Source of the DNA: an uncultured Acidobacteriota bacterium
Lineage (GTDB): Bacteria > Acidobacteriota > Thermoanaerobaculia > Gp7-AA8
Length of the DNA stretch: 64,000 nucleotides
NCBI GenBank assembly: GCA_963822445.1
Contig: CAWGHO010000003.1
Coordinates: 1,440,001 to 1,504,000 of the forward strand
Reading direction: 5' to 3'
Made by a program: the position numbers and the translations under genes. The notes under the pieces are model-generated. The model was not told the origin of the DNA and made no database searches. It saw only the letters and a program-made list of their open reading frames with translations. Shown piece by piece: positions 1 to 64,000 of the stretch. The first letter of the stretch is position 1. Every line of letters starts with the position of its first letter.

Positions 1-17
1 TCCCGCGACCGATCGCC

Positions 18-386
18 GTGACGATCCAGAATCGCTGTATGGACAGACAGATCGTCGTGGCCATCTGCTATCTCAACACTTCCAATCAATGGGTCAGCCA
101 AGGTTGGTGGACGTTACCCCCCGGGCAGGCGGTGCCCAATGTCGTCGCTGCGAATGGGTCGATGGTGTACTTCTATGCCATCTCCTGGAGCGACGGCGGC
201 ATCTGGCAAGGGCGGGACACCGATTCCGTCAAGCCGAGGATGGCGCCGATCAGTCTCGATCCCCTGAATCCGTTCGAGCTCCCCGCCGATGAACCCGAGG
301 ACGAGGGAGGGAGGCTCGTCTCGTTCGCCGGGGCTGAGATGGACACCAGCAAGCTGTCGTACCTGCAGACGTTCCTCTGCCCTTGA
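18..386 (+). CDS. DUF1036-like domain protein (probably 5'-truncated by the window edge)
   Basis: N-x-C...VAICY...WVSQGWWTLPPG...YFYA...W-x-G pattern is typical of DUF1036; the frame is open back to position 3. Confidence 0.6.
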   Translation: MTIQNRCMDRQIVVAICYLNTSNQWVSQGWWTLPPGQAVPNVVAANGSMVYFYAISWSDGGIWQGRDTDSVKPRMAPISLDPLNPFELPADEPEDEGGRLVSFAGAEMDTSKLSYLQTFLCP

Positions 387-422
387 CGGCAGTCGTCACC
401 GGTAAATCGGTGACAGCCGTCA
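384..422 (+). terminator. Stem-loop overlapping the stop codon (possible terminator, no U-tract)
   Basis: TGACGGC(384-390)/GCCGTCA(416-422) enclosing GTCACCG(395-401)/CGGTGAC(408-414). Confidence 0.4.
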
Positions 423-664
423 TGGTTCGCGAACAGGCGGCGGAGGCAGCAGGAGGGCTTGACAGTCGCCCGTTCTAACGCGGCACGGTGTGCATTCGGC
501 GCGGGGCCATTCGTGATGCGTGGGGGCTTCTCTCAATTACGTTCCGCAGAACGACTTTCTTGTGCCCCGTTTTAGGCGTAGCAGAGCGCCGGAGGCGAGG
601 GCGAAGACGATCAACGCGAAGCGGCCGGCGCGGGACTGAGGCTCGCGCTCGCGGCGCGGATCTC

Positions 665-2782
665 TCACGTGCTGGTGGCGATGCCGCTCGATCGCGGCCA
701 CCAGATCGCCAGGGCATAGAAGACCGCGGCCACCAGAATGAGGCTCGGAATTCCGAACGCGAACGAAACACTCTCCGCCATCCCGCCGACCACTGCACCG
801 AGAATGTTCCAACCCAAAGCGAAGCCTGGGGAGGAACTGCTCGCGAACGCGCCGGCGAAGAGCACGCCTGCAAAAAAAATCGGCACGGTGAGGAGAAGCG
901 TTGCCGCGAAGCCCCCGAACGGCGACGGGAGCTCGAGGAATCGCTCCACAGGCAACAGATAGGCCGCCGCGAGGCTCGCGAAAAGTCCCCCGATCACCCA
1001 CCGTGGCGCGGATGCGGAAACTCGGGCCATGCGCGTGCTCACCCAATTGGCGAGCAGAATCACGCCGAGGATCACGCCGATCACCCAGGCGTTGACCTGC
1101 CAGGTCGTGCCGAAGCAGAGCGCCAGACGCGAGACGTTGTGGACCTCGAGCAACAGAAACGCCGCACCGAGCCAGAAGAAGCGGCCTCGGAATGTTTCAC
1201 CAGCCGGACGCGCGCGCCAGATGAACAGGGAGCAGAGCACGATGATGACCGACGAAAGAAGCAGAACGAGAATCGGCACGTGCGGCGTGGACAGGGTCAG
1301 GAACGGCCAGGCGTCGGTGGACGGAACGACCCGGCCGGTGCCTGAGTACGGGGCCAGAGATCCGATCTGGCCGGTAGCCTGACGGACGCGGGGCATCCAT
1401 CGCTCTTCCGCCGTGAAGAAGTGAGCCTGGATCACCGGCCCGCCCGGTCGCTGCTCCGAGGAGAGCAATCCGACCGGCTTGTGACCGAACGCTTCCTCCA
1501 GATTCCGGCCGAGGCGTTCGGCCACATACGGCTGCTCTGCGAAAAACGACAGGAACAGCCATCCCTCAGGCTTCAGGCGCTTCCGCGCGTCGCCGAGACT
1601 CTCCACCGTGTAGATGTAGTCGTCGAGGCGGACGTTCGTGTACGAGGAGAGGGTCGTATGCGAATCGAGATGACTGAAGACGATCAGATCGAACGATCGG
1701 CTCGTGGTTCTGATGAAGTGGCGGGCGTCGTCGATGACCACCCGCACTCGCGGATCGTCGTAAGGTCTCTGCGGATGTAAACGCCTTCCGATGTCGACGA
1801 CGACGGGATCGATGTCGACGGCGGTCACCGACCTCGCGCCGGCTCCGAGCGCGGCGGCGACGTCGTTTCCCGTTCCCGACCCGACGATCAGGACGTCGCC
1901 GGGCGGCCGTTTCCCGATGTAAGGCAGGACGATCCGGGTGATCGGAAACTCCTTCGCGCCCTCGATCCGCGGCTGCGCGCGCATGGCCTGGTAACCGATG
2001 TTGTTGACGATCACCGCCCGCCCGTCGACCACGGCCAGCTTCTGGTAGGGACTCCAGAGCGTGCGCTCTCGCGGCGTATCGTTCGGGAGCAGCGTGAGCG
2101 TCAGGGCAACCACTACGAAGATGCTTTCTCTGCGAGACGCGCGGTCCTCATCGAGAAAGAGGAACATCAGCGCCGCAGCGCCGAACCAGCAGACGGGGGG
2201 CAGCTCCACCGCTGCCATGAGCGTGTAGGCGAGAATGCCCACGAGGCTCCCGGCGACGTTGATCGAGTAGGCCCGGATGGGACGGTCGGGCATCGCCGCC
2301 ATGGCCGACGCCGTGATCTGGCCGATCGGCACCATGATCGCGGCCAGGATCACGAAGAGAACCAGAGTCCAGCCGACGGCGAATACGAGCCCAGCCGCAC
2401 CCGACCAGGTGAGGACCGGATCGATGGCGTGAAAGACCATCAGACCCGGCATGCCCGCGAGAATCCGGCTGATCCTTCGCGGGCCGAAATCGAGAAGGGG
2501 CTGCCACGGAAGCTGAATCAGCAGAAACAGCAAAAGCATGAGGAGCTGCGCGCGCAGCAGGTGCACCCGCCGCCGGAAGAGCAGACAGCCACTTCCGAAT
2601 CCGAGGAAGCAGGCCACGAGGACCAGGTTCTTGAAGTAGGCAAAGATCCTGACTTCGGAGGATACCCAGCGGATCAGGGCCAGCTCGACAAACAAGCCGA
2701 GCACACTCGCCAGAAAGATGATTCTCCCGCGCGACGCGGTGGGCTCAGCGCGCGACGCGATGGGCTCGAGGGAAGACATCAC
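665..2782 (-). CDS. Integral membrane protein with central spermidine-synthase-like / class I SAM-dependent methyltransferase domain
   Basis: N- and C-terminal multi-TM blocks flank WSPYQK, LIVGSGTGND, VDIDP, DDARHF and FDLIVF motifs. Confidence 0.8.
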   Translation of the reverse strand: MMSSLEPIASRAEPTASRGRIIFLASVLGLFVELALIRWVSSEVRIFAYFKNLVLVACFLGFGSGCLLFRRRVHLLRAQLLMLLLFLLIQLPWQPLLDFGPRRISRILAGMPGLMVFHAIDPVLTWSGAAGLVFAVGWTLVLFVILAAIMVPIGQITASAMAAMPDRPIRAYSINVAGSLVGILAYTLMAAVELPPVCWFGAAALMFLFLDEDRASRRESIFVVVALTLTLLPNDTPRERTLWSPYQKLAVVDGRAVIVNNIGYQAMRAQPRIEGAKEFPITRIVLPYIGKRPPGDVLIVGSGTGNDVAAALGAGARSVTAVDIDPVVVDIGRRLHPQRPYDDPRVRVVIDDARHFIRTTSRSFDLIVFSHLDSHTTLSSYTNVRLDDYIYTVESLGDARKRLKPEGWLFLSFFAEQPYVAERLGRNLEEAFGHKPVGLLSSEQRPGGPVIQAHFFTAEERWMPRVRQATGQIGSLAPYSGTGRVVPSTDAWPFLTLSTPHVPILVLLLSSVIIVLCSLFIWRARPAGETFRGRFFWLGAAFLLLEVHNVSRLALCFGTTWQVNAWVIGVILGVILLANWVSTRMARVSASAPRWVIGGLFASLAAAYLLPVERFLELPSPFGGFAATLLLTVPIFFAGVLFAGAFASSSSPGFALGWNILGAVVGGMAESVSFAFGIPSLILVAAVFYALAIWWPRSSGIATST

Positions 2783-2824
2783 CGATGTGCGGTCGATCGC
2801 GAAAAGGTGCAGCGCCTCGCGGCG

Positions 2825-3109
2825 CTACACCTCTTCGAGTACCTGAATGTCCGGCGGAGCGGCGAGCATGGGCGTGATCGTGCGCAGAAGGGTCTGCACG
2901 TGCGGCGTGGCCATGTGCTGATCGACATGGCCACGCGTCGCCCAGCGCTCGACGGTCATGAAAACGCCTTCGTCACCGCGCAGGACCAGATACGAGGAGC
3001 ATCCGTCCTCCGACCGCGAGGTCTCGGCGTTGGCGCGGAGCGCCTGCGCCATTTCCTCTTCGCGGCCCGGTTGCGCTTTCGCGCGGGCGATGACGACGAC
3101 TTCGCTCAT
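2825..3109 (-). CDS. Putative quinol monooxygenase (ABM family)
   Basis: 94 aa from ATG 3109: VIARAKAQPGREEE...SRSEDGCSSY...VERW...HMATPH. Confidence 0.85.
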   Translation of the reverse strand: MSEVVVIARAKAQPGREEEMAQALRANAETSRSEDGCSSYLVLRGDEGVFMTVERWATRGHVDQHMATPHVQTLLRTITPMLAAPPDIQVLEEV

Positions 3110-3122
3110 TTCGTTTCTCTGA

Positions 3123-5569
3123 TTACCAGCCGATGCCGAGGTAGGCGAGGGCGCGGCGGCTGAGCAGGTCTCCGCCGAAGGCCTCGTAGTGCTCGTTATC
3201 CAGTGCGTTGCTGACGTCCACACCGACCTTGAACATGTCGCTGATGTTGAAGTTTCCGGCCACGTTCACGACGCCGTACGTGGGAACCGTTCCAACGAAC
3301 ACACCTGCCGCCCAGTCGAACCCTTCGACCCAGCGGTAGGAAACCTTGCCGTCGAACCGCGAGCTGCGGAACGAGAGACCGGCGTTGAACTTCTGCTCCG
3401 GCGCGTTCGGGAGGAGACGGTCGCCGATGCGCTGCGTCCCTTCCTTCACCTCGAAGTCGAAGTGCGAGTAGTTCGCCTCGAGCACCCAGTTGTTGGTGAG
3501 GTAGTAGTTCACCGCGATCTCGGCGCCCTGCGTGTCGACCTCACCGGCGTTCGTGTACGAGAACACCAGGGCCGGCGAGCCGCCGACGGTGGTCAGGCCG
3601 GCCCGGTTCGCACCGAGCGCGGTGGTGAGGAACTGGTTGATGCCGCCGACGACCGCGCCGGGGATCGGTGTGCCGTTGGGCAATGTGGTCGGAACGACGT
3701 AGGCCGCGAACGCCTCGTTCGCGCCGGGGAGAAGGTCGGTCACGAAGTCGCTGAGGAAGCTCTTGTAGACGTCGACGGTGAGGAACACCTTGCCGCCGAA
3801 GATGCCGGCGTAGCCGATCTCGTGGCTCTTGACCTTTTCCACGACGAGATTGGCGTTGCCGCGCGCCAGAAGCGGCAGCGAGCCAAAGCCGAGCTGGTTC
3901 AGGAACGGCGCGAGGGCCGCGGCCGCGGGATTGGCGGCAGCCGCCGCGGCGAGTGGAACCGGCGCGCCGGCCGGAGCGGTGAGGAAGAGCTCCGAGTAGT
4001 TCGGGCGCTGGAAGGCTTCGTTGTAGCCGTAGCGGACGTTGTGGTTGGTGTTGATCGAGAAGACGATCGCGCCTTTCGGCGAGAACTGCGCCTCGTGCAG
4101 CGTCGAGTCGTCCCAGCGCGCGGCGCCGACGAGCTTGATCCGGTTGGACAGATCGAACTCGGCCTGGCCGAACACGGACTGCTGGGTCTCATCGTGCGGA
4201 ATCGGCCATCAGCGTGCCCAGGCCGGTGTTGGGGTTGGTGGTGTCGACTTCCTGTTCGTTCCAGGCGACGCCGCCGACGAGGCGGGTGCGGCCGCCCATG
4301 AAATCCCAGTTGGTCTGCAGCTCCGCGTGCATGTTGCTCGAGTCTTCGTAGAGAGGGGCGCCGGAGGCGAGGGCGACCTGGTTCTCGGCGACGCGCGCGT
4401 CGTAATACGCGCCGATGTTCCAGTGCGGCATGTTGTAGTTGACGCGGGCCCAGGGGCGCTCGACGTCGGTCACCTGCACGCGGCCGATACCGGTCTGGAA
4501 CACGGGACCTTCCAGCGTCGCGTATCCACCTTCGACGGTGAAGACGTTCGAGTTGGCGAAGTGCTTGTCGAAGCGGAGGCCGCCGAACTTCACGTTCACT
4601 TCCTCGAGCGCGAGCGGACGCGCTTCGCGGCGGAGGCAGTTGATCGCGCTGGTCGTGGCGCAGGGGACGGTGTACTCGACGGTCAGCATTGCGCGAGCGG
4701 GCGAAGTCGCCGCTCTGCGCGTAGCCGCCGACGAGGCGGTAATACCACTCGCCGCCGAGGCCGCCGGCGTGACGGAGATCGGCGCGCTTGGTGTCGAGAT
4801 CGCCGGCGCTGAGCAGCAGGCGTCCGCCCACGCTGTCGCGCGGCATCTTGGTGGTCATGTTCAGAACGCCGCTGAAGGCGTTCGCGCCGTAGAGCGCCGA
4901 TCCCGGACCGCGGATCAGCTCCACGCTCTGCATCTCATCGAGGGGGAAGGAGACCGCGCCCCATTCCTGTGCGCCGAGGAAGGCGATGGCGGGGTCGCGG
5001 CCGTCGATGAGGGTGAGGATGCGGCGGTTCAGCGAGCTGTTGAAGCCGCGGGCGTTGAAGTTCGTGTCGTAAAGACCGCTCTGGGTGAAGTCGACGCCGA
5101 CCGCGTTCTCGATGATGCGCGGGGCCTGGCCGGACGAGGCCACGGCCTCGATGTCTTCCTGGGCCATGACCGTGACGGCCGCCGGCGCTTCGACGACGCG
5201 CTCGGTGCGGCGCGAGGCGGAGTAGACGGTGATCGTCTCGGCGATGGACAGGCGCCAGTCGACCTGCTTGTCGACCCGCGTGGTCCCGCCGTCGGTGACG
5301 ACGACGTTGCTCTCGGTCGTGGCCTGGTCACCGGCCACGAGATTGAGCGTGTACGTTCCGGGCGGGACGTCGAAGCTGAACGAGCCGTCGGACTCGGTGG
5401 TGATCGCCCGCGAGAGCTCGACGATCTGCACGATGACGCCACCGATGCCGGTGCCGTCGGTGCGCGTGATGCGGCCGGCGATGCGGCCATTGGCGGCGAG
5501 CACAGGGACAGCCGCAAGGATCAGGATAATTAACAGGCACAGGACTCGGACGGAGCGCCGAAAGGCCAT
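3123..5569 (-). CDS. TonB-dependent receptor with N-terminal carboxypeptidase-regulatory-like domain (frameshifts near 4690 and 4200)
   Basis: Signal peptide, ETITVYSASR TonB-box region, plug motifs (RGFNS, LIDGR, VELIRGPGSALYGANAFSGVLN), beta-barrel C-terminus ending in W; coding is split over three ORFs. Confidence 0.85.
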
Positions 5570-5633
5570 GACAAACCCTCCCTAGAACGTATTCAGGACC
5601 AGTTGGTTACGATCGGAGGAAGGTAGCACAAAA

Positions 5634-5726
5634 GATTGATGATTGATGAGTGATGATTGATGATTGTCCGTCCGTTGGCCGCGTCCGATGAACCCTTCAT
5701 CAATCATCAATCATCAGTCATCAATC
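5634..5726. repeat. Inverted tandem heptamer element (GATTGAT)n ... (ATCAATC)n
   Basis: About 4.7 copies at 5634-5666 and 4 complementary copies at 5699-5726. Confidence 0.9.
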
Positions 5727-6062
5727 GGCGTCGAGTGGTTGGTCGAAGCGTCCGGTTGTCGGGAGGAAGCGCTGCGTGATGTGGCGCTGCTCGGGCGGCT
5801 GTTCGCGCGCGTCATCGACGAGGTCGGTCTCAATCCGCTGCACGATCCTTCGTGGCATGTGTTTCCGGGGCCGGGCGGCGTGACGGGATTCGTGATGCTG
5901 ACCGAGTCGCACCTGGCCTGCCACACCTATCCGGAGCATGGCCTGGCCACGATCAATCTCTATTGCTGCCGGCCGCGTGACGAATGGCCCTGGCGCGAAC
6001 GCCTGGCCGAGCTCCTCGGCGCAACGGACGTTCGCGTGCGGGCGGTGGAGAGAGGCTCGTGA
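5688..6062 (+). CDS. speD: S-adenosylmethionine decarboxylase proenzyme
   Basis: F-x-G-x-GGVTG..MLTESHLACHTYPE self-cleavage (E-S) motif; start uncertain (ATG 5688). Confidence 0.9.
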   Translation: MNPSSIINHQSSIGVEWLVEASGCREEALRDVALLGRLFARVIDEVGLNPLHDPSWHVFPGPGGVTGFVMLTESHLACHTYPEHGLATINLYCCRPRDEWPWRERLAELLGATDVRVRAVERGS

Positions 6063-7975
6063 GCGTCGCGAACTGCCCATCCTGCGGCGCGCCGGTCGAA
6101 TTCGCGATCGGCTCCTCCGTCGTCGTCATCTGCTCGTACTGCCGTTCCGTCGTGGCGCGCACCGATCGCGGTGTCGAGTCACACGGCACGGTCGCGGCGG
6201 TGATCGATACCGGCACACCGCTGCGGACCGGCTTGAGCGGCAAGTACCGCGGCAACGGCTTTCGCATCACCGGGCGATCGCAGCTCCGCCATCAGGCCGG
6301 CGGCGTGTGGAACGAGTGGTATGCCGCGTTCGACGACGGACGCTGGGGATGGGTGGCGGAGGCGCAGGGGCGGTACTACGTCACCTTCAAGGTCGGCGAC
6401 GAAGCCCCATCCCACGAATCGATCGACCTCGGCCGCGTCGTCGACGGCCTGACCGTCGCCGAGATCGGCCGCGCCGAACTGATCTCGGCGGAAGGCGAGC
6501 TGCCGTGGCGGCCCGAGCCTGGCTATGCGTACGCATACGCTGACCTCACCGGCACCGATCAGCGATTCGCCACCATTGATTACAGCGAAGACCCGCCGGT
6601 CGTTTTCAAAGGCCACGAAGTCGCTCTGCGCGATCTCGGGCTGGAAGCGCTCGAGTTCAGCACCGGTCGCGTCACGGCCACGGCGCTGCGATGCACGCAG
6701 TGCGGCGGACCGCTGGATCTCACCGCGCCGGATCAGGCCGAGCGGATCTGGTGTCCGAACTGCCGGGCGGGCCACGACGTGACCGCCGGGAAGCTGCAAT
6801 ACCTCTCGACGCTGAAGAAGAAAAAAGTCGCGCCGGTCATCCCGCTCGGATCAAAGGGGACCATCGACGGCGATGAATACGTCGTCGCCGGATTCATGGA
6901 GCGCGCGGTCCGTTTCGATCGCGACTATTTCTGGACCGAATACCTTCTGTACAACCGCGAGCGCGGCTATCGATGGCTGGTCAGCAGCGACAATCACTGG
7001 AGCTTCGTCACGCCCTTGCGCGCGGGGGAAGTCGGCGACTCGTACGGAGGTGGCGGCGTCGGGAAAGCAGTGCACTACGACGGCCGCCGCTATCGCCTCT
7101 TCCAGGACGCTACCGCGCGCGTCACGTACGTCCTCGGCGAGTTTTTCTGGAAGGTCGAGGTGGGGGAGACGGTCGACACGGCCGATTACATCGCCCCGCC
7201 GTTCGGCATCTCCAAGGAAGTGACGAAGACCGGCGCGCGAGAGGTGAACTACTCGCACGCGCGCTACATGACCACGAAGGAAGTGGAGGCGGTGTTTCCC
7301 GTCAACCTTCCCCGGCCGATCGGCATCGGACCGATGCAGCCCTTCCCCGGCCCGAGCCTGGGCAAGCCGTTCGCCCTTCTGTTGCTGTTGCTCTTCGTCA
7401 CGGCGATCGTCATGGGCGTGGCGCGCCCACGGAAGACGCTGCTCCAGCGCACCTTCGACATCGCCGCATTGCCCGCTACGTCGGAACCGGGGCGGCTGTT
7501 CTTCACCGATCCGATCGAAGTCTCGGGTAAGTCGAACGTCGTCATCGAGGGACGTGCGAACGTCGACAACGACTGGCTGTTCGTCGAAGGGGATTTCGTG
7601 AACACGGCGACGAACAAGCTCTCCGAGTTCTCGATGCCGATCGAGTACTACCACGGCGTCGACGGCGGGGAGCGCTGGAGCGAGGGGAAGAGGACGAGAC
7701 GCGTTTTTCTCTCGCGTCCGGAGAAGGGCTCGTACGTGGTGCGGCTCGCCGCGAACTGGCAGGATGGAAGAACGCCGCCGAAGTTCACCCTGCGCGTGCA
7801 CGAGGGCGGCTTCCGCTGGCCGCATTTCCTTCTCGCGTTCCTGCTGCTGACCGGACCGGCTTTCATGGCGCTCCTGCGGAAGGCGAGCTTCGAGTCGACG
7901 CGCTGGAAAGAGAGCGCGCACAGCCCGTTCGGCGAGATCTCGGGACTGGTGGAAGAGGATGACGATGAGGAGTGA
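6059..7975 (+). CDS. DUF4178-like protein with two Zn-ribbons, two DUF4178-like domains and C-terminal TM segments
   Basis: CPSCG..CSYC and CTQCG..CPNC; W-N-E-W-Y and WTEYLLY motifs; GTG start overlaps the speD stop (GTGA). Confidence 0.8.
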   Translation: MSVANCPSCGAPVEFAIGSSVVVICSYCRSVVARTDRGVESHGTVAAVIDTGTPLRTGLSGKYRGNGFRITGRSQLRHQAGGVWNEWYAAFDDGRWGWVAEAQGRYYVTFKVGDEAPSHESIDLGRVVDGLTVAEIGRAELISAEGELPWRPEPGYAYAYADLTGTDQRFATIDYSEDPPVVFKGHEVALRDLGLEALEFSTGRVTATALRCTQCGGPLDLTAPDQAERIWCPNCRAGHDVTAGKLQYLSTLKKKKVAPVIPLGSKGTIDGDEYVVAGFMERAVRFDRDYFWTEYLLYNRERGYRWLVSSDNHWSFVTPLRAGEVGDSYGGGGVGKAVHYDGRRYRLFQDATARVTYVLGEFFWKVEVGETVDTADYIAPPFGISKEVTKTGAREVNYSHARYMTTKEVEAVFPVNLPRPIGIGPMQPFPGPSLGKPFALLLLLLFVTAIVMGVARPRKTLLQRTFDIAALPATSEPGRLFFTDPIEVSGKSNVVIEGRANVDNDWLFVEGDFVNTATNKLSEFSMPIEYYHGVDGGERWSEGKRTRRVFLSRPEKGSYVVRLAANWQDGRTPPKFTLRVHEGGFRWPHFLLAFLLLTGPAFMALLRKASFESTRWKESAHSPFGEISGLVEEDDDEE

Positions 7976-7978
7976 CCG

Positions 7979-8155
7979 ATGCTGAAAGCGCTTTACGTGT
8001 TGTTCGGGCTGGTGGTGATCGCCGGCTACGGCTACGCCTCGTGGAACGGCCTGGAGCTTCGCAGAACGAAACAGCAACTGTCGCCTCAGGGCGTCCGCGC
8101 GACGCACGGCGGCGGCGGGGTCTACTACCGCGGCGGCTATCGAGGAGGGAAGTGA
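7979..8155 (+). CDS. 58-aa single-TM peptide with Gly/Arg/Tyr-rich tail ending GGK (absent from ORF track)
   Basis: Translated by hand: MLKALYVLFGLVVIAGYGYASWNGLELRRTKQQLSPQGVRATHGGGGVYYRGGYRGGK; GAGGAG upstream; stop overlaps the next ATG (TGATG). Confidence 0.8.
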   Translation: MLKALYVLFGLVVIAGYGYASWNGLELRRTKQQLSPQGVRATHGGGGVYYRGGYRGGK

Positions 8156-8364
8156 TGCAGATGCAGAACGTCTTTATCAACACGGTGGTCTACACGCTCT
8201 TCGGCGTGATCGTCTTCGCCCTCGCTTTCTGGGCCATGGTGAAGATCTCCCCGTTCCCGATCCGGAAGGAGCTCGAGGCCGACCACAACGTCGCCGTAGC
8301 GATCCTGATGGCGGCGGTGATCCTCGGGCTGGCGATCATCATTGCCGCGGCATTACACGGATGA
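8155..8364 (+). CDS. DUF350 domain small membrane protein
   Basis: Two TM helices with P..IRKEL...HNVAVAILMAAVILG..IIIAAA; GGAGG upstream. Confidence 0.85.
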   Translation: MQMQNVFINTVVYTLFGVIVFALAFWAMVKISPFPIRKELEADHNVAVAILMAAVILGLAIIIAAALHG

Positions 8365-8369
8365 TGAAT

Positions 8370-8454
8370 CAGCGGGCAGTGGGCAGCGGGCAGTGGGCAG
8401 TGAGTTGCTTCACGCCGGGTTCCACTGCCCACTGTCCACTGCCCGCTGCCCGCT
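8370..8454. repeat. Inverted tandem heptamer element (CAGYGGG)n ... (YCCRCTG)n
   Basis: 5 copies at 8370-8404 and about 5 complementary copies at 8421-8454. Confidence 0.9.
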
Positions 8455-8456
8455 AA

Positions 8457-9953
8457 ATGCGTACCCCCATCCTCTTCCTGAACGTCCTGATCATCGCGGC
8501 GTGCGGGCTCATTTACGAGCTGCTCGCGGGGACGGTGGCCAGTTACGTTCTGGGGGATTCGGTCACGCAGTTTTCGCTGATCATCGGGCTGTATCTCTCC
8601 GCGCTTGGCGTCGGGGCGTGGCTTTCGCGGTTCCTCGATCACGATCTGGCGGCGCGGTTCGTCGATGTGGAACTGGCGGTCGCGCTGATCGGCGGGCTTT
8701 CCGCGCCGATGCTCTTTCTCGGATTCTCGCGGCTCGAGTGGTTTCGGCTCTTTCTCTTTGCGGTCGTCTTTGCGATCGGGGTGCTGGTCGGGCTGGAACT
8801 GCCGATCCTCATGCGCATCCTCAAAGAGCATCTCGATTTCAAAGAGCTCGTGTCGCGCGTGTTGAGCTTCGATTACATCGGCTCGCTCTTCGCGGCAGTG
8901 CTCTTTCCGATGTTTCTCATGCCCCGGCTAGGACTGGTGCGCACGTCGATCGTGTTCGGCCTGCTCAACGCGGCGGTCGGTTTGTACGGCACGTGGCTCC
9001 TGCGCCCGTTGCTTCGCGGCGTGACCGTGCTTCGCATTCGCGCGGCGGTGGTCATCGTGGTGCTCGTCGTCGCGCTGGTGCGAGCCGATACGCTGACGAC
9101 GCTTGCCGAGGATGAGCTGTATGCGGATGACATCGTCTATTCGACCAGCTCACCGTATCAGCGCATCCTGGTTACGCGCGCGGCGACCGGCTTTCAGCTC
9201 TTTCTCAACGGCAATCTGCAATTCAGCTCGTCGGATGAGTACCGGTACCACGAAGCGCTCGTGCATCCGGCAATGTCTACCGCTGGTGTACCGCGGCACG
9301 TGCTGATCCTCGGCGGCGGAGACGGTCTCGCCCTGCGCGAAGTGCTGAAGTACGCGTCCGTCGAACGGGTCACGCTCGTCGATCTCGATCCGAAGATGAC
9401 CGCGTTGTCGGAAGCGTTTCCGCCGCTGGGCAGGCTCAATGCCCAGGCCCTACGCGACCGGCGGGTGAAGGTGGTGAACGAAGACGCGATGATCTGGCTG
9501 GAGCGCGTCCGCGATTCCTTCGACACGGTCATCGTCGACTTTCCTGACCCCAGCTCGTTCTCCCTCGGCAAGCTGTACACGACGCGCTTCTACCGCCTGC
9601 TGCGCTCGCGCATGACTCCCGATGCCGCGATGGCCGTGCAGTCGACTTCGCCGTTGTTCGCGCGCCGCTCGTACTGGTGCATCGTCCGGACGATGGAAGC
9701 GGCGGGGCTGCACGTGAGGCCCTACCAGACCACCGTGCCATCGTTCGGCGTCTGGGGATTCGCGCTGGCCATGCAGCGGCCGTTCGATGCGCCGAAGCAT
9801 GTAGGCGCGCCGGTGCGCTTTCTCGATGACGCGACGCTCTCGGCGATGTTCGTTTTTCCGCGCGACATGACCGCGGTCCCGGTCGAGATCAATCGCCTCG
9901 ACAACCAGATGCTGGTCCGCTACTACGAGGACGAGTGGCGGCCCTGGAGTTAA
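8457..9953 (+). CDS. speE: Membrane-fused polyamine aminopropyltransferase (spermidine synthase)
   Basis: Multi-TM N-terminus, then [41 protein letters not shown]. Confidence 0.92.
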
Positions 9954-11416
9954 CCCGCCGCGATCTGCTCGCGGCCTACCTCGGCGCTCCGTTCGCCGCG
10001 ATCGCCTGTCGCGAGCGCGCCGCGGCGCTTCCGCCGGGTGAGCTGGTCGGCGCATCGCACGAGCTCGGACATCGCCTGCGCGCCGGATCGCCTCCTCGGC
10101 CGGAGCGGTGGGAATCGCATGACGTCGTGATCATCGGCGCGGGCGTGGCCGGACTGGCCGCGGCGTGGCGACTCGGAGGCAAGACGCTCGTTCTCGAGCT
10201 CGAACCGGCCATCGGCGGTACGTCGCGCAGTGCGGCGTCGTATCCATGGGGCGCGCACTACGTGGTCGCGCCGTCGCCGGAGAATCGCGTGCTCACGAAG
10301 CTGCTCGAGGAAATGGGCGTGATGCGCGCCGGAGTGATCGGCGAGGAGTTCCTCTGTCGCGATCCGCAGGAGCGCCTTTTCTATCGCGGGCGCTGGTACG
10401 AGGGCTTGTATCTGCGCGCCGGCGCGTCGGCGGAAGACATGCGCCAGCTGCACGCGTTCGAGGCGGAGGTCGCGGCGTGGTCGAAGCGGCGCACGTTCGC
10501 GATTCCTGTCGCGTTCAGCACTGCCGACGCCGATGCGCTCGATGCGATCTCCATGCAGCAATGGCTCGATCAGCGCGGCTTCACCTCGCCGCGGCTGCGC
10601 TGGCTGATCGAATACGCCTGCCGCGACGACTACGGCACGCTCCTCGGCGACACCAGCGCCTGGGCGGCGCTCTTCTACTTCGCGTCTCGCGACGACCGGC
10701 CATTCATCACCTGGCCGGAAGGGAACGGGCGGATCGTGGCGCATCTCGCGAGGTACGCGCAGACGCGAACCGGCGTGCTCGTTCATCGCGTGAATGCGGT
10801 CGATGGCCCTGGCGAAGGCGGTGTCGAGATCCTCACCGACACGATCGGCATCCGCGCGCGGCACGCGATCATTGCCGCGCCGCAATTCATCGCCTCACGT
10901 CTGACCGGCCGTGCGAATGAGCTCACCTACGGCTCGTGGATGGTCGCGAACCTGACGTTGCGCGACCGGCCGAAATCGTCCGGCTTTCCGCTGGCGTGGG
11001 ACAACGTGATGTACGAGAGTCCCGCTCTCGGCTACGTCGTTTCGACGCATCAGCGCGGCGTCGATCATGGGCCGACGGTCATCACTTACTACTACCCGCT
11101 GTGCGATTCCGATCCGCGCGTCGCGCGCCAGCGATTGCTCGATGCCGGTCGCGATGAATGGGCGGAGATCGCGCTCGCCGATCTGTCGCGCGCGCATCCC
11201 GAGATGCGTACGCTGACGACGAGGATCGATGTGATGCGCTGGGGGCACGCGATGATTCGCCCGACCCCCGGTACCGTTCGCAGCGAGGCGCTGAAACGAG
11301 CCGCGGAACCGATGGGCAACATTCACTTCGCGAACACGGACCTCAGCGGCGTTGCGTTGTTCGAAGAAGCGCTGTATCACGGCGTGCGGGCCGCGGAAGA
11401 AGTTTTACTCGCCTGA
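9935..11416 (+). CDS. FAD-dependent amine-oxidase-like oxidoreductase with Tat-like/lipoprotein N-terminus
   Basis: TRRDLL...AAIAC; [15 protein letters not shown]; GGTS; WGAHY; CRDDYG; RWGHAM. Confidence 0.85.
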
Positions 11417-11644
11417 CTCGTCGCTCTCGGCGCGTTCTTCCATCTCCTGCATCGTCTCGACGACCTTCTTCTTCTCCGGCTCGAGCAGCGACTGAACGTT
11501 CAGGGCGGCGCTGCTGAGCGAGCCTGACGTTCCATGCTTGTCGCGCAGCATCGCGCCGATGACCAGCGCCAGGAGGCCGGCGATCACGGCGACGATGGCG
11601 AGCAGTGCCAGGATGCCGAGGAGGAGGTTCAGGCCTTCAGCCAC
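11405..11644 (-). CDS. Small single-TM hypothetical protein
   Basis: Hydrophobic N-terminus, acidic tail; start overlaps the end of the alkylation repair gene. Confidence 0.55.
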   Translation of the reverse strand: MAEGLNLLLGILALLAIVAVIAGLLALVIGAMLRDKHGTSGSLSSAALNVQSLLEPEKKKVVETMQEMEERAESDESGE

Positions 11645-12291
11645 GTCTTGCGCTCCGCTTCAGGGAACTTCTCGATTGCATACCGGAGCATCGTTCGCGG
11701 CATCTGCGACGCGTGTTTGGTCAGAAATGCGCGGAGCGCTTTGCCATCGCGATCGCCGACTTCGCGAAGCATCCAGCCGACGGCCTTGTGAATCAGATCC
11801 TCGGGATCGCGCAGAAGGACCTTCGCCAGCCGCAGGGTGTCGTCGAATTCATTGCGGCGGATGAAGTGCTGCGTGGCCACGATGGCGATGCGCCGCTCCC
11901 AGATCGAATCGGATTTCGCGAGTTTGTCGAGAATCGCGCGATCGCCATGCGTGCCGACGATGTCGCGGGCGGAGACATCGACGAGGTCCCAGTTGTTGAT
12001 GCGATCGATCTTGTCGAAGTACAGCTTGTAAACCGCGTCCGGTTCTTTCTTGTAGCGGCGGACGAGGATCATCAACGCGAGCGCACGCTCTTCGTGCCAC
12101 GGCGAATCGAGCATCTTCGCGATCTCCGCAAACGGCATGGCCTGGTACTCGCGCGAGAGCGCACGCAAGACCGGCGCTCGGATGCCGAGAAACTTGTCGT
12201 TGCCGACGTCCTTGAAATAGCGCTGCACGCCGGCGGCGTCGTCGGCGTTCGCGAGCTCGCGGAGGCGTCTGGCTACTGTCCTTCGATCCAC
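11629..12291 (-). CDS. DNA alkylation repair protein (AlkD-like HEAT-repeat family)
   Basis: FLGIRAP, HEERALAL, INNWDLVD, WERRIAIV, DLIHKAVGWMLRE, MPRTMLRYAIE; GTG start at 12291. Confidence 0.88.
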   Translation of the reverse strand: MDRRTVARRLRELANADDAAGVQRYFKDVGNDKFLGIRAPVLRALSREYQAMPFAEIAKMLDSPWHEERALALMILVRRYKKEPDAVYKLYFDKIDRINNWDLVDVSARDIVGTHGDRAILDKLAKSDSIWERRIAIVATQHFIRRNEFDDTLRLAKVLLRDPEDLIHKAVGWMLREVGDRDGKALRAFLTKHASQMPRTMLRYAIEKFPEAERKTWLKA

Positions 12292-12329
12292 AGGAGTTCG
12301 GCGCGGCAACGGCCCCGTCGAGAAAGTCG

Positions 12330-12605
12330 TCAGCCCGCGTGTGTAACTGCTGCGTTGGGCGCGGGTGCGCCTGCAAGCAGTCCTTGTGAGGAGAGATGCT
12401 CGTCCAGGTCGGGCCAATGGATTACGTACCCAGCGCCCATGATGCGCAAATTGTTTCTCTGCGATTCTGACGCATGCAGCAGCCGGGGATACCACGCGAG
12501 TGGAACAGTGATCGTGCGACCATCGAGCAGGTCGGCGGTCAGCGAGTCGTCAGTAACTCGCACAGCGGTGATGCGCTCGCCGGCTTTAGGTTCCGAAGTA
12601 CTCAT
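12330..12605 (-). CDS. DUF2442 domain protein (putative antitoxin)
   Basis: L.DGRTITVPLAWYPRL..A...QR......G...IHWPDLDEHLS. Confidence 0.88.
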   Translation of the reverse strand: MSTSEPKAGERITAVRVTDDSLTADLLDGRTITVPLAWYPRLLHASESQRNNLRIMGAGYVIHWPDLDEHLSSQGLLAGAPAPNAAVTHAG

Positions 12606-12747
12606 GCCACGTTCTCAAGCAGCGTTCTTCATGTTCTGTGATCAAGCGTTCGATCTTGCGGAGTTCATGCCGCGAGAAACCAAGATTGTAGGCGACGCGA
12701 CCGCTCCTTCTTTCGTCGAACATCTTCGCGATCTCGGCGAACGGCAT
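12586..12747 (-). pseudogene. 5'-truncated DUF4160-like gene fused to an alkD-like fragment (53 aa, absent from ORF track)
   Basis: Translated by hand: MPFAEIAKMFDERRSGRVAYNLGFSRHELRKIERLITEHEERCLRTWHEYFGT; the C-terminal half matches the DUF4160 tail and overlaps the DUF2442 start. Confidence 0.65.
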
Positions 12748-12754
12748 CGCTCTG

Positions 12755-13840
12755 CTACTGTCCTTCGATCCACAGGATGATCAGCAGCACGGTCAGCGCC
12801 GCGAGAATGGCGAAGGTCACCTTGATCCAGGACCAGGGCGCGGTGCCGGTGCATTTGCCGGTCACGCCGTTGACGAGATAGCGATAGGGCTTGCCGTGAT
12901 AGTCGTACGCGGCGATCCAGACCGGCAGCAGCGCGTTCTTGTACGCGACCGCGGAGAAGACGCTCTCCACCTCGAGGTTGCGGTGCGTGTCGCCGGGCAC
13001 TTCGTTCGCGCAGGCGTCGTGGATCTCGCGCTTCATGCGAACCTTCGCGAGCTCCAGCGCTTCCGGAAGATCGACAGCATTCTCCTCGGCCAGAAAGCCG
13101 GAGAGATACGACGGCTCGTACGGCGTGAGGTCGGCGGTGGGGAAGGGCTCGATCCCTCGGGCCAGGGTGTCGTCGATGCCGCGCGAGGCGGGAACGGGAA
13201 CGTCGTCGAAGAACTTGTCGAGCGCGCCGGATGCGGGCTCCCAGCGCACGCGGCGCTCGCGGCGCGTGGTCATGCGGCCGTTCACACGCACGCGAACATC
13301 GACGTAGTAGTAGTAACCGGCTTCCGCGGTCCACCAGTTCTGCGTCGCGGCGTCGAAGGTCCAGAAGGGGATGTAGACGCCCTGCATCTTGTCGACGCGG
13401 GACGCGCGCTTGAGATCGTTCGGCCGCAGCCAGAGCTTGCCGAGCCATGTTCGAAACGAGTTGAGCGCGGTCTCGCGGGTGATGCGAAACGGCAGCAGCC
13501 CCTCGGGACGAACGACAGGCGCGTGGGGCGGCGCTTCGACGACCGCGCTCGTGCCGCAGAACGCGCAGGCGCTGGCGGCGATGTGCGGATCGAGCGTCGT
13601 GTGCGCGCCGCAGCGCTTGCAGGCGACGACTTTGCGTTCCGCGCCCCAGCCGAGGTCGCGCGGTTCGCGCAGGGCGACGTCGACGGGACGCTCCTGCAGT
13701 TTCCCGGTGGCCGGCGCGATGGATTTCTCGAAGCCGCAATACGGGCACTTCAGCGCCGTGACGCCGGGATCCCAGCGGAGGTCGGCGCCGCAACCTTCGC
13801 ATGGGAACTTGCGCGCTTTGGCGGTTACTTGACTGGACAT
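12755..13840 (-). CDS. Double Zn-ribbon membrane-anchored protein (SPFH-associated)
   Basis: CEGCG, CPYCG, CKRCG, CAFCG; YIPFWTFD; LLPVW; VNGVTG; C-terminal TM. Confidence 0.8.
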   Translation of the reverse strand: MSSQVTAKARKFPCEGCGADLRWDPGVTALKCPYCGFEKSIAPATGKLQERPVDVALREPRDLGWGAERKVVACKRCGAHTTLDPHIAASACAFCGTSAVVEAPPHAPVVRPEGLLPFRITRETALNSFRTWLGKLWLRPNDLKRASRVDKMQGVYIPFWTFDAATQNWWTAEAGYYYYVDVRVRVNGRMTTRRERRVRWEPASGALDKFFDDVPVPASRGIDDTLARGIEPFPTADLTPYEPSYLSGFLAEENAVDLPEALELAKVRMKREIHDACANEVPGDTHRNLEVESVFSAVAYKNALLPVWIAAYDYHGKPYRYLVNGVTGKCTGTAPWSWIKVTFAILAALTVLLIILWIEGQ

Positions 13841-13845
13841 GTTTC

Positions 13846-13914
13846 GGAGTGCGGCGGCAGAGCCGCCGCTTTGCTAAGCGACGTACCAAAGCGGCGGCTT
13901 TGCCGCCGCACTCC
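13846..13914. repeat. REP doublet (REPIN-like), GGAG-headed palindromes
   Basis: GGAGTGCGGCGGCAGAGCCGCCGCTTTG (13846-13873) and its inverse (13887-13914), 1 mismatch; each arm is itself a hairpin. Confidence 0.85.
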
Positions 13915-15029
13915 TAGACCTTCGGTGGCGGGGGCGGCGGCATCGAGGACCCGCCACCACCCAACCCGAGCTCCGAGTACGTGTCCAGCGGCGCCCAACC
14001 GGCGGCGCCCGGACGCCAGGCCTGCGTCGACGACGCGACCTGTCCGCCCTGGATCATGTTCTTCAGCGCGTCGTCGGTGTACGGACCGTACGTCTTGCCG
14101 TCAATGGCCAGTGACCAGCGAGGGACGTTTGCGGCCGGGCCGGGGGGTGGAGGAGGAGCCGATGCGGAACCAGCGCCCATCGACTGCGACATCATCTGCC
14201 CCATGGCCATGCCCGCGCCGATTCCGGCGCCGGCTCCGGCCATGCCGCCGGGATTCGCGGCGGCGACTTTGATCGACTCCGCGGTCTGCATCTGCGCGTA
14301 CTGGTTCATCTTGTCGCCGAGCACGCCGAGCTTGGTCCGCTGATCGATCGCCGCCTCGACTTCCTCGGGCAGCGAGATGTTGTCGATGTTGAAGCGCGCC
14401 AGCTCGAGGCCGTAGCTCGCGAACGACGGAGCGAGCTCCTTCTGCGCGAGCGTCGCCAGCTCGCGGTAACCCGAGGCGAGATCGAGCGCGGCGATCTTCG
14501 ACTCGGCCACGATGTCCGAGAAGTGGCTGATGATCGTCGAGCGCAGCTGGCCGAGGATGTCCTCGGTGGTGGTGAGGCCCTGCGTGCCGACGACCGTCTT
14601 GAAGAACTCCTTCGGATCGGCGATGCGCATCGCGTACGTGCCGAAGGCGCGCATGCGGATCATGCCGAACTCCGCGTCGCGCATCATCACGGGGTTCGAC
14701 GTGCCCCACTTCAGGTCCGTGAACAACCGCGTGTTGAAGAAGTAAACCTCGGCCTTGAACGGCGAGTCGAAGCCGTACTTCCAGCTTCGCAGCGTCGTCA
14801 TGATGGGCATGTTCTGCGTCGACAGCTCGTAGCGGCCGGGCTTGAAGAGGTCCGCCACTTCGCCTTCGTTGACGAAGAGCGCGACCTGGTTCTCGCGGAC
14901 GGTGAGCTGCGCGCCCATCTTGATTTCCTGCTCGTGGACGGGGAAGCGGTAGACCAGAGTGTTTCCGCTCTCGTCGAGCCACTCGATGATCTGGATGAAT
15001 TCGTTTCTCAGCGCGTCGAACAAACCCAT
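13914..15029 (-). CDS. SPFH (band 7, YdjI-like) protein with C-terminal GYF_2-like domain
   Basis: IIEW..., QLTVRENQVALF, FDSPFKAEVYF, WGTSNP, RAFGTY, ISLPEEV; C-terminal GPYT...AWRPG..GW; GGAGG RBS. Confidence 0.88.
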   Translation of the reverse strand: MGLFDALRNEFIQIIEWLDESGNTLVYRFPVHEQEIKMGAQLTVRENQVALFVNEGEVADLFKPGRYELSTQNMPIMTTLRSWKYGFDSPFKAEVYFFNTRLFTDLKWGTSNPVMMRDAEFGMIRMRAFGTYAMRIADPKEFFKTVVGTQGLTTTEDILGQLRSTIISHFSDIVAESKIAALDLASGYRELATLAQKELAPSFASYGLELARFNIDNISLPEEVEAAIDQRTKLGVLGDKMNQYAQMQTAESIKVAAANPGGMAGAGAGIGAGMAMGQMMSQSMGAGSASAPPPPPGPAANVPRWSLAIDGKTYGPYTDDALKNMIQGGQVASSTQAWRPGAAGWAPLDTYSELGLGGGGSSMPPPPPPKV

Positions 15030-15103
15030 GGCCTGTGTCCCTCCGGTGAACGGTGAATATAACGTGGAATTCAGCGGTATGTTTCGGGTTGGGGAGCGTT
15101 CGC

Positions 15104-17130
15104 ATGATTCGCCAAGCCGCTCTGCTCCTCCTCGCCGCCCTGCCAGTGTTCGCTGACGAAGGCATGTGGATGCCGCAGCAGGTCCCCCAGCTGGCGGCCG
15201 GCCTGAAAAAGCTCGGGCTGCAGATCGATCCAAACCGTCTCTCCGAGCTGACCGGCGACCCTATGGGCGCCGTGATCCAGATCCCCGGCTGCACAGCCGC
15301 TTTCGTCTCGACGGACGGCCTGATCGCCACGAATCACCACTGCGCGTTCGGCTCGATCCAGCACAACTCGACCGAGGAGCGGGATCTGATCGCGAACGGC
15401 TTCCTTGCTCGCACGCGCGACGCGGAGTTGCCGGCCGCGCCCGGAACAAAGGTGTGGGTCACGACCGGAATCGAGGACGTGACCAGGCGGATGCTGAAGG
15501 ACGTCGATGCCGCGGCGGACGACGTCCAGCGGGCGAAGCTGCTCGATCGCCGCGAGAAAGAGCTCGTTGCCGAATGCGAGAAAGCGGGCGGCGTCCGCTG
15601 TCGCGTGTCGTCGATCTTCGAAGGCTCGCAGTACCTGCGGATGATCCAGTCCGAGATCACCGAGGTGAAGCTCGTTTACGCGCCGGCGAACAGCATCGGC
15701 GACTTCGGCGGCGAGATCGACAACTTCGAGTGGCCGCGGCACACCGGCGACTTCGCGTTCCTCCGCGCGTACGTGAACGGCAAGCCCTATCAGCCGAAAC
15801 AGTGGCTGAAGTTCGCGACGACGGACATGGACGAAGGCGATCTGGTGATCGTCGCCGGCTATCCGGGCGGACCTTCCGCTACCGCACGGCCGATGAAGTG
15901 CAGAACTTCGCGGAGTTCGTGTATCCGACGACGATCCGCTATCTCTCCGAGACCATCCGCCTGCTCGAAGAAGCAGGGAAGGAAAGCCGCGACGTGCAGA
16001 TCCGCAACGCGTCGCGCATCAACAGCCTCTCCAACTCGCTCAAGAACTACACGAGCGTCAGCGAGGGCTTCGCGAAGGACAGGATCGTCGACGTGCGCCG
16101 CTCCCGCGAGGGCGCGATCGCCGACGCGGTGAAAGCCGTGAATCGGATCAACGCGGACCGCGTCAGGAACCGCGAGGCGGATCTCGTGCTCGACTTCATG
16201 ACCGGCCGCGGCTCACCGATGCTCAGTCAGGCCATCACCATCGTGCGCATGGCCCGGGAGCGGACGAAGAAGGACATCGACCGCCTGCCGCGCTATCAGG
16301 AGCGGGACTGGCCGAACCTGAAGCAGTCGTCCGAGCGCGCGCAGCGGACCATGCACGCCGGCAGCGACAAAGCAGTGCTGAAGTACTTCATGGCCGAGGC
16401 GGCGAAGGTTGGGATTCCGGTTGCGGATGTGGAGAAGCTTTACGCGACCACGAAGATCGGCGACGCGGCGGAGCGCTTGAAGATGCTCGGCGAGTCGACC
16501 GAGCAGCTGCGGGCGCGTAACGACTCGATGCTCGCGTACGCGATGACCCTGGTGTCCCTCATCGAGGCGCGCGAAGAACGCGAGCTCGCGTCGACCGGTG
16601 CGATGGCGCGCGTGCGCCCGGCGTATTTCGAAGCGCTGCGCAAGGCCAGCGGCGGCACGCTGTATCCCGACGCGAACTCCACGCTTCGCCTCACCTTCGG
16701 CCGCGTCGAAGGCTACAAGCCGAAGGACGCGACCTGGTACACGCCGCAGACCACGCTGCGCGGGATCGTCGAGAAGGAGACCGGTAAGGCGCCGTTCGAC
16801 AGCCCGAAAACGCTGCTGGCCGCGGCGGCCGACGAAGCGAAGACGAAGCCGTATCTCGATCCCGAGGTGAAGGACGTGCCGGTGAACTTCCTCTCGTCGT
16901 GCGACACGACGGGCGGCAACTCCGGCTCGCCGACGCTGAACGCAAAAGGGGAGTTCGTCGGTCTGCTGTTCGACGGCAACTACGAGTCCATCGATGCCGA
17001 CTTTCTGTACAACCCAGCGGACACACGCTCGATCCACGTCGACGCGCAGTACATGCTCTGGGTGATGGACGCGGTCGATGGCGCGCATGAGCTGATGCGG
17101 GAGCTGGGTGCGACGCCGAAAGTGAAGTAG
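15104..17130 (+). CDS. S46 family dipeptidyl-peptidase (frameshift near 15868)
   Basis: Signal peptide then ADEGMWMP, TNHHC, DNFEWPRHTGDF, YPDANSTLR, DTTGGNSGSP. Confidence 0.9.
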
Positions 17131-17144
17131 CGGTTCGCGAGAGG

Positions 17145-17173
17145 TAATATTGCCCGAAGGAGGGCAATTATTA
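17145..17173 (+). promoter_or_regulatory. AT-rich hairpin/palindrome covering the Shine-Dalgarno sequence of the 17176 gene
   Basis: TAATATTGCCC-GAAGGA-GGGCAATTATTA ends 2 nt before the ATG. Confidence 0.45.
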
Positions 17174-17175
17174 TC

Positions 17176-18960
17176 ATGTCTCACAGTCGCCGGGTCCTCA
17201 TCGTTCTTGCCGCCACGCTCCTTTTCGTCGCACTGATCTCTTTCCCACGGCCCGCATCCGCTTTCACCCAGAGCGGCTTCGGATTCGGACTGGGCTTCGG
17301 TGACGTCGTGCCGATGGGCCACGAGTGGCTCACCCGTCTGGCCGCCATCGAGTTGATCGGCTACGCACCGGGCGGTGTGCCCGATTGCACGCCGAATGTG
17401 AGGTGGTGCGATCCGAACGACCCTCGGAAGACCTGGACGCAGGGGCTCGCGAGGAACCTCGATATCTCCTCGCCGGGCGCGCAGCGAGTCGTCGGCACCA
17501 TCAAGAGTGTGAGCTGGAACGATTCCCAGTACCGCTCGCGCTACAAGGCGGTGTACGACGTGATCGTCGGCCAGCGCTGGGTGGACATCGCCGGCTACAA
17601 CGCGCTGACGTCGCAGGGCTGCTTCAACTCCGTGGCCCAGGAAGCGGTGGACACGCAGTACGACCATGCCATGCGCCGCTGGGACGAGTCGGGAAGCGCA
17701 TCGGGAGTGACCGCATTCAAGGCATCGCGGGAACGGTTCATCGATTACTTCGTGAAGGCAGCCATCGCACCGCCGGCAGTCATCTCGGTTTACGACGGCG
17801 GCGCAATCGGATCAACGGCCGTCGAGGTCGACCGCAATTTCTTTCTCTTCGGGCGCGCGACGCATCTCTTCCAGGACTCGTTCAGCTCCGAGCACACGGT
17901 GCGTATCGCGTCGGACAACCACGTCAAAGTGCGGCAGGTCCTGAGCTACGCCTGTGCGCTGGGAACGGAGCAGCACACCCACTCCAAAACCGCCGTGATC
18001 AACTACACGAGCGGGGACGTGATCTGGAAGGCCGACTCGGCACTCGCCGGCGCGCTGGCTGCGAGCACCGTCGGCAGGACTGACAAGGATTGGAGCTCGT
18101 ACAAAGCGAGCAACATGAAGCCCATTGCGCTCGTCGCGACCGAGGCGTCGAAGGATTTGTGGGCTGCGATCATCCGGACGATGGGCGCGCCGGTCGCGGA
18201 CCGCGAGCGCATGGCGCGCGCGGAGGCGACCACGCTCGCCAACCACTGGCTCGGCTTCGAGGAGCGGGAGATGAGCACCTGGTACGACAACGCCGCGAAT
18301 CGCGGCCCGACCTACGTGGCTAATGCAGACGGCGTGAAGAAGTGCATGGCGGCGCTCAAGGTCGGAACGGACGATCCCGCGGTTCGGGCGAGACAGCTCG
18401 TCACCGACCGGCGCAAGTGTCTCTACAACGCGATCCCCTGGGCCGGCTACTCGGACCTCGCCGACACGTCCATGAACATCTGGTTCTCCTGGCAATGGCG
18501 CAACAAGGCGTACCTGGAGGAGCCGAAGCCCGCTTCGTGGCAACCGCCGAGATTGCCGGCGGACACCGGCACGCGCGTGCGCTTTAAGAGCGTCGACAAC
18601 GGTCAATACCTCGGCGGGAAGATCGGCCCCGAGGAATGGGTGTACTGCCGGGCGAGCGATCCTCCGGTCGACTTCACCATGGTCGGGCCGAGGCACAACG
18701 CGACGTTCCGTGTGACGAACGCGCCGAGCCTCTTCCTCAGCTACACCGCGGTGACTGGTGCGATGAAGTTGCACAAGCACCCGGCGGCGATCATCGATCC
18801 GACGAACTACAGCATCGTTCCGGCGTCGGGCAACTGGGCGTTGCACCGGGTGGCCCGGCCGATTTACTGGATGTGGCTGAGCGGGGAGTCGCCGTACATC
18901 TCCTACAGCGGCGATCCCAAGAAACGGCACTCGCAGTGGGTGATCGAGGGATTGCGGTAG
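17176..18960 (+). CDS. Secreted protein with putative Zn-dependent phospholipase C/P1-nuclease-like domain and beta-rich C-terminal domain
   Basis: Signal peptide (ASA|F), MGHEW, RWVD, DHAMR, GRATHLFQDSFSSEH resembling the G-x-x-x-H-x-x-QD metal motif. Confidence 0.5.
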   Translation: MSHSRRVLIVLAATLLFVALISFPRPASAFTQSGFGFGLGFGDVVPMGHEWLTRLAAIELIGYAPGGVPDCTPNVRWCDPNDPRKTWTQGLARNLDISSPGAQRVVGTIKSVSWNDSQYRSRYKAVYDVIVGQRWVDIAGYNALTSQGCFNSVAQEAVDTQYDHAMRRWDESGSASGVTAFKASRERFIDYFVKAAIAPPAVISVYDGGAIGSTAVEVDRNFFLFGRATHLFQDSFSSEHTVRIASDNHVKVRQVLSYACALGTEQHTHSKTAVINYTSGDVIWKADSALAGALAASTVGRTDKDWSSYKASNMKPIALVATEASKDLWAAIIRTMGAPVADRERMARAEATTLANHWLGFEEREMSTWYDNAANRGPTYVANADGVKKCMAALKVGTDDPAVRARQLVTDRRKCLYNAIPWAGYSDLADTSMNIWFSWQWRNKAYLEEPKPASWQPPRLPADTGTRVRFKSVDNGQYLGGKIGPEEWVYCRASDPPVDFTMVGPRHNATFRVTNAPSLFLSYTAVTGAMKLHKHPAAIIDPTNYSIVPASGNWALHRVARPIYWMWLSGESPYISYSGDPKKRHSQWVIEGLR

Positions 18961-18964
18961 CGCG

Positions 18965-19543
18965 TCAAGAACCGAATGGTCCGGTCGCATCGACTTTCGT
19001 CACGTGCGGCCGGACCTTTTCGTCCCAGTACTTCTGGCAGATGGGGACGTAATACACGCGCATGTTCTCGCCGGACGCGCTCCAGAAGTGGACCAGCCGC
19101 GGATTGCGCAGGAGCGTGTCGGTGAAGTAGTCGAGCGTGTCCTGCGAGAACCGGATACGTTCGGTGTCGCCGAGCTCCATCGCGTTCCGATGGAGATAGA
19201 CGGTCTGTTCGAACTGCGCGAAGAGGTACTGGGCCATCGCATCCTCGCGCAGCAGTGCCTCGGCACGCTGGTCGGGTGAGAATCCTGCCGTCGCCCGCTT
19301 GACCCGCTCCACGGCCGTTGGATACCGCTCGGGCGAGCAAACGAGGTGGCTGATCTCGATCGTCTCCATCCGCTTGGCGCTGATCTCGTGGTAGGTCGCG
19401 TAGGTCTCGTTGATCAGTGCCGTGCCTTCGCTGTCGGCATGCTGTTGGTTGGCGATGTGGATCGAATAGAGGGAGAAGATGAGCGCGAGCACGCCGGTGA
19501 CTGCGCCGACGTCCATCCACCAACGGTTTTTCTCGCCTTCCAT
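18965..19543 (-). CDS. Hypothetical protein, N-terminal TM and helical soluble domain
   Basis: 192 aa from ATG 19543; single TM; protein-like composition. Confidence 0.65.
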   Translation of the reverse strand: MEGEKNRWWMDVGAVTGVLALIFSLYSIHIANQQHADSEGTALINETYATYHEISAKRMETIEISHLVCSPERYPTAVERVKRATAGFSPDQRAEALLREDAMAQYLFAQFEQTVYLHRNAMELGDTERIRFSQDTLDYFTDTLLRNPRLVHFWSASGENMRVYYVPICQKYWDEKVRPHVTKVDATGPFGS

Positions 19544-19551
19544 CCGTGTGG

Positions 19552-19755
19552 CTAAAAGTGTAACCGAAGCACCTCGATGAACCCGCCGCGCATGCGGAGG
19601 TCGACGGTCCGGTCGTAAGCGTCGCGGATCCAGACCCGGTTGCCGGGATCGGTGGAATCGATCGAGTCGACCGAGGCCATCAATTCTTCGGGGGAGGCGA
19701 TGACCGCGCATTCGCCGTCATCCGTTATGATCCGCAGCGGAAATTCCGGCGTCAT
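19552..19755 (-). CDS. Small hypothetical protein
   Basis: 67 aa with protein-like composition; TAGGTT 6 nt upstream of the ATG. Confidence 0.55.
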
Positions 19756-19782
19756 ACGCCCAACCTACCAAGGAGTTCTTCC

Positions 19783-20530
19783 ATGTCCGGCCACAGTAAA
19801 TGGAGCACGATCAAGCACAAGAAGGGTGCTGCCGACGCGAAGCGCGGCAAGGTCTTCACCCGCATCATCAAGGAAATGACAGTCGCCGCGCGAATGGGCG
19901 GCGGCGACCCGGAAGGCAATCCCCGCCTCCGCGCGGCCGTGGCCGAGGCCAAGGCCAGCAACATGCCGAAGGACAACATCGACCGCGCCATCAAGCGCGG
20001 CCCGGCGAGCTCGAGGGCGTGACGTACGAGGAACAGACGTACGAAGGGTACGGCCCGGGCGGCGTGGCCATCATCGTCGAGACGCTCACCGACAACGGGA
20101 ACCGCACCACTCCCGAGATCCGCCATATCTTCGAAAAAGCCGGCGGCAACCTCGGCACCCCCGGCTCGGTCAAGTTCCAGTTCGAGAAGAAGGGCTACTT
20201 CGCCATCGAGAAGAGCGCCGTCGGCGAGGACAAGCTGATGGAGATCGCCCTCGAAGCGGGCGCCGACGACCTGCAGACCGACGACAACGACGTGTACGAG
20301 ATCTACACCACGCCGGACACATTCGAGCCAGTGCGCCAGGCGCTCGAAGGGGCGAAGATCCCGACGGTGGAAGCGAAGCTGGGCCTGATCCCGTCGACGC
20401 TACGTCGCCGGTCGACGAGGCGAAGTCGAAGGCGGTCATGCGGCTGCTGGAGACGCTCGACGATCACGACGACGTGCAGAACGTGTATTCGAACTTCGAT
20501 GTGCCGTCGGAGATGATGGAGACGGCTTAG
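19783..20530 (+). CDS. yebC: YebC/PmpR family protein (frameshifts near 20000 and 20403)
   Basis: [46 protein letters not shown]; AAGGAG RBS. Confidence 0.92.
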
Positions 20531-20642
20531 CGGGCACGGCCCGCTGCGCAGCTTGCTGCGCCTTGCGGCACGGGATCTTGTAGCGTCGCGAATCGCGGCT
20601 TTCGGGCGGCGCAACGCGCCTGGCATCTCCGAGATCGCACAC

Positions 20643-20682
20643 AAAGAAAAATGGAGGGCGGCACGAGTGTGCCGTCCTCCAT
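20643..20682 (-). terminator. Rho-independent terminator
   Basis: 14-bp stem ATGGAGGGCGGCAC/GTGCCGTCCTCCAT followed by TTTTCTTT on the minus strand. Confidence 0.75.
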
Positions 20683-20760
20683 CCAGCCTGCGCGAAAACC
20701 TTACCGACAGGCGACCCGCACGTGCATTAGCACAGCAACGGGCGCTGCCGGCCGTGCCGG

Positions 20761-21528
20761 CTACCTTCCGTCCTTGTCCGCGTCGCCGGGTATGGCCCGC
20801 TCGACGCCGTGCCATGCATCCCGGGTGGCGTTCTTCGCCTTGTCCCAGGTCAGGCGGGATGAGCCCTTGAAGCGATCCCAGTCGCGGGAGAGATCGTTCT
20901 CGAGCTTGTCGTCCCAACCACGGTCGGCGTAGCGGTTCCGCGAGAACGTTCCGTACCGGTAGGCCGGTGCGTAGTCGCGGTCGTAGTCGAACGACTTGTC
21001 GAAGTAGTTGCTCTTCGGGTAGTGCGTGCGGAACTGCTCGTCGGTCTTCTTGTAGGTGTTGAAGGTGCGGTCGGTGCGGTCCCAGGAGTCGCGCACTGCG
21101 TCCTTCGCCTTGTCCCAGGCCAGGGCCGACTTGCCCTTCACCTTGTCCCAGCCGCGCTCGAGATCGCTCTCCAGACTGGTGTCCCAGGTGCGATCGCGAT
21201 GCTGTGCGCGCGACTCCCAGCCGTAACGGTACGCCGGCTCGTAGTCGTCGAACGTGCGTGACTTGTCGAAGTACGGCCGTGCTTTGTACTCGTTCTTCCA
21301 GTATTCGGTCTCGCCGGTCGGATCGACCCGCTCGCCGACTTCGTGTCCCGCGGCCCCACCGGCAACCGCGCCGATCGCTCCGCCGATGAGTGCGCCAATG
21401 GGTCCGAACGGTGCTCCCAGAGCCGCGCCCAATGCCGCGCCGCCAGCTCCGCCAACGCCGGTGCCGACAGGATGCGAGCCGGGCTCGCCCGTGATGGGAT
21501 CGCGATTCATGTCCCGTTGTTCAGCCAT
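20761..21528 (-). CDS. Glycine-zipper protein with duplicated helical repeat (general-stress-like)
   Basis: NRDPITGEPGSHPVGTG, GxxxG zipper, two copies of Y.PAYRYG...W...LE.DL.R.WD..KG.S.L.WDKAK.A.RD.W. Confidence 0.75.
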   Translation of the reverse strand: MAEQRDMNRDPITGEPGSHPVGTGVGGAGGAALGAALGAPFGPIGALIGGAIGAVAGGAAGHEVGERVDPTGETEYWKNEYKARPYFDKSRTFDDYEPAYRYGWESRAQHRDRTWDTSLESDLERGWDKVKGKSALAWDKAKDAVRDSWDRTDRTFNTYKKTDEQFRTHYPKSNYFDKSFDYDRDYAPAYRYGTFSRNRYADRGWDDKLENDLSRDWDRFKGSSRLTWDKAKNATRDAWHGVERAIPGDADKDGR

Positions 21529-21609
21529 ATGTTTTTTCTCCTTCGGGCTCAAAGAAGTGCCCACGGTTTACAGGAGCACGACCGATGCCGTTTCGCGTTG
21601 TGAAGCGCG

Positions 21610-22761
21610 TCACTTTTTGCGCGTCAGCAACACCGCAAAAACAGCGGCGAGCGCGAGCGCTGCACCCGTGAAAAACGCGGCGTGCCGCGATACATGTTCG
21701 TAAAGCAGACCGAACAACGCCGTTCCGAGGAGCACACACAGACCGTTGGCGAGGTAATAAATGCCGAAGCTTTTTCCGCGCACATCCGCAGGGACGAGAT
21801 CGGCAATCCAGGCGCGCTCCGCACCTTCGGCGAGCGTGAACGGAATCGCGTAAAGAACGAACAGCACGAAGAACGAGGTCAGCGATTGCGCAAAGGGGAA
21901 CGCGGCGTAAATGACGGCGTAAGACGTCCACCCCGCGACCAGGAGCCACCGCCGGTCGACGCGATCAGACAACGCACCGGCACGCGTGGAGAAGAGTGAC
22001 TTGATCACGTGATGCGACGCCCACAGCAGAGGCAGCATCGCCGTGGTCACTCCTGCTGCATGAGCCTGAAGCAGCAAGAACGCGTCGCTCGAGTTCGAGA
22101 GGGAGAAAAGCGCGACGGCGGTGATCGCGCCGCGAAAAGAAGCGGGGAGCGCCGGTCCACCGATGACTTTCGAGGGTTCTTTCGGTTTCGAAGTGCGCGG
22201 CACTTCGCGGAGGAAGAACGCCAGCATGGCCGCGCCGATCGCGCCGGGAATGACCGCGAAGAGAATGGTCTGCTTGAGCGAGAAGCCGAGGACCTGCAAA
22301 AGCAACAACGCCAGCAGGGGACCGATGATCGCGCCGGTGTGATCGAGCGCGCGATGAAAGCCGAACGCGCGTCCGCGCTGATCGTGCGGGGTGACGTCGG
22401 AGATCAACGCGTCCCGCGGCGCCGATCGAATGCCTTTGCCGGTGCGATCGAGCAGCCGAGCGAAGAGGACGAGCGGCCACACGGTCGCCGCCGCAATGAG
22501 CGCGCGCGACGCCGCCGCGAGACCGTAGCCGCTGACAATGAAAGGTTTCCGCCGCGGCATGCGATCGGACCAGGCCCCCGCGAAGTATTTGAGGATGGAG
22601 GAGAGGCCGTCAGCCGCACCCTCGATCAACCCGAGCACCGCCGGGCTCGCCCCGAGCGTCGCCGTGAGGAAGATCGGCAGGAGGGGATAGATCATCTCGC
22701 TCGCCGAGTCGTTCAGCAGCGCGGCGAGGCCGAGGAGGATGACCTGCGGCTTGAGCTTCAC
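21610..22761 (-). CDS. MFS transporter
   Basis: About 12 TM; ND..SEMIYPLLP, GAWSDR..RRK, DRTGKGIRSAPRDALI; GTG start at 22761. Confidence 0.9.
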   Translation of the reverse strand: MKLKPQVILLGLAALLNDSASEMIYPLLPIFLTATLGASPAVLGLIEGAADGLSSILKYFAGAWSDRMPRRKPFIVSGYGLAAASRALIAAATVWPLVLFARLLDRTGKGIRSAPRDALISDVTPHDQRGRAFGFHRALDHTGAIIGPLLALLLLQVLGFSLKQTILFAVIPGAIGAAMLAFFLREVPRTSKPKEPSKVIGGPALPASFRGAITAVALFSLSNSSDAFLLLQAHAAGVTTAMLPLLWASHHVIKSLFSTRAGALSDRVDRRWLLVAGWTSYAVIYAAFPFAQSLTSFFVLFVLYAIPFTLAEGAERAWIADLVPADVRGKSFGIYYLANGLCVLLGTALFGLLYEHVSRHAAFFTGAALALAAVFAVLLTRKK

Positions 22762-22787
22762 GCGGGGAATGGTAAGGGGGAACGACG

Positions 22788-22911
22788 AGGGGGCCTCCGG
22801 CGGGCCGGCCACGGGCCGGCAGGCGCTGGTTGTGCCTTCTGCCGAACTCGCGGTAGCTAGCGCGAATCGCGTTCACGCCAACATCAGCGCTGCCGGCCGT
22901 GGCCGCCCGCC
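22788..22911. repeat. Long imperfect inverted-repeat element; the outer right arm lies beyond the IS at 24450-24462
   Basis: 22799-22833 pairs with 22881-22911; AGGGGGCCTCCGG (22788-22800) is the perfect inverse of 24450-24462. Confidence 0.7.
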
Positions 22912-22959
22912 TATAGCTTGTCCGGCCGTCTCTCCGCTTCTCCCTCAGCCCTCAGAGAA

Positions 22960-23165
22960 GTACCCGTTGGGTGGCAATCGGGAGAATCGGATTCAGGCGG
23001 CGCGATACTGAGAAGAAGGGTTCGTCCCGCTACGAATTCCGCCCGTGTTCGGATCGACGAATCCCTCCGGACTTTCGAGCGGGACGAAGTGCTTTGGCCC
23101 GAAACGCATTCTCAGATGCTGTCGGAGCACGACTCGACTATAGGCCTTGCGCGCGGCCAAAGCCA
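22960..23165 (+). ncRNA. Putative IS110 bridge RNA
   Basis: Two large stem/internal-loop domains (23021-31/23078-88; 23091-99/23155-63); 23064-23072 is the reverse complement of the right insertion flank 24448-24456. Confidence 0.6.
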
Positions 23166-23182
23166 ACCGAAGGGAGGGTGTG

Positions 23183-24427
23183 ATGAGCGAGTTCGAGTTT
23201 GGGGCGTTGGTGGGGCTGGATTGGGGTGACACATCGCACGAGGTGGCTCTTTGGGACGAGCAGCAGCAGACGTGCACGAACGAGCGCATCGAGCACACGC
23301 CTGCGGCTCTGCGCGCATGGATCGAAGCGCTGCAGGCGCGCTTCGGCGGGGCACCGATCGCCGTGGCCATCGAGCAGTCCCGCGGCGCGGTCTTCGACGC
23401 GCTCAGCGGCTATCCGTTCGTCACGTTGTATCCGATCAACCCACGCAGTGCAGCCCGGTATCGTGAGGCGTTTCATCCGAGCCTATCGAAAGACGATCCG
23501 ACCGACGCGGCGTCCTTGCTCGACCTGCTTCGTAAGCACCGCAACGAACTGCGCCCGTTCATCGCCGACGACGCTTCTACGCGTCTGCTGCGGCTTCTGA
23601 CCGAGGATCGGCGCGAGCTCGTCGATCAGAGGACGCAACACGTCCAACGCATGACCGATCGGCTCAAGACGTACTACCCGCAGGCGCTCCGGTGGGCCGG
23701 CGCGTTGATTACGGCGCAGGCCTGTGACTTCCTCGAACGCTGGCCGACGCTCGAGGCCATCCAAAGGGCTCGGCCGTCCGCGATACGGAGGTTCTATGCG
23801 GGTCATCATCACGCGGCCGCGTGGATCGACCAGAAGCTCGCCGAGATCCGTTCAGAGGTCGCGTTCCACGACGATCAGGTCACCACTGACGCTGCCGTGC
23901 TACTGATCGGAAGCGAGGTTGCGCAGATCCGGGCCCTCAACACGAGCATCGCCACGTACGACCAGAAGATCTCCGCGGCGTTCGCCGCCCACCAGGACGC
24001 GTCGATCTTCGCGAGCTTCCCTGGCGCCGGCCAACAGCTCGCGCCGCGGCTCGCCGCCGCCTTCGGGACCGATCGCAAGCGCTTCGGCAGCGCCGTCAAC
24101 GTCGCCACCCGAAGCGGCATCGCCCCGGTTCTCCGCCGGAGCGGCAAAACGGCGGTCGTGCACATGCGCTGGGCCTGTCCGAAGTTCCTGCGTCAGACGT
24201 TCCATGAGTACGCCCGCGTGTCGATCGGTCAGTCCGTATGGGCTCGAGCCTTCTACAAGCAGCAACGCCTGCGCGGACACAGCCACCACGAGGCTATCCG
24301 CACGCTCGCTTACCGCTGGATCCGCGTCCTTTACGCCTGCTGGAACAATCGCACCGTCTACGACGAAGCTCTCTATCTGCGGCAGCTAGCCACGCGAGGC
24401 TCAACCCTCGCCACAGCTGCTCCCTGA
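23183..24427 (+). CDS. IS110 family DEDD recombinase/transposase
   Basis: VGLDWG, AIEQ, INP, KDDPTDA (DEDD); FPGAG, SGIAPVLRRSG; GGGAGG RBS. Confidence 0.95.
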   Translation: MSEFEFGALVGLDWGDTSHEVALWDEQQQTCTNERIEHTPAALRAWIEALQARFGGAPIAVAIEQSRGAVFDALSGYPFVTLYPINPRSAARYREAFHPSLSKDDPTDAASLLDLLRKHRNELRPFIADDASTRLLRLLTEDRRELVDQRTQHVQRMTDRLKTYYPQALRWAGALITAQACDFLERWPTLEAIQRARPSAIRRFYAGHHHAAAWIDQKLAEIRSEVAFHDDQVTTDAAVLLIGSEVAQIRALNTSIATYDQKISAAFAAHQDASIFASFPGAGQQLAPRLAAAFGTDRKRFGSAVNVATRSGIAPVLRRSGKTAVVHMRWACPKFLRQTFHEYARVSIGQSVWARAFYKQQRLRGHSHHEAIRTLAYRWIRVLYACWNNRTVYDEALYLRQLATRGSTLATAAP

Positions 24428-24474
24428 CTTGACAGGAAGGCTCAGATGTCCGGAGGCCCCCTGGTCGGTTCCCT

Positions 24475-24762
24475 TCAGCAACCGCCCACGCGAGACCAAA
24501 CCGACACGACACCATCCACATCGAGCCGCAGCGTGTCGCCGTCGACCCGATACGGCACGACGATCTCCGCTTCCGCCGGGAGGATGAACAGGCGGTCGCC
24601 ATCCTCCTCACACTGGAAGCGGCTGCGGCCGAGGATGAGAGTGTCGTCGCCGAACACGATCGTCTCGTCACCGTTGCGCCAGGTACCCGTCAAGTCTCTG
24701 CGCATGAAGTCCATCTCGTCTGGATAGTGACGATCGAGCAGTTTTCGTTTCAAACGGTCCAA
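24475..24762 (-). CDS. Small beta-rich hypothetical protein (start uncertain)
   Basis: LTGTW...Y.VDGDTL.L lipocalin-like pattern. Confidence 0.5.
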   Translation of the reverse strand: MDRLKRKLLDRHYPDEMDFMRRDLTGTWRNGDETIVFGDDTLILGRSRFQCEEDGDRLFILPAEAEIVVPYRVDGDTLRLDVDGVVSVWSRVGGC

Positions 24763-24798
24763 GTAGAATGCGCCCGCATTTCGAAAGGAGTCTCGCAA

Positions 24799-25683
<885 letters not shown>

Positions 25684-25684
<1 letters not shown>

Positions 25685-26460
25685 TGGAAAACGTTCGAAC
25701 AGAAAATCGCGACGGGGTCCTGATCGTCACCGTCGATCGCCCCAAGGTCCTCAACGCGCTCAACGCGCAAACCGTGAACGAGCTGCGCCAGGCATTCGAG
25801 GCCGCGCGCGAAGATGACGCGGTCCGCTGCGTGATCCTTACCGGCGGCGGAGAGAAAGCGTTCGTGGCCGGCGCGGACATCGGCGAGCTCTCGCAGATGA
25901 CGCCGATCACGGGCAAGGCCACCGCCGAGAAAGGGCAGCGTATCTTTCATTCGATCGAGCGTTTCCCGAAGCCGGTCATCGCGGCGATCAACGGCTTCGC
26001 GCTCGGCGGCGGCTGCGAGCTCGCCCTCGCCTGTCACATCCGCATCGCCTCGGAAAAAGCGCAGCTCGGCCTTCCCGAAGTCACGCTGGGGATCATTCCC
26101 GGTTACGGCGGCACGCAGCGCATGGCCCGGCTGCTCGGCAAAGGAAAAGCGCTCGAGCTGATCCTGACCGGCGACCGCATCGGTGCCGAGGAGGCGGAGC
26201 GGATCGGGCTGGTGAACAGAGTCGTTCCCGCCGATCAGCTCATGCCCGCGGCCGAGGAGCTGGCTCGCAGGATCATGACTCGCGGTCCGCTGGCGGTGCG
26301 TGCGGCGATCGAAGCGGTCATGAGCGGAAGCGAGATGCCGTTCGAAGAAGGGCAGTTCCTCGAGGCCACGCTGTTCGGCCTCCTGGCGTCGACGGACGAC
26401 ATGAAGGAAGGAATGAAGGCCTTCCTCGAAAAACGTCCCGCTGATTTCAAGAATCGGTGA
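25684..26460 (+). CDS. crt: Enoyl-CoA hydratase (crotonase)
   Basis: AFVAGADI, NGFALGGGCELA, LPEV.LGIIPG.GGTQR; coupled to hbd (TGATG). Confidence 0.9.
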
Positions 26461-26505
26461 TGGGTATAATTCCCGGATCGGTCCATCGATCCGGGAAGGA
26501 ATCCA

Positions 26506-29055
26506 ATGCTTCGGCGACTCATCATCTCTATCTGTGTGGGCTTCGTGTGCGCGGGTGCGTCCGCGGCGAACGACGATTCGAAGGCGAAGCACGTCCTCGT
26601 GCAGACCACGAGGAACCTGACCGAGACCGATCGCGCGGAGCTCGAAGCGGCGGGTCTGAAGATCGGGAAACCGGTGCCGGGCGGCAAGTTCCTGGCGCGT
26701 ATCGAGCCGGGCTCGCGCGCGAAGAACGACGCCCGCATCGCCGCGATCGAGCCGATCGCCGCGGATCGGAAGATTCACAAGTCCGCGCATCGCGAGGCCG
26801 GCCGAGCAAAGGCATTCGCCGAGCTGCGGGTTTTCTTCCACGACGACGTCACGCTCGATGACGCTCGGGCTGCCTTGTCCGAGGCTGGGGGATCGTTCGA
26901 GGCGCTGCAGAGTGAGCTCGGGTACGGCCGTCAGATCAAAGTGAAGCTGCCGGGCAACAAGCTCGCGGCGCTCGCGAACGACGATCGCGTGAAAACGATC
27001 ACCGATGCCGTCGTTCGGCGGAAGAAATCGCGCAATGCCACGTCAGCGGCTCTCTCGCGCGTCACCGACGTTCAGGCCTCGCCGTACTTTCTGACCGGTT
27101 ACAACGTCGATCTGTCGTTGTTCGAGGTCCTCGACTACGACGGCATTCAGCGCACGCATCCTGATTTCGGCGGCCGCGTCACTACGTACCCCCTTCCGTA
27201 CTTCAACCTCTACGACGACCACGCCACGCATGTGGCGGGAACGATGGGTGGCTCGGGCCTCGGAAACGCGGCAGCGAAAGGGATGGCGCCGGAATCAACA
27301 CTGAGTCTTCTGTCGGTCGAAGGGGACCACGAAGACATCCTCTGGAAGAAAGAGACGAGCGCCAACCAGCTCGACATCACCGCCGACAACAACTCCTGGG
27401 GCTACATCCTCGGCTGGGATTACTACGGAGGGACCTGGAACTGGGAAGAGCTCGAGGAGTACATGGGCGCGTACGACCTCTTTTACACGGCGCCGCTCGA
27501 CGCAATCGCCATCCAGGAGAACATCCTCTACGTCCACTCGGCCGGTAACGAGGGCCTGACGCCGAACCTCGGCGTGAACGGCGAGCACCGGCACTACTCG
27601 ACGGGCAACACCAAGTGGTGCTTCTCCCAGCCGAACATCGGTTGCCCATACCCGTGCGCGGGCGGCATCTACTGCGAGACCGTTCCCCATCCGGCGAATA
27701 CGCCGTGGACGACGATCGGGGACATGGAGAGCGCGAAGAACATCCTCACCGTCGGCGCGGTCGACGCGAACAAGAACCTCGCGAGTTTCAGCTCACGAGG
27801 TCCGGCTCTGGATGGCCGCGTGAAGCCCGAGCTCGTCGCGCGCGGCGTCTCGGTTCTCTCGACGGTGCCGACCGACGCCTACAGTCATATGTCAGGGACC
27901 TCGATGGCCGCGCCGGTGGTGACGGGCATCGCCGGTCTTCTCACCGAGCAGTGGCGCCTGACGTACGGCGGCGATCCGCTGATGACGACCCTGAAGACGC
28001 TGATGATCGCCGGCGCGGAGGACCTCGGCAATCCCGGTCCTGATTACTCTTACGGCTTCGGACTGGTCGACGCGAAAGCCGCCGTCGATCTGATCCTCGA
28101 GGACGACCGCATCCTCATCGGCGCGCTCGCTGAGGGGACGTCGATCTTCAACAACATCACGCTCGCCTCACCGCAGAACCTGCGGATCGTCCTCGGCTGG
28201 GCGGATCCTGACATCGAGTTCCTTGGCGGCGACGAGATCGCCGCGGTCGCGCTGGTCAACGATCTCGATGTGTTCGTGATCGGTCCTGACGGTACGGTCA
28301 CGTACCCGTACATCCTCGACAAGAACAATCCGTCGGCCGCGGCCACGCGTGGCCCGAATCGCACCGACAACGTGGAGATGATCGAGATCCCCAATGCCGC
28401 CGCCGGGACGTACCGCGTGGTCGTGCGGGGAGCGGACATCAACGATGCATCGCCGCAGGAATACGTCCTCGTCGCCAATGCCGGCGTGTCCGACCCGGTC
28501 GGGCAGCCGATCGCCCTGACAGCGACCGGCTCCGGTGCGCCGTCGGTGTCGGTGAGCTGGACCGCCGTCGGGACCGGCACCACATACGACGTCTACCGCC
28601 GCACCGGTCCTGGCGGAGCGACGCTTCTCGTTTCCGGCCTTACCAGCCCGAGCTATGTCGACGACGACGTCGACGCGAATTCGGCCTACGCCTATCACGT
28701 CAACGCGTATCTGACCGGGGGAGGCATGGTCCTCAGCAACGCCGATCTGGCGACGACGGTCACCTTCGACCCGACGCTCGCGGCTGGGAGCCCGATCCAG
28801 GTCGCCCACATCAATCAGCTGACCACGGTCGCGAATGCCGTCCGTGCCCTTGCCGGTCTCGGTGCGATCTCGTTCACGAACGCTCCGGCAGCTGGCGCGG
28901 CCATTCGCGCATCGCAGATGACGGAGCTGCGCGCCGGCATCACCGCGGCGCGAACGACGCTCGCGCTACCGGCCGCGGCGTTCTCGCGGACTGTCACCAG
29001 CGGGCTCGCGGTCCAGGCGACGGATTTCACCGAGGTCCGGTCCGCGTTGCAGTAG
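26506..29055 (+). CDS. Secreted S8 peptidase with FN3-like and C-terminal triple-repeat domain
   Basis: Signal peptide; HATHVAGT, SAGN, SSRGP.DGRVKP, GTSMAAP. Confidence 0.9.
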   Translation: MLRRLIISICVGFVCAGASAANDDSKAKHVLVQTTRNLTETDRAELEAAGLKIGKPVPGGKFLARIEPGSRAKNDARIAAIEPIAADRKIHKSAHREAGRAKAFAELRVFFHDDVTLDDARAALSEAGGSFEALQSELGYGRQIKVKLPGNKLAALANDDRVKTITDAVVRRKKSRNATSAALSRVTDVQASPYFLTGYNVDLSLFEVLDYDGIQRTHPDFGGRVTTYPLPYFNLYDDHATHVAGTMGGSGLGNAAAKGMAPESTLSLLSVEGDHEDILWKKETSANQLDITADNNSWGYILGWDYYGGTWNWEELEEYMGAYDLFYTAPLDAIAIQENILYVHSAGNEGLTPNLGVNGEHRHYSTGNTKWCFSQPNIGCPYPCAGGIYCETVPHPANTPWTTIGDMESAKNILTVGAVDANKNLASFSSRGPALDGRVKPELVARGVSVLSTVPTDAYSHMSGTSMAAPVVTGIAGLLTEQWRLTYGGDPLMTTLKTLMIAGAEDLGNPGPDYSYGFGLVDAKAAVDLILEDDRILIGALAEGTSIFNNITLASPQNLRIVLGWADPDIEFLGGDEIAAVALVNDLDVFVIGPDGTVTYPYILDKNNPSAAATRGPNRTDNVEMIEIPNAAAGTYRVVVRGADINDASPQEYVLVANAGVSDPVGQPIALTATGSGAPSVSVSWTAVGTGTTYDVYRRTGPGGATLLVSGLTSPSYVDDDVDANSAYAYHVNAYLTGGGMVLSNADLATTVTFDPTLAAGSPIQVAHINQLTTVANAVRALAGLGAISFTNAPAAGAAIRASQMTELRAGITAARTTLALPAAAFSRTVTSGLAVQATDFTEVRSALQ

Positions 29056-29079
29056 CCAGCGGTTAAACTGCCGCTCCGA

Positions 29080-30339
29080 ATGACCGAGAACCTCGAACAC
29101 CTCATTTACGACTGGAACGTGGAAGGCGAACAGCCGCCCCGTCCGTCGCGAAAGATCGAGCTCGACGACGAGACTCTGCGCGATGGGCTGCAGTCGCCGT
29201 CGGTCACCGATCCGAGCATCGAGGACAAGCTCCGCATCCTCCATTACATGCATGCCATCGGCATCGACAACGCCGACATCGGCCTGCCCGGCGCGGGACC
29301 GCACGTGCAGAAGACCGTCGAGCGGCTGGCGCGGGAGATCGTCGAGCAGAAACTGTCGGTCTATCCCAGCGCCGCGGGGCGCACGCACGAGAACGACATC
29401 AAGCCGATCGTGGAGATCTCCCAGCGCGTCGGCATCGCCATCGAAGCGGACCTCTTCATCGGCTCGTCGCCGATCCGCCAGTTCGCCGAGGAGTGGGAGC
29501 TGGACTGGATCATCGAACAGTCGGCGAAGGCGGTGAAGTTCGCGGTCAGCCAGGGCATCCCGGTCATGTACGTGACCGAGGATACGACCAGGGCGAAACC
29601 GGACGACATCGAGAAGCTCTACACCGCGGCCATCGATGCGGGAGCGGTGCGGATCTGCATCGCCGACACGGTCGGGCACGCCACGCCGTGGGGCACGCGG
29701 AACCTGGTGAAGTTCGTCCGGAAGATCGTCGAGCGGACCAATCCCGCCGTGAAGGTGGACTGGCACGGACACCAGGATCGCGGGCTGGGCATCATCAACT
29801 GCATCGCCGCGCTGGAGGCGGGGGCGGATCGGGTTCACGGCTCGGCCGCGGGCATCGGCGAGCGCGTCGGCAACGCGCCGATGGACCTGCTGATGGTGAA
29901 CCTCAAGCTGATGGGCTGGATCGACAACGATCTGACCCAGCTGCCGGCCTACGTCCACCACGTTTCCCGCGTGACGAACGTACCACTGGATGACCGGTAC
30001 CCGGTTTTCGGCCGGGACGCGTTCCGCACGGGCACGGGAGTGCACGCCGCGGCGATCATCAAAGCGAAGAAGAAGGGAAGCGAGTGGCTCGCGGACCGTG
30101 TTTACTCCGGAGTTCCCGCGGGTATGTTCGGCCTGCGGCAGATCATCGAGGTCGGTCCGATGTGCGGCCTGTCCAACGTGATCTACTGGCTGGCCGCGAA
30201 CGGCTACCCGCAGGAAGAAACGCTGGCCAAAGAGATTTTCCAGCAGGCAAAGTCGACGAACCGCGTATTGACCGAGGATGAATTGCACGCGGCGGTTGGC
30301 CGATGGCGGGAAGCTGAGGAGAAAGTGATTAGTGGTTAG
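29080..30339 (+). CDS. leuA: 2-isopropylmalate synthase-like enzyme (DRE-TIM, short form without regulatory domain)
   Basis: DETLRDGLQ, ED.TR, ADTVG, HGHQDRG, GIGERVGN, G.H; 419 aa. Confidence 0.8.
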   Translation: MTENLEHLIYDWNVEGEQPPRPSRKIELDDETLRDGLQSPSVTDPSIEDKLRILHYMHAIGIDNADIGLPGAGPHVQKTVERLAREIVEQKLSVYPSAAGRTHENDIKPIVEISQRVGIAIEADLFIGSSPIRQFAEEWELDWIIEQSAKAVKFAVSQGIPVMYVTEDTTRAKPDDIEKLYTAAIDAGAVRICIADTVGHATPWGTRNLVKFVRKIVERTNPAVKVDWHGHQDRGLGIINCIAALEAGADRVHGSAAGIGERVGNAPMDLLMVNLKLMGWIDNDLTQLPAYVHHVSRVTNVPLDDRYPVFGRDAFRTGTGVHAAAIIKAKKKGSEWLADRVYSGVPAGMFGLRQIIEVGPMCGLSNVIYWLAANGYPQEETLAKEIFQQAKSTNRVLTEDELHAAVGRWREAEEKVISG

Positions 30340-30436
30340 TCGTTAGTCGTTAGTAGCTATGAAGGCGACGGCGGCTCCGGTTCTACTAATCACTAACGAC
30401 TAACCACTAATCACTAACGACTAACGACTAACGACT
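30324..30436. repeat. Inverted tandem heptamer element (AGTCGTT)n ... (AACGACT)n
   Basis: About 4.7 copies at 30324-30356 and about 7.7 complementary copies at 30383-30436. Confidence 0.9.
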
Positions 30437-30444
30437 CAACAAGG

Positions 30445-30531
30445 GCCCGAGTGGCGAAATGGCAGACGCAGCAGACTCAAAATCTGCCGAGGTCAACCCT
30501 CATGTCGGTTCGAGTCCGACCTCGGGCACCA
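30445..30531 (+). tRNA. tRNA-Leu (CAA)
   Basis: Acceptor stem GCCCGAG/CTCGGGC, anticodon arm GCAGA-CTCAAAA-TCTGC, long variable arm, GGTTCGAGTCC, encoded CCA. Confidence 0.97.
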
Positions 30532-30575
30532 CACATTTACAAACACGCCTCGTGAAGGACCTAAACTTTTCCCCC

Positions 30576-33023
30576 ATGCGCCGCCTGCAGACTCTACTCG
30601 CCGTCTTCCTCGTTTCCACCGCCGCATTCGCCGTCGAGCCGACGCTCCGCCAGCCGGGCCGGGACATCGAAGGGCTGCGGCACATGATCGTGCACGCGAG
30701 CAAGCCGCTCACGCCGGAAGACCGGCAGGAGCTCGCCGCGAAAGGCGTCCTCGTCCAGCGGGCGATGACGAACGGGCGGTATCTCGCTCGCGTCGCGGAA
30801 GGGCGCACGGTCGCCGACGCGCGGGTCACGTCCATCGAGCCGCTGACCGTCGAGAAGAAGATCTCCCGCACGGCACTCCGCGAGACGGGCCGGGGCAAGA
30901 CCTGGGCGGAGCTCAACGTTTACTTTCACGACGACGTGAAGTTCGATGATGCCCGCGCGGCACTGCTTGCGGCGGGTGCGGCGATGGATCCGCTGTCGCT
31001 CGACTTCCTCGCGCCGCGACGCATCGTGGTGAAGATCGCCCCGGAGTCGCTCGAGGCCCTGGCGGCCGATGATCGCGTGCAGGCCGTAACCGGTCCCATG
31101 CGCTTCAAGATCAAGTCCGACAACGCCAAGTCCGCGGCGATGTCCCACGTCACCGAGCTGTTCAGCGCGCCGTACGACCTGAGCGGCGCCGGAGTGAACG
31201 TGTCGCTCTTCGAGCTCGGTACGGCCCAGGCTGATCACGTCGAGTTCGGCGGGCGTCTGACCGTCCAGCCACAGGTCGTCGGCGGCAGCAACTCGAACAA
31301 GAACCACGCCACGCACGTCGCCGGAACGATCGGCGCGTCCGGCGTCAACGCGCTGGCAAAGGGGATGGCCCCGAAGGCGAAGGTCTTCCAGTTCTGCGTC
31401 CGCTCGGGAGGCAACTCCTGCACTAACGATTTCCTGTCCGACAAAGACAAGGAGTTGAGCAAAGTCGGCTCGCGCGTCGACAACAATTCCTGGGGCTACG
31501 TCCTCGGCTGGGACCTCGACGAGTACTACGTCTGGAACGACGGCGAGGAGTTCTGGGGTGCGTACGAGCTCGAGCTGGTCTCGCCGATCGACGCCATCTC
31601 GCTCGAGCGGAACATCCTCTTCGTTCATTCAGCCGGCAACGACGGCGACGCACCAGGCTTCGCTGCGTTCTCTGAGCATCGTCACGTCGACGACGACTTC
31701 GACGTGATCAAGGACAAGCTCTTCTGCTACTCGATCAACGGCTCCGGCACGGACTGCCCGACGGCGATCTGCAACGGCACCGATTCGGCCGGCAAGTACG
31801 CCGGCTGCGAGATCAAGAAACATCACCCCTCCATCCCCTTCGACACGATCGGCATGGTCTCCTCGGGGAAGAACACCATCGCCGTCGGCGCGGTGCAGGA
31901 GAACGCCGCAGCGATCAACATCGCCGACTTCAGCTCGCGCGGTCCGGCCAAGGACGGCCGGGTGAAGCCCGATGTCGTCGCGCGTGGCGCCGGCGTCATC
32001 TCCACCGTTCCGACGAACACCTACGGAACGAGCAACGGCACGTCGATGGCTGCGCCGGCGGTCACGGGCATCTCCGCGCTGCTCATCGAGCAGTGGCGCA
32101 AGGTCTTTGTCAGCGACCCGAATCCGGTCCAGCTCAAGGCCCTCATCATCGCCGGCGCGGACGACCTCGGAAATCCCGGGCCGGATTACACGTACGGCTT
32201 CGGACTGGTGAACGCGAAGAATTCAGCGGACCTCATCATCGGCGATGCAGGCTCGGGCAAGCGCATCCGCAACATCAGTGTGGGCAACGGGCAGGAGACT
32301 CAGATTCCGATCGTGCTCGACGCCGCGCAGAACCTGCGGGTGGTCCTGCAGTGGGGAGATCCGTCGATTCCGCTCGTCAACGAATTCGTCGCGGACAAGG
32401 CTCTGGTCAACGACCTGGACATGAAGATCGTCGGTCCGACCGGCACGGTTCACCTGCCGTACGTTCTCGACAAGGCCAACTTCAACGCCAACGCGACGAC
32501 CGGCGTCAATACCGTCGACAACACCGAGCAGATCGAGATCAAGAACGCCGCGCCCGGCGTTTACCGCGTGTCCGTCAACGGCCGCAACGTTCCGCAAGGC
32601 CCGCAGAACGCGGTCGTGATCTCGACCGCACGCACCGCCGCGCCCTGCCTCGATCTGACCGAGTCTTCGAACGACGGAGGTTACGGTCCGATCGTCACCG
32701 GCCAGACCATCCACGCCGCGCTCTGTTCGTCCAGCGACCGCGACATCTTCCGGTTCGTGGCGATGCCCGGCGACGTGCGCGTGACCTTCACGACCGGCGA
32801 CACCGCGATCAGCGCGACGCTGATCAACGAAACGACGAAGGCGACCTCCACCGTCTCGATTCCGGCGAATAGCACCCACACCTTCTCGGAACGAGCGACG
32901 GGCGGGGAGACGACCTTCACCGTCGAGGTGCAGTCACTCGGAACGCTCGGCGCCGAGCCGTTCTACCGCTTCACCCCGCAGTTCATCGCGCCGAGCGCGC
33001 CGCGGCGGCGGTCGGTGCGGTAG
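30576..33023 (+). CDS. Secreted S8 peptidase (paralog of the 26506 gene) with C-terminal PRRRSVR tail
   Basis: Signal peptide from ATG 30576; HATHVAGT, SAGN, GTSMAAP; extensive similarity to the upstream S8. Confidence 0.9.
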   Translation: MRRLQTLLAVFLVSTAAFAVEPTLRQPGRDIEGLRHMIVHASKPLTPEDRQELAAKGVLVQRAMTNGRYLARVAEGRTVADARVTSIEPLTVEKKISRTALRETGRGKTWAELNVYFHDDVKFDDARAALLAAGAAMDPLSLDFLAPRRIVVKIAPESLEALAADDRVQAVTGPMRFKIKSDNAKSAAMSHVTELFSAPYDLSGAGVNVSLFELGTAQADHVEFGGRLTVQPQVVGGSNSNKNHATHVAGTIGASGVNALAKGMAPKAKVFQFCVRSGGNSCTNDFLSDKDKELSKVGSRVDNNSWGYVLGWDLDEYYVWNDGEEFWGAYELELVSPIDAISLERNILFVHSAGNDGDAPGFAAFSEHRHVDDDFDVIKDKLFCYSINGSGTDCPTAICNGTDSAGKYAGCEIKKHHPSIPFDTIGMVSSGKNTIAVGAVQENAAAINIADFSSRGPAKDGRVKPDVVARGAGVISTVPTNTYGTSNGTSMAAPAVTGISALLIEQWRKVFVSDPNPVQLKALIIAGADDLGNPGPDYTYGFGLVNAKNSADLIIGDAGSGKRIRNISVGNGQETQIPIVLDAAQNLRVVLQWGDPSIPLVNEFVADKALVNDLDMKIVGPTGTVHLPYVLDKANFNANATTGVNTVDNTEQIEIKNAAPGVYRVSVNGRNVPQGPQNAVVISTARTAAPCLDLTESSNDGGYGPIVTGQTIHAALCSSSDRDIFRFVAMPGDVRVTFTTGDTAISATLINETTKATSTVSIPANSTHTFSERATGGETTFTVEVQSLGTLGAEPFYRFTPQFIAPSAPRRRSVR

Positions 33024-33043
33024 TTTCCGGTACATTGTTCGTC

Positions 33044-33259
33044 ATGCCCGAGCGCGTCATTCACTCCGATCCTGAGATTCTCGGCGGAACTCCCGTTTTC
33101 GTCGGAACTCGGGTACCCCTGCAAGCCCTGATCGATTATCTGGAAGGCGGGCACCCTCTGGCAGAGTTCCTCGACGACTTTCCCACCGTCAGTCGAGAGC
33201 AGGCGGTTGCCGCGCTCGAGCAGGCGAAGGAACTGCTGGTTGCGCATTCTGCTGGATGA
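33044..33259 (+). CDS. DUF433 protein (putative antitoxin)
   Basis: DPEILGGTPVF.GTRVP...FP.VSREQ..AAL. Confidence 0.9.
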   Translation: MPERVIHSDPEILGGTPVFVGTRVPLQALIDYLEGGHPLAEFLDDFPTVSREQAVAALEQAKELLVAHSAG

Positions 33260-33557
33260 GTGCGTTCCGCGCGGATTGAAGCGGAGCCTGGCCGGACACG
33301 AGGTCGTAACGGTTCCCGAGGCCGGGTTCGCAGGGCTCGAGAACGGTCAGCTCCTCCGCGCTGCCGATGGTAGGTTCGACGTGCTCATCACCACGGACAA
33401 GAGTATTCAGTATCAGCAGCACCTGGCCGCGTATTCGATAGCGTTTGTTCTTCTTCGCGCTCGTAGCAACGACATCAACGATCTCGAACCTCTCGTGCGA
33501 GAGTTGCTTCCCCAACTGACGGCGCTCGCTCCCGGCAAGTTGATCGTTGTTCAGTGA
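33240..33557 (+). CDS. DUF5615 / VapC45-like PIN toxin
   Basis: RILLDECVP...H.V.TV...LITTDK; overlaps the DUF433 gene. Confidence 0.85.
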   Translation: MRILLDECVPRGLKRSLAGHEVVTVPEAGFAGLENGQLLRAADGRFDVLITTDKSIQYQQHLAAYSIAFVLLRARSNDINDLEPLVRELLPQLTALAPGKLIVVQ

Positions 33558-33596
33558 ACCTCGCCCCCGCTCCACTCCACTACAATGCGCGCCGCT

Positions 33597-34388
33597 ATGG
33601 CGGCGTACAAAACACTCACTCTCGAGCATGCCGACGACGTGCTCACGGTCACCCTCAACCGGCCGGAAGTTCACAACGCGTTCAACGACGAGCTGATCGC
33701 CGAGGCCATCGACCTCTTCTCGAACATCGACGCTGAGGCCACGCGCGTGGTCGTGCTGAAAGGCACGGGCAAGAACTTCTGCGCGGGCGCGGACCTCAAC
33801 TGGATGTCGCGGATGGTCAGTTACACGCGCGAGGAGAACGTCCGCGATTCGTCGAAGCTGGCGAAGATGTACCAGCTCATGAACGAATGCCCGGTGCCGC
33901 TGGTCGGGCGCATCCATGGCGCGGCGATCGGCGGCGGCGTCGGACTGGTCTCCGTCTGCGACATCGCAGTCGCCCTCGAAGGAACGCAATTCGGGCTGTC
34001 GGAAGTGAAGCTGGGGATTCTCCCCGCCGTAATCTCGCCGTATGTCATCGCCAAGATCGGCGAGACGCACGCGCGGGCGTTGTTCCTCACCGGCGAGCGG
34101 TTCGACACCGAGCGCGCGTTGCGCATCGGGCTGGTGCATCGCGTGGTCGACACGGTCGAAGCGCTGGACGCGGCGGTTTACGAGACCGTCACGCAGCTCA
34201 AGACGTCGGGTCCCGAGGCGGTGCGGGAGTGCAAGAAGCTGATCGCGCACGTCAAGTCGCACGAGCTCGCCGACGCCATCGGCTTCACCATCGAAGCGAT
34301 CGCCACCCGCCGCACCTCGGAAGAGGGGCAGGAGGGGATGAAGGCGTTCCTCAACAAAGGTCTGGCCTCTTGGATATCGAAAAATTAG
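33597..34388 (+). CDS. liuC: Methylglutaconyl-CoA hydratase-like crotonase
   Basis: NRPEVHNAF, FCAGADLNWM, GAAIGGGVGL, SEVKLGILPAVISPYV; precedes a biotin carboxylase. Confidence 0.75.
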   Translation: MAAYKTLTLEHADDVLTVTLNRPEVHNAFNDELIAEAIDLFSNIDAEATRVVVLKGTGKNFCAGADLNWMSRMVSYTREENVRDSSKLAKMYQLMNECPVPLVGRIHGAAIGGGVGLVSVCDIAVALEGTQFGLSEVKLGILPAVISPYVIAKIGETHARALFLTGERFDTERALRIGLVHRVVDTVEALDAAVYETVTQLKTSGPEAVRECKKLIAHVKSHELADAIGFTIEAIATRRTSEEGQEGMKAFLNKGLASWISKN

Positions 34389-35889
34389 TTGTCCCCAATC
34401 GCGGCGAGATCGCGGTGCGCATCGCCCGCGCCTGCCGGGAGATGGGCATCGCTTCCGTGCTCGCTCACGCGGACGATGACGACATCCGCTACATCCGCCG
34501 TTTCTTCGACGAGACGATCTCGCTCGGCAAGTCGTACCTCGACGTCGCCAGGGTGATCGACGCCGCGCGGAAGTCGGGCGCGACCGCTCTTCATCCCGGC
34601 TACGGCTTTCTTTCCGAGCGGGCCGAGCTCGCGGCAGCCTGCGAAGAGAGCGGGATCATCTTCGTCGGACCGAAATCGTCGTCGATTGCGGCGATGGGCT
34701 CGAAGGCCGACTCGCGCCGCCTGATGCAGTCGCACGGCGTGCCGGTGGTCCCGGGTTACGACGGCGAGGATCAGGCGCTGGAAACGCTGACGCGCGAAGC
34801 GGAGAAAGTCGGATTCCCGCTGCTGGTCAAAGCGTCCGCGGGCGGCGGCGGGAAGGGGATGAAGATCGTTCGCGCACGCGAAGAGCTTCGTCCGGCGATC
34901 GAGTCCGCGCAGCGCGAGGCCATGAAGGCGTTCGGCGACGACCGCCTGCTACTCGAGCGCTACATCGAAGAGCCGCGGCACGTCGAGTTCCAGGTCTTCG
35001 GCGACACGCACGGCAACATCGTTCATCTCTTCGAGCGTGATTGCTCGATCCAGCGGCGGCATCAGAAGGTGGTCGAGGAAACACCGGCGCCGCGCTACCC
35101 CGACGAGCTTCGTCAGCGTATGGCCAAGGCGGCGATCGCGGCGGCACGCGGCGTCGATTACGTCAACGCGGGCACGGTCGAGTTCATCGTCACGCCGGAA
35201 GGGGAGTTTTACTTCCTGGAGATGAACACGCGCTTGCAGGTCGAGCATCCGGTGACGGAGCTGGTGACCGGCATCGATCTCGTTCGCGCGCAGATCGACG
35301 TGGCCTCGGGCAAACCGCTTCCGTGGAAACAGGAAGAGCTCCGTCAGCGCGGACATGCCATCGAAGTTCGCGTGTACGCCGAAGATCCGGATGATCGGTT
35401 TCTGCCGCAGAGCGGAACGATCGCCGCGTACGCCGAGCCGTCCAGCCCGGGCATTCGCGTCGATGCCGGGGTCATGCGCGGCAGCGAGATCAGCGTGAAG
35501 TTCGATCCGATGCTCGCGAAGCTCGATCTGCCTTCGCGGAGACGCGCGAAGCTGCGATCGATCGTCTTTCGCGCGCGCTCCGCGACTACGTGATTCTCGG
35601 GACGAAGACAAATGTCTCCTGGCTGCGGCGCGTCATCACCCATCCGGCATTTCGTGAAGGGCTGGTGAGCACGCGCTTCATCCCCGAGCACGAGGAGACG
35701 TTGCGGCGGGATGTGCCGGAGGTCGCGGCGATGATCGCGACGGCCATCGCCGGCGTGCCGCGGAAACGTGCAGCGGTCAGCACCGAAGCGGGGGATTCCC
35801 TCGGTGTGGGACCTGATTACCTTCCCAGGCTCTCCGGCGCCCGCACCCGTCCCGCCACTCCGCAAAGAATCAGCAGAGTGACGACGTAG
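34370..35889 (+). CDS. Biotin carboxylase subunit of an acyl-CoA carboxylase (frameshift near 35525; 3' end uncertain; no biotinyl domain)
   Basis: NRGEIA, HPGYGFLSE, GGGGKGM, ERDCSIQRRHQK, EMNTRLQVEHPVTE, FDPMLAK. Confidence 0.88.
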
Positions 35890-36632
35890 GGCACGGCCAG
35901 CAGCAGGTGGAACGGCACGCCGCGGTTCGAGGCCTGCAGCGCGTACTGCAGCGCCGCGGCGAGACCGAAGATCGCCGTGCCGACCAGTGCGCCTTTCAGC
36001 TTCCAGCGGCCGAAGATCACGATCGACAGCGCGATGAAGCCGCGCCCGGCGGTCATGTTCTCGGCGAAGCCGCTCGACAATCCTAGAGAGAGAAATGCGC
36101 CGCCGAGTCCCGCGAGCAGTGCTTCGATTCCGAGGGCGAGCCAGCGATGCAACTGCACGGAATGTCCCGCGGCGAGCACGGCCTCGGGATTCTCGCCGCA
36201 TGCGCGCAGCCGCAATCCGAAGGACGTGTTCCAGAGCAGGAGCGCGAGCGCGATGGGGATGACGATCCAGGCCAGGGGCAGGATCACGTCCGGATTCAAG
36301 CGCTGCGGCGTGGCAAAGCGCGCGTTCATCTCGCGATACAGAAAGCTGGTGATGCCGACGGCGAGGAGATTGATGGCTGTCCCGGTCACAATCTGATCGG
36401 CGCGCAACGTGATCGTGAAGAAGCCGAACAGCAGCGCGACCGCGGCCGCGCCGGCAATTCCCGCCGCCGGGCCGGCGAGCACTGCGCACATCGCCGCGAC
36501 GAGCATCATCCCTTCGATGCCGAGGTTGAGGATGCCGCTGCGCTGGACGACGAGCTCGCCCTGCACCGCGAGGAGTAGCGGTGTCGACGCGAGCAGCGCC
36601 AGCGGAATCAGATCAGCGAGCTGTTCGTACAC
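35817..36632 (-). CDS. Nucleoside/sugar ABC transporter permease
   Basis: G..NLGIEGMM, GLRLRACGENP, MTAGRGFIAL, PY. Confidence 0.88.
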   Translation of the reverse strand: MYEQLADLIPLALLASTPLLLAVQGELVVQRSGILNLGIEGMMLVAAMCAVLAGPAAGIAGAAAVALLFGFFTITLRADQIVTGTAINLLAVGITSFLYREMNARFATPQRLNPDVILPLAWIVIPIALALLLWNTSFGLRLRACGENPEAVLAAGHSVQLHRWLALGIEALLAGLGGAFLSLGLSSGFAENMTAGRGFIALSIVIFGRWKLKGALVGTAIFGLAAALQYALQASNRGVPFHLLLAVPYVVTLLILCGVAGRVRAPESLGR

Positions 36633-37576
36633 GTTCGAATCCGATCAGGACGAGGATGACCACGGCCTGGCCGAATGTGGCCACCGCGGAGGAGATGTTC
36701 GCGCTTCGCTGCAGTTCGCCCGCACCGGTGACGAGCGCGCCGAAGAAGATCGCCGAAGCGATGCTGGCGAGCGGATGCAGCTGCGCGAGGAGCGCGACGG
36801 CGATTCCCGAGTAGCCGTAACCGGCGGCGAACCGCTCGAAAAGACGATGGGTGACGCCGAGGAGCTCGATGCCGCCCGCCAGTCCGGCCAGCGCGCCGGA
36901 GAGAGCCATGGCCCGGGCGATCTGCGCGTTGACGTTGATGCCGGCCCAGCGCGCGGCGAACGGGTTGAAGCCGGTCGCGCGAAGCCGCAGACCTTCGGCG
37001 GTGCGATACAGCAGCCACCAGACGGCGACGCTGGCGAAAAGGGCGATCAGCAATCCCGAATGCAGCGAGCCGATTCGCATGAGCTCCGCGCCGGCGCGAT
37101 CGCTCTGCGGATACTGCGCGACCTTCTCCTGCATCGGTCCGTTGACCGCCCAGCCGAGAAGATGGATGGCGATGAAGTTCAGAAGGATGGTCGTCAGCAC
37201 TTCCGGGCGCGTTGCGCCATAGCCGCATAGCCGTCGCGATGGACGCCCACGCCGCGCCGGCCAGCATCGACGCGAGGAGCGCCGGAATCGTTCCGTACGG
37301 CGACGCGAGAAGACCCGCCATCGCGCCGACGATGAACTGCCCTTCGGCGCCGATGTTCCAGACTCCGCCGCGGAACGCGAGCGCGACACTGAGTCCGGTG
37401 AGAAGCAGCGGAACGGTCTTGAGGAGAGTGCCCTGCATCGCGAACGGCGAGCCGACCGAGCCGCCGATGAGGATCGAAAGCAGCGTGCGAGGGGAGTGGC
37501 CGAACATCGCGCCGGCGAGGGCGAGCAGGAGCACGGCGGCGCCGGCCGCGACGATCGCCGCGGCGACGCGCTTCAC
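36613..37576 (-). CDS. Nucleoside/sugar ABC transporter permease (frameshift near 37205)
   Basis: WNIGAEGQ, EVLTTILLN, G.RLRATG.N, GYGYSGIAVALL. Confidence 0.85.
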
Positions 37577-38799
37577 AGGATCCCCGCCATGAGATTCGCG
37601 ATGCGCGGGATCGCTTCCTCGGCGGTCATGGGCTCGCTGAGCCGGCCGCGGTAGATCACCTGAATCGTGGCGGCGAGGGCGAAGGCTTCGTCGAGGTCGG
37701 AGGTGATGAGCGTGACCTTCGCGCCGCCATCCGCCGCGGAGCGAAGCTGTTCGTGCACGAAGGCGGTCGCGTCGAGATCGAGGCCGCGGGTCGGCTCAGC
37801 GGCGACGATGAGCCTCGGATTGCGATCCAGCTCGCGGGCGAGGATGACCTTCTGCTGATTGCCGCCCGACAACGATCCCGTCTTCTGATGCGGACCGCTC
37901 GCGCGGATCGAATAGCGCGCGATGATCTCGTTCGCGTTGTGGACGCCGCGCAACGCGAGATTCTCGGCAATGCTCATCTCCGCCACGATCCCGTCGCGGG
38001 TCCGATCCTCGGGGATGTGCGCCGCCTCCGGATGTTCATCGCGAATTCTCGCGGCAAGCTCGGTCTGACCGTTGCCGGCCACTCCGACGATTGCGGTGAT
38101 GTTGCGATGGCGAGCCGCTGCGCTCCTGCGGCGCGGTCTGAACCATCGCGCTGGCCAGTTCGACGGCGGTCGTTTCCGCGGTTTTCTTCTCGGCCACGAC
38201 ACGCCCGGCCCGCATCACCACGATGCGATCGGCGATCTCCATCACCTCGGCCAGCTTGTGGCTGATGAACACGATCGCCGTTCCGTTCATCGCAAGACGC
38301 CGAATGACAGCGAACAGCTCGCGCGACTCGGAAGGGGTGAGGACGGACGTCGGCTCGTCGAGCACGAGCGTGGCCGGCTTGCGCGCGATGGCTTTGATCA
38401 GCTCGAGCTTCGACTTCTCGCCGACCGACAGATCGCCGACGCGGCGCGACACGTCCCGCAGTTCGATGCCGCTCGCAGTGATCACGGCCGCGGCCTGACG
38501 CATCAGGCTCGCGCGACGCAGAAAGCGAAAGCCGCGATCGTTCAGCGCGAGGTTCTCGGCGATGGTCAGTTCGGAGACGAGCATGAAGTGCTGATGCACG
38601 AGCTCGACCGCGCCCGATCCTTCGACTGTGCCGCTGTCCGGCGGCGATCTCGCCCGCGGCAATGCGCATCAGCGTGGTCTTGCCCGCGCCGTTCTCGCCG
38701 ACGAGCGCGACGATCTCGCCGTCGCGCACCTCGAAGGAAACGTCGATCGACCGCGCGCGTTGCGCCGAAGGATTTGACGATGTGGGAGAGCCGGAGCAC
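37573..38799 (-). CDS. ABC transporter ATP-binding protein, two NBDs (several frameshifts)
   Basis: GENGAGKT, VHQHF, LSVGE, LDEPT, ISHKL; second domain LSGGNQQK, EPTRGLD. Confidence 0.85.
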
Positions 38800-39799
38800 T
38801 ACAGCAATCCAGAGCGGCGGTTTCGAGGCGCCGCTCTTGATGTCTCCGGTCAGCTTCTCGACCTCGGCGACCGTCGCCGGTGTGATCTGCGCCTTCAGGG
38901 CGTCGTTCCACTCGAGACGGATCGTGCCGTCGTTCATGCCGAAGTGCTGCACTTCCGGCTTGAAGCGCCCTTCCTTGACGATTCTCGCCATCTCCGCGTA
39001 CGCGCCGGCGACGTCGACGACCGCCGAGGCGACGACGACGTCCGGCGCGAGCTCGGTCTGGTTCTTGTTCGCGCCGAAACAGCGGATCTTGCGCTCGCTG
39101 CAGGCCTGGAACACGCCGCGTCCGGCCTCGTTGGCCTGATGGAAGATGAAGTCGCAGCCGGCGTTGATCAGCGAGAGCGTGGCGACTTCGCGGCGCCGAG
39201 GTCGTCGAAGTTGCCGGTGTAGATCTCGCTTCACTTCGAACTTCGGATTCACCGAGTGCGCGCCGGCTTTGAAGGCGAGGAAGCTCGAAGCGATCGAGGG
39301 GACGTTGATGCCGCCGACCAGGCCCGCTTTGCCGGTCTTCGACTCGCGCGCGGCGATGACGCCGAGGAGGTAGGTTGCTTCCTCGACCTTGAAGCTCATC
39401 GGAGCGTAGTTCGGGCCGATGGTGCTTCCCGAAGTCGTGACGAAGATCGTCTTCGGATACTCGGCGCCGGCCTTCTTCGCCGCTTCTTGGAACTCGAAGC
39501 CGTGGCCGAAGGCGAGGCTCGAATCCCTTCGCGCCGTAGGAGCGGAATCCTTCCTCGAACTCCGCCGGGGTCTTCGTCTCCTGATGCGAGATCTCGGCGC
39601 CGAGATTGCTCTTGATGCGCTGCATGCCCTCCCAGGCGATGGCGTTCCAGCCGGCGTCTTGAATCGAGCCGGGCGTGAGCAGGCCGACTTTGAATGCCGG
39701 CGCTGGTGCGGTGGTGGCGGTGACGGGTTCGGCGGTTTCCCGCCGCGACTCACATGCGGCGAGAAAGAGAAGGGCAATGGCGACCACGGCACGTTTCAT
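38799..39799 (-). CDS. BMP family ABC substrate-binding lipoprotein (several frameshifts)
   Basis: Lipobox LAAC; G.I.D.GWN, GHGFEF, F..EE..YL.G, F..GA..VNP. Confidence 0.85.
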
Positions 39800-39872
39800 G
39801 GCGCGGATTTTACGGGTGGACAGTCGGTAGGGGCCAGTGATACACGGAAGAGCTGCGACTGAAGGAGGATTC

Positions 39873-40073
39873 ATGGACGACATCGAACGCAACAACGACG
39901 GCGGCGACTACGAGGATGAGGACGAGCAGATCGAGCAGATGATCATCGAGAACGGCATCCTCCTGCACAGCCTGGCCGCGCTCCTGGTTCGGAAGGGCAT
40001 TCTCAAGCAGGAAGAGATCGACGCGGAGATGGATCGCCTCTACGACGAGATGGAGAATTTCGACCAGCAGTAA
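39873..40073 (+). CDS. Small acidic hypothetical protein
   Basis: AGGAGG RBS; 66 aa; LL.RKG.L..EEI helical motif. Confidence 0.7.
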   Translation: MDDIERNNDGGDYEDEDEQIEQMIIENGILLHSLAALLVRKGILKQEEIDAEMDRLYDEMENFDQQ

Positions 40074-40132
40074 TTGGAATAGGGGCCACTTCAGCCTGTT
40101 TCGACCGGCAACTACTCGCCCCGGAGAAACCC

Positions 40133-41695
40133 ATGACAATCCGAAGACTTCTCACCGTGGCCATCCTGATCACGGCCGGCGCAAATGCGCTCGCGCTCTC
40201 CCCGCAGCATGAAACGTGGGGGAAGAGTGCCGTCAGTTACCTTTTCACCGAGCAGGAAGCTGCTGCCTGGAAAGCGATCAAAAGCGATAGCGACGCCGAT
40301 GCGTTCGTCGCGCTTTTCTGGGCGCGCCGCGATCCGACTCCCGACACGCCCCGCAACGAGGCTCGCGAGCTGTTCGAGCAGCGTGTGGCCTGGGCGGACG
40401 AGAACCTCAAGCAGGGGAAGAGCCGCGGCTCCATGACCGACCGTGGCAAAGCGTTCATCCTCTACGGGCAGCCGAAGCGGATGGAGCGCTCGCCCGTCGC
40501 CGCGCCGCGGATGAGCACCACGTCGAACGACATGGTCGATACCTCGAGCTGGGTGCAGTGGGTCTACGAAGGCGACGACGCGAAGAACTTCTTCGGAACG
40601 CCGCGCGCCACGATCCGCTTCGTCGATCAGATGGGCAACCAGGAGTTCCGAGTCGATCGCGGTGGAGTCGATCTCACGTCGGCCCAGAAGCGCGCCGTTG
40701 CGCGGATGATCGTCTCCCCGAATCTCACGGCGCCTCGGACGTTCGCCACCACGGCTGCTCCGGCACCCGTGGCCGCCGCTCCGGCTCCCGTGCCGGTCGC
40801 GGCCACGCCGTTGGCGGTGAACCCGCTGAGCACGGCCGCGCTGAGCACGGCCGTCTCCGAGTTCAAGGCAGCGACGGCGAATCCGTACGAGAACAAGGCC
40901 TTCGCGACCTGGGGCGAGTACGTCACGCCGCTCGGTGAGTACTACGTCCCGGTGATGCTGTACGTGCCGAAGAGCAGCGGCATCACCCCCGAGGAAAATG
41001 TCACGTTCTTCGGTGTCATCGAAGACGAGAGCGGCAAGAGCGTACTCACCTTCGAGCAGCCGGCGAGACTGCACACGGCGAAGGACGATTACTTCGTCGA
41101 CCGCTCCCTGGCACTGCCGGCCGGCAAGCACCGCGGCATTTTCGGCATCGCCCGCAACGGCCAGCCGCTGGCGATCGCCTCCACGAACATGACCCTGGCC
41201 GGCTCGCTCGACAAGGACGCCAGCGCGGTCACGCAGTTGATTCTGGCCAACTACATCGCCGCGTCGCAGACCGCGACCGAGCCGACCGAGGCGTTTTCGT
41301 TCGGCGGGGTGAAGGTCGTGCCGAAGGCGGACAAGGTCTTCAAGACCTCCGACGAGCTCTGGTTCTTCTTCTCGGTGCGCAACCCCGGCCTGGCCGAGAT
41401 GGCCGCGACGGAAGGCAGCGCAACCGGCGCGCCCGCCGAAGCGAAGCCGAAGATTCAGATGAAGATGGAAGTCGAGGGCAAGGGCACCGACGGCAAGCCG
41501 CTTCCCAAGAAGACCGCGCCGCCGCGCGAGGTCGATGCGATCGCGATGAAGGGCGTCCCCGGCCACTACGGAATCGGGAATGCCATTCCTCTCGAATCGT
41601 TCAAACCGGGCGACTACACCCTGACCCTGAAGGTGATGGATACGGTGAAAAAGACGTCCTACACGCTCACCGACTCCTTCAAAGTGGTTCAATAG
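40133..41695 (+). CDS. GWxTD domain secreted protein
   Basis: Signal peptide; FWARRDPTP.T..NE, RV..AD, GSMTDRG..FILYG.P. Confidence 0.85.
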   Translation: MTIRRLLTVAILITAGANALALSPQHETWGKSAVSYLFTEQEAAAWKAIKSDSDADAFVALFWARRDPTPDTPRNEARELFEQRVAWADENLKQGKSRGSMTDRGKAFILYGQPKRMERSPVAAPRMSTTSNDMVDTSSWVQWVYEGDDAKNFFGTPRATIRFVDQMGNQEFRVDRGGVDLTSAQKRAVARMIVSPNLTAPRTFATTAAPAPVAAAPAPVPVAATPLAVNPLSTAALSTAVSEFKAATANPYENKAFATWGEYVTPLGEYYVPVMLYVPKSSGITPEENVTFFGVIEDESGKSVLTFEQPARLHTAKDDYFVDRSLALPAGKHRGIFGIARNGQPLAIASTNMTLAGSLDKDASAVTQLILANYIAASQTATEPTEAFSFGGVKVVPKADKVFKTSDELWFFFSVRNPGLAEMAATEGSATGAPAEAKPKIQMKMEVEGKGTDGKPLPKKTAPPREVDAIAMKGVPGHYGIGNAIPLESFKPGDYTLTLKVMDTVKKTSYTLTDSFKVVQ

Positions 41696-41704
41696 CGAAC
41701 ACAT

Positions 41705-42907
41705 ATGCCCTTTGCGACCGTCCAGGAAGCCGCCGAGCTCTACCGCCGCGGCGAGTTCGTGATCATCGTCGACGACGAGGATCGCGAGAACGAAGGCGAT
41801 CTCTGCATCGCCGCGGAGAAGGTCACCGCGGAGAAAATCAACTTCATGGCCAAGCATGGCCGTGGGCTGATCTGCCTGGCTTTGACCGAGGAGCGGACGC
41901 ACGAGCTCGATCTGCCGTTGATGGTCGAGAACAACACGGCGACGTTCGGGACGGCCTTCACCGTCTCGATCGAAGCTCGCGGACGCGTGACCACGGGCAT
42001 CTCCGCGTTCGACCGCGCCGAGACGGTTCGCGTAGCAATGGATCCGAAGACCCGGCCGCACGATCTCGCGCGGCCGGGGCATGTCTTTCCGCTCCGTGCG
42101 CGCAAGGGCGGCGTGCTCAAACGGGCCGGGCAGACCGAGGCGTCGATCGATCTCGCGACGATCTCCGGGCTCGCGCCGGGCGCCGTGATCTGCGAGATCA
42201 TGAACGAGGACGGCACGATGGCGCGGCTTCCGGATCTCCGCGAGTTCGCCATCCTGCACGGGCTGAAGATCATCTCCGTCGCGGACATCATCAAGTACCG
42301 CATGCAGACGGAGAAGCACGTGCACTGCCTCGCCTCGCCGAAGCTTCCCACGGACTACGGCGAGTTCCGCGTGCATGCGTACAAGAGCGACATCACCGGC
42401 GAGGAGCATGTCGCGCTGGTGAAAGGGGAGATCACCGAGGATGATGAGGTCCTGGTGCGCGTCCACTCGTCGTGCCTCACCGGCGACGTTTTCCACTCCA
42501 GCCGCTGCGACTGCGGCGACCAGCTCGATCGCGCCTTTGCGCTGATCGAGAAGGAGGGGAAGGGCGTCGTGCTCTATCTCCTGCAGGAAGGCCGCGGCAT
42601 CGGCCTGGTGAACAAGCTCCGCGCGTACGAGCTGCAGGATGAAGGCGACGACACGATCGAGGCGAATGCCAAGCTCGGCTTCGCCCCCGACATCCGCGAC
42701 TACGGAACCGGCTCCCAGATCCTCCGCGACCTCGGCGTCCGCAAGATCCGCCTGATGACCAACAACCCCGCGAAGTTCGTGGCCATCGAAGGCTTCGGCC
42801 TGGAGATCGTCGCCCGCGTCCCCCTCGAGATCGCCCCGTCGCTGACGACGAGGAAGTATCTCGAGGCGAAGAAGAAGAAGCTGGGGCACATTCTGGAGCT
42901 CGTGTAG
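41705..42907 (+). CDS. ribBA: Bifunctional DHBP synthase / GTP cyclohydrolase II
   Basis: [45 protein letters not shown]. Confidence 0.97.
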
Positions 42908-42923
42908 CTTCGCTTCACTCGCA

Positions 42924-43017
42924 GTTTCGGGGTTTCGGAGGTTGATGTCGTCGGGATGTTCTTCTTCCCCGTAACCCCGCAACCTCCGTAACCCCGTAAC
43001 CTCGTAACCCCGCAACC
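42924..43017. repeat. Inverted tandem octamer element (GTTTCGGR)n ... (CCCCGYAA)n
   Basis: About 2.5 copies at 42924-42943 and 6 approximately complementary copies at 42967-43017. Confidence 0.75.
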
Positions 43018-43034
43018 GGTTATCATCCGCCCCC

Positions 43035-43736
43035 ATGCCTCACACCGGTCCCATCCTCGAAGGCCGCGGCAACTCAGACTACGAGCGTTACGTTCGCGTT
43101 CCGGAGTTGCTCGAGCTGCAGAAGCCTGTCGAGCAGCTTTCCCATCCTGAAGAGCGGCTTTTCCAGACCACGCACCAGGCCGCGGAGCTCTGGCTGCATC
43201 ACATCGATTACGAGATCGATCGGGTCATTTCCTACATCAGCGCTGATGAGGTCGCGCAGGGTGCCGGTCTTCTGGAGCGATGCCGGTTGATCGTCGACCT
43301 GCTTCGCGAGCAGATCGTCATCCTCGAGACCATGGCTCCCGTCGATTACCACATCATCCGCACGAGCTCACTGGGGCGGGGGAGCGGGCAGGAGTCGCCC
43401 GGGTTCAACAAACTGCTCACGGCGGGCAGACGCCTGTGGCCACCGTTCCGCGATCTGCTGGCTCGGAAGGGGACGACGGTTCTCGATCTCGAGCGCGATC
43501 CGCGGCGCGAGCAGGAGCTGTTTCGTCTGCTTCAGTCCTACATGGACTACGACGAGGCCTTCCTGAAGTGGCGGTTCACGCACATGCATCTGGCCTTCCG
43601 CATCATCGGCAACAAGGTGATGTCGCTCAAAGGCGTTCCCGCGGCGCAGCTCGAGGCCGGAACACGCGAGCCGTTGTTTCCGGAGTTGTGGGATGCCATC
43701 AGCAGCCTCACCGCGGAGTACAAGCCCACGTACTAG
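43035..43736 (+). CDS. Tryptophan 2,3-dioxygenase-family heme oxygenase
   Basis: Y..Y....LL.LQ, F...HQ..ELW, SGQESPGF, WR..H...RIIG; lacks the GTGG loop. Confidence 0.8.
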   Translation: MPHTGPILEGRGNSDYERYVRVPELLELQKPVEQLSHPEERLFQTTHQAAELWLHHIDYEIDRVISYISADEVAQGAGLLERCRLIVDLLREQIVILETMAPVDYHIIRTSSLGRGSGQESPGFNKLLTAGRRLWPPFRDLLARKGTTVLDLERDPRREQELFRLLQSYMDYDEAFLKWRFTHMHLAFRIIGNKVMSLKGVPAAQLEAGTREPLFPELWDAISSLTAEYKPTY

Positions 43737-43867
43737 CCGGCGATCCGCGCCGGTTTCCTTTCGCCATGACCGGGTGTCAAAGAGACTTCGGAGAGGTCTC
43801 GAAAAGACGTGTTTTTGAAGGTCGGTTTCGCGGCTAAAACTTTCGGTTTCAGCCATTACCAATTGGG

Positions 43868-43896
43868 TTGACGGTGAGAAGGTCGATCTGTATATT
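43868..43896 (+). promoter_or_regulatory. Sigma70-type promoter of the TPR-tonB-exbB-exbD operon
   Basis: TTGACG-17 nt-TATATT. Confidence 0.65.
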
Positions 43897-43965
43897 CGCC
43901 GCCTATTGCCTGACGCGGGCCCCCCGCGAAGTTCTGCGATCACTCATCAGGGAGTTCGGAATCTA

Positions 43966-44802
43966 ATGAAAAAGAAGTTGTGCCTCTTGGTGGCACTTTC
44001 TCTTTCCCTATCGTTGCTCGGTGGTTGCCAGAAGATCCAGGCCCGCATGGAGATTCGTGACGCCAACGATGCATACGCGAAGGAAGACTACGCGTCGGCT
44101 CTCACGCACTACGAAAAGGCGCGGCAGATCGACGGAAAGAGCTTTCCCGAACTCGGTCGGATGATCGGCTACTCCCGGATCGGCATGTTCGTTCCGGAAG
44201 ACAAGTCTCCCGCCAACCTCCAGAACGCCGACAAAGCCGTTTCCGAGCTTCGTCAGTATCTGAAGACGAAGCCGGACGATCAGATCGCGCGGGAAGCTCT
44301 CATCAACCTGTACCTCAACGCGGACCGCATCACCGATGCGATCAACTACTTCCGCGAGTGGCTGCAGACCCACCCGGCCGACATCGATGCCGTTCGCTCG
44401 ATCGCGACGCTTTACGCGAAGCAGGGCAACTTCAACGAGTCGCTGAACTGGTACGAGAAGATCACTCTGCTCGATGCCCGCAACCCCGAAGCGTTCTACA
44501 CATTCGGTGTGGTCTGCTACGAGAAGGTCGCGAAGAATCCGCCGGCCGACATGGCCGAGCGCATGGCCATCATCGAGAGAGGCAAGGGCGCGCTGCAGAA
44601 GGCGGTCAGCCTCCGCAAGGATTACTTCGAGGCGATGGTCTACCTGCAGCTGCTCTACCGGCAGCAGGCTCCCATCGAGACCGATCCCGTCAAGCAGCAG
44701 GCCCTTCTGGCCGAGGCCGATCGCATCCGCAACGAAGCGATCGCCATCGTCCGGAAGAAGAAAGCGGAAGCCGCGGCGAAGACCGCCGGCAACCAGAGCT
44801 AA
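43966..44802 (+). CDS. TPR lipoprotein
   Basis: Lipobox LGGC after the hydrophobic core; TPR-like helices. Confidence 0.8.
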   Translation: MKKKLCLLVALSLSLSLLGGCQKIQARMEIRDANDAYAKEDYASALTHYEKARQIDGKSFPELGRMIGYSRIGMFVPEDKSPANLQNADKAVSELRQYLKTKPDDQIAREALINLYLNADRITDAINYFREWLQTHPADIDAVRSIATLYAKQGNFNESLNWYEKITLLDARNPEAFYTFGVVCYEKVAKNPPADMAERMAIIERGKGALQKAVSLRKDYFEAMVYLQLLYRQQAPIETDPVKQQALLAEADRIRNEAIAIVRKKKAEAAAKTAGNQS

Positions 44803-44814
44803 CGGAACCACACC

Positions 44815-45564
44815 ATGTTCGAAACGACAGTCGTCGAATCCAGAAAACAGAAGGTCGGGATCCAGAAGTACCTGACGCTGCCGGTGTCACTCGGCCTGCA
44901 CATCGTGGTGATTCTGGGCATCCTCTTCGGCGCGGTATGGAACGTCGAGTTCCCCACGAACTCGCCCGCCCAGGTCGCGCAGTACTCGGTGGCCGCCGCG
45001 CCGCCCCCGCCTCCGCCGCCGCCCCCGCCGCCGCCCAAAGCGGCCACGGTCAAGCCGGTGGAAGTGAGGCCGGTCGAAGTGCCGCAGGACATCCAGAATC
45101 TCGCGCCCACTACCGTTCCTGATCAGGTCAAGCCGGTCGAGGTGGAAGGCGGCGTCGAGGGTGTGGAAGGCGGCGTCGAAGGTGGAGTGGAAGGTGGTGT
45201 CGTAGGTGGTGTGGTCGGCGGCGTCGTCGGCGGCATCGTCACGGACACGATGCCTCCTCCGCCGAAAGAGCAGGCTCCGTTGCGCGTCGGCGGCGACGTC
45301 AAGGCGCCGGTGGTCATCAGCCGCGTCGAGCCGCACTACCCCGAGGTGGCGCGCAAGGCCCGGATCGCGGGCATCGTCATCGTCGAGTGCATCATCGATA
45401 AAGAAGGCCGCGTCCGGGACGTGAAGGTTCTCAAGCCGCTGCCGTTCGGACTCGATCAGGCGGCGGTGAACGCGGTCGAGAAGTGGAAGTTCCGCCCCGG
45501 CACGCTCAACGGGCAGCCGGTCGACGTCATCTTCAATCTCACAGTCAACTTCAAGCTCAACTAA
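44815..45564 (+). CDS. tonB: Energy transducer TonB
   Basis: N-terminal TM with S..LH, poly-Pro, GGVE/GGVV repeats, YP..AR...I.G.V...W.F.PG C-terminal domain. Confidence 0.9.
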   Translation: MFETTVVESRKQKVGIQKYLTLPVSLGLHIVVILGILFGAVWNVEFPTNSPAQVAQYSVAAAPPPPPPPPPPPPKAATVKPVEVRPVEVPQDIQNLAPTTVPDQVKPVEVEGGVEGVEGGVEGGVEGGVVGGVVGGVVGGIVTDTMPPPPKEQAPLRVGGDVKAPVVISRVEPHYPEVARKARIAGIVIVECIIDKEGRVRDVKVLKPLPFGLDQAAVNAVEKWKFRPGTLNGQPVDVIFNLTVNFKLN

Positions 45565-45619
45565 CAAGCACCGGGCCGAGGGCGTGAGCCCCGTCCCATT
45601 TGATCAGGAGGGATTTTTC

Positions 45620-46312
45620 ATGGACATGTCCTGGGGCCATCTTTGGAGAGAGATGGGTTTCGTCGGGAAGGCCGTCGTCGTCTTGATGTTTCTGATGTCG
45701 GTCTACTCGCTGTGGGTGATGGTCGAGCGTTTCATCGTCTTCCAGAAGGCGAAGAATCAGTCGCTCAAGCTGCTCGGCGCGCTTTCGAATCTGCTCACCC
45801 GCGGTGAGTATGGTCAGGCCATCGAAGTCACCAAGAAGTACAAGGCCAGCCACCTTTCGAAGGTCATCGCTGCCGGTCTGCTCGAATTCGAGGCATCACG
45901 CCGCGACAAGCGCACGACCGATCCCGAGCTCGCCGTCGAAGCGGCGCGCCAGGGCATGGACCGTACGGCCATGATCACCGTCGCTGAGCTGAAGGAGAAC
46001 CTGGGTGTTCTCGCGACCATCGGCGCCACCGCGCCGTTCGTCGGTCTCTTCGGCACGGTCATGGGCATCATCCGAGCGTTCGAAGGCATGGCCAAGTCCG
46101 GCGGCGGTATCGCCTCGGTCTCGGCCGGTATCGCCGAAGCGCTCCTCACCACGGCCGGCGGCCTCCTCGTCGCCATCCCCGCGGTGTGGGCTTACAACTA
46201 CTTCCAGAACCGCGTCGATCGCTTCACCGTCGAGATGTCGAACTCGGGCTCGGAGATGGCCATCTACTTCATGAAGGAAGTCGGAACCGGCAATGACAAA
46301 GCGGTCGTCTAA
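45620..46312 (+). CDS. exbB: MotA/TolQ/ExbB proton channel
   Basis: LATIGATAPFVGLFGTV.GI, GIAEAL.TTA.GL.VAIPA. Confidence 0.9.
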   Translation: MDMSWGHLWREMGFVGKAVVVLMFLMSVYSLWVMVERFIVFQKAKNQSLKLLGALSNLLTRGEYGQAIEVTKKYKASHLSKVIAAGLLEFEASRRDKRTTDPELAVEAARQGMDRTAMITVAELKENLGVLATIGATAPFVGLFGTVMGIIRAFEGMAKSGGGIASVSAGIAEALLTTAGGLLVAIPAVWAYNYFQNRVDRFTVEMSNSGSEMAIYFMKEVGTGNDKAVV

Positions 46313-46742
46313 CGTCAGTTCGCTCGGCAAGCTGAGCCGCGCGGCGCTGACGTCGGACATCAACGTCACGCCGCTGGTGGACGTCTGCCTCGTGCTTCTG
46401 ATCATTTTCATGGTCGTCACGCCCATGCTGCAGAAGGGCGTCCCGGTGAACCTGCCGGTGACCGAGCAGCCGGAGACGACACCCGATACCGACAAGCAGT
46501 TGCAGATCTCGCTGAAGGCCGACGGCTCGGTCTACCTCGGCCCGAACGTGGTCCGTAAGGATCAGGTCCAGACGGCGCTCGAGGAGATCCATCAGCGTAC
46601 GCCGGACCGCGAGATCGCCGTCAAAGGCGACAAGATGGTGAAGTACGGGGACGTGCTCGACGTCCTCAAGGCCTGCCGTGAGGTCGGCTTCAACGACGTC
46701 GGTTTGATCGCGCAGCCCAAGAGAGGGCCCGGAGAGGTCTAG
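46293..46742 (+). CDS. exbD: ExbD/TolR family protein
   Basis: INVTPLVDVCLVLLIIFMV. Confidence 0.9.
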   Translation: MTKRSSNVSSLGKLSRAALTSDINVTPLVDVCLVLLIIFMVVTPMLQKGVPVNLPVTEQPETTPDTDKQLQISLKADGSVYLGPNVVRKDQVQTALEEIHQRTPDREIAVKGDKMVKYGDVLDVLKACREVGFNDVGLIAQPKRGPGEV

Positions 46743-46746
46743 TCAC

Positions 46747-47184
46747 ATGCAAGTAGGTGGCAGCGGCTCAATGAATTCGGACATCAACGTCACACCGTTG
46801 GTGGACGTTGTGCTCGTACTTCTGATCATCTTCATGGTCATCACGCCGGTCGTCCAGATGGGCTATCTGGTCAAGGTTCCGCCGAAAGCACCCGCGAACC
46901 TCCCTCCGTCCGCGGTGCAGGACCAGATCGTTCTGCGTCTCTATACGGGCGACCGGGTCATGATCAACAAGGAAGAGCTGACCATGGCTCAGTTCCCCGG
47001 CCGGGTTCGTGAGATCCTGCGCGGCAACACCTCGAAGATGGTGTTCTTCGCCGGCGGTCGCGACGTCGATTACGAGACGACGATGAAGTTCCTCGACCTG
47101 GCCCGCGCCAGCGGCGCCCGGAACATCGGCATCATCGTCGAGGATCCGATCGCGTCCCCCGCGGCATCGGCCATCGGGCAGTAA
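46747..47184 (+). CDS. exbD: ExbD/TolR family protein (second copy)
   Basis: INVTPLVDVVLVLLIIFMV. Confidence 0.9.
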   Translation: MQVGGSGSMNSDINVTPLVDVVLVLLIIFMVITPVVQMGYLVKVPPKAPANLPPSAVQDQIVLRLYTGDRVMINKEELTMAQFPGRVREILRGNTSKMVFFAGGRDVDYETTMKFLDLARASGARNIGIIVEDPIASPAASAIGQ

Positions 47185-47205
47185 ACTCAACGCAAGCGAA
47201 GTTAC

Positions 47206-47234
47206 GAAAACGGCGGCGCGAGCCGCCGTTTTTC
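47206..47234. terminator. Bidirectional rho-independent terminator
   Basis: AAAACGGCGGC-GCGA-GCCGCCGTTTTT between convergent genes. Confidence 0.85.
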
Positions 47235-47236
47235 AT

Positions 47237-47458
47237 TTACGCCGCGAAGGAGATGATCTCGAGTTCCGTGGAAGACCCGACGCGCGAGAGAAGGTCCTCC
47301 ACCCGGGCGAAGGTTGGATCATCGAGAGCGTACTCAGCGCAACGTTCGCACTGATACACGGGGATTCCTTTCATGACCACGATGGTGCGATCTCCGGTCT
47401 TGAATGGCAGATCGGTCTCGACGCGATGCTGCACGCCACCGCAAACCCTGCATTTCAT
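47237..47458 (-). CDS. YgiT-type zinc finger (MqsA-like antitoxin)
   Basis: MKCRVCGG...IP...CERC.E. Confidence 0.88.
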   Translation of the reverse strand: MKCRVCGGVQHRVETDLPFKTGDRTIVVMKGIPVYQCERCAEYALDDPTFARVEDLLSRVGSSTELEIISFAA

Positions 47459-47778
47459 CGCTTTCTCCTGTTCTTGAAGTCCGGCGGATCCCATTCTTCG
47501 GGATCGGGCCGGTAGGCCGTGACGACGCGGGCGTTGTCTCCCTCGAGGTCAATGGCAAACAGTACGTGAAACCCTGACGATGCAACCAGATAGCTAGGCA
47601 GGTACTTGTCGTCAGGATACGACTCGATGATTGAGTATGCGTCGACCGTGTTCAGGATCTCTGCCCGTGTGATGTGTCTCCGTTCGAGGCGCATGTTCAC
47701 GTGGTAAGTCCAGAAGAGCTTCCGCTGTCGGACGCATTTCTGAATGAACCCGAGTGGATCGTCGGCCTGCTTTGACAT
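47455..47778 (-). CDS. DUF4258 protein (putative toxin)
   Basis: T.H...R...R.I, IIESYPDDK..PS.L, H, VTAYRPD..EW; coupled to the Zn finger (ATGA). Confidence 0.85.
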   Translation of the reverse strand: MSKQADDPLGFIQKCVRQRKLFWTYHVNMRLERRHITRAEILNTVDAYSIIESYPDDKYLPSYLVASSGFHVLFAIDLEGDNARVVTAYRPDPEEWDPPDFKNRRKR

Positions 47779-48350
47779 GCTGGTTGAAACCGTTGAACAC
47801 GATGATCGCGCATGAAATTTTGCCGCGCGGTCCAGTCAGTGAGCGTGAAGAGCATGAACATCGCCACGAACCCAGGCGCCGCCGATTTCCGCCGCGGCAG
47901 CAAAGCCGCCATCCGTTCATCGATCCTGAGCAGGTGATCCACTGAGATTTTTCCCCCGCCCGTGAGCAGCAGCGCGAGGCACATCGCGAACAGCGCCAGC
48001 GGCATCTCGATCCCGCGCAGGGCAACGAAAGCCTTGATTGCACCCGGCTGCACCTCGAACAATGCGTCGGGGAGTTGCACGATGAAGGCGGCCACGAACA
48101 TAGTGCCCGCCAGGAGCAGCGCATCGAGACGCGTCAGAAACCCGGCGATGAGCAGGACGGCCCCGATGACCTCGGCGTACGCGGCGACGTAACCGAGCAG
48201 CGAGGGGATGTTGTAGTTAGCGGCGATGTCGGCGGCGAAGGCGGCCGCTCCGCCGTCTCCGGCGACCTTCGACCAGCCGTGGGGGAGGAAGATCAATCCC
48301 GCGGCGATGCGCAGGATCAACGCGGCGAGGTCTCCGGCAACATTCCTCAT
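47697..48350 (-). CDS. DoxX family membrane protein (C-terminal extension runs into DUF4258)
   Basis: LRI..G..F..HG..K, E..G..LL..G..TR, GGG..S.D; GAGGAG RBS. Confidence 0.8.
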   Translation of the reverse strand: MRNVAGDLAALILRIAAGLIFLPHGWSKVAGDGGAAAFAADIAANYNIPSLLGYVAAYAEVIGAVLLIAGFLTRLDALLLAGTMFVAAFIVQLPDALFEVQPGAIKAFVALRGIEMPLALFAMCLALLLTGGGKISVDHLLRIDERMAALLPRRKSAAPGFVAMFMLFTLTDWTARQNFMRDHRVQRFQPACQSRPTIHSGSFRNASDSGSSSGLTT

Positions 48351-48362
48351 GTCCCCTCCTCG

Positions 48363-49184
48363 GTGAACGGCGGCAAACGCCCCGCCGGGCTGGCGGAACG
48401 GGTGATCGCTCCCGTTTTCCTGTTCGTGTCGTTCTATGTTGCCACACTCATCCTTTTGAGCTGGCTTCGCTTCCCCTTCCAGCAGTGGATCGGGCTGATC
48501 TCCGCCACCGTCGCCACCGTCCTGACCATCCTCATCCTCGACCGCGGCCGCTGGGACCTCGGCCTGTTCGTGCCGCCGCGCCTGGCCGTTCGCGAGTTTC
48601 TGATCGGCAGCGCGTGGGGGATCGCGCTGATCGGAGTCGCCGCGATCATCGTCATCCTCACCACGGAGGTACGGCACGGTCCCGGACGCGGATTCCCCTG
48701 GGCCGAGCTCGCGGCGGTCTTTCTCCCGGCGGCAATTCATGAGGAGCTCGTCTTTCGTGGCTATCCCTTCCAGAAGCTCGTGAAGATGAACGCGACCTTC
48801 GCGGTCGTGGCGATCGCGCTCCTCTTCGCCGCACTGCACGCGAACAACTCCTCGGTCACTCCGCTCGGCCTGCTGAACATCTTTCTGGGCGGAGTCCTGC
48901 TCGGCGTCGCCTACCTGCGGTACCGCCGGCTCTGGTTCCCGATCGGCCTGCACCTCGCCTGGAACCTCATGACCGGCCCGATCCTCGGTCACGAAGTCAG
49001 CGGCTATCAGGGCTACGAGACGGTTCTCACCGAGAGCGGGCAGGGCCCCTGGTGGCTCTCGGGAGGGGAGTTCGGGATCGAGGGGAGCGTGGTCATGACG
49101 GCAGTGGAACTACTGGCAATCGCGTTGCTCAGCCGAACGCGGAATGCAGAAGGCAGAATGCAGAAGGCAGAATGCAGAACATGA
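48363..49184 (+). CDS. CPBP (CAAX/Abi) intramembrane metalloprotease
   Basis: EELVFRGY, FAALH, PIGLH.AWN, G.FG.EGS. Confidence 0.88.
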   Translation: MNGGKRPAGLAERVIAPVFLFVSFYVATLILLSWLRFPFQQWIGLISATVATVLTILILDRGRWDLGLFVPPRLAVREFLIGSAWGIALIGVAAIIVILTTEVRHGPGRGFPWAELAAVFLPAAIHEELVFRGYPFQKLVKMNATFAVVAIALLFAALHANNSSVTPLGLLNIFLGGVLLGVAYLRYRRLWFPIGLHLAWNLMTGPILGHEVSGYQGYETVLTESGQGPWWLSGGEFGIEGSVVMTAVELLAIALLSRTRNAEGRMQKAECRT

Positions 49185-49231
49185 GAATGCCCTAGGTCGT
49201 TTTTGCATTCTGCATTCTGCATTCTGCATTT
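49142..49231. repeat. Inverted tandem heptamer element (GAAKGCA)n ... (TGCATTC)n
   Basis: About 5.4 copies at 49142-49179 and 4 complementary copies at 49204-49231. Confidence 0.9.
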
Positions 49232-49246
49232 TCGAACGGAGTGAGA

Positions 49247-50422
49247 ATGAAAGAACTCGTGATCGTCGACGGCGCCCGCACGCCGATGGCGGAATACAAC
49301 GGACACTTCAGCGACATCAGCGCGATCGACCTCGGCGTCATCGCCGCGAAGGAAGCCCTCAGACGCAGCGGATTCGCCGGCGAGGAGATCGATCACGTCA
49401 TCGTCGGCAACGCCCTGCAGACCTCGGGCGATGCGATCTACGGAGCGCGTCACGTCGGCTTGAAAGCCGGCGTTCCGAAACAGGTTCCCGCGCTGACCGT
49501 GAATCGCCTTTGCGGATCCGGAATCCAGTCGATCATCAGCGGCGCCGAGCAGATCCAGCTCGATGAAGCCACCACCGTACTCGCCGGAGGCATGGAGAAC
49601 ATGTCCCAGGCCCCGTTCGTCGTACGCGGCGCGCGCAAAGGCCTCAAGCTCGGACAGGGCAACATGGAAGACTCGCTGATGGTGGCGCTGCTCGACACCT
49701 ACGCCGGTCTCTACATGGCTCAAACCTCGGACAACCTCGCGCGCAAGTACGAGATCTCGCGCGAGCAGCAGGACGAGTTCGCGCTGCGCAGCCAGACCTG
49801 CGCGGGCGAGGCGGTGAAGAACGGCCGCCTGCAGGAAGAGATCGTCGCGGTTCCGGTCGGGCGCAAAGGTGAATTGATCACTGCCGATGACCACATGCGC
49901 CCCGACACGACGATGGAAATCCTGGGCAAGCTCAAACCGGCATTCGCCAAAGACGGTTTCGTCACCGCAGGCAATGCCTCGGGCATCGTCGACGGCGCGG
50001 CCATGCTCGTCGTCACCACCGCGGACAAGGCGAAGGAAAAGGGCAAGACTCCGCTCGGCCGCATCGTCTCGTGGGGCGTCGCGGGATGCGATCCCGAGAT
50101 CATGGGCATCGGTCCCGTTCCGGCGACGCAGATCGCGTTGAAGAAGGCCGGTCTGAAACTCGACGACATCGATCTGATCGAGATCAACGAAGCCTTCGCC
50201 GGCCAGATCCTCGCCGTGGCGAAAGAGCTCGGCATCGACAAGGAAAAGCTGAACGTGAACGGCGGCGCGATCGCGCTCGGCCATCCACTCGGTGCTTCCG
50301 GAACGCGGCTCGTGCTGACCCTTCTGTACGAGCTTCGCCGCCGCAAGCAGCGCTACGGCCTGGCCTCGGCGTGCATCGGTGGCGGACAGGGCATCGCCAT
50401 GATCGTGGAGAGTGCGGCGTGA
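49247..50422 (+). CDS. Acetyl-CoA C-acyltransferase (thiolase)
   Basis: RTP, NRLCGSG, TAGNASG..DGA, NEAF, GHPLGASG, CIGGGQG. Confidence 0.95.
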   Translation: MKELVIVDGARTPMAEYNGHFSDISAIDLGVIAAKEALRRSGFAGEEIDHVIVGNALQTSGDAIYGARHVGLKAGVPKQVPALTVNRLCGSGIQSIISGAEQIQLDEATTVLAGGMENMSQAPFVVRGARKGLKLGQGNMEDSLMVALLDTYAGLYMAQTSDNLARKYEISREQQDEFALRSQTCAGEAVKNGRLQEEIVAVPVGRKGELITADDHMRPDTTMEILGKLKPAFAKDGFVTAGNASGIVDGAAMLVVTTADKAKEKGKTPLGRIVSWGVAGCDPEIMGIGPVPATQIALKKAGLKLDDIDLIEINEAFAGQILAVAKELGIDKEKLNVNGGAIALGHPLGASGTRLVLTLLYELRRRKQRYGLASACIGGGQGIAMIVESAA

Positions 50423-50715
50423 AGGCGCTCGCGCTGTTTCTCGTCCTGATGGGAGCGACGGCCGCGCAGGCCGCGGACCTGAAAGGCACGGTGACTCTTC
50501 ACGAGAAGGACGCGGACGTCCGCGACATCCTCAAATCGATGCAGAAACAGTGCGGCATCCGCAATCTGGTCATCGACCCGGACGTCGCCGGCAAAGGCAC
50601 GCTCTACTTCAAGCAGGTGCCCTGCGCGACGGCCTTCCGCGTCGTCTTCCGGCAGTTCGGTCTCGCCGGCCAGCCCGATCCGAACGTGCTCTTCGTCCAG
50701 ACGCGTCCTCGCTGA
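50419..50715 (+). CDS. Small secreted protein, stand-alone secretin N0/STN-like domain
   Basis: Signal peptide AQA|A then VTL..KDADVRDIL...NLVIDPDV.G..TL....VP...AF..V....GL; GTGA overlap with the thiolase stop. Confidence 0.6.
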   Translation: MKALALFLVLMGATAAQAADLKGTVTLHEKDADVRDILKSMQKQCGIRNLVIDPDVAGKGTLYFKQVPCATAFRVVFRQFGLAGQPDPNVLFVQTRPR

Positions 50716-51401
50716 TGACGCATCGCACGAAAATCAAGGTGGCGGTGGCGCTGCTGATCGCCACCGTCGTCGCCGCGCTGTGGTTCTCGCCACTCCGTGC
50801 TTACCTGACGCGTGAGAACGTGCGTGCGGCAGTTGAGCATCTTCGCGGCATCTGGTACGGGCCGATCGTCTTCATGCTCGTCTACGCGACGGCGTGCATC
50901 TTCGCCGTGCCGGCTTCGCTGTTCTGCCTCGCCGCCGGCTTCATCTGGGGCTGGATGCTCGGCGGAACGTACACGGTGATCGGCGGCCTGTTCGGCGCGA
51001 TCGCGTCGTTCTACGTCGCGCGTTTCGTCGGCGAGGGGTTGATTCATCGCTTCGGCCGCCTCGGACAATTCGTCGCGAAGCAGGCCGATCACGCCGGCTT
51101 TCGGTCGTTGCTCGTGCTGCGCTTCATCCCGGGCATTCCGTTCGCGGTGTTGAACTACGGCGCGGGCGTGGCGGGAGTGCGATTCCGCGATTACGTCGCG
51201 GCGACGTTTCTGGGCATTCTTCCGCCGACGTTCGTCTTCGCCTACTTCGCGGACGCGCTGTTCAACGGCACGATCAGCGAAGGCGTGGTCGTGCAACGGA
51301 TGATCATCGCGGCGGCACTGATGATCGGCATCACGCTGCTGCCGGCGCTGGTGAAGCGCCTGTCGAAGCGGACCGCGGACGTCAAGAACCTGCCGGGGTA
51401 G
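50715..51401 (+). CDS. TVP38/TMEM64 (DedA/VTT) family membrane protein
   Basis: VP.......AG...G...G, LRFIPGIPF..LNY.AG. Confidence 0.88.
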   Translation: MTHRTKIKVAVALLIATVVAALWFSPLRAYLTRENVRAAVEHLRGIWYGPIVFMLVYATACIFAVPASLFCLAAGFIWGWMLGGTYTVIGGLFGAIASFYVARFVGEGLIHRFGRLGQFVAKQADHAGFRSLLVLRFIPGIPFAVLNYGAGVAGVRFRDYVAATFLGILPPTFVFAYFADALFNGTISEGVVVQRMIIAAALMIGITLLPALVKRLSKRTADVKNLPG

Positions 51402-53763
51402 CGGGCACCTCTGGTTCCGACCTTCGCCGCGCGACGCCGGCCACAGCGTCGATGAGAGCCTGCGGTGCGAACGGCTTCTTCACGTACTCATCGAAGCCTG
51501 CCGAAAGCGCCAACTGCTGTTGCAGCGGGCCGCCGTACGCCGTCAGGGCGATGGCGGGGATGCGGGACGAGTCGTCGTCGCGCGCACGGATCCGCCGCGC
51601 GAGCGAGTGACCGTCTTCGGAAGGCATGGCGATGTCACTGACCAGTACATCGAAGGTCTCGTTGGACAGCTGTTCCAGCGCCTGGGCGGCACTGGTCGCC
51701 GTGCTCACCGAAGCGCCCGCTCCTCGCAGGGTGATGGCGATCATCTTCAACACGTCCGGCTCGTCATCGACGACCAGGACCCGCAGTCCCGCGATCACGG
51801 TGCCTTTCGCGGGACTCGGCGCATCCGTAATTTCGGTGATCGTGGCCGGAGAGCTCGGTAACGCCTTCTCGCGGCCCCTGGCTGGGAGGGCAACCGTGAA
51901 GGTCGAGCCGCGGTTCTCCCCCTCGCTCTCGACGCGCACCGTGCCGCCGTGCATCTCCACGAGCTGCTTGACGATCGACAGGCCAAGACCGAGTCCGCCG
52001 TGCAGGCGTGTGCTCGTTCCTCCCTCCTGGCTGAGGCTCTGGAACACGCGCGGCAGGAAATCCCGGCCGATGCCCTTGCCGGTATCGCTCACCTCTACTT
52101 CAACGCGCGACTCGGTCGAGAAGAGCCGTATCCGGATGCTTCCTCCCTCCGGCGTGAACTTCACGGAGTTCGAGAGAAGGTTCCAGAAAACCTGCTGGAG
52201 CCGTGTGGCGTCGCCATAAACACGGGCGGCGTCGCGAGCGAACGACTTCTCGATGCGGATGCGTTTGTTTTCAGCGGCCGGCGTTATGGCGCGGATGGCC
52301 AGGAGCAGCGCGGCTCCCACGTCGACCATTTCGCTATTCAGTTCGAGCTTCCCCGTGAGCAGGCGCGAGACATCGAGCATGTCATCGATGAGCCGGGACT
52401 GCGCCCGCGCGGAGAATCGGATCGAGTCGAGGGCCTCCCGCTGCGTGTCGGCATCCAGCTCGCCTGTGACCAGAAGCTCGGACCAGCCCAGAATCGACGT
52501 GAGCGGCGTGCGAAGCTCGTGAGAGCTCGTGGCCAGAAACTCGTCCTTGGCACGGCTGAGGGTCTCGGATTCGCGGTATTGCCGGACCAGGTTCTCCTCG
52601 ACGCTCTTCCGATCGTCGATGTCCGTGCTCGAGCCCACCCAGATCACGATGTTTCCCTCGGCGTCGCGCATGGCCGAGGCGCGTGTCAGGTGCCAGCGAT
52701 ATACCCCATCGCTGCGACGGAGACGGCACTCGTGCTGGAACGTGTCACCGGTCTCGATCGAGTGGTTCCACCGCAGGGAATGTTCTGCCATCTCATCCGG
52801 GTGAGTGAAGGTCCACGTGCCCGAGGCGTAGATGTCCTCGGAATGCAGGCCGGTGAACGCCGTCAACTCGCGATTCACGTAGTCGATGGCTCCGCTCGGG
52901 GTGGCCGTGAAGATCATCAGCGGCATCGACTCGGCGAGGAAGCGAAAACGCTCCGTGCTGATTCGCGCCGCCTCCTCCGCCCATTTACGGTCCGTGATGT
53001 CGCGGATGTTGCACTGAATGACTTTCCTGTCGCCCACCATGTAGGAGTTGCTGACGAACTCCACTTCCACGGACTTGCCGTCCTTGGTCTCGAGAGGGAT
53101 GTCCTCGTAGCGGATGTAGCCCTTCTCCTGCAGTTCGGTCATCGCCGCCTGGCTCTCGGCCTTGTCGGCGAACACGCCGATCTCCCAGAGCTCCTTGCCG
53201 ATCAATTCGTCGAGGGAGTAGCCGAGGAGATTCATCAGGAAGGGATTGGCGTCGATGATCTTTCCCGTCGCTTCTTCGAGGATGAGAATCGCATCCTGCG
53301 CCGTCTCGAAGAGCCTTCGATACCGCGCTTCGGAAGCCTCGAGAGCGCGGCCTGCTTCTGCGCGCTCGGTGATGTCGCGGATGTTGCACTGAATGACCTT
53401 CCGGTCGCCCACCATGTAGGTGTTGCTGACGAACTCCACATCGATCCGCTTACCTTGCTTGGTTTCGAGCGGCATGTCCTCGTAGCGGATGTAGCCGTCC
53501 TTCTGCAGACGCTCCATGGCGGCCTTGCTCTCGTTCTTGTCGGAGAACAGGCCGATCTCCCAGAGCTCCTTGCCGATCAACTCGTCGAGGGAGTAGCCGA
53601 GCAGGTCGATCACGAACGGATTGGCGTCCATGATCTTTCCGGTGGTTCCCTCGGCATCGAGGATCAAAATGGCGTCCTGCGCGGTCTCGAATAGCCTGCG
53701 GTAACGCGCCTCGGACGCCTCTAACGCTGACTGTTCAGAGGCAGGGACATTCGTGGGGCTCAT
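51382..53763 (-). CDS. Hybrid sensor histidine kinase (3 PAS, HisKA, HATPase, REC)
   Basis: SHELRTPL, NLLSNSVKFT, DTGKG, GLGLGL, VVDDE, SDIAMP. Confidence 0.93.
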   Translation of the reverse strand: MSPTNVPASEQSALEASEARYRRLFETAQDAILILDAEGTTGKIMDANPFVIDLLGYSLDELIGKELWEIGLFSDKNESKAAMERLQKDGYIRYEDMPLETKQGKRIDVEFVSNTYMVGDRKVIQCNIRDITERAEAGRALEASEARYRRLFETAQDAILILEEATGKIIDANPFLMNLLGYSLDELIGKELWEIGVFADKAESQAAMTELQEKGYIRYEDIPLETKDGKSVEVEFVSNSYMVGDRKVIQCNIRDITDRKWAEEAARISTERFRFLAESMPLMIFTATPSGAIDYVNRELTAFTGLHSEDIYASGTWTFTHPDEMAEHSLRWNHSIETGDTFQHECRLRRSDGVYRWHLTRASAMRDAEGNIVIWVGSSTDIDDRKSVEENLVRQYRESETLSRAKDEFLATSSHELRTPLTSILGWSELLVTGELDADTQREALDSIRFSARAQSRLIDDMLDVSRLLTGKLELNSEMVDVGAALLLAIRAITPAAENKRIRIEKSFARDAARVYGDATRLQQVFWNLLSNSVKFTPEGGSIRIRLFSTESRVEVEVSDTGKGIGRDFLPRVFQSLSQEGGTSTRLHGGLGLGLSIVKQLVEMHGGTVRVESEGENRGSTFTVALPARGREKALPSSPATITEITDAPSPAKGTVIAGLRVLVVDDEPDVLKMIAITLRGAGASVSTATSAAQALEQLSNETFDVLVSDIAMPSEDGHSLARRIRARDDDSSRIPAIALTAYGGPLQQQLALSAGFDEYVKKPFAPQALIDAVAGVARRRSEPEVPATPAGS

Positions 53764-53790
53764 GTAAACGATGCAACTCGATGGCCAGAC

Positions 53791-55005
53791 TCATCGAATC
53801 AGCATCGTCGCCAGTCCGAGAAACAGGCCCATGCTCGCGACGTCGGTTGCCGTCGTCAGGAAGATGCTCGACGCGGTTGCCGGATCGGCGCCCAGGCGGC
53901 GGAGCGTGAGCGGAATCAGCGCGCCGGAGATGCCGCTGACCACGCAGCTGCCGATCATCGCGAAGAACACGATGATCGCGAGCGTCGGCGCCGACGGGTG
54001 CGACTGCGCGCGCGCTGCGAAGTACATCCCCAGCGCCGCGGTCACGCCGACCATCGCGCCGTTGAGCAATCCGAGGAGTGCTTCCTTCATGACCAGCGCT
54101 CGCTCGCGGCCGGGTTGGAGCTCACCGAGCGTCATGCCGCGCAAGGCAACAGCCAGCGCCTGACATCCGGTGTTGCCCGATTGCCCGGCGAGCACCGGCA
54201 GGAAAGCCGCGAGAATCACGATCCGGTCGATCGTGCCCTGGAACAGACCAACGACCGCCGCGGCGATGAACGCCGTCAGCAGGTTGAGCTGCAGCCAGGG
54301 ATGGCGGAAGCGAAGACTGCGCAGCCACGGCGTGGTCAGGCGCTCTTCCTTGTCGACACCGACCATCCGTCCGGCCTGCGCGCTGATCTCGTAAGCCTGC
54401 TCTTCGAACATGGCCTGACCGCGGACCTGGCCGATGAGCGTTCGATCGGCTTCGCACACCGGATACACGGGAAAGTGGCGCCGCACGACCTGTCGCATGG
54501 CTTCCGGCAGTTCCGTCTCCGGCACCAGGAAGAAGGGATCGCGCAGCATCACGTCCTCGAGCCGCCCCTCGCGCGGGGAGAGGAGCAGGTCGCGCATGGT
54601 GATGACGCCCTGCAGACGGCCGGCGTCATCGACGACGAATCCATACGTGACGAATGAGGTCTTGGCCAGCTCGCGAACCGCGTCGATCGTATCGGCGATG
54701 GTCTGTTCGCGCGCGAACACCGCCGTGGCAGGCTCCATCAACCGGCCGATGGTGTCCTCGGGATAGCGGTCGTTGCGCAGCCACTGCGCGCGCTGCTGCG
54801 GCGCAACCGCGGCCATGACGGCACGGCGATGCTCCGTCGGTAAGTCGTCGAGGATGTCCTGCGCCAGCGCGGGGTTGAGCGACTGCAACACGGCCGCGAC
54901 GGCCTCGGGGCGGACGGTCCGAAGGAGGATCGCTGCATCGAGCGGACTGCGGCGCTGCACTTCGGCGGCGAGCGTGTCGGACGTAAGCCGTTGTGTTTCG
55001 TTCAC
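53791..55005 (-). CDS. mgtE: MgtE-family magnesium transporter
   Basis: CBS pair, R.PWL, FLPV..G.SGN.G.Q, DPA.AS..F.TT.TD. Confidence 0.9.
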   Translation of the reverse strand: MNETQRLTSDTLAAEVQRRSPLDAAILLRTVRPEAVAAVLQSLNPALAQDILDDLPTEHRRAVMAAVAPQQRAQWLRNDRYPEDTIGRLMEPATAVFAREQTIADTIDAVRELAKTSFVTYGFVVDDAGRLQGVITMRDLLLSPREGRLEDVMLRDPFFLVPETELPEAMRQVVRRHFPVYPVCEADRTLIGQVRGQAMFEEQAYEISAQAGRMVGVDKEERLTTPWLRSLRFRHPWLQLNLLTAFIAAAVVGLFQGTIDRIVILAAFLPVLAGQSGNTGCQALAVALRGMTLGELQPGRERALVMKEALLGLLNGAMVGVTAALGMYFAARAQSHPSAPTLAIIVFFAMIGSCVVSGISGALIPLTLRRLGADPATASSIFLTTATDVASMGLFLGLATMLIR

Positions 55006-55130
55006 AGTGGGGACAGTTTAAGGGAACGGAGCGGACTGCACTCATTCCTGTGCATGTCTCCCTGTGCTAAACTGATCGACCCTGCAGTTATTGAGGTAGT
55101 CCAAACGCAGTCGGGGCGGGGCCACGGCAC

Positions 55131-56195
55131 ATGATCGAGATCCAAATCCATCCGAGCGACATTCGCCGGCGTGTGCGGTACTTTTTCTTCGACCGCCGCC
55201 GGGTCGTGCTTGGCATTGTCGGGCTGTCCGTCCTCCTGGTCGGCCTGATCGGATCGATGGCCGCCGCTCCCACGGTCATCCGCCGGGTCTACAAAACCAA
55301 CTTCCTCAACGAGCAGCGTGAAGAACGCGGCATCCAGCGCGAGCGGCTGCGCGAGAACGTCGTTCAGATGACCTCCCTCGAGCGGAGCCTCGACGAGCAG
55401 CGCATCCGCGTCGAGAAGCTGATCACCGTCTACGGCCTCGAGCGAACCCTCGGCCAGGGCGGATTCTCGACGCCGAATCGCACAGCCGCCGATGAGCCGC
55501 TGACCGACGCCCGCCTCCGCGAGATCTCGCTCATGACCTCGATGCGCCGCCTGCAGGAGCAGCTCGACCTGCTCGCGCAGTACGAAGCGGCGAACGCGGA
55601 GATCGTCCGGCACACGCCGTCGGTCCTGCCGCTGCCGCCCGATCAATTCGTGCTGACGTCGCCGTTCGGCAACCGCGTCTCGCCGTTCACGCGCACGGCG
55701 GACTTCCACAAAGGCCTCGATCTTTCCGCGCCGGTCGGAACGCCGATCTACGCGACCGCGGACGGCGTGGTCACCTTCGCCGGCCGCTATCCGATCTCGC
55801 ACAGCGTGAACTGGTGGCGCTTCGGCAACGTCGTCACCATCAAACACGCCGACCGGTTCATCACCATCTACGCACATTGCGACGCGGTTCGGGTCAAAGC
55901 CGGACAGACGGTGAAGCAGGGCGAAGTCGTGGCCACCGTCGGCAACACCGGCTGGAGCACCAACGCGCATCTGCACTACGAGGTCCGCAGCGACATGGAG
56001 CAGCCCGGCGTCTACGCTCCGATCGATCCGCGGATCTACATCCTCAATTACCAGTGGCCGAATGAAGCAGTCCTTCTCATGCGCGCGCGCACGACGAAGG
56101 ACTACCGCAACTTCGATCCGCTGCCTTCGGCATTCGTCGGCTTCGGGAGTGGGGCGGGAGGGAAGAAGGGCGTGAGTGGGAAGAGGAGGTCGTGA
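55131..56195 (+). CDS. M23 family metallopeptidase with N-terminal TM and coiled coil
   Basis: HKGLD, YAHC, GNTG.ST..HLHYEV. Confidence 0.92.
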   Translation: MIEIQIHPSDIRRRVRYFFFDRRRVVLGIVGLSVLLVGLIGSMAAAPTVIRRVYKTNFLNEQREERGIQRERLRENVVQMTSLERSLDEQRIRVEKLITVYGLERTLGQGGFSTPNRTAADEPLTDARLREISLMTSMRRLQEQLDLLAQYEAANAEIVRHTPSVLPLPPDQFVLTSPFGNRVSPFTRTADFHKGLDLSAPVGTPIYATADGVVTFAGRYPISHSVNWWRFGNVVTIKHADRFITIYAHCDAVRVKAGQTVKQGEVVATVGNTGWSTNAHLHYEVRSDMEQPGVYAPIDPRIYILNYQWPNEAVLLMRARTTKDYRNFDPLPSAFVGFGSGAGGKKGVSGKRRS

Positions 56196-56950
56196 TGAGT
56201 ACAGCCGCCGATCAAGCCAATTTTCCAACGATGATCATTCCCCGCGGAACGGAGATCCGCGTCAATACCCACGGACAGCTTTCGATCAAAACCCCCGGTA
56301 ATCTCGTGATCCAGAACTCCGGCGTTTACTCGGAGATCGAGTCGACCAACGGCTCGATCCGCATCGAGGAGAACGTCACCGTCGAAGCGGTGAGCATCCG
56401 CGCCGGCCAGGCCTGCTTCATTCAGGGCACGCTCACCGCGTGGAAGGTCCACGCGAAGCGCATCACCCTTGAGGACCGCGCCCGCGCGTTCATCATGTTG
56501 CAGGAGTCCGAGGTCCTCGAGCTCTCGAAAACGGCACGTCTGGTGGGCAACTTCGCGAACGAGAAAGAGCTCTTCTTCATGATGGGCAAGTTCAGCCCGC
56601 AGCTGAAGGAGCTTCCTGGCGCCGTGGAAATGGCGCCGCAGCGCGAGATCGTCGAGGGACCGAAGCCGACCACGATGAAGATTCCCGCGATCCAGACGCC
56701 GGCCGCGGGCGCGACCGACGACGAGCTGCGATCGGCACAGTCGATTCTCGAGCGCGAGCTCGCTCGCCCCGACCTCGGCGCGCGCGAAGGCGAGGCCCTG
56801 CGCGAAGTGCTCTACGGCCTCCGCGAGCGCAACCCGTCCCGCGTGGCACTGGTGTGGCGCGATGCCTTCGCCGAAGTGCGCACGCCGACCGAGGGGTTGC
56901 GGCAGGCTCACGATCACCTCGAGCGATATTTCGGGCGGCCGGCAACCTGA
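56195..56950 (+). CDS. Divergent bactofilin-like beta-helix protein with helical C-terminus
   Basis: T.II..GT.I...G.L.I.......I......I.I.....V...I.A....I.G.L.......I.L...A..L.GN periodicity; coupled to the M23 gene. Confidence 0.5.
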   Translation: MSTAADQANFPTMIIPRGTEIRVNTHGQLSIKTPGNLVIQNSGVYSEIESTNGSIRIEENVTVEAVSIRAGQACFIQGTLTAWKVHAKRITLEDRARAFIMLQESEVLELSKTARLVGNFANEKELFFMMGKFSPQLKELPGAVEMAPQREIVEGPKPTTMKIPAIQTPAAGATDDELRSAQSILERELARPDLGAREGEALREVLYGLRERNPSRVALVWRDAFAEVRTPTEGLRQAHDHLERYFGRPAT

Positions 56951-56951
56951 A

Positions 56952-57100
56952 AGTTTATCCCGCGCGCAGACGCGGGATCTCCCGGTTACACCGCGTGGAC
57001 CGAAGCGATTGACCATTGCCGCAGCACCCTCCGACTTCCCCGGCTCGCGAATCTTCCGTCAGTGCACGGAGAGATCCCGCGTCTTCGCGCGGGATAAACT
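56952..57100. repeat. REP-like inverted doublet (30-bp arms, 89-bp spacer)
   Basis: AGTTTATCCCGCGCGCAGACGCGGGATCTC (56952-56981) and its inverse (57071-57100), 1 mismatch; each arm has an internal hairpin. Confidence 0.85.
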
Positions 57101-57102
57101 CT

Positions 57103-58578
57103 GTGCGGCCCGCCTGGCTGATCATCCTCTCCTTCGCCGCGGTGAAATTCGCGCTGAATCTCTACGCGAGCGGCTACTACAACTACTTCCGCGATGAGCT
57201 GTACTTCATCGCCTGCGGCCGTCATCTCGACTGGGGTTACGTCGATCATCCGCCGCTGGTCGCCTTGTACGCGCGCCTCGGCGAGATGCTCGGACCGTCG
57301 CTGCGCGGCTTCCGGCTGATCTCGACGATCTCCGGCACGCTGCGGATCATCCTCACCGGCGTGATCGCCGCGCGCCTCGGCGGCGGCCGCGCCGCTCAGG
57401 CGCTCGCGTTCACGGCGGTGCTCCTCGCGCCGATGTATCTGGCCGTGGACACGATCATGACCATGAACACGGTCGAGCATCTGTTCTGGCTCGGCTGCCT
57501 TCTGATCGTCATCGAGATCGCCAACGGCGCTTCCGAAAAATGGTGGCTCGCTTTCGGTGCATTGGCCGGTCTCGGACTGCAGAACAAACACTCCATGGTC
57601 TTCCTCGGCGCAGCGATCGTTGCGGCGATGATCCTCACGCCTCTGCGACGGTCGTTGTTGCGGCCATGGATCTGGATCGGCGGTGTGATCGCGGCGCTGA
57701 TTTTCCTGCCAAACGTGATCTGGGAGATTCGCCACGACTGGGCGACGCTCGAGCTGCTGCGAAACGTGAAGAACACCGGCAAGAACGTCGTGCTCGCGCC
57801 GATTCCGTTCGTGATCCAGCAGGCGATGATGCTCAACCCGTTCACCGCGCCGCTCTGGATCGCTGGATTGATCTGGCTGTTCACGCGCCGCGAGTATCGC
57901 TTCCTCGCCTGGACTTACGTCATCTTGTTGGTTCTCTTCATCAGGCTCGAAGCGAAGGATTACTACCTCGCTCCGATCTATCCCGCGCTTTTCGCGGCAG
58001 GGGCGGTGGTCGTGACGAAGAAGAGAGTCGCGGCGATCGCTGTCGGCGCATTGATCGTCATCGGCTGCCTCATCTCCGCGCCGCTCGCCCTGCCGATTCT
58101 CCCGCCGGAGAAGTACCTCGCGTATCAGCGAGCGCTCGGCGTCAAGCCGTCGCAGACCGAGGTGTCGCACACGGCGGAGATGCCGCAGATCTTCGCCGAC
58201 CAATTCGGATGGGAAGAAATGGTGCGGAGGGTCGCGCGTTACTACCACTCGCTGCCGGCGGAGGAGCGGAAGAAGACCGCGATTTACACGAACAACTACG
58301 GCCAGGCGGGCGCGATCGATTTCTACGGACCGAAGTACGGATTGCCGAACGCCATCAGCGGCCACCAGAACTACTTCCTCTGGGGCCCGCGCGGCTACAC
58401 CGGTGAGTCGGTGATCCTCATCGAGCCCGACAGCGACGCGCCGTGGGAGTCACTGCGCCAGGTCGACCGCCGCCATCACCCGTACGCGATCCCCGGCGAG
58501 AACGGACCGATCTGGCATGGGCGCGGGTTGAAGGTGCCGATCGAGCAGGCCTGGCCGAGCGTGAAGCACTGGCGGTGA
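57103..58578 (+). CDS. GT-C glycosyltransferase (family 39 / PMT_2, ArnT-like)
   Basis: RDELYF, GYVDHPPL, multiple TMs, NYGQAGA; GTG start. Confidence 0.88.
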   Translation: MRPAWLIILSFAAVKFALNLYASGYYNYFRDELYFIACGRHLDWGYVDHPPLVALYARLGEMLGPSLRGFRLISTISGTLRIILTGVIAARLGGGRAAQALAFTAVLLAPMYLAVDTIMTMNTVEHLFWLGCLLIVIEIANGASEKWWLAFGALAGLGLQNKHSMVFLGAAIVAAMILTPLRRSLLRPWIWIGGVIAALIFLPNVIWEIRHDWATLELLRNVKNTGKNVVLAPIPFVIQQAMMLNPFTAPLWIAGLIWLFTRREYRFLAWTYVILLVLFIRLEAKDYYLAPIYPALFAAGAVVVTKKRVAAIAVGALIVIGCLISAPLALPILPPEKYLAYQRALGVKPSQTEVSHTAEMPQIFADQFGWEEMVRRVARYYHSLPAEERKKTAIYTNNYGQAGAIDFYGPKYGLPNAISGHQNYFLWGPRGYTGESVILIEPDSDAPWESLRQVDRRHHPYAIPGENGPIWHGRGLKVPIEQAWPSVKHWR

Positions 58579-58582
58579 GTGT

Positions 58583-60688
58583 TCATCGCGCGCCGTACTT
58601 CGCCGCCCGATCCAACATCCCCGCCGCCCGGAAGTGATGCGCGACGAGCTCCCGGTCCGCACCAGCGAGACCCTCCAGCGCCAGCGCCAGCACGGCGTGC
58701 ATGTCCCGCAGCTCATCTTCGGAAAGCAGCGCGACTGCCGCGCGGGCGATGCGCTCGTGATACGTCTCGACGGCCTCACCGGCGGCCGTTTCGCGCGTGC
58801 AGATCAAGTGCTGTGCGGCGAGCGTCGACAGTGTGTCGTCGAAATCCTCCCGCCGATAGACGAGGCGAAGCGCGGGCATGAGGATCGGCCTCCCGTTGAC
58901 GGCCACGTACTGCAGCATTCGCGCGGCACCCGACTCCAGACGGCGCAGTCGGGCCTGCAAGACTTCCTGGATGATCGCGTCGGCCGCGGCTTGCCGGATC
59001 GTGTCGCCGGCCAGTGCGAACGAGCGGGCCAGCTCCTCGATGAACAGCGGATTGCCGCCCGACGCCTCGGCGATCATGTTCGCCACTTCGCGCGAGTCGG
59101 CGATGGAGTCTCCGAGGAGGCGTTCGGCGAGCTGTCGCGAATCGTCCGGGGTGAGCTCGGCGACTTCGATGTCGCGAACCGGTATCGCCGCGCGGAACGC
59201 ACGGACGAATGCGCTGCTCTGCGCCTCGTCGGAGCGGTACGCGGCGATGAACAGCAGCGCCGGTGCGTCAGGCGGGCGGAGGATGTCCGCGAGCAACTCC
59301 GCGCTGTCGGCGCCGGCCCAGTGGAGATCGTCGATCACGAGGACCAGCGGAACGCGATCGGAAAGGCGGAGAAAGAGCTCGCGAAGGGCGGCAAACGCAC
59401 GGCGACGGACTTCGAGCTGGTCCGGGACGACAGTCGGGCCTCCGCGGCGTCGCGAACGAACGACGTCGGCCACCTCGGAGAGGACCGGGAAGAGCTGCTC
59501 CGCGGCGCTGATGTCACGCGGCAGAAGAGCGTCGAGCTCGTGAGGCTGCAGACGCCACAGGTAGCGCTGCAGAGCGTCGACGAGACTGTCGACGCCTTTG
59601 TACGGCACCGACTCGCGCTGGTAGCAGCGGCCGGTGAGCACGACGACCTCGGGGATCTCATCGCGGAGCCGATCGACAAACGCGCGGATCAGCACCGTTT
59701 TGCCGGCGCCCGCGAGGCCGTCCACGCAGACCGTCGTCTGCGTGCCGTTGATGCTCGCGTCGAAAGCTTCGCGCAGCTCGCGCAAGTGTCGATCGCGCCC
59801 GATGAACGGCGTCGATGGTGAGAGCTTCGTCGTTCCGGCCTGCTGCGAGCGTCCCAGCCGCTGCAGGATCTCTTCGCCGGTTGGCCGTTCCCGCGGATCG
59901 CGACGCAGCAGATCCCTGCACAACGCATCGATGTCCTCGGGAATCCCCGACGCGATCGTGCTCGGCGGCGGTACGTCGGCGGAACGCTTCTGATTGATCA
60001 CGTCGACGTAGGTCCCGCCGCTGAAGGGCACCTGGCCGGTGAGCGTGTCGTAGAGCATGATCCCGACGCTGTACCAGTCGCTGGCCGGGCCGAGGGGATC
60101 GCCGCCGCCCTGCTCCGGCGACATGTATGCGGGCGTGCCCGACGTGCTCGTGCTCTTCTCGCCGGCGCGCGTGTCGGTGTCCATCACCAGGCCGAAGTCG
60201 AGGAGCACGACTCGCCGGTCATCGGCGACGAGGACATTCGACGGTTTGATGTCGCGATGAAGCTTGCCGGCGTCGTGGAGCGCGATCACGCCCGCGGCCA
60301 GCTGCCCGAGCGCCACGCGTAGTCTGCCGATGTCCGCGCGCATCGGCGGGAGCTGTGAGCCGCTCGATTCAGCGGGAAGGGGAGCTTCTCTCGTGACGTG
60401 CTCGATGAAGGTCGTGCCGCGAATGAGCTCCATCGATACGAGCCACTGGTCGCCCTCGGCGATGAGCTCGTACAGCCGCACGAGATTGCGATGGGTGATC
60501 TCGGCGAGCGAGCGGAACTCGCGCTTGAATCGATAAAGCGCCTCCGGCATGGCGGTGCGAAGCGCCTTGAGGGCCACGACCTGATTGCGGACCGGGTCGA
60601 AGGCCTCGTAGACCACACCGAATGCGCCGGAGCCGATTCGCCTCCGCACTCGGAAACGATTGCTGTTGATGGACTCGCCGGCAGGCAT
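58583..60688 (-). CDS. Ser/Thr protein kinase fused to AAA_16/STAND ATPase, apparently C-terminally truncated
   Basis: GSGAFG, VALK, HRDIKPSN, DFG, GTPAYMSPE; FIGR, GLAGAGKT, IDDLHWA, GGNPLF. Confidence 0.88.
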   Translation of the reverse strand: MPAGESINSNRFRVRRRIGSGAFGVVYEAFDPVRNQVVALKALRTAMPEALYRFKREFRSLAEITHRNLVRLYELIAEGDQWLVSMELIRGTTFIEHVTREAPLPAESSGSQLPPMRADIGRLRVALGQLAAGVIALHDAGKLHRDIKPSNVLVADDRRVVLLDFGLVMDTDTRAGEKSTSTSGTPAYMSPEQGGGDPLGPASDWYSVGIMLYDTLTGQVPFSGGTYVDVINQKRSADVPPPSTIASGIPEDIDALCRDLLRRDPRERPTGEEILQRLGRSQQAGTTKLSPSTPFIGRDRHLRELREAFDASINGTQTTVCVDGLAGAGKTVLIRAFVDRLRDEIPEVVVLTGRCYQRESVPYKGVDSLVDALQRYLWRLQPHELDALLPRDISAAEQLFPVLSEVADVVRSRRRGGPTVVPDQLEVRRRAFAALRELFLRLSDRVPLVLVIDDLHWAGADSAELLADILRPPDAPALLFIAAYRSDEAQSSAFVRAFRAAIPVRDIEVAELTPDDSRQLAERLLGDSIADSREVANMIAEASGGNPLFIEELARSFALAGDTIRQAAADAIIQEVLQARLRRLESGAARMLQYVAVNGRPILMPALRLVYRREDFDDTLSTLAAQHLICTRETAAGEAVETYHERIARAAVALLSEDELRDMHAVLALALEGLAGADRELVAHHFRAAGMLDRAAKYGAR

Positions 60689-60738
60689 GGAACCGTCAGG
60701 ATGATAAACGGTTCGCCGGATCGGCCGTCCAATCCGGC

Positions 60739-61371
60739 ATGTCCGATCTCGCGAGGGAACATCGCCATATCCGATGCAGGACGGGCAACGGCGCGTCGGC
60801 CGGGGAGATCACTCGGGAGCTCGAGGGCCTTCGCGGTGGATCGGCCGGAAGCCTCGACCGGGTCGTGTCCCTGCTTTACGACGAGCTCCGCTCGCTTGCG
60901 CGGCAGCGGCTGCGCGGCGAGCGGACCGGCCACACGCTCGACACCACGTCACTGGTTCACGAGGTCTATTTGCGGCTCTTCCGGCAACAGACGATCGACG
61001 TGGCAACGCGCGGCGACTTCTTCGCCGTGGCGTCGAACACGATGCGCCGCGTTCTCGTCGACTACGCGCGCACGCGGCACCGGCAGAAGCGCGGCGGCGG
61101 TCTGCAGGTAGTTCCGCTGGAGGACGTGGAGCCATTCCTGAGCGATCGCGCGGCCGAGGAGGTCCTCGGAATCGACGAAGCTCTGGAGCGGCTCCGCGCG
61201 CTGCAGCCGCGCGCGATGAAGGTCGTGGAGATGCATTTTTTCGGCGGTCTGACGTTGCTCGAGATCGCCGGCCTCCTCGAACTCTCGGAAAAGACGGTGC
61301 AGCGCGACTGGCAGGCCGCGCGGGCGTGGCTGCGGAAAGAGGTCCGCGCGGATGTGGGACGAGATCGCTGA
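60739..61371 (+). CDS. ECF sigma factor (kinase-associated, ECF43/TIGR02999-like); start uncertain
   Basis: LYDELR.LA, HTLDTTSLVHE.YL, MRRVLVDYAR, KRGGG, FFGGL, TVQRDW..ARAWL. Confidence 0.88.
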   Translation: MSDLAREHRHIRCRTGNGASAGEITRELEGLRGGSAGSLDRVVSLLYDELRSLARQRLRGERTGHTLDTTSLVHEVYLRLFRQQTIDVATRGDFFAVASNTMRRVLVDYARTRHRQKRGGGLQVVPLEDVEPFLSDRAAEEVLGIDEALERLRALQPRAMKVVEMHFFGGLTLLEIAGLLELSEKTVQRDWQAARAWLRKEVRADVGRDR

Positions 61372-63955
61372 TTCGTACGATCGCGCGCTCGATCTGCCGC
61401 CCGCGCAACGCGAGGCGTTTCTCGCCGGCCATTGCTCGGATGACGTGCGGCACGAAGTGGAAGCGATGCTGCGCGAGCACGAGCCGCTCGAGATCGAAAG
61501 CGAGCTGCTCGCAGTTTCCGACGCGACTCTCGCCGAAGGAACGCGGATCGGCAGCTATCGCGTCAAGTCGTGGATCGGGCAGGGCGGGATGGGGGAGGTT
61601 TATCTCGCCGCGCGCGTGGACGCAGGTTTCGAACAGCTCGTGGCGATCAAAGTTCTGCGCGTGCCGTACGGCGGTCGCGATGCCGCGGCGCGCTTCCGCC
61701 GCGAGCGCCGCATCCTCGCGCATCTCGCCCATCCCGCGGTCGTCCCTCTTCTCGACAGCGGCGTCACGTCCGACGGGCGGCCGTATCTCGTCCTGCAATA
61801 CGTCGAAGGGTTGCCGATCACGCGCTATTGCGACGAGAAAAAGCTGTCGGTCGATGCGCGGCTGCGGCTCTTCGTCGACGTCTGTCGCGCGGTGCAGTAC
61901 GCGCACGGCCGGCTGATCATTCACCGCGATCTGAAACCGTCGAACATCCTCGTTACGCCCGAGGGGGAGCCGCGGCTGCTCGATTTCGGGATCGCGAAGG
62001 TGCTCGCGTCGGAGGGCGATGATCCGGAGACGCAGGTCACGCATCTCCAAGGCGCGCCGATGACTCCCGAGCGGGCGGCGCCGGAGCAGCTGCGCGGCGA
62101 GCTGTCGTCCACTGCCACCGACGTCTGGGCTCTCGGCGTTCTGCTGTACGAATTGGTCAAGGGCAAGCTCCCGTTCGCGGTGACCGGCCGTTCGCGGGAG
62201 GAGATCGAGCGAGCGGTGACCGCGGAACCGGAGCCGATGCGCCTTCGCCTGCGCGGCGATCTCGACACTGTCGTCGCGGTCGCACTGCGACTCGAACCGG
62301 ACCAACGCTACGCCTCGGCCGGCCAACTGGCCGACGACGTCGAGCGCGTTCTCGCCGGCCAGCCCATCCTCGCCCGTCCGCACGGCCTCGGCTATCGCGT
62401 CCGGCGGTTCGTCGGGCGCAATCACGCCGCCGTCGCCGCGAGCACGCTGGCGTTCGTATGTCTGATCGCGTTTTCCGTCGCGTCGATCGTGCAGGCGCGG
62501 CAGGTGATCCGCGAACGCGATCGCGCCGCGGCGGAAGAGGTGAAGGCGAACGCGGTCGTCGATCTGCTCGTGGAAGTGCTCGGCGGCGCCGCGCCGACCG
62601 CGGGGGCTCGAGGGGCGGTGGTGAACGTCGACGAGCTCCTCGCACGCGGCGAGAAGCGGGCTCGCGACCTCGACGGCCAGCCGGAGATCCAGGCCCGGCT
62701 GTGGCACGTACTCGGAAAAATTCAGCTCGACCGCAGCGGTCTCAGGAAAGCGCGGGAGCTTTTCGAGCTTGCGTACGCACGCGAGGCCGCGGTGGCCGGC
62801 GCGGGCGCCGCGCGGAGCCTGGAGATGGCGCTCGACCTCGCAAATGCCGAGCAGAAGCTGGGCAACAACCCGGCCGCGGAGAAGATCCTGCGCGGCATCA
62901 TCGCGCGCGTCGAGCGCGACGGCGGCGGCCCGGAGATTCACGCGAACGCGCTCAATCAACTCGGAACGCTGGTCAAAGACGAGCCGCTTCTGCAGCGCGC
63001 TCTCGGGCTGCGAAGAGCGATCGCCCCTCCGAAACCGATGCTGGTCGCCGACACGCTGAACGAGCTGGGAACGCTTGCGTACGAGGCTGGTGTACGCGAT
63101 ACGGCGGAGCGCTATTGGCGCGAATCGCTGGCGCTGGCGACCGCGGCGCTCGGCGCCGACCACCCGCAAGTGCTTTCCGTGAAGTCCCATCTCTCGCTGG
63201 TCGTCTCCGATGACGCGGAGCAGGAAGCGCTGTTCCGGAGCCTCATCGCATCGCACGAGACCCGGTTCGGCCGCAACAGCAGTGAGGCCGCACTCGCGTG
63301 GAACAACATGGGCGTGGCCATGGCCCGGCGCGGCAACCTCGCGGGCGCCCTCGCGGCATTCCGCGAGTCGGTCGATCGATGGACGATCATCGCCGGCCGC
63401 GATCATCCTCATACGCTCAACACGCGGAGGAGCATCGGCCGGATCTTCGAATTGACGGGAGATCACGAGAGTGCGTTGCGACACCTGCAGGCGGTGATCG
63501 CGGTGCTGCGCCGCCGGGGAACGGAGGAGGCGTTCCTGGCTGGCGTGCGCTCACAGGCCGCGATGGTGCTGTTGCGGGTCGGCCGGCCGGCGGAGGCGGA
63601 ACGCGAGGCGAGCCTTGCCCTGGCGGAGCTGAAACGTCTGGCGCCTGAGACCGCGAGCGCGCGCATCGGTGCACAGCTCATTCACGGAACGATCCTGTTG
63701 GCGCGGGGGCGGGCGGCGGAAGCGGAGGCGGAACTGCGGCCGCTCGTGCCTCTGCTCGCCGCGGTCCATCCGGCGGGCGACCCGCGCATCGCCGAGGCGC
63801 AAGTGATGCTCGCGCGAGCGGTGATCGCGCGGGGCCGGGTGGGGGAGGGGCGCGCAATCCTGGAAAAGCACCTCCCGGTATTTGCGGGTTATGGACTCGC
63901 GCATCCGGATGATGTCGCCGCAGCGCAGAGGGCAATGTCCGGATCTGCGCCGTAA
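61352..63955 (+). CDS. Membrane Ser/Thr protein kinase with extracytoplasmic TPR domain
   Basis: GQGGMG, VAIK, HRDLKPSN, DFG, APEQ; TM near residue 360-380; TPR repeats. Confidence 0.92.
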   Translation: MWDEIADSYDRALDLPPAQREAFLAGHCSDDVRHEVEAMLREHEPLEIESELLAVSDATLAEGTRIGSYRVKSWIGQGGMGEVYLAARVDAGFEQLVAIKVLRVPYGGRDAAARFRRERRILAHLAHPAVVPLLDSGVTSDGRPYLVLQYVEGLPITRYCDEKKLSVDARLRLFVDVCRAVQYAHGRLIIHRDLKPSNILVTPEGEPRLLDFGIAKVLASEGDDPETQVTHLQGAPMTPERAAPEQLRGELSSTATDVWALGVLLYELVKGKLPFAVTGRSREEIERAVTAEPEPMRLRLRGDLDTVVAVALRLEPDQRYASAGQLADDVERVLAGQPILARPHGLGYRVRRFVGRNHAAVAASTLAFVCLIAFSVASIVQARQVIRERDRAAAEEVKANAVVDLLVEVLGGAAPTAGARGAVVNVDELLARGEKRARDLDGQPEIQARLWHVLGKIQLDRSGLRKARELFELAYAREAAVAGAGAARSLEMALDLANAEQKLGNNPAAEKILRGIIARVERDGGGPEIHANALNQLGTLVKDEPLLQRALGLRRAIAPPKPMLVADTLNELGTLAYEAGVRDTAERYWRESLALATAALGADHPQVLSVKSHLSLVVSDDAEQEALFRSLIASHETRFGRNSSEAALAWNNMGVAMARRGNLAGALAAFRESVDRWTIIAGRDHPHTLNTRRSIGRIFELTGDHESALRHLQAVIAVLRRRGTEEAFLAGVRSQAAMVLLRVGRPAEAEREASLALAELKRLAPETASARIGAQLIHGTILLARGRAAEAEAELRPLVPLLAAVHPAGDPRIAEAQVMLARAVIARGRVGEGRAILEKHLPVFAGYGLAHPDDVAAAQRAMSGSAP

Positions 63956-63982
63956 TGTCGCGAAGGAAAGCAGGAGGAGATC

Positions 63983-64000
63983 ATGAACCTGCTTGTCCGT
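63983..64000 (+). CDS. Start of the next gene (cut by the window end)
   Basis: AGGAGGAG RBS followed by ATG. Confidence 0.4.

Follow-up and report, generated by a model that had tools for sequence, protein, structure and literature searches.

Organisation of the locus

The locus described here lies in a window of 64,000 nucleotides (the whole stretch of DNA that was analysed) from an uncultured Acidobacteriota bacterium and holds, in order, the left part of a REP-like palindrome, a long non-coding left end, a recombinase gene, a short right end, and the palindrome's second outer arm, on the right. The features are listed below with their coordinates in the window.

22776-22911, no strand: left part of the long REP-like palindrome into which the element is inserted, made up of the outer and inner arms on the left (22776-22828), a loop, and the inner arm on the right (22885-22911)
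22793-22805, minus strand: unoccupied twin target site in this palindrome's opposite arm, an exact match to the empty-site 13-mer
22903-22911, plus strand: left target (LT) CCGCCCG at 22903-09 and left copy of the CC core at 22910-11, from the comparison of occupied with empty sites
22912-24451 (equivalently 22910-24449), plus strand: insertion sequence (IS) of 1540 bp, the right-hand CC core copy counted in
22912-22917, plus strand: TATAGC, the -10 half of the predicted circle-junction promoter (matching the consensus at 4/6 positions and lacking the T at position 6)
22918-23020, plus strand: 5' leader of the predicted bridge RNA, which folds as a long hairpin and contains an internal CTCAGA (22951-56)
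23021-23088, plus strand: target-binding loop module, backed by its stem and by guide/flank covariation
Stems of the target module, plus strand: basal 23021-31/23078-88; inner 23033-36/23074-77; apical 23047-51/23058-62
Guides of the target module, plus strand: LTG 23039-45, with U23046 facing the first core base; RTG 23064-70 (CCTCCGG); handshake AC 23071-72
23091-23163, plus strand: donor-binding loop module; its LDG equals 24441-48, its RDG is the reverse complement of 22910-16, and its stem covaries
Stems of the donor module, plus strand: basal 23091-99/23155-63; inner 23105-08/23148-51; apical 23121-24/23135-38
Guides of the donor module, plus strand: LDG 23111-18 (CTCAGATG); RDG 23138-44 (CTATAGG); handshake CC 23145-46
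23183-24427, plus strand: recombinase gene, 414 aa, with an alternative GTG start at 23180 and predicted catalytic residues D13, E64, D105, D108, and S320
24428-24451, plus strand: right end, with a -35 box TTGACA (24429-34), the left donor CTCAGATGT (24441-49), and the right CC core copy (24450-51)
24452-24473, no strand: right target GGAGG (24452-56) together with the palindrome's second outer arm, which reads as the reverse complement of the outer arm on the left (22776-22797)

The element at 22912-24451 is very probably a canonical IS of the IS110 group, with a bridge RNA encoded in its left end and a 414-aa DEDD/Ser recombinase that would use this RNA to insert into the REP-like palindrome. 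A first-pass annotation had likewise proposed an IS110-family element with a two-loop bridge RNA encoded in the left end, and this is borne out by the Pfam domains of the protein, the covariation of the RNA stems, and the covariation of the guides with the flanks.

Genome-wide, nine full copies of 1540-1541 bp were found at 96-100% identity, together with two rearranged ones. All nine open with TATAGCTT and close with AGATGTCC, their right flanks are identical (9/9), and the same start and end bases recur in relatives from other genomes. The CC core is present at both 22910-11 and 24450-51, with a single CC in the empty sites. The non-coding ends are of very different length, 271 nt on the left (22912-23182) versus 24 nt on the right (24428-24451). 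The IS itself lacks long terminal inverted repeats, the flanking inverted repeats belonging to the target palindrome.

The recombinase

Both domains typical of the family were recognised in the protein, namely PF01548 (the N-terminal RuvC-like DEDD domain; E 1.3e-28, residues 10-166) and PF02371 (the C-terminal Tnp domain; E 4.7e-11). The NCBIfam model NF033542 (IS110 family RNA-guided transposase) was passed only marginally, at 141.2 bits against a cut-off of 140. Across 18 sequences the residues D13, E64, D105, D108, and S320 show no variation, and their aligned counterparts in IS621 are D11, E60, D102, D105, and S241 (S241 being residue 243 of the chain), the roles of which are given in the available part of PMC11208158. 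S278, within an S-x-P-G-x-G motif, was also considered as the catalytic serine and was discarded, since the IS621 alignment points to S320 instead.

A predicted structure of the protein (pLDDT 88.0, pTM 0.81) was compared with solved structures using Foldseek, and the ten top matches were all chains of IS621 and ISCro4 (8wt6, 8wt9, and 9t56 being the best), with E of about 2e-12 and a target-normalised TM of 0.73-0.76. By sequence, a single-sequence search of the solved structures returned a weak match to ISCro4 (E 3.5e-4) without finding IS621; a profile search of the same structures reached IS621, its best match being ISCro4 at E 4e-17.

The predicted bridge RNA and a proposed transposition cycle

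The two loop modules were read against the element's ends and its flanks. The basal stem of the first module, 23021-31/23078-88, is a perfect 11 bp as originally described; the apical GGAT/ATCC hairpin drawn above it is not the conserved register, covariation backing the pairing of TTCG (23048-51) with CGAA (23058-61) instead (CG in eight sequences, UA in three). The assignment of this loop to target binding holds: LTG equals the left target CCGCCCG (22903-09) at 7/7 positions, RTG is complementary to CC plus GGAGG at 7/7, and both guides covary with their flanks across lineages. The LTG side faces the CC core with U and G, a wobble at position one and a mismatch at position two; in one relative (L016) the LTG ends in CC, which matches the core. 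The annotation had drawn attention to CCTCCGGAC (23064-72) as the exact reverse complement of GTCCGGAGG (24448-56), and this complementarity to the right junction is real; it extends to nine nucleotides because the 7-nt RTG is followed by the bases AC, which can pair with the donor GT in the handshake already described in the literature. On the left, TCCGCCC (23038-44) does match TCAGCCC (22945-51) at six of seven positions, but its reading as a pairing with the left flank falls away, since the latter site lies inside the IS once the ends are corrected, and the match is coincidental.

The second stem, 23091-99/23155-63, was correctly drawn in the annotation. Its donor match had been called weaker, whereas with the corrected ends the donor loop matches the right end over 8 nt and CC plus TATAG of the left end over 7 nt, and is therefore strong. 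The LDG carries two imperfections, a C opposite donor T24449 and a U opposite the first core base. As CTCAGATG occurs twice in the window against 2.2 expected by shuffle, the signal lies in the placement of the two copies and not in their number. A greater distance between guides and core than in IS621, and perhaps a longer core, had also been suggested; once the ends are corrected, the guides lie directly next to a 2-bp CC core, which amounts to the geometry reported for IS621 in the available parts of PMC11208160 and PMC11208158.

Joining of the right end to the left end brings TTGACA (24429-34) to a distance of 17 nt from TATAGC (22912-17), so that the right-end box would face the RNA after circularisation, as had been noticed at the outset. 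A scan of the integrated locus returned no plus-strand sigma-70-like site upstream of the RNA; the same scan would also miss the junction promoter, because its rule requires a T at position 6 of the -10 box. The joined junction 16-mer has no match in the assembly, as expected for an assembly. Among public sequencing runs, none of RNA was found to contain the sequence, and the best DNA run covers 0.19 of the sampled words, as contigs.

A transposition cycle may be proposed on this basis. The element would leave as a circle, the joining of its right and left ends would build the TTGACA-17 nt-TATAGC promoter, and the left end would then be transcribed. The resulting RNA would fold into the leader and two internal-loop modules, with CUCAGAUG of the donor loop pairing with the right end and CUAUAGG with CC plus TATAG of the left end. 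Strand exchange would take place at the CC core, and the two bases after each 3' guide would pair with the partner DNA, the AC of the target loop with the donor GT and the first C of the donor-loop CC with target G22909.

It is conceivable that the element descends from bridge-RNA ISs in a lineage that has since become inactive, its core-facing LTG and LDG positions having drifted, in line with the UG that stands in place of CC beside LTG and the two non-matching core-side positions of LDG. This is nevertheless unlikely, given that two copies at different loci are 100% identical, that the ORF is intact in all nine full copies with every catalytic residue kept, and that the first core-facing LTG base is still able to wobble-pair; in addition, position 7 of the IS621 LD is reported to tolerate a mismatch in the available part of PMC11208160.

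Covariation of the RNA and its flanks across relatives

In relatives, a covariance model placed the RNA immediately upstream of the ORF, with 62 matches in 68 sources, 60 of which are on the plus strand. The leader is of variable length, the RNA model starting 47-181 nt downstream of the left end. In the alignment, 94.9% of cells are paired and double (compensatory) changes occur in 24 of 31 pairs, compared with 30-42% of cells paired in slid controls, counts which are biased towards the structure in that the alignment was fitted to the RNA model. The minimum free energy fold of the whole left end is only mildly below that of shuffled sequences (z = -2.1); the structure is thus supported by covariation rather than by folding energy. 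A scan of 22500-24900 against Rfam 15 gave matches at chance level only (E 0.8-6), far under the gathering scores, and none in 22912-23180.

The covariation of loop and flank sequences among homologues, which had been put forward as a check on the guide reading, speaks in its favour. Of 19 lineages that differ in their RTG, 12 carry its exact complement just past the conserved right terminus, as opposed to 10 of 342 non-cognate pairings, the windows of one lineage (L035) being shifted by one base in the RTG flank comparisons. The agreement is far beyond chance across the family, and wobble or a single mismatch accounts for some of the remaining seven lineages (7/19). For LTG, the cognate left target is matched at a mean of 6.0 of 8 positions, with at least seven in 14 of 29 cases, versus a mean of 3.35 and at least seven in 8 of 812 for non-cognate pairs. 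Individual cases illustrate the point, with CGGCCGCC present in LTG and target alike in one lineage (L020), and ACCTCCC, ACCTCGC, or ACTTCGC shared by the two in Vicinamibacterales copies. RTG and RDG also covary at their final two bases, as GG/GG, AG/AG, AT/AT, AC/AC, and TT/TT.

The left junction could be located from RDG in 27 of 29 loops, the remaining two contigs starting inside the IS. The donor is matched by both handshake bases of the target loop in 8 of 13 lineages, and the target by the first handshake base of the donor loop in 9 of 13; in 11 of 13 lineages examined, a -35-like box precedes the left end by 16-18 nt. A caveat is that the rows of these comparisons and of that for LTG include spurious left junctions for L017 and L018 (whose contigs start inside the IS), a mislocated right end for L059, and windows shifted by one base for L035.

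These data bear on the alternative that the left-end RNA is a mere leader regulating transposase expression, with the protein itself picking the target by the REP hairpin. The target is indeed a structured, GC-rich hairpin, and a target stem-loop adds specificity in ISPpu10, according to the available part of bioRxiv 10.64898/2026.03.19.712850. A leader-only role is nonetheless highly improbable, in that the loops change together with the flanks across lineages that insert into quite unlike targets, among them a REP element and a Ser/Thr kinase gene, which such a role does not predict. An RNA that guides target choice by base pairing stays the favoured explanation, and a further contribution of hairpin structure on top of the pairing is possible.

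The palindromic target and the ends of the element

Approximately 40 empty sites were found in the genome, comprising CCGCCCG plus CC plus GGAGG (eight times) and CGGCCCG plus CC plus GGAGG (32 times). The ten left junctions of the IS show only these two LT variants, CCGCCCG in three and CGGCCCG in seven, and seven of the ten occupied sites carry one mismatch between LT and LTG. CCGGAGGC occurs at 523 sites in the genome, the two commonest other left-side classes of which (41 and 38 copies) are without an IS junction. The left target is located in the 3' arm of the inner stem of the palindrome.

The outer arms 22776-22797 and 24452-24473 form inverted repeats around every copy of the IS, and might as such be read as the repeats that bound a larger, composite mobile unit in which the palindrome and the IS110 gene move together. 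The likelihood of this is very small indeed, as IS-free members of the palindrome family (about 40) stand at many sites in the genome, and the loop and arm sequences vary between IS copies whereas the IS itself is nearly constant (96-100% identical). Furthermore, the palindrome loop stands in either orientation relative to the IS (four copies each way and one short form), which fits insertion into either palindrome arm, and relatives elsewhere sit in palindromes with unrelated loops. The palindrome is better regarded as the target than as a part of the element.

The ends themselves were defined from the nine full copies, the empty sites, and the relatives in other genomes. The 41 nt to the left of position 22951 are invariant among the IS copies, and their matches in the genome adjoin the IS only (10/10); the empty sites join GCCCGCC directly to GGAGGC, without CTCAGA. 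For these reasons the element is taken as 22912-24451 with a CC core. The annotation had set the boundaries at a pair of CTCAGA motifs, which do occur at 22951-56 and 24441-46 but lie 39 nt from the true left end and 5 nt from the true right end. The corresponding reading of 22951-24446 as the element, with the CTCAGA repeat serving as an extended core or as a duplication of the target, and with guides that read flanks further from the core, has in its favour the motif at both places and the fit of the loop to 22945-51 at 6/7, yet is effectively ruled out by the IS-only left segment 22912-22950, the empty sites, the altered left CTCAGA of relatives (CTTAGA in L015, CCCAGA in L019), and the place of the right CTCAGA within a donor terminus (CTCAG-N4-core) that is kept across lineages and matched by the donor loop.

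Significance

The known picture of the IS110 family mechanism is left unchanged by this element, which adds a cleanly resolved bridge-RNA system from a little-studied bacterial group. Genome data alone suffice here to read the ends, target, donor, handshake bases, and predicted junction promoter, and the case also illustrates how easily the ends of an IS110 element inside a palindromic repeat are misread.

The chances appear evenly balanced that the lineage represents a naturally occurring bridge system, active and far removed from those characterised so far. It stands apart by its 16-17% identity to IS621 and ISCro4, about 75 additional residues predicted to be helical, the CC core, an RTG of 7 nt, an RDG that is contiguous, built-in handshake bases, and membership of a clade in which the core dinucleotide varies (CC, CT, AT, GT, AA) with matched changes in both 3' guides. 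Should this be true, its recombinases would be free of the restriction to a CT core seen in IS621 and could be orthogonal to existing tools. The CC core, together with the sister lineages showing matched core changes in both 3' guides, offers raw material for the search for bridge recombinases with other core preferences, although the lineage or other CC-core elements may already be catalogued in published tables.

Comparison with known systems

The nearest relatives are found in Thermoanaerobaculia and Vicinamibacterales metagenome-assembled genomes. More distant gammaproteobacterial relatives (Colwellia, Psychrosphaera, and Algibacillus loci) share the same RNA architecture at 38-41% identity, below that of the acidobacterial relatives, and their RTG is complementary to CTTGTTA. 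We take this to be the published target of IS492 (Pseudoalteromonas atlantica, IS110/IS492 family).

IS621 of E. coli (structures 8wt6-8wt9) has the same pair of domains, and its DEDD and Ser residues align with those of the present recombinase. As far as the available parts of PMC11208160 and PMC11208158 describe it, the likeness extends to a left end encoding a bridge RNA with the target loop followed by the donor loop, 5' guides that read the bottom strand and 3' guides that read the top strand, a 2-bp core within the guides, handshake bases after RTG and RDG, a circle-junction promoter (predicted in the present element), and a REP element as target. The two differ in that the recombinases are only 16-17% identical in structural alignment, and that the IS621 chain has 328 residues against 414 aa here, where about 75 extra helical residues are predicted by the model between the two domains. 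The core is CC in place of CT, a leader of about 100 nt precedes the target loop unlike in IS621, and, by the same available portions of the IS621 reports, RTG is 7 nt long instead of four and RDG is contiguous instead of split.

ISCro4 (9t56) is the best sequence match among the solved structures, with a TM of 0.75-0.76 to the predicted fold, and yet is equally distant at 17-19% identity; it was compared here by its protein. ISPpu10 of Pseudomonas putida, compared here by its target, belongs to the same IS110 group and is described in the available part of bioRxiv 10.64898/2026.03.19.712850 as inserting only into copies of a REP sequence, with a left target complementary to the sequence upstream of it such that a GC-rich stem-loop is possible in the target DNA. 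The left target of the present element, in the 3' arm of the inner stem of its palindrome, is similarly placed, whereas the core of ISPpu10, according to the same portion of that preprint, is CT rather than CC.

Element ends and copies in the genome

All strings and stems listed in the first-pass annotation were found again. Its CTCAGA pair (22951-22956 and 24441-24446) as element ends was not upheld. The genome to which the window belongs (6.0 Mb in 3 contigs) carries nine full copies of the IS at 96-100% identity, as well as IS fragments representing two rearranged copies. The 41 nt to the left of the previously proposed start are identical in all nine full copies, and genome-wide this 41-mer (up to 3 mismatches) adjoins the IS in 10 of 10 matches and occurs nowhere else. 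Further left, the sequence differs from copy to copy, being the same type of long palindrome each time. In each copy the right flank starts with GGAGGC; what follows is the outermost left arm in reverse complement. IS-free palindromes, in which GCCCGCC directly joins GGAGGC, are numerous, with exact empty-site counts of 8 for CCGCCCGCCGGAGG and 32 for CGGCCCGCCGGAGG. A CC dinucleotide is present once per empty site and at both IS junctions (22910-22911 and 24450-24451). Because the 41-mer is IS-specific, and given this comparison of flanks with empty sites, the element is 22912-24451, 1540 bp with a CC core; seven of the genome's copies measure 1541 bp.

Six other assemblies contain relatives (82-89% protein identity) that have the same first and last bases and lie within palindromes with unrelated loops. 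The left CTCAGA is CTTAGA and CCCAGA in two related loci, L015 and L019 respectively, and has no boundary role. Distribution was patchy, which fits a mobile element: at E <= 1e-50, 3 of 18 other genomes from the genus had the IS, and a search of 12 more from the class gave none.

The two rearranged copies lie at G000:C3:469341-470836 (L010, L012 and L014) and G000:C1:940362-941426 (L011 and L013), G000 being the window's genome. One has an internal inversion at about IS nt 375-539 and three in-frame TGA codons, and in the other two partial copies meet head to head through their interior parts.

The recombinase

The region contains one long ORF:
23183-24427, + strand, recombinase ORF

The 414-aa ORF is intact in 9/9 full copies and carries the two IS110 transposase domains (PF01548, E 1.3e-28; PF02371, E 4.7e-11), passing NCBIfam NF033542 'IS110 family RNA-guided transposase' narrowly (141.2 bits; cut-off 140). 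An alignment of 18 sequences shows D13, E64, D105, D108 and S320 to be invariant; they align to D11, E60, D102, D105 and S241 of IS621 (chain numbering offset by 2), the residue roles of which are described in the available portion of PMC11208158. The profile of this alignment matched the solved structures of ISCro4 (E 4e-17) and IS621 (E 1.4e-16). Chains of the same two proteins were the best fold matches (E about 2e-12, target-normalised TM 0.73-0.76, 16-19% identity) of an AlphaFold model with pLDDT 88.0 and pTM 0.81. Approximately 75 extra residues, mostly helical, lie between the two recombinase domains.

Guides read with the corrected ends

According to passages of PMC11208160 and PMC11208158, the 5' side of a bridge-RNA loop reads like the top strand to the left of the core, and its 3' side is the complement of the top strand beginning at the core and running right; the core forms part of the guides, and once strands have been exchanged the two handshake bases 3' of each 3' guide pair with the partner DNA. 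The 5' and 3' guides are termed LTG and RTG in the target loop, and LDG and RDG in the donor loop.

Guide segments of the predicted bridge RNA
23039-23045, LTG, CCGCCCG, equal to left target 22903-22909 (7/7)
23046, base after LTG, U, wobble pair with the G that faces the first core C
23064-23070, RTG, CCTCCGG, reverse complement of CC+GGAGG
23071-23072, target-loop handshake, AC, pairs with GT 24448-24449, the donor's final two bases ahead of the core
23111-23118, LDG, CTCAGATG, as at 24441-24448 in the right end
23138-23144, RDG, CTATAGG, reverse complement of CC+TATAG, 22910-22916
23145, first base of the donor-loop handshake, C, pairs with target G22909

The 9-nt match to GTCCGGAGG noted at first pass is real and is explained by this reading: it covers handshake, core and right target. 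The target-loop handshake is unable to pair with the target's own CG (22908-22909), an arrangement reported to favour strand exchange (PMC11208158, in part). CTCAGATG occurs in the window at its two listed positions and no others. In the window copy, the core-facing bases of the LTG are U and G rather than C and C, and in the LDG T24449 is faced by a C and the first core base by a U; better-matched versions were seen in sister elements. A mismatch at LD position 7 is tolerated by IS621, as stated in the available part of PMC11208160.

Family-wide tests of RNA and guides

A scan for protein relatives gave 75 loci (35-89% identity), and a covariance model was built from 11 left ends. Run on 68 sources, the model gave 62 matches (60 on the + strand), and it puts the RNA immediately before the ORF. 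In the RNA alignment, the fitting of which to the model favours structure in these figures, 94.9% of cells were paired, against 30-42% when partners were slid by 1-3 columns, and 24 of 31 pairs had changes on both sides.

The check proposed at first pass, covariation of loop and flank across homologous copies, was borne out. From 42 loci with enough downstream DNA, 19 distinct RTG 7-mers were obtained; for 12 of these the exact complement was present within 350 nt after the ORF (non-cognate pairings, 10/342), in all 12 cases directly after the conserved terminus CTCAG-N4.

LTG against left target, matches out of 8 (2 of the 29 cognate rows are invalid, the contig starting inside the IS)
Cognate: mean 6.0; at least 7 in 14/29
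Non-cognate: mean 3.35; at least 7 in 8/812

The last two bases of RTG and RDG covary by lineage (GG/GG, AG/AG, AT/AT, AC/AC and TT/TT), as required if both 3' guides read one shared core. Relative L020 has CGGCCGCC in guide and target alike, its sisters GGCCCGCC. Vicinamibacterales copies have ACCTCCC, ACCTCGC or ACTTCGC, the same in guide and target, and an RTG complementary to CC+ATGCC, not CC+GGAGG. Of 13 lineages, 8 have a target-loop handshake in which both bases match the donor, and 9 have a first donor-loop handshake base that matches the target.

Target palindrome and target choice

The REP-like palindrome (22776-22911 plus 24452-24473 in the window; found genome-wide) has arms about 50 nt long that enclose a loop of about 55 nt. 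The genome holds roughly 40 intact target-bearing arms, with one target per strand in each palindrome; that of the other arm is empty here:
22793-22805, - strand, twin target site, empty

Relative to the IS, the palindrome loop lies one way in four of the nine copies and the opposite way in four, the remaining one being a short form; both orientations are expected since the target is present once per strand. All 10 left junctions in the genome use C(C/G)GCCCG, three with C and seven with G. There are 523 genomic CCGGAGGC sites. Their two commonest other left-side classes, with AGGTAGG (41 copies) or AGGCAGG (38 copies) directly before CCGGAGGC, share the right half with the IS target and contained no IS junction. 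The right half alone is therefore insufficient to attract the element, and this fits a need for the left guide.

In a second palindrome family (20 sites in the genome), GGCCGCC replaces GCCCGCC. It is the target of the 82% identical L020 IS, from a record labelled as a Longimicrobiales MAG, which points either to transfer between phyla or to a mis-binned 1.9-kb contig.

Two - strand reading frames, a 400-aa membrane-protein gene (21610-22812) and, upstream of it, a 107-aa ORF (24475-24798), are separated by the IS. As listed, the membrane-protein gene starts within the palindrome's left arm, so that its true start is probably further in.

Relatives elsewhere

Copies in Vicinamibacterales MAGs (L021-L033; 51-53% identity) are inserted in Ser/Thr protein kinase coding sequence, at the point that encodes the glycine-rich loop. 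In L032 (189-2255, - strand) the flank is a Pkinase domain from profile position 13 (E 1.5e-48), and other copies lie in short kinase-like fragments, which implies that the bridge RNA here targets a protein-coding motif conserved across a multigene family. L026 (1944-2255, - strand) lies inside a Mutator-family transposase gene (PF00872, E 1.2e-17), with a matching base change in its LTG (ACTTCGC versus ACCTCGC). In L028 and L033 the bridge RNA's 5' leader has extra DNA, which lies between left end and target loop, about 140-200 nt upstream of the latter; the leader thus tolerates large insertions.

Two identical bridge-RNA copies 3.2 kb apart in one Aliiglaciecola locus (L046:2308-2466 and 5532-5690) suggest tandem IS copies. 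In the gammaproteobacterial L046, L047, L048, L059, L068 and L073, the left junction is CT before TATAG and the right junction GT before TGTTA, hence the first core base differs within one element.

Putative junction promoter and comparison with known systems

TTGACA (24429-24434) lies 17 nt from the right end, and the left end starts with TATAGC, which as a -10 box is missing the T at position 6. A -35-like box occurs 16-18 nt before the left end in 11/13 lineages. By analogy with the family, circle formation would precede transcription and RNA-guided insertion.

The element is a bridge-RNA member of the IS110 family; the first-pass observation is partly confirmed and its interpretation partly supported. 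Common to it and the published family, as described in passages of PMC11208160 and PMC11208158, are a REP target, a 2-bp core, a predicted left-end bridge RNA and handshake bases; the circle-junction promoter that the family also has is a candidate here. Hairpin targets have been described for ISPpu10, a REP-targeting IS110-group element of Pseudomonas putida (bioRxiv 10.64898/2026.03.19.712850, in part). The CC core, 7-nt RTG, contiguous RDG and long leader are the element's own, and its recombinase is distant from the solved bridge recombinases.
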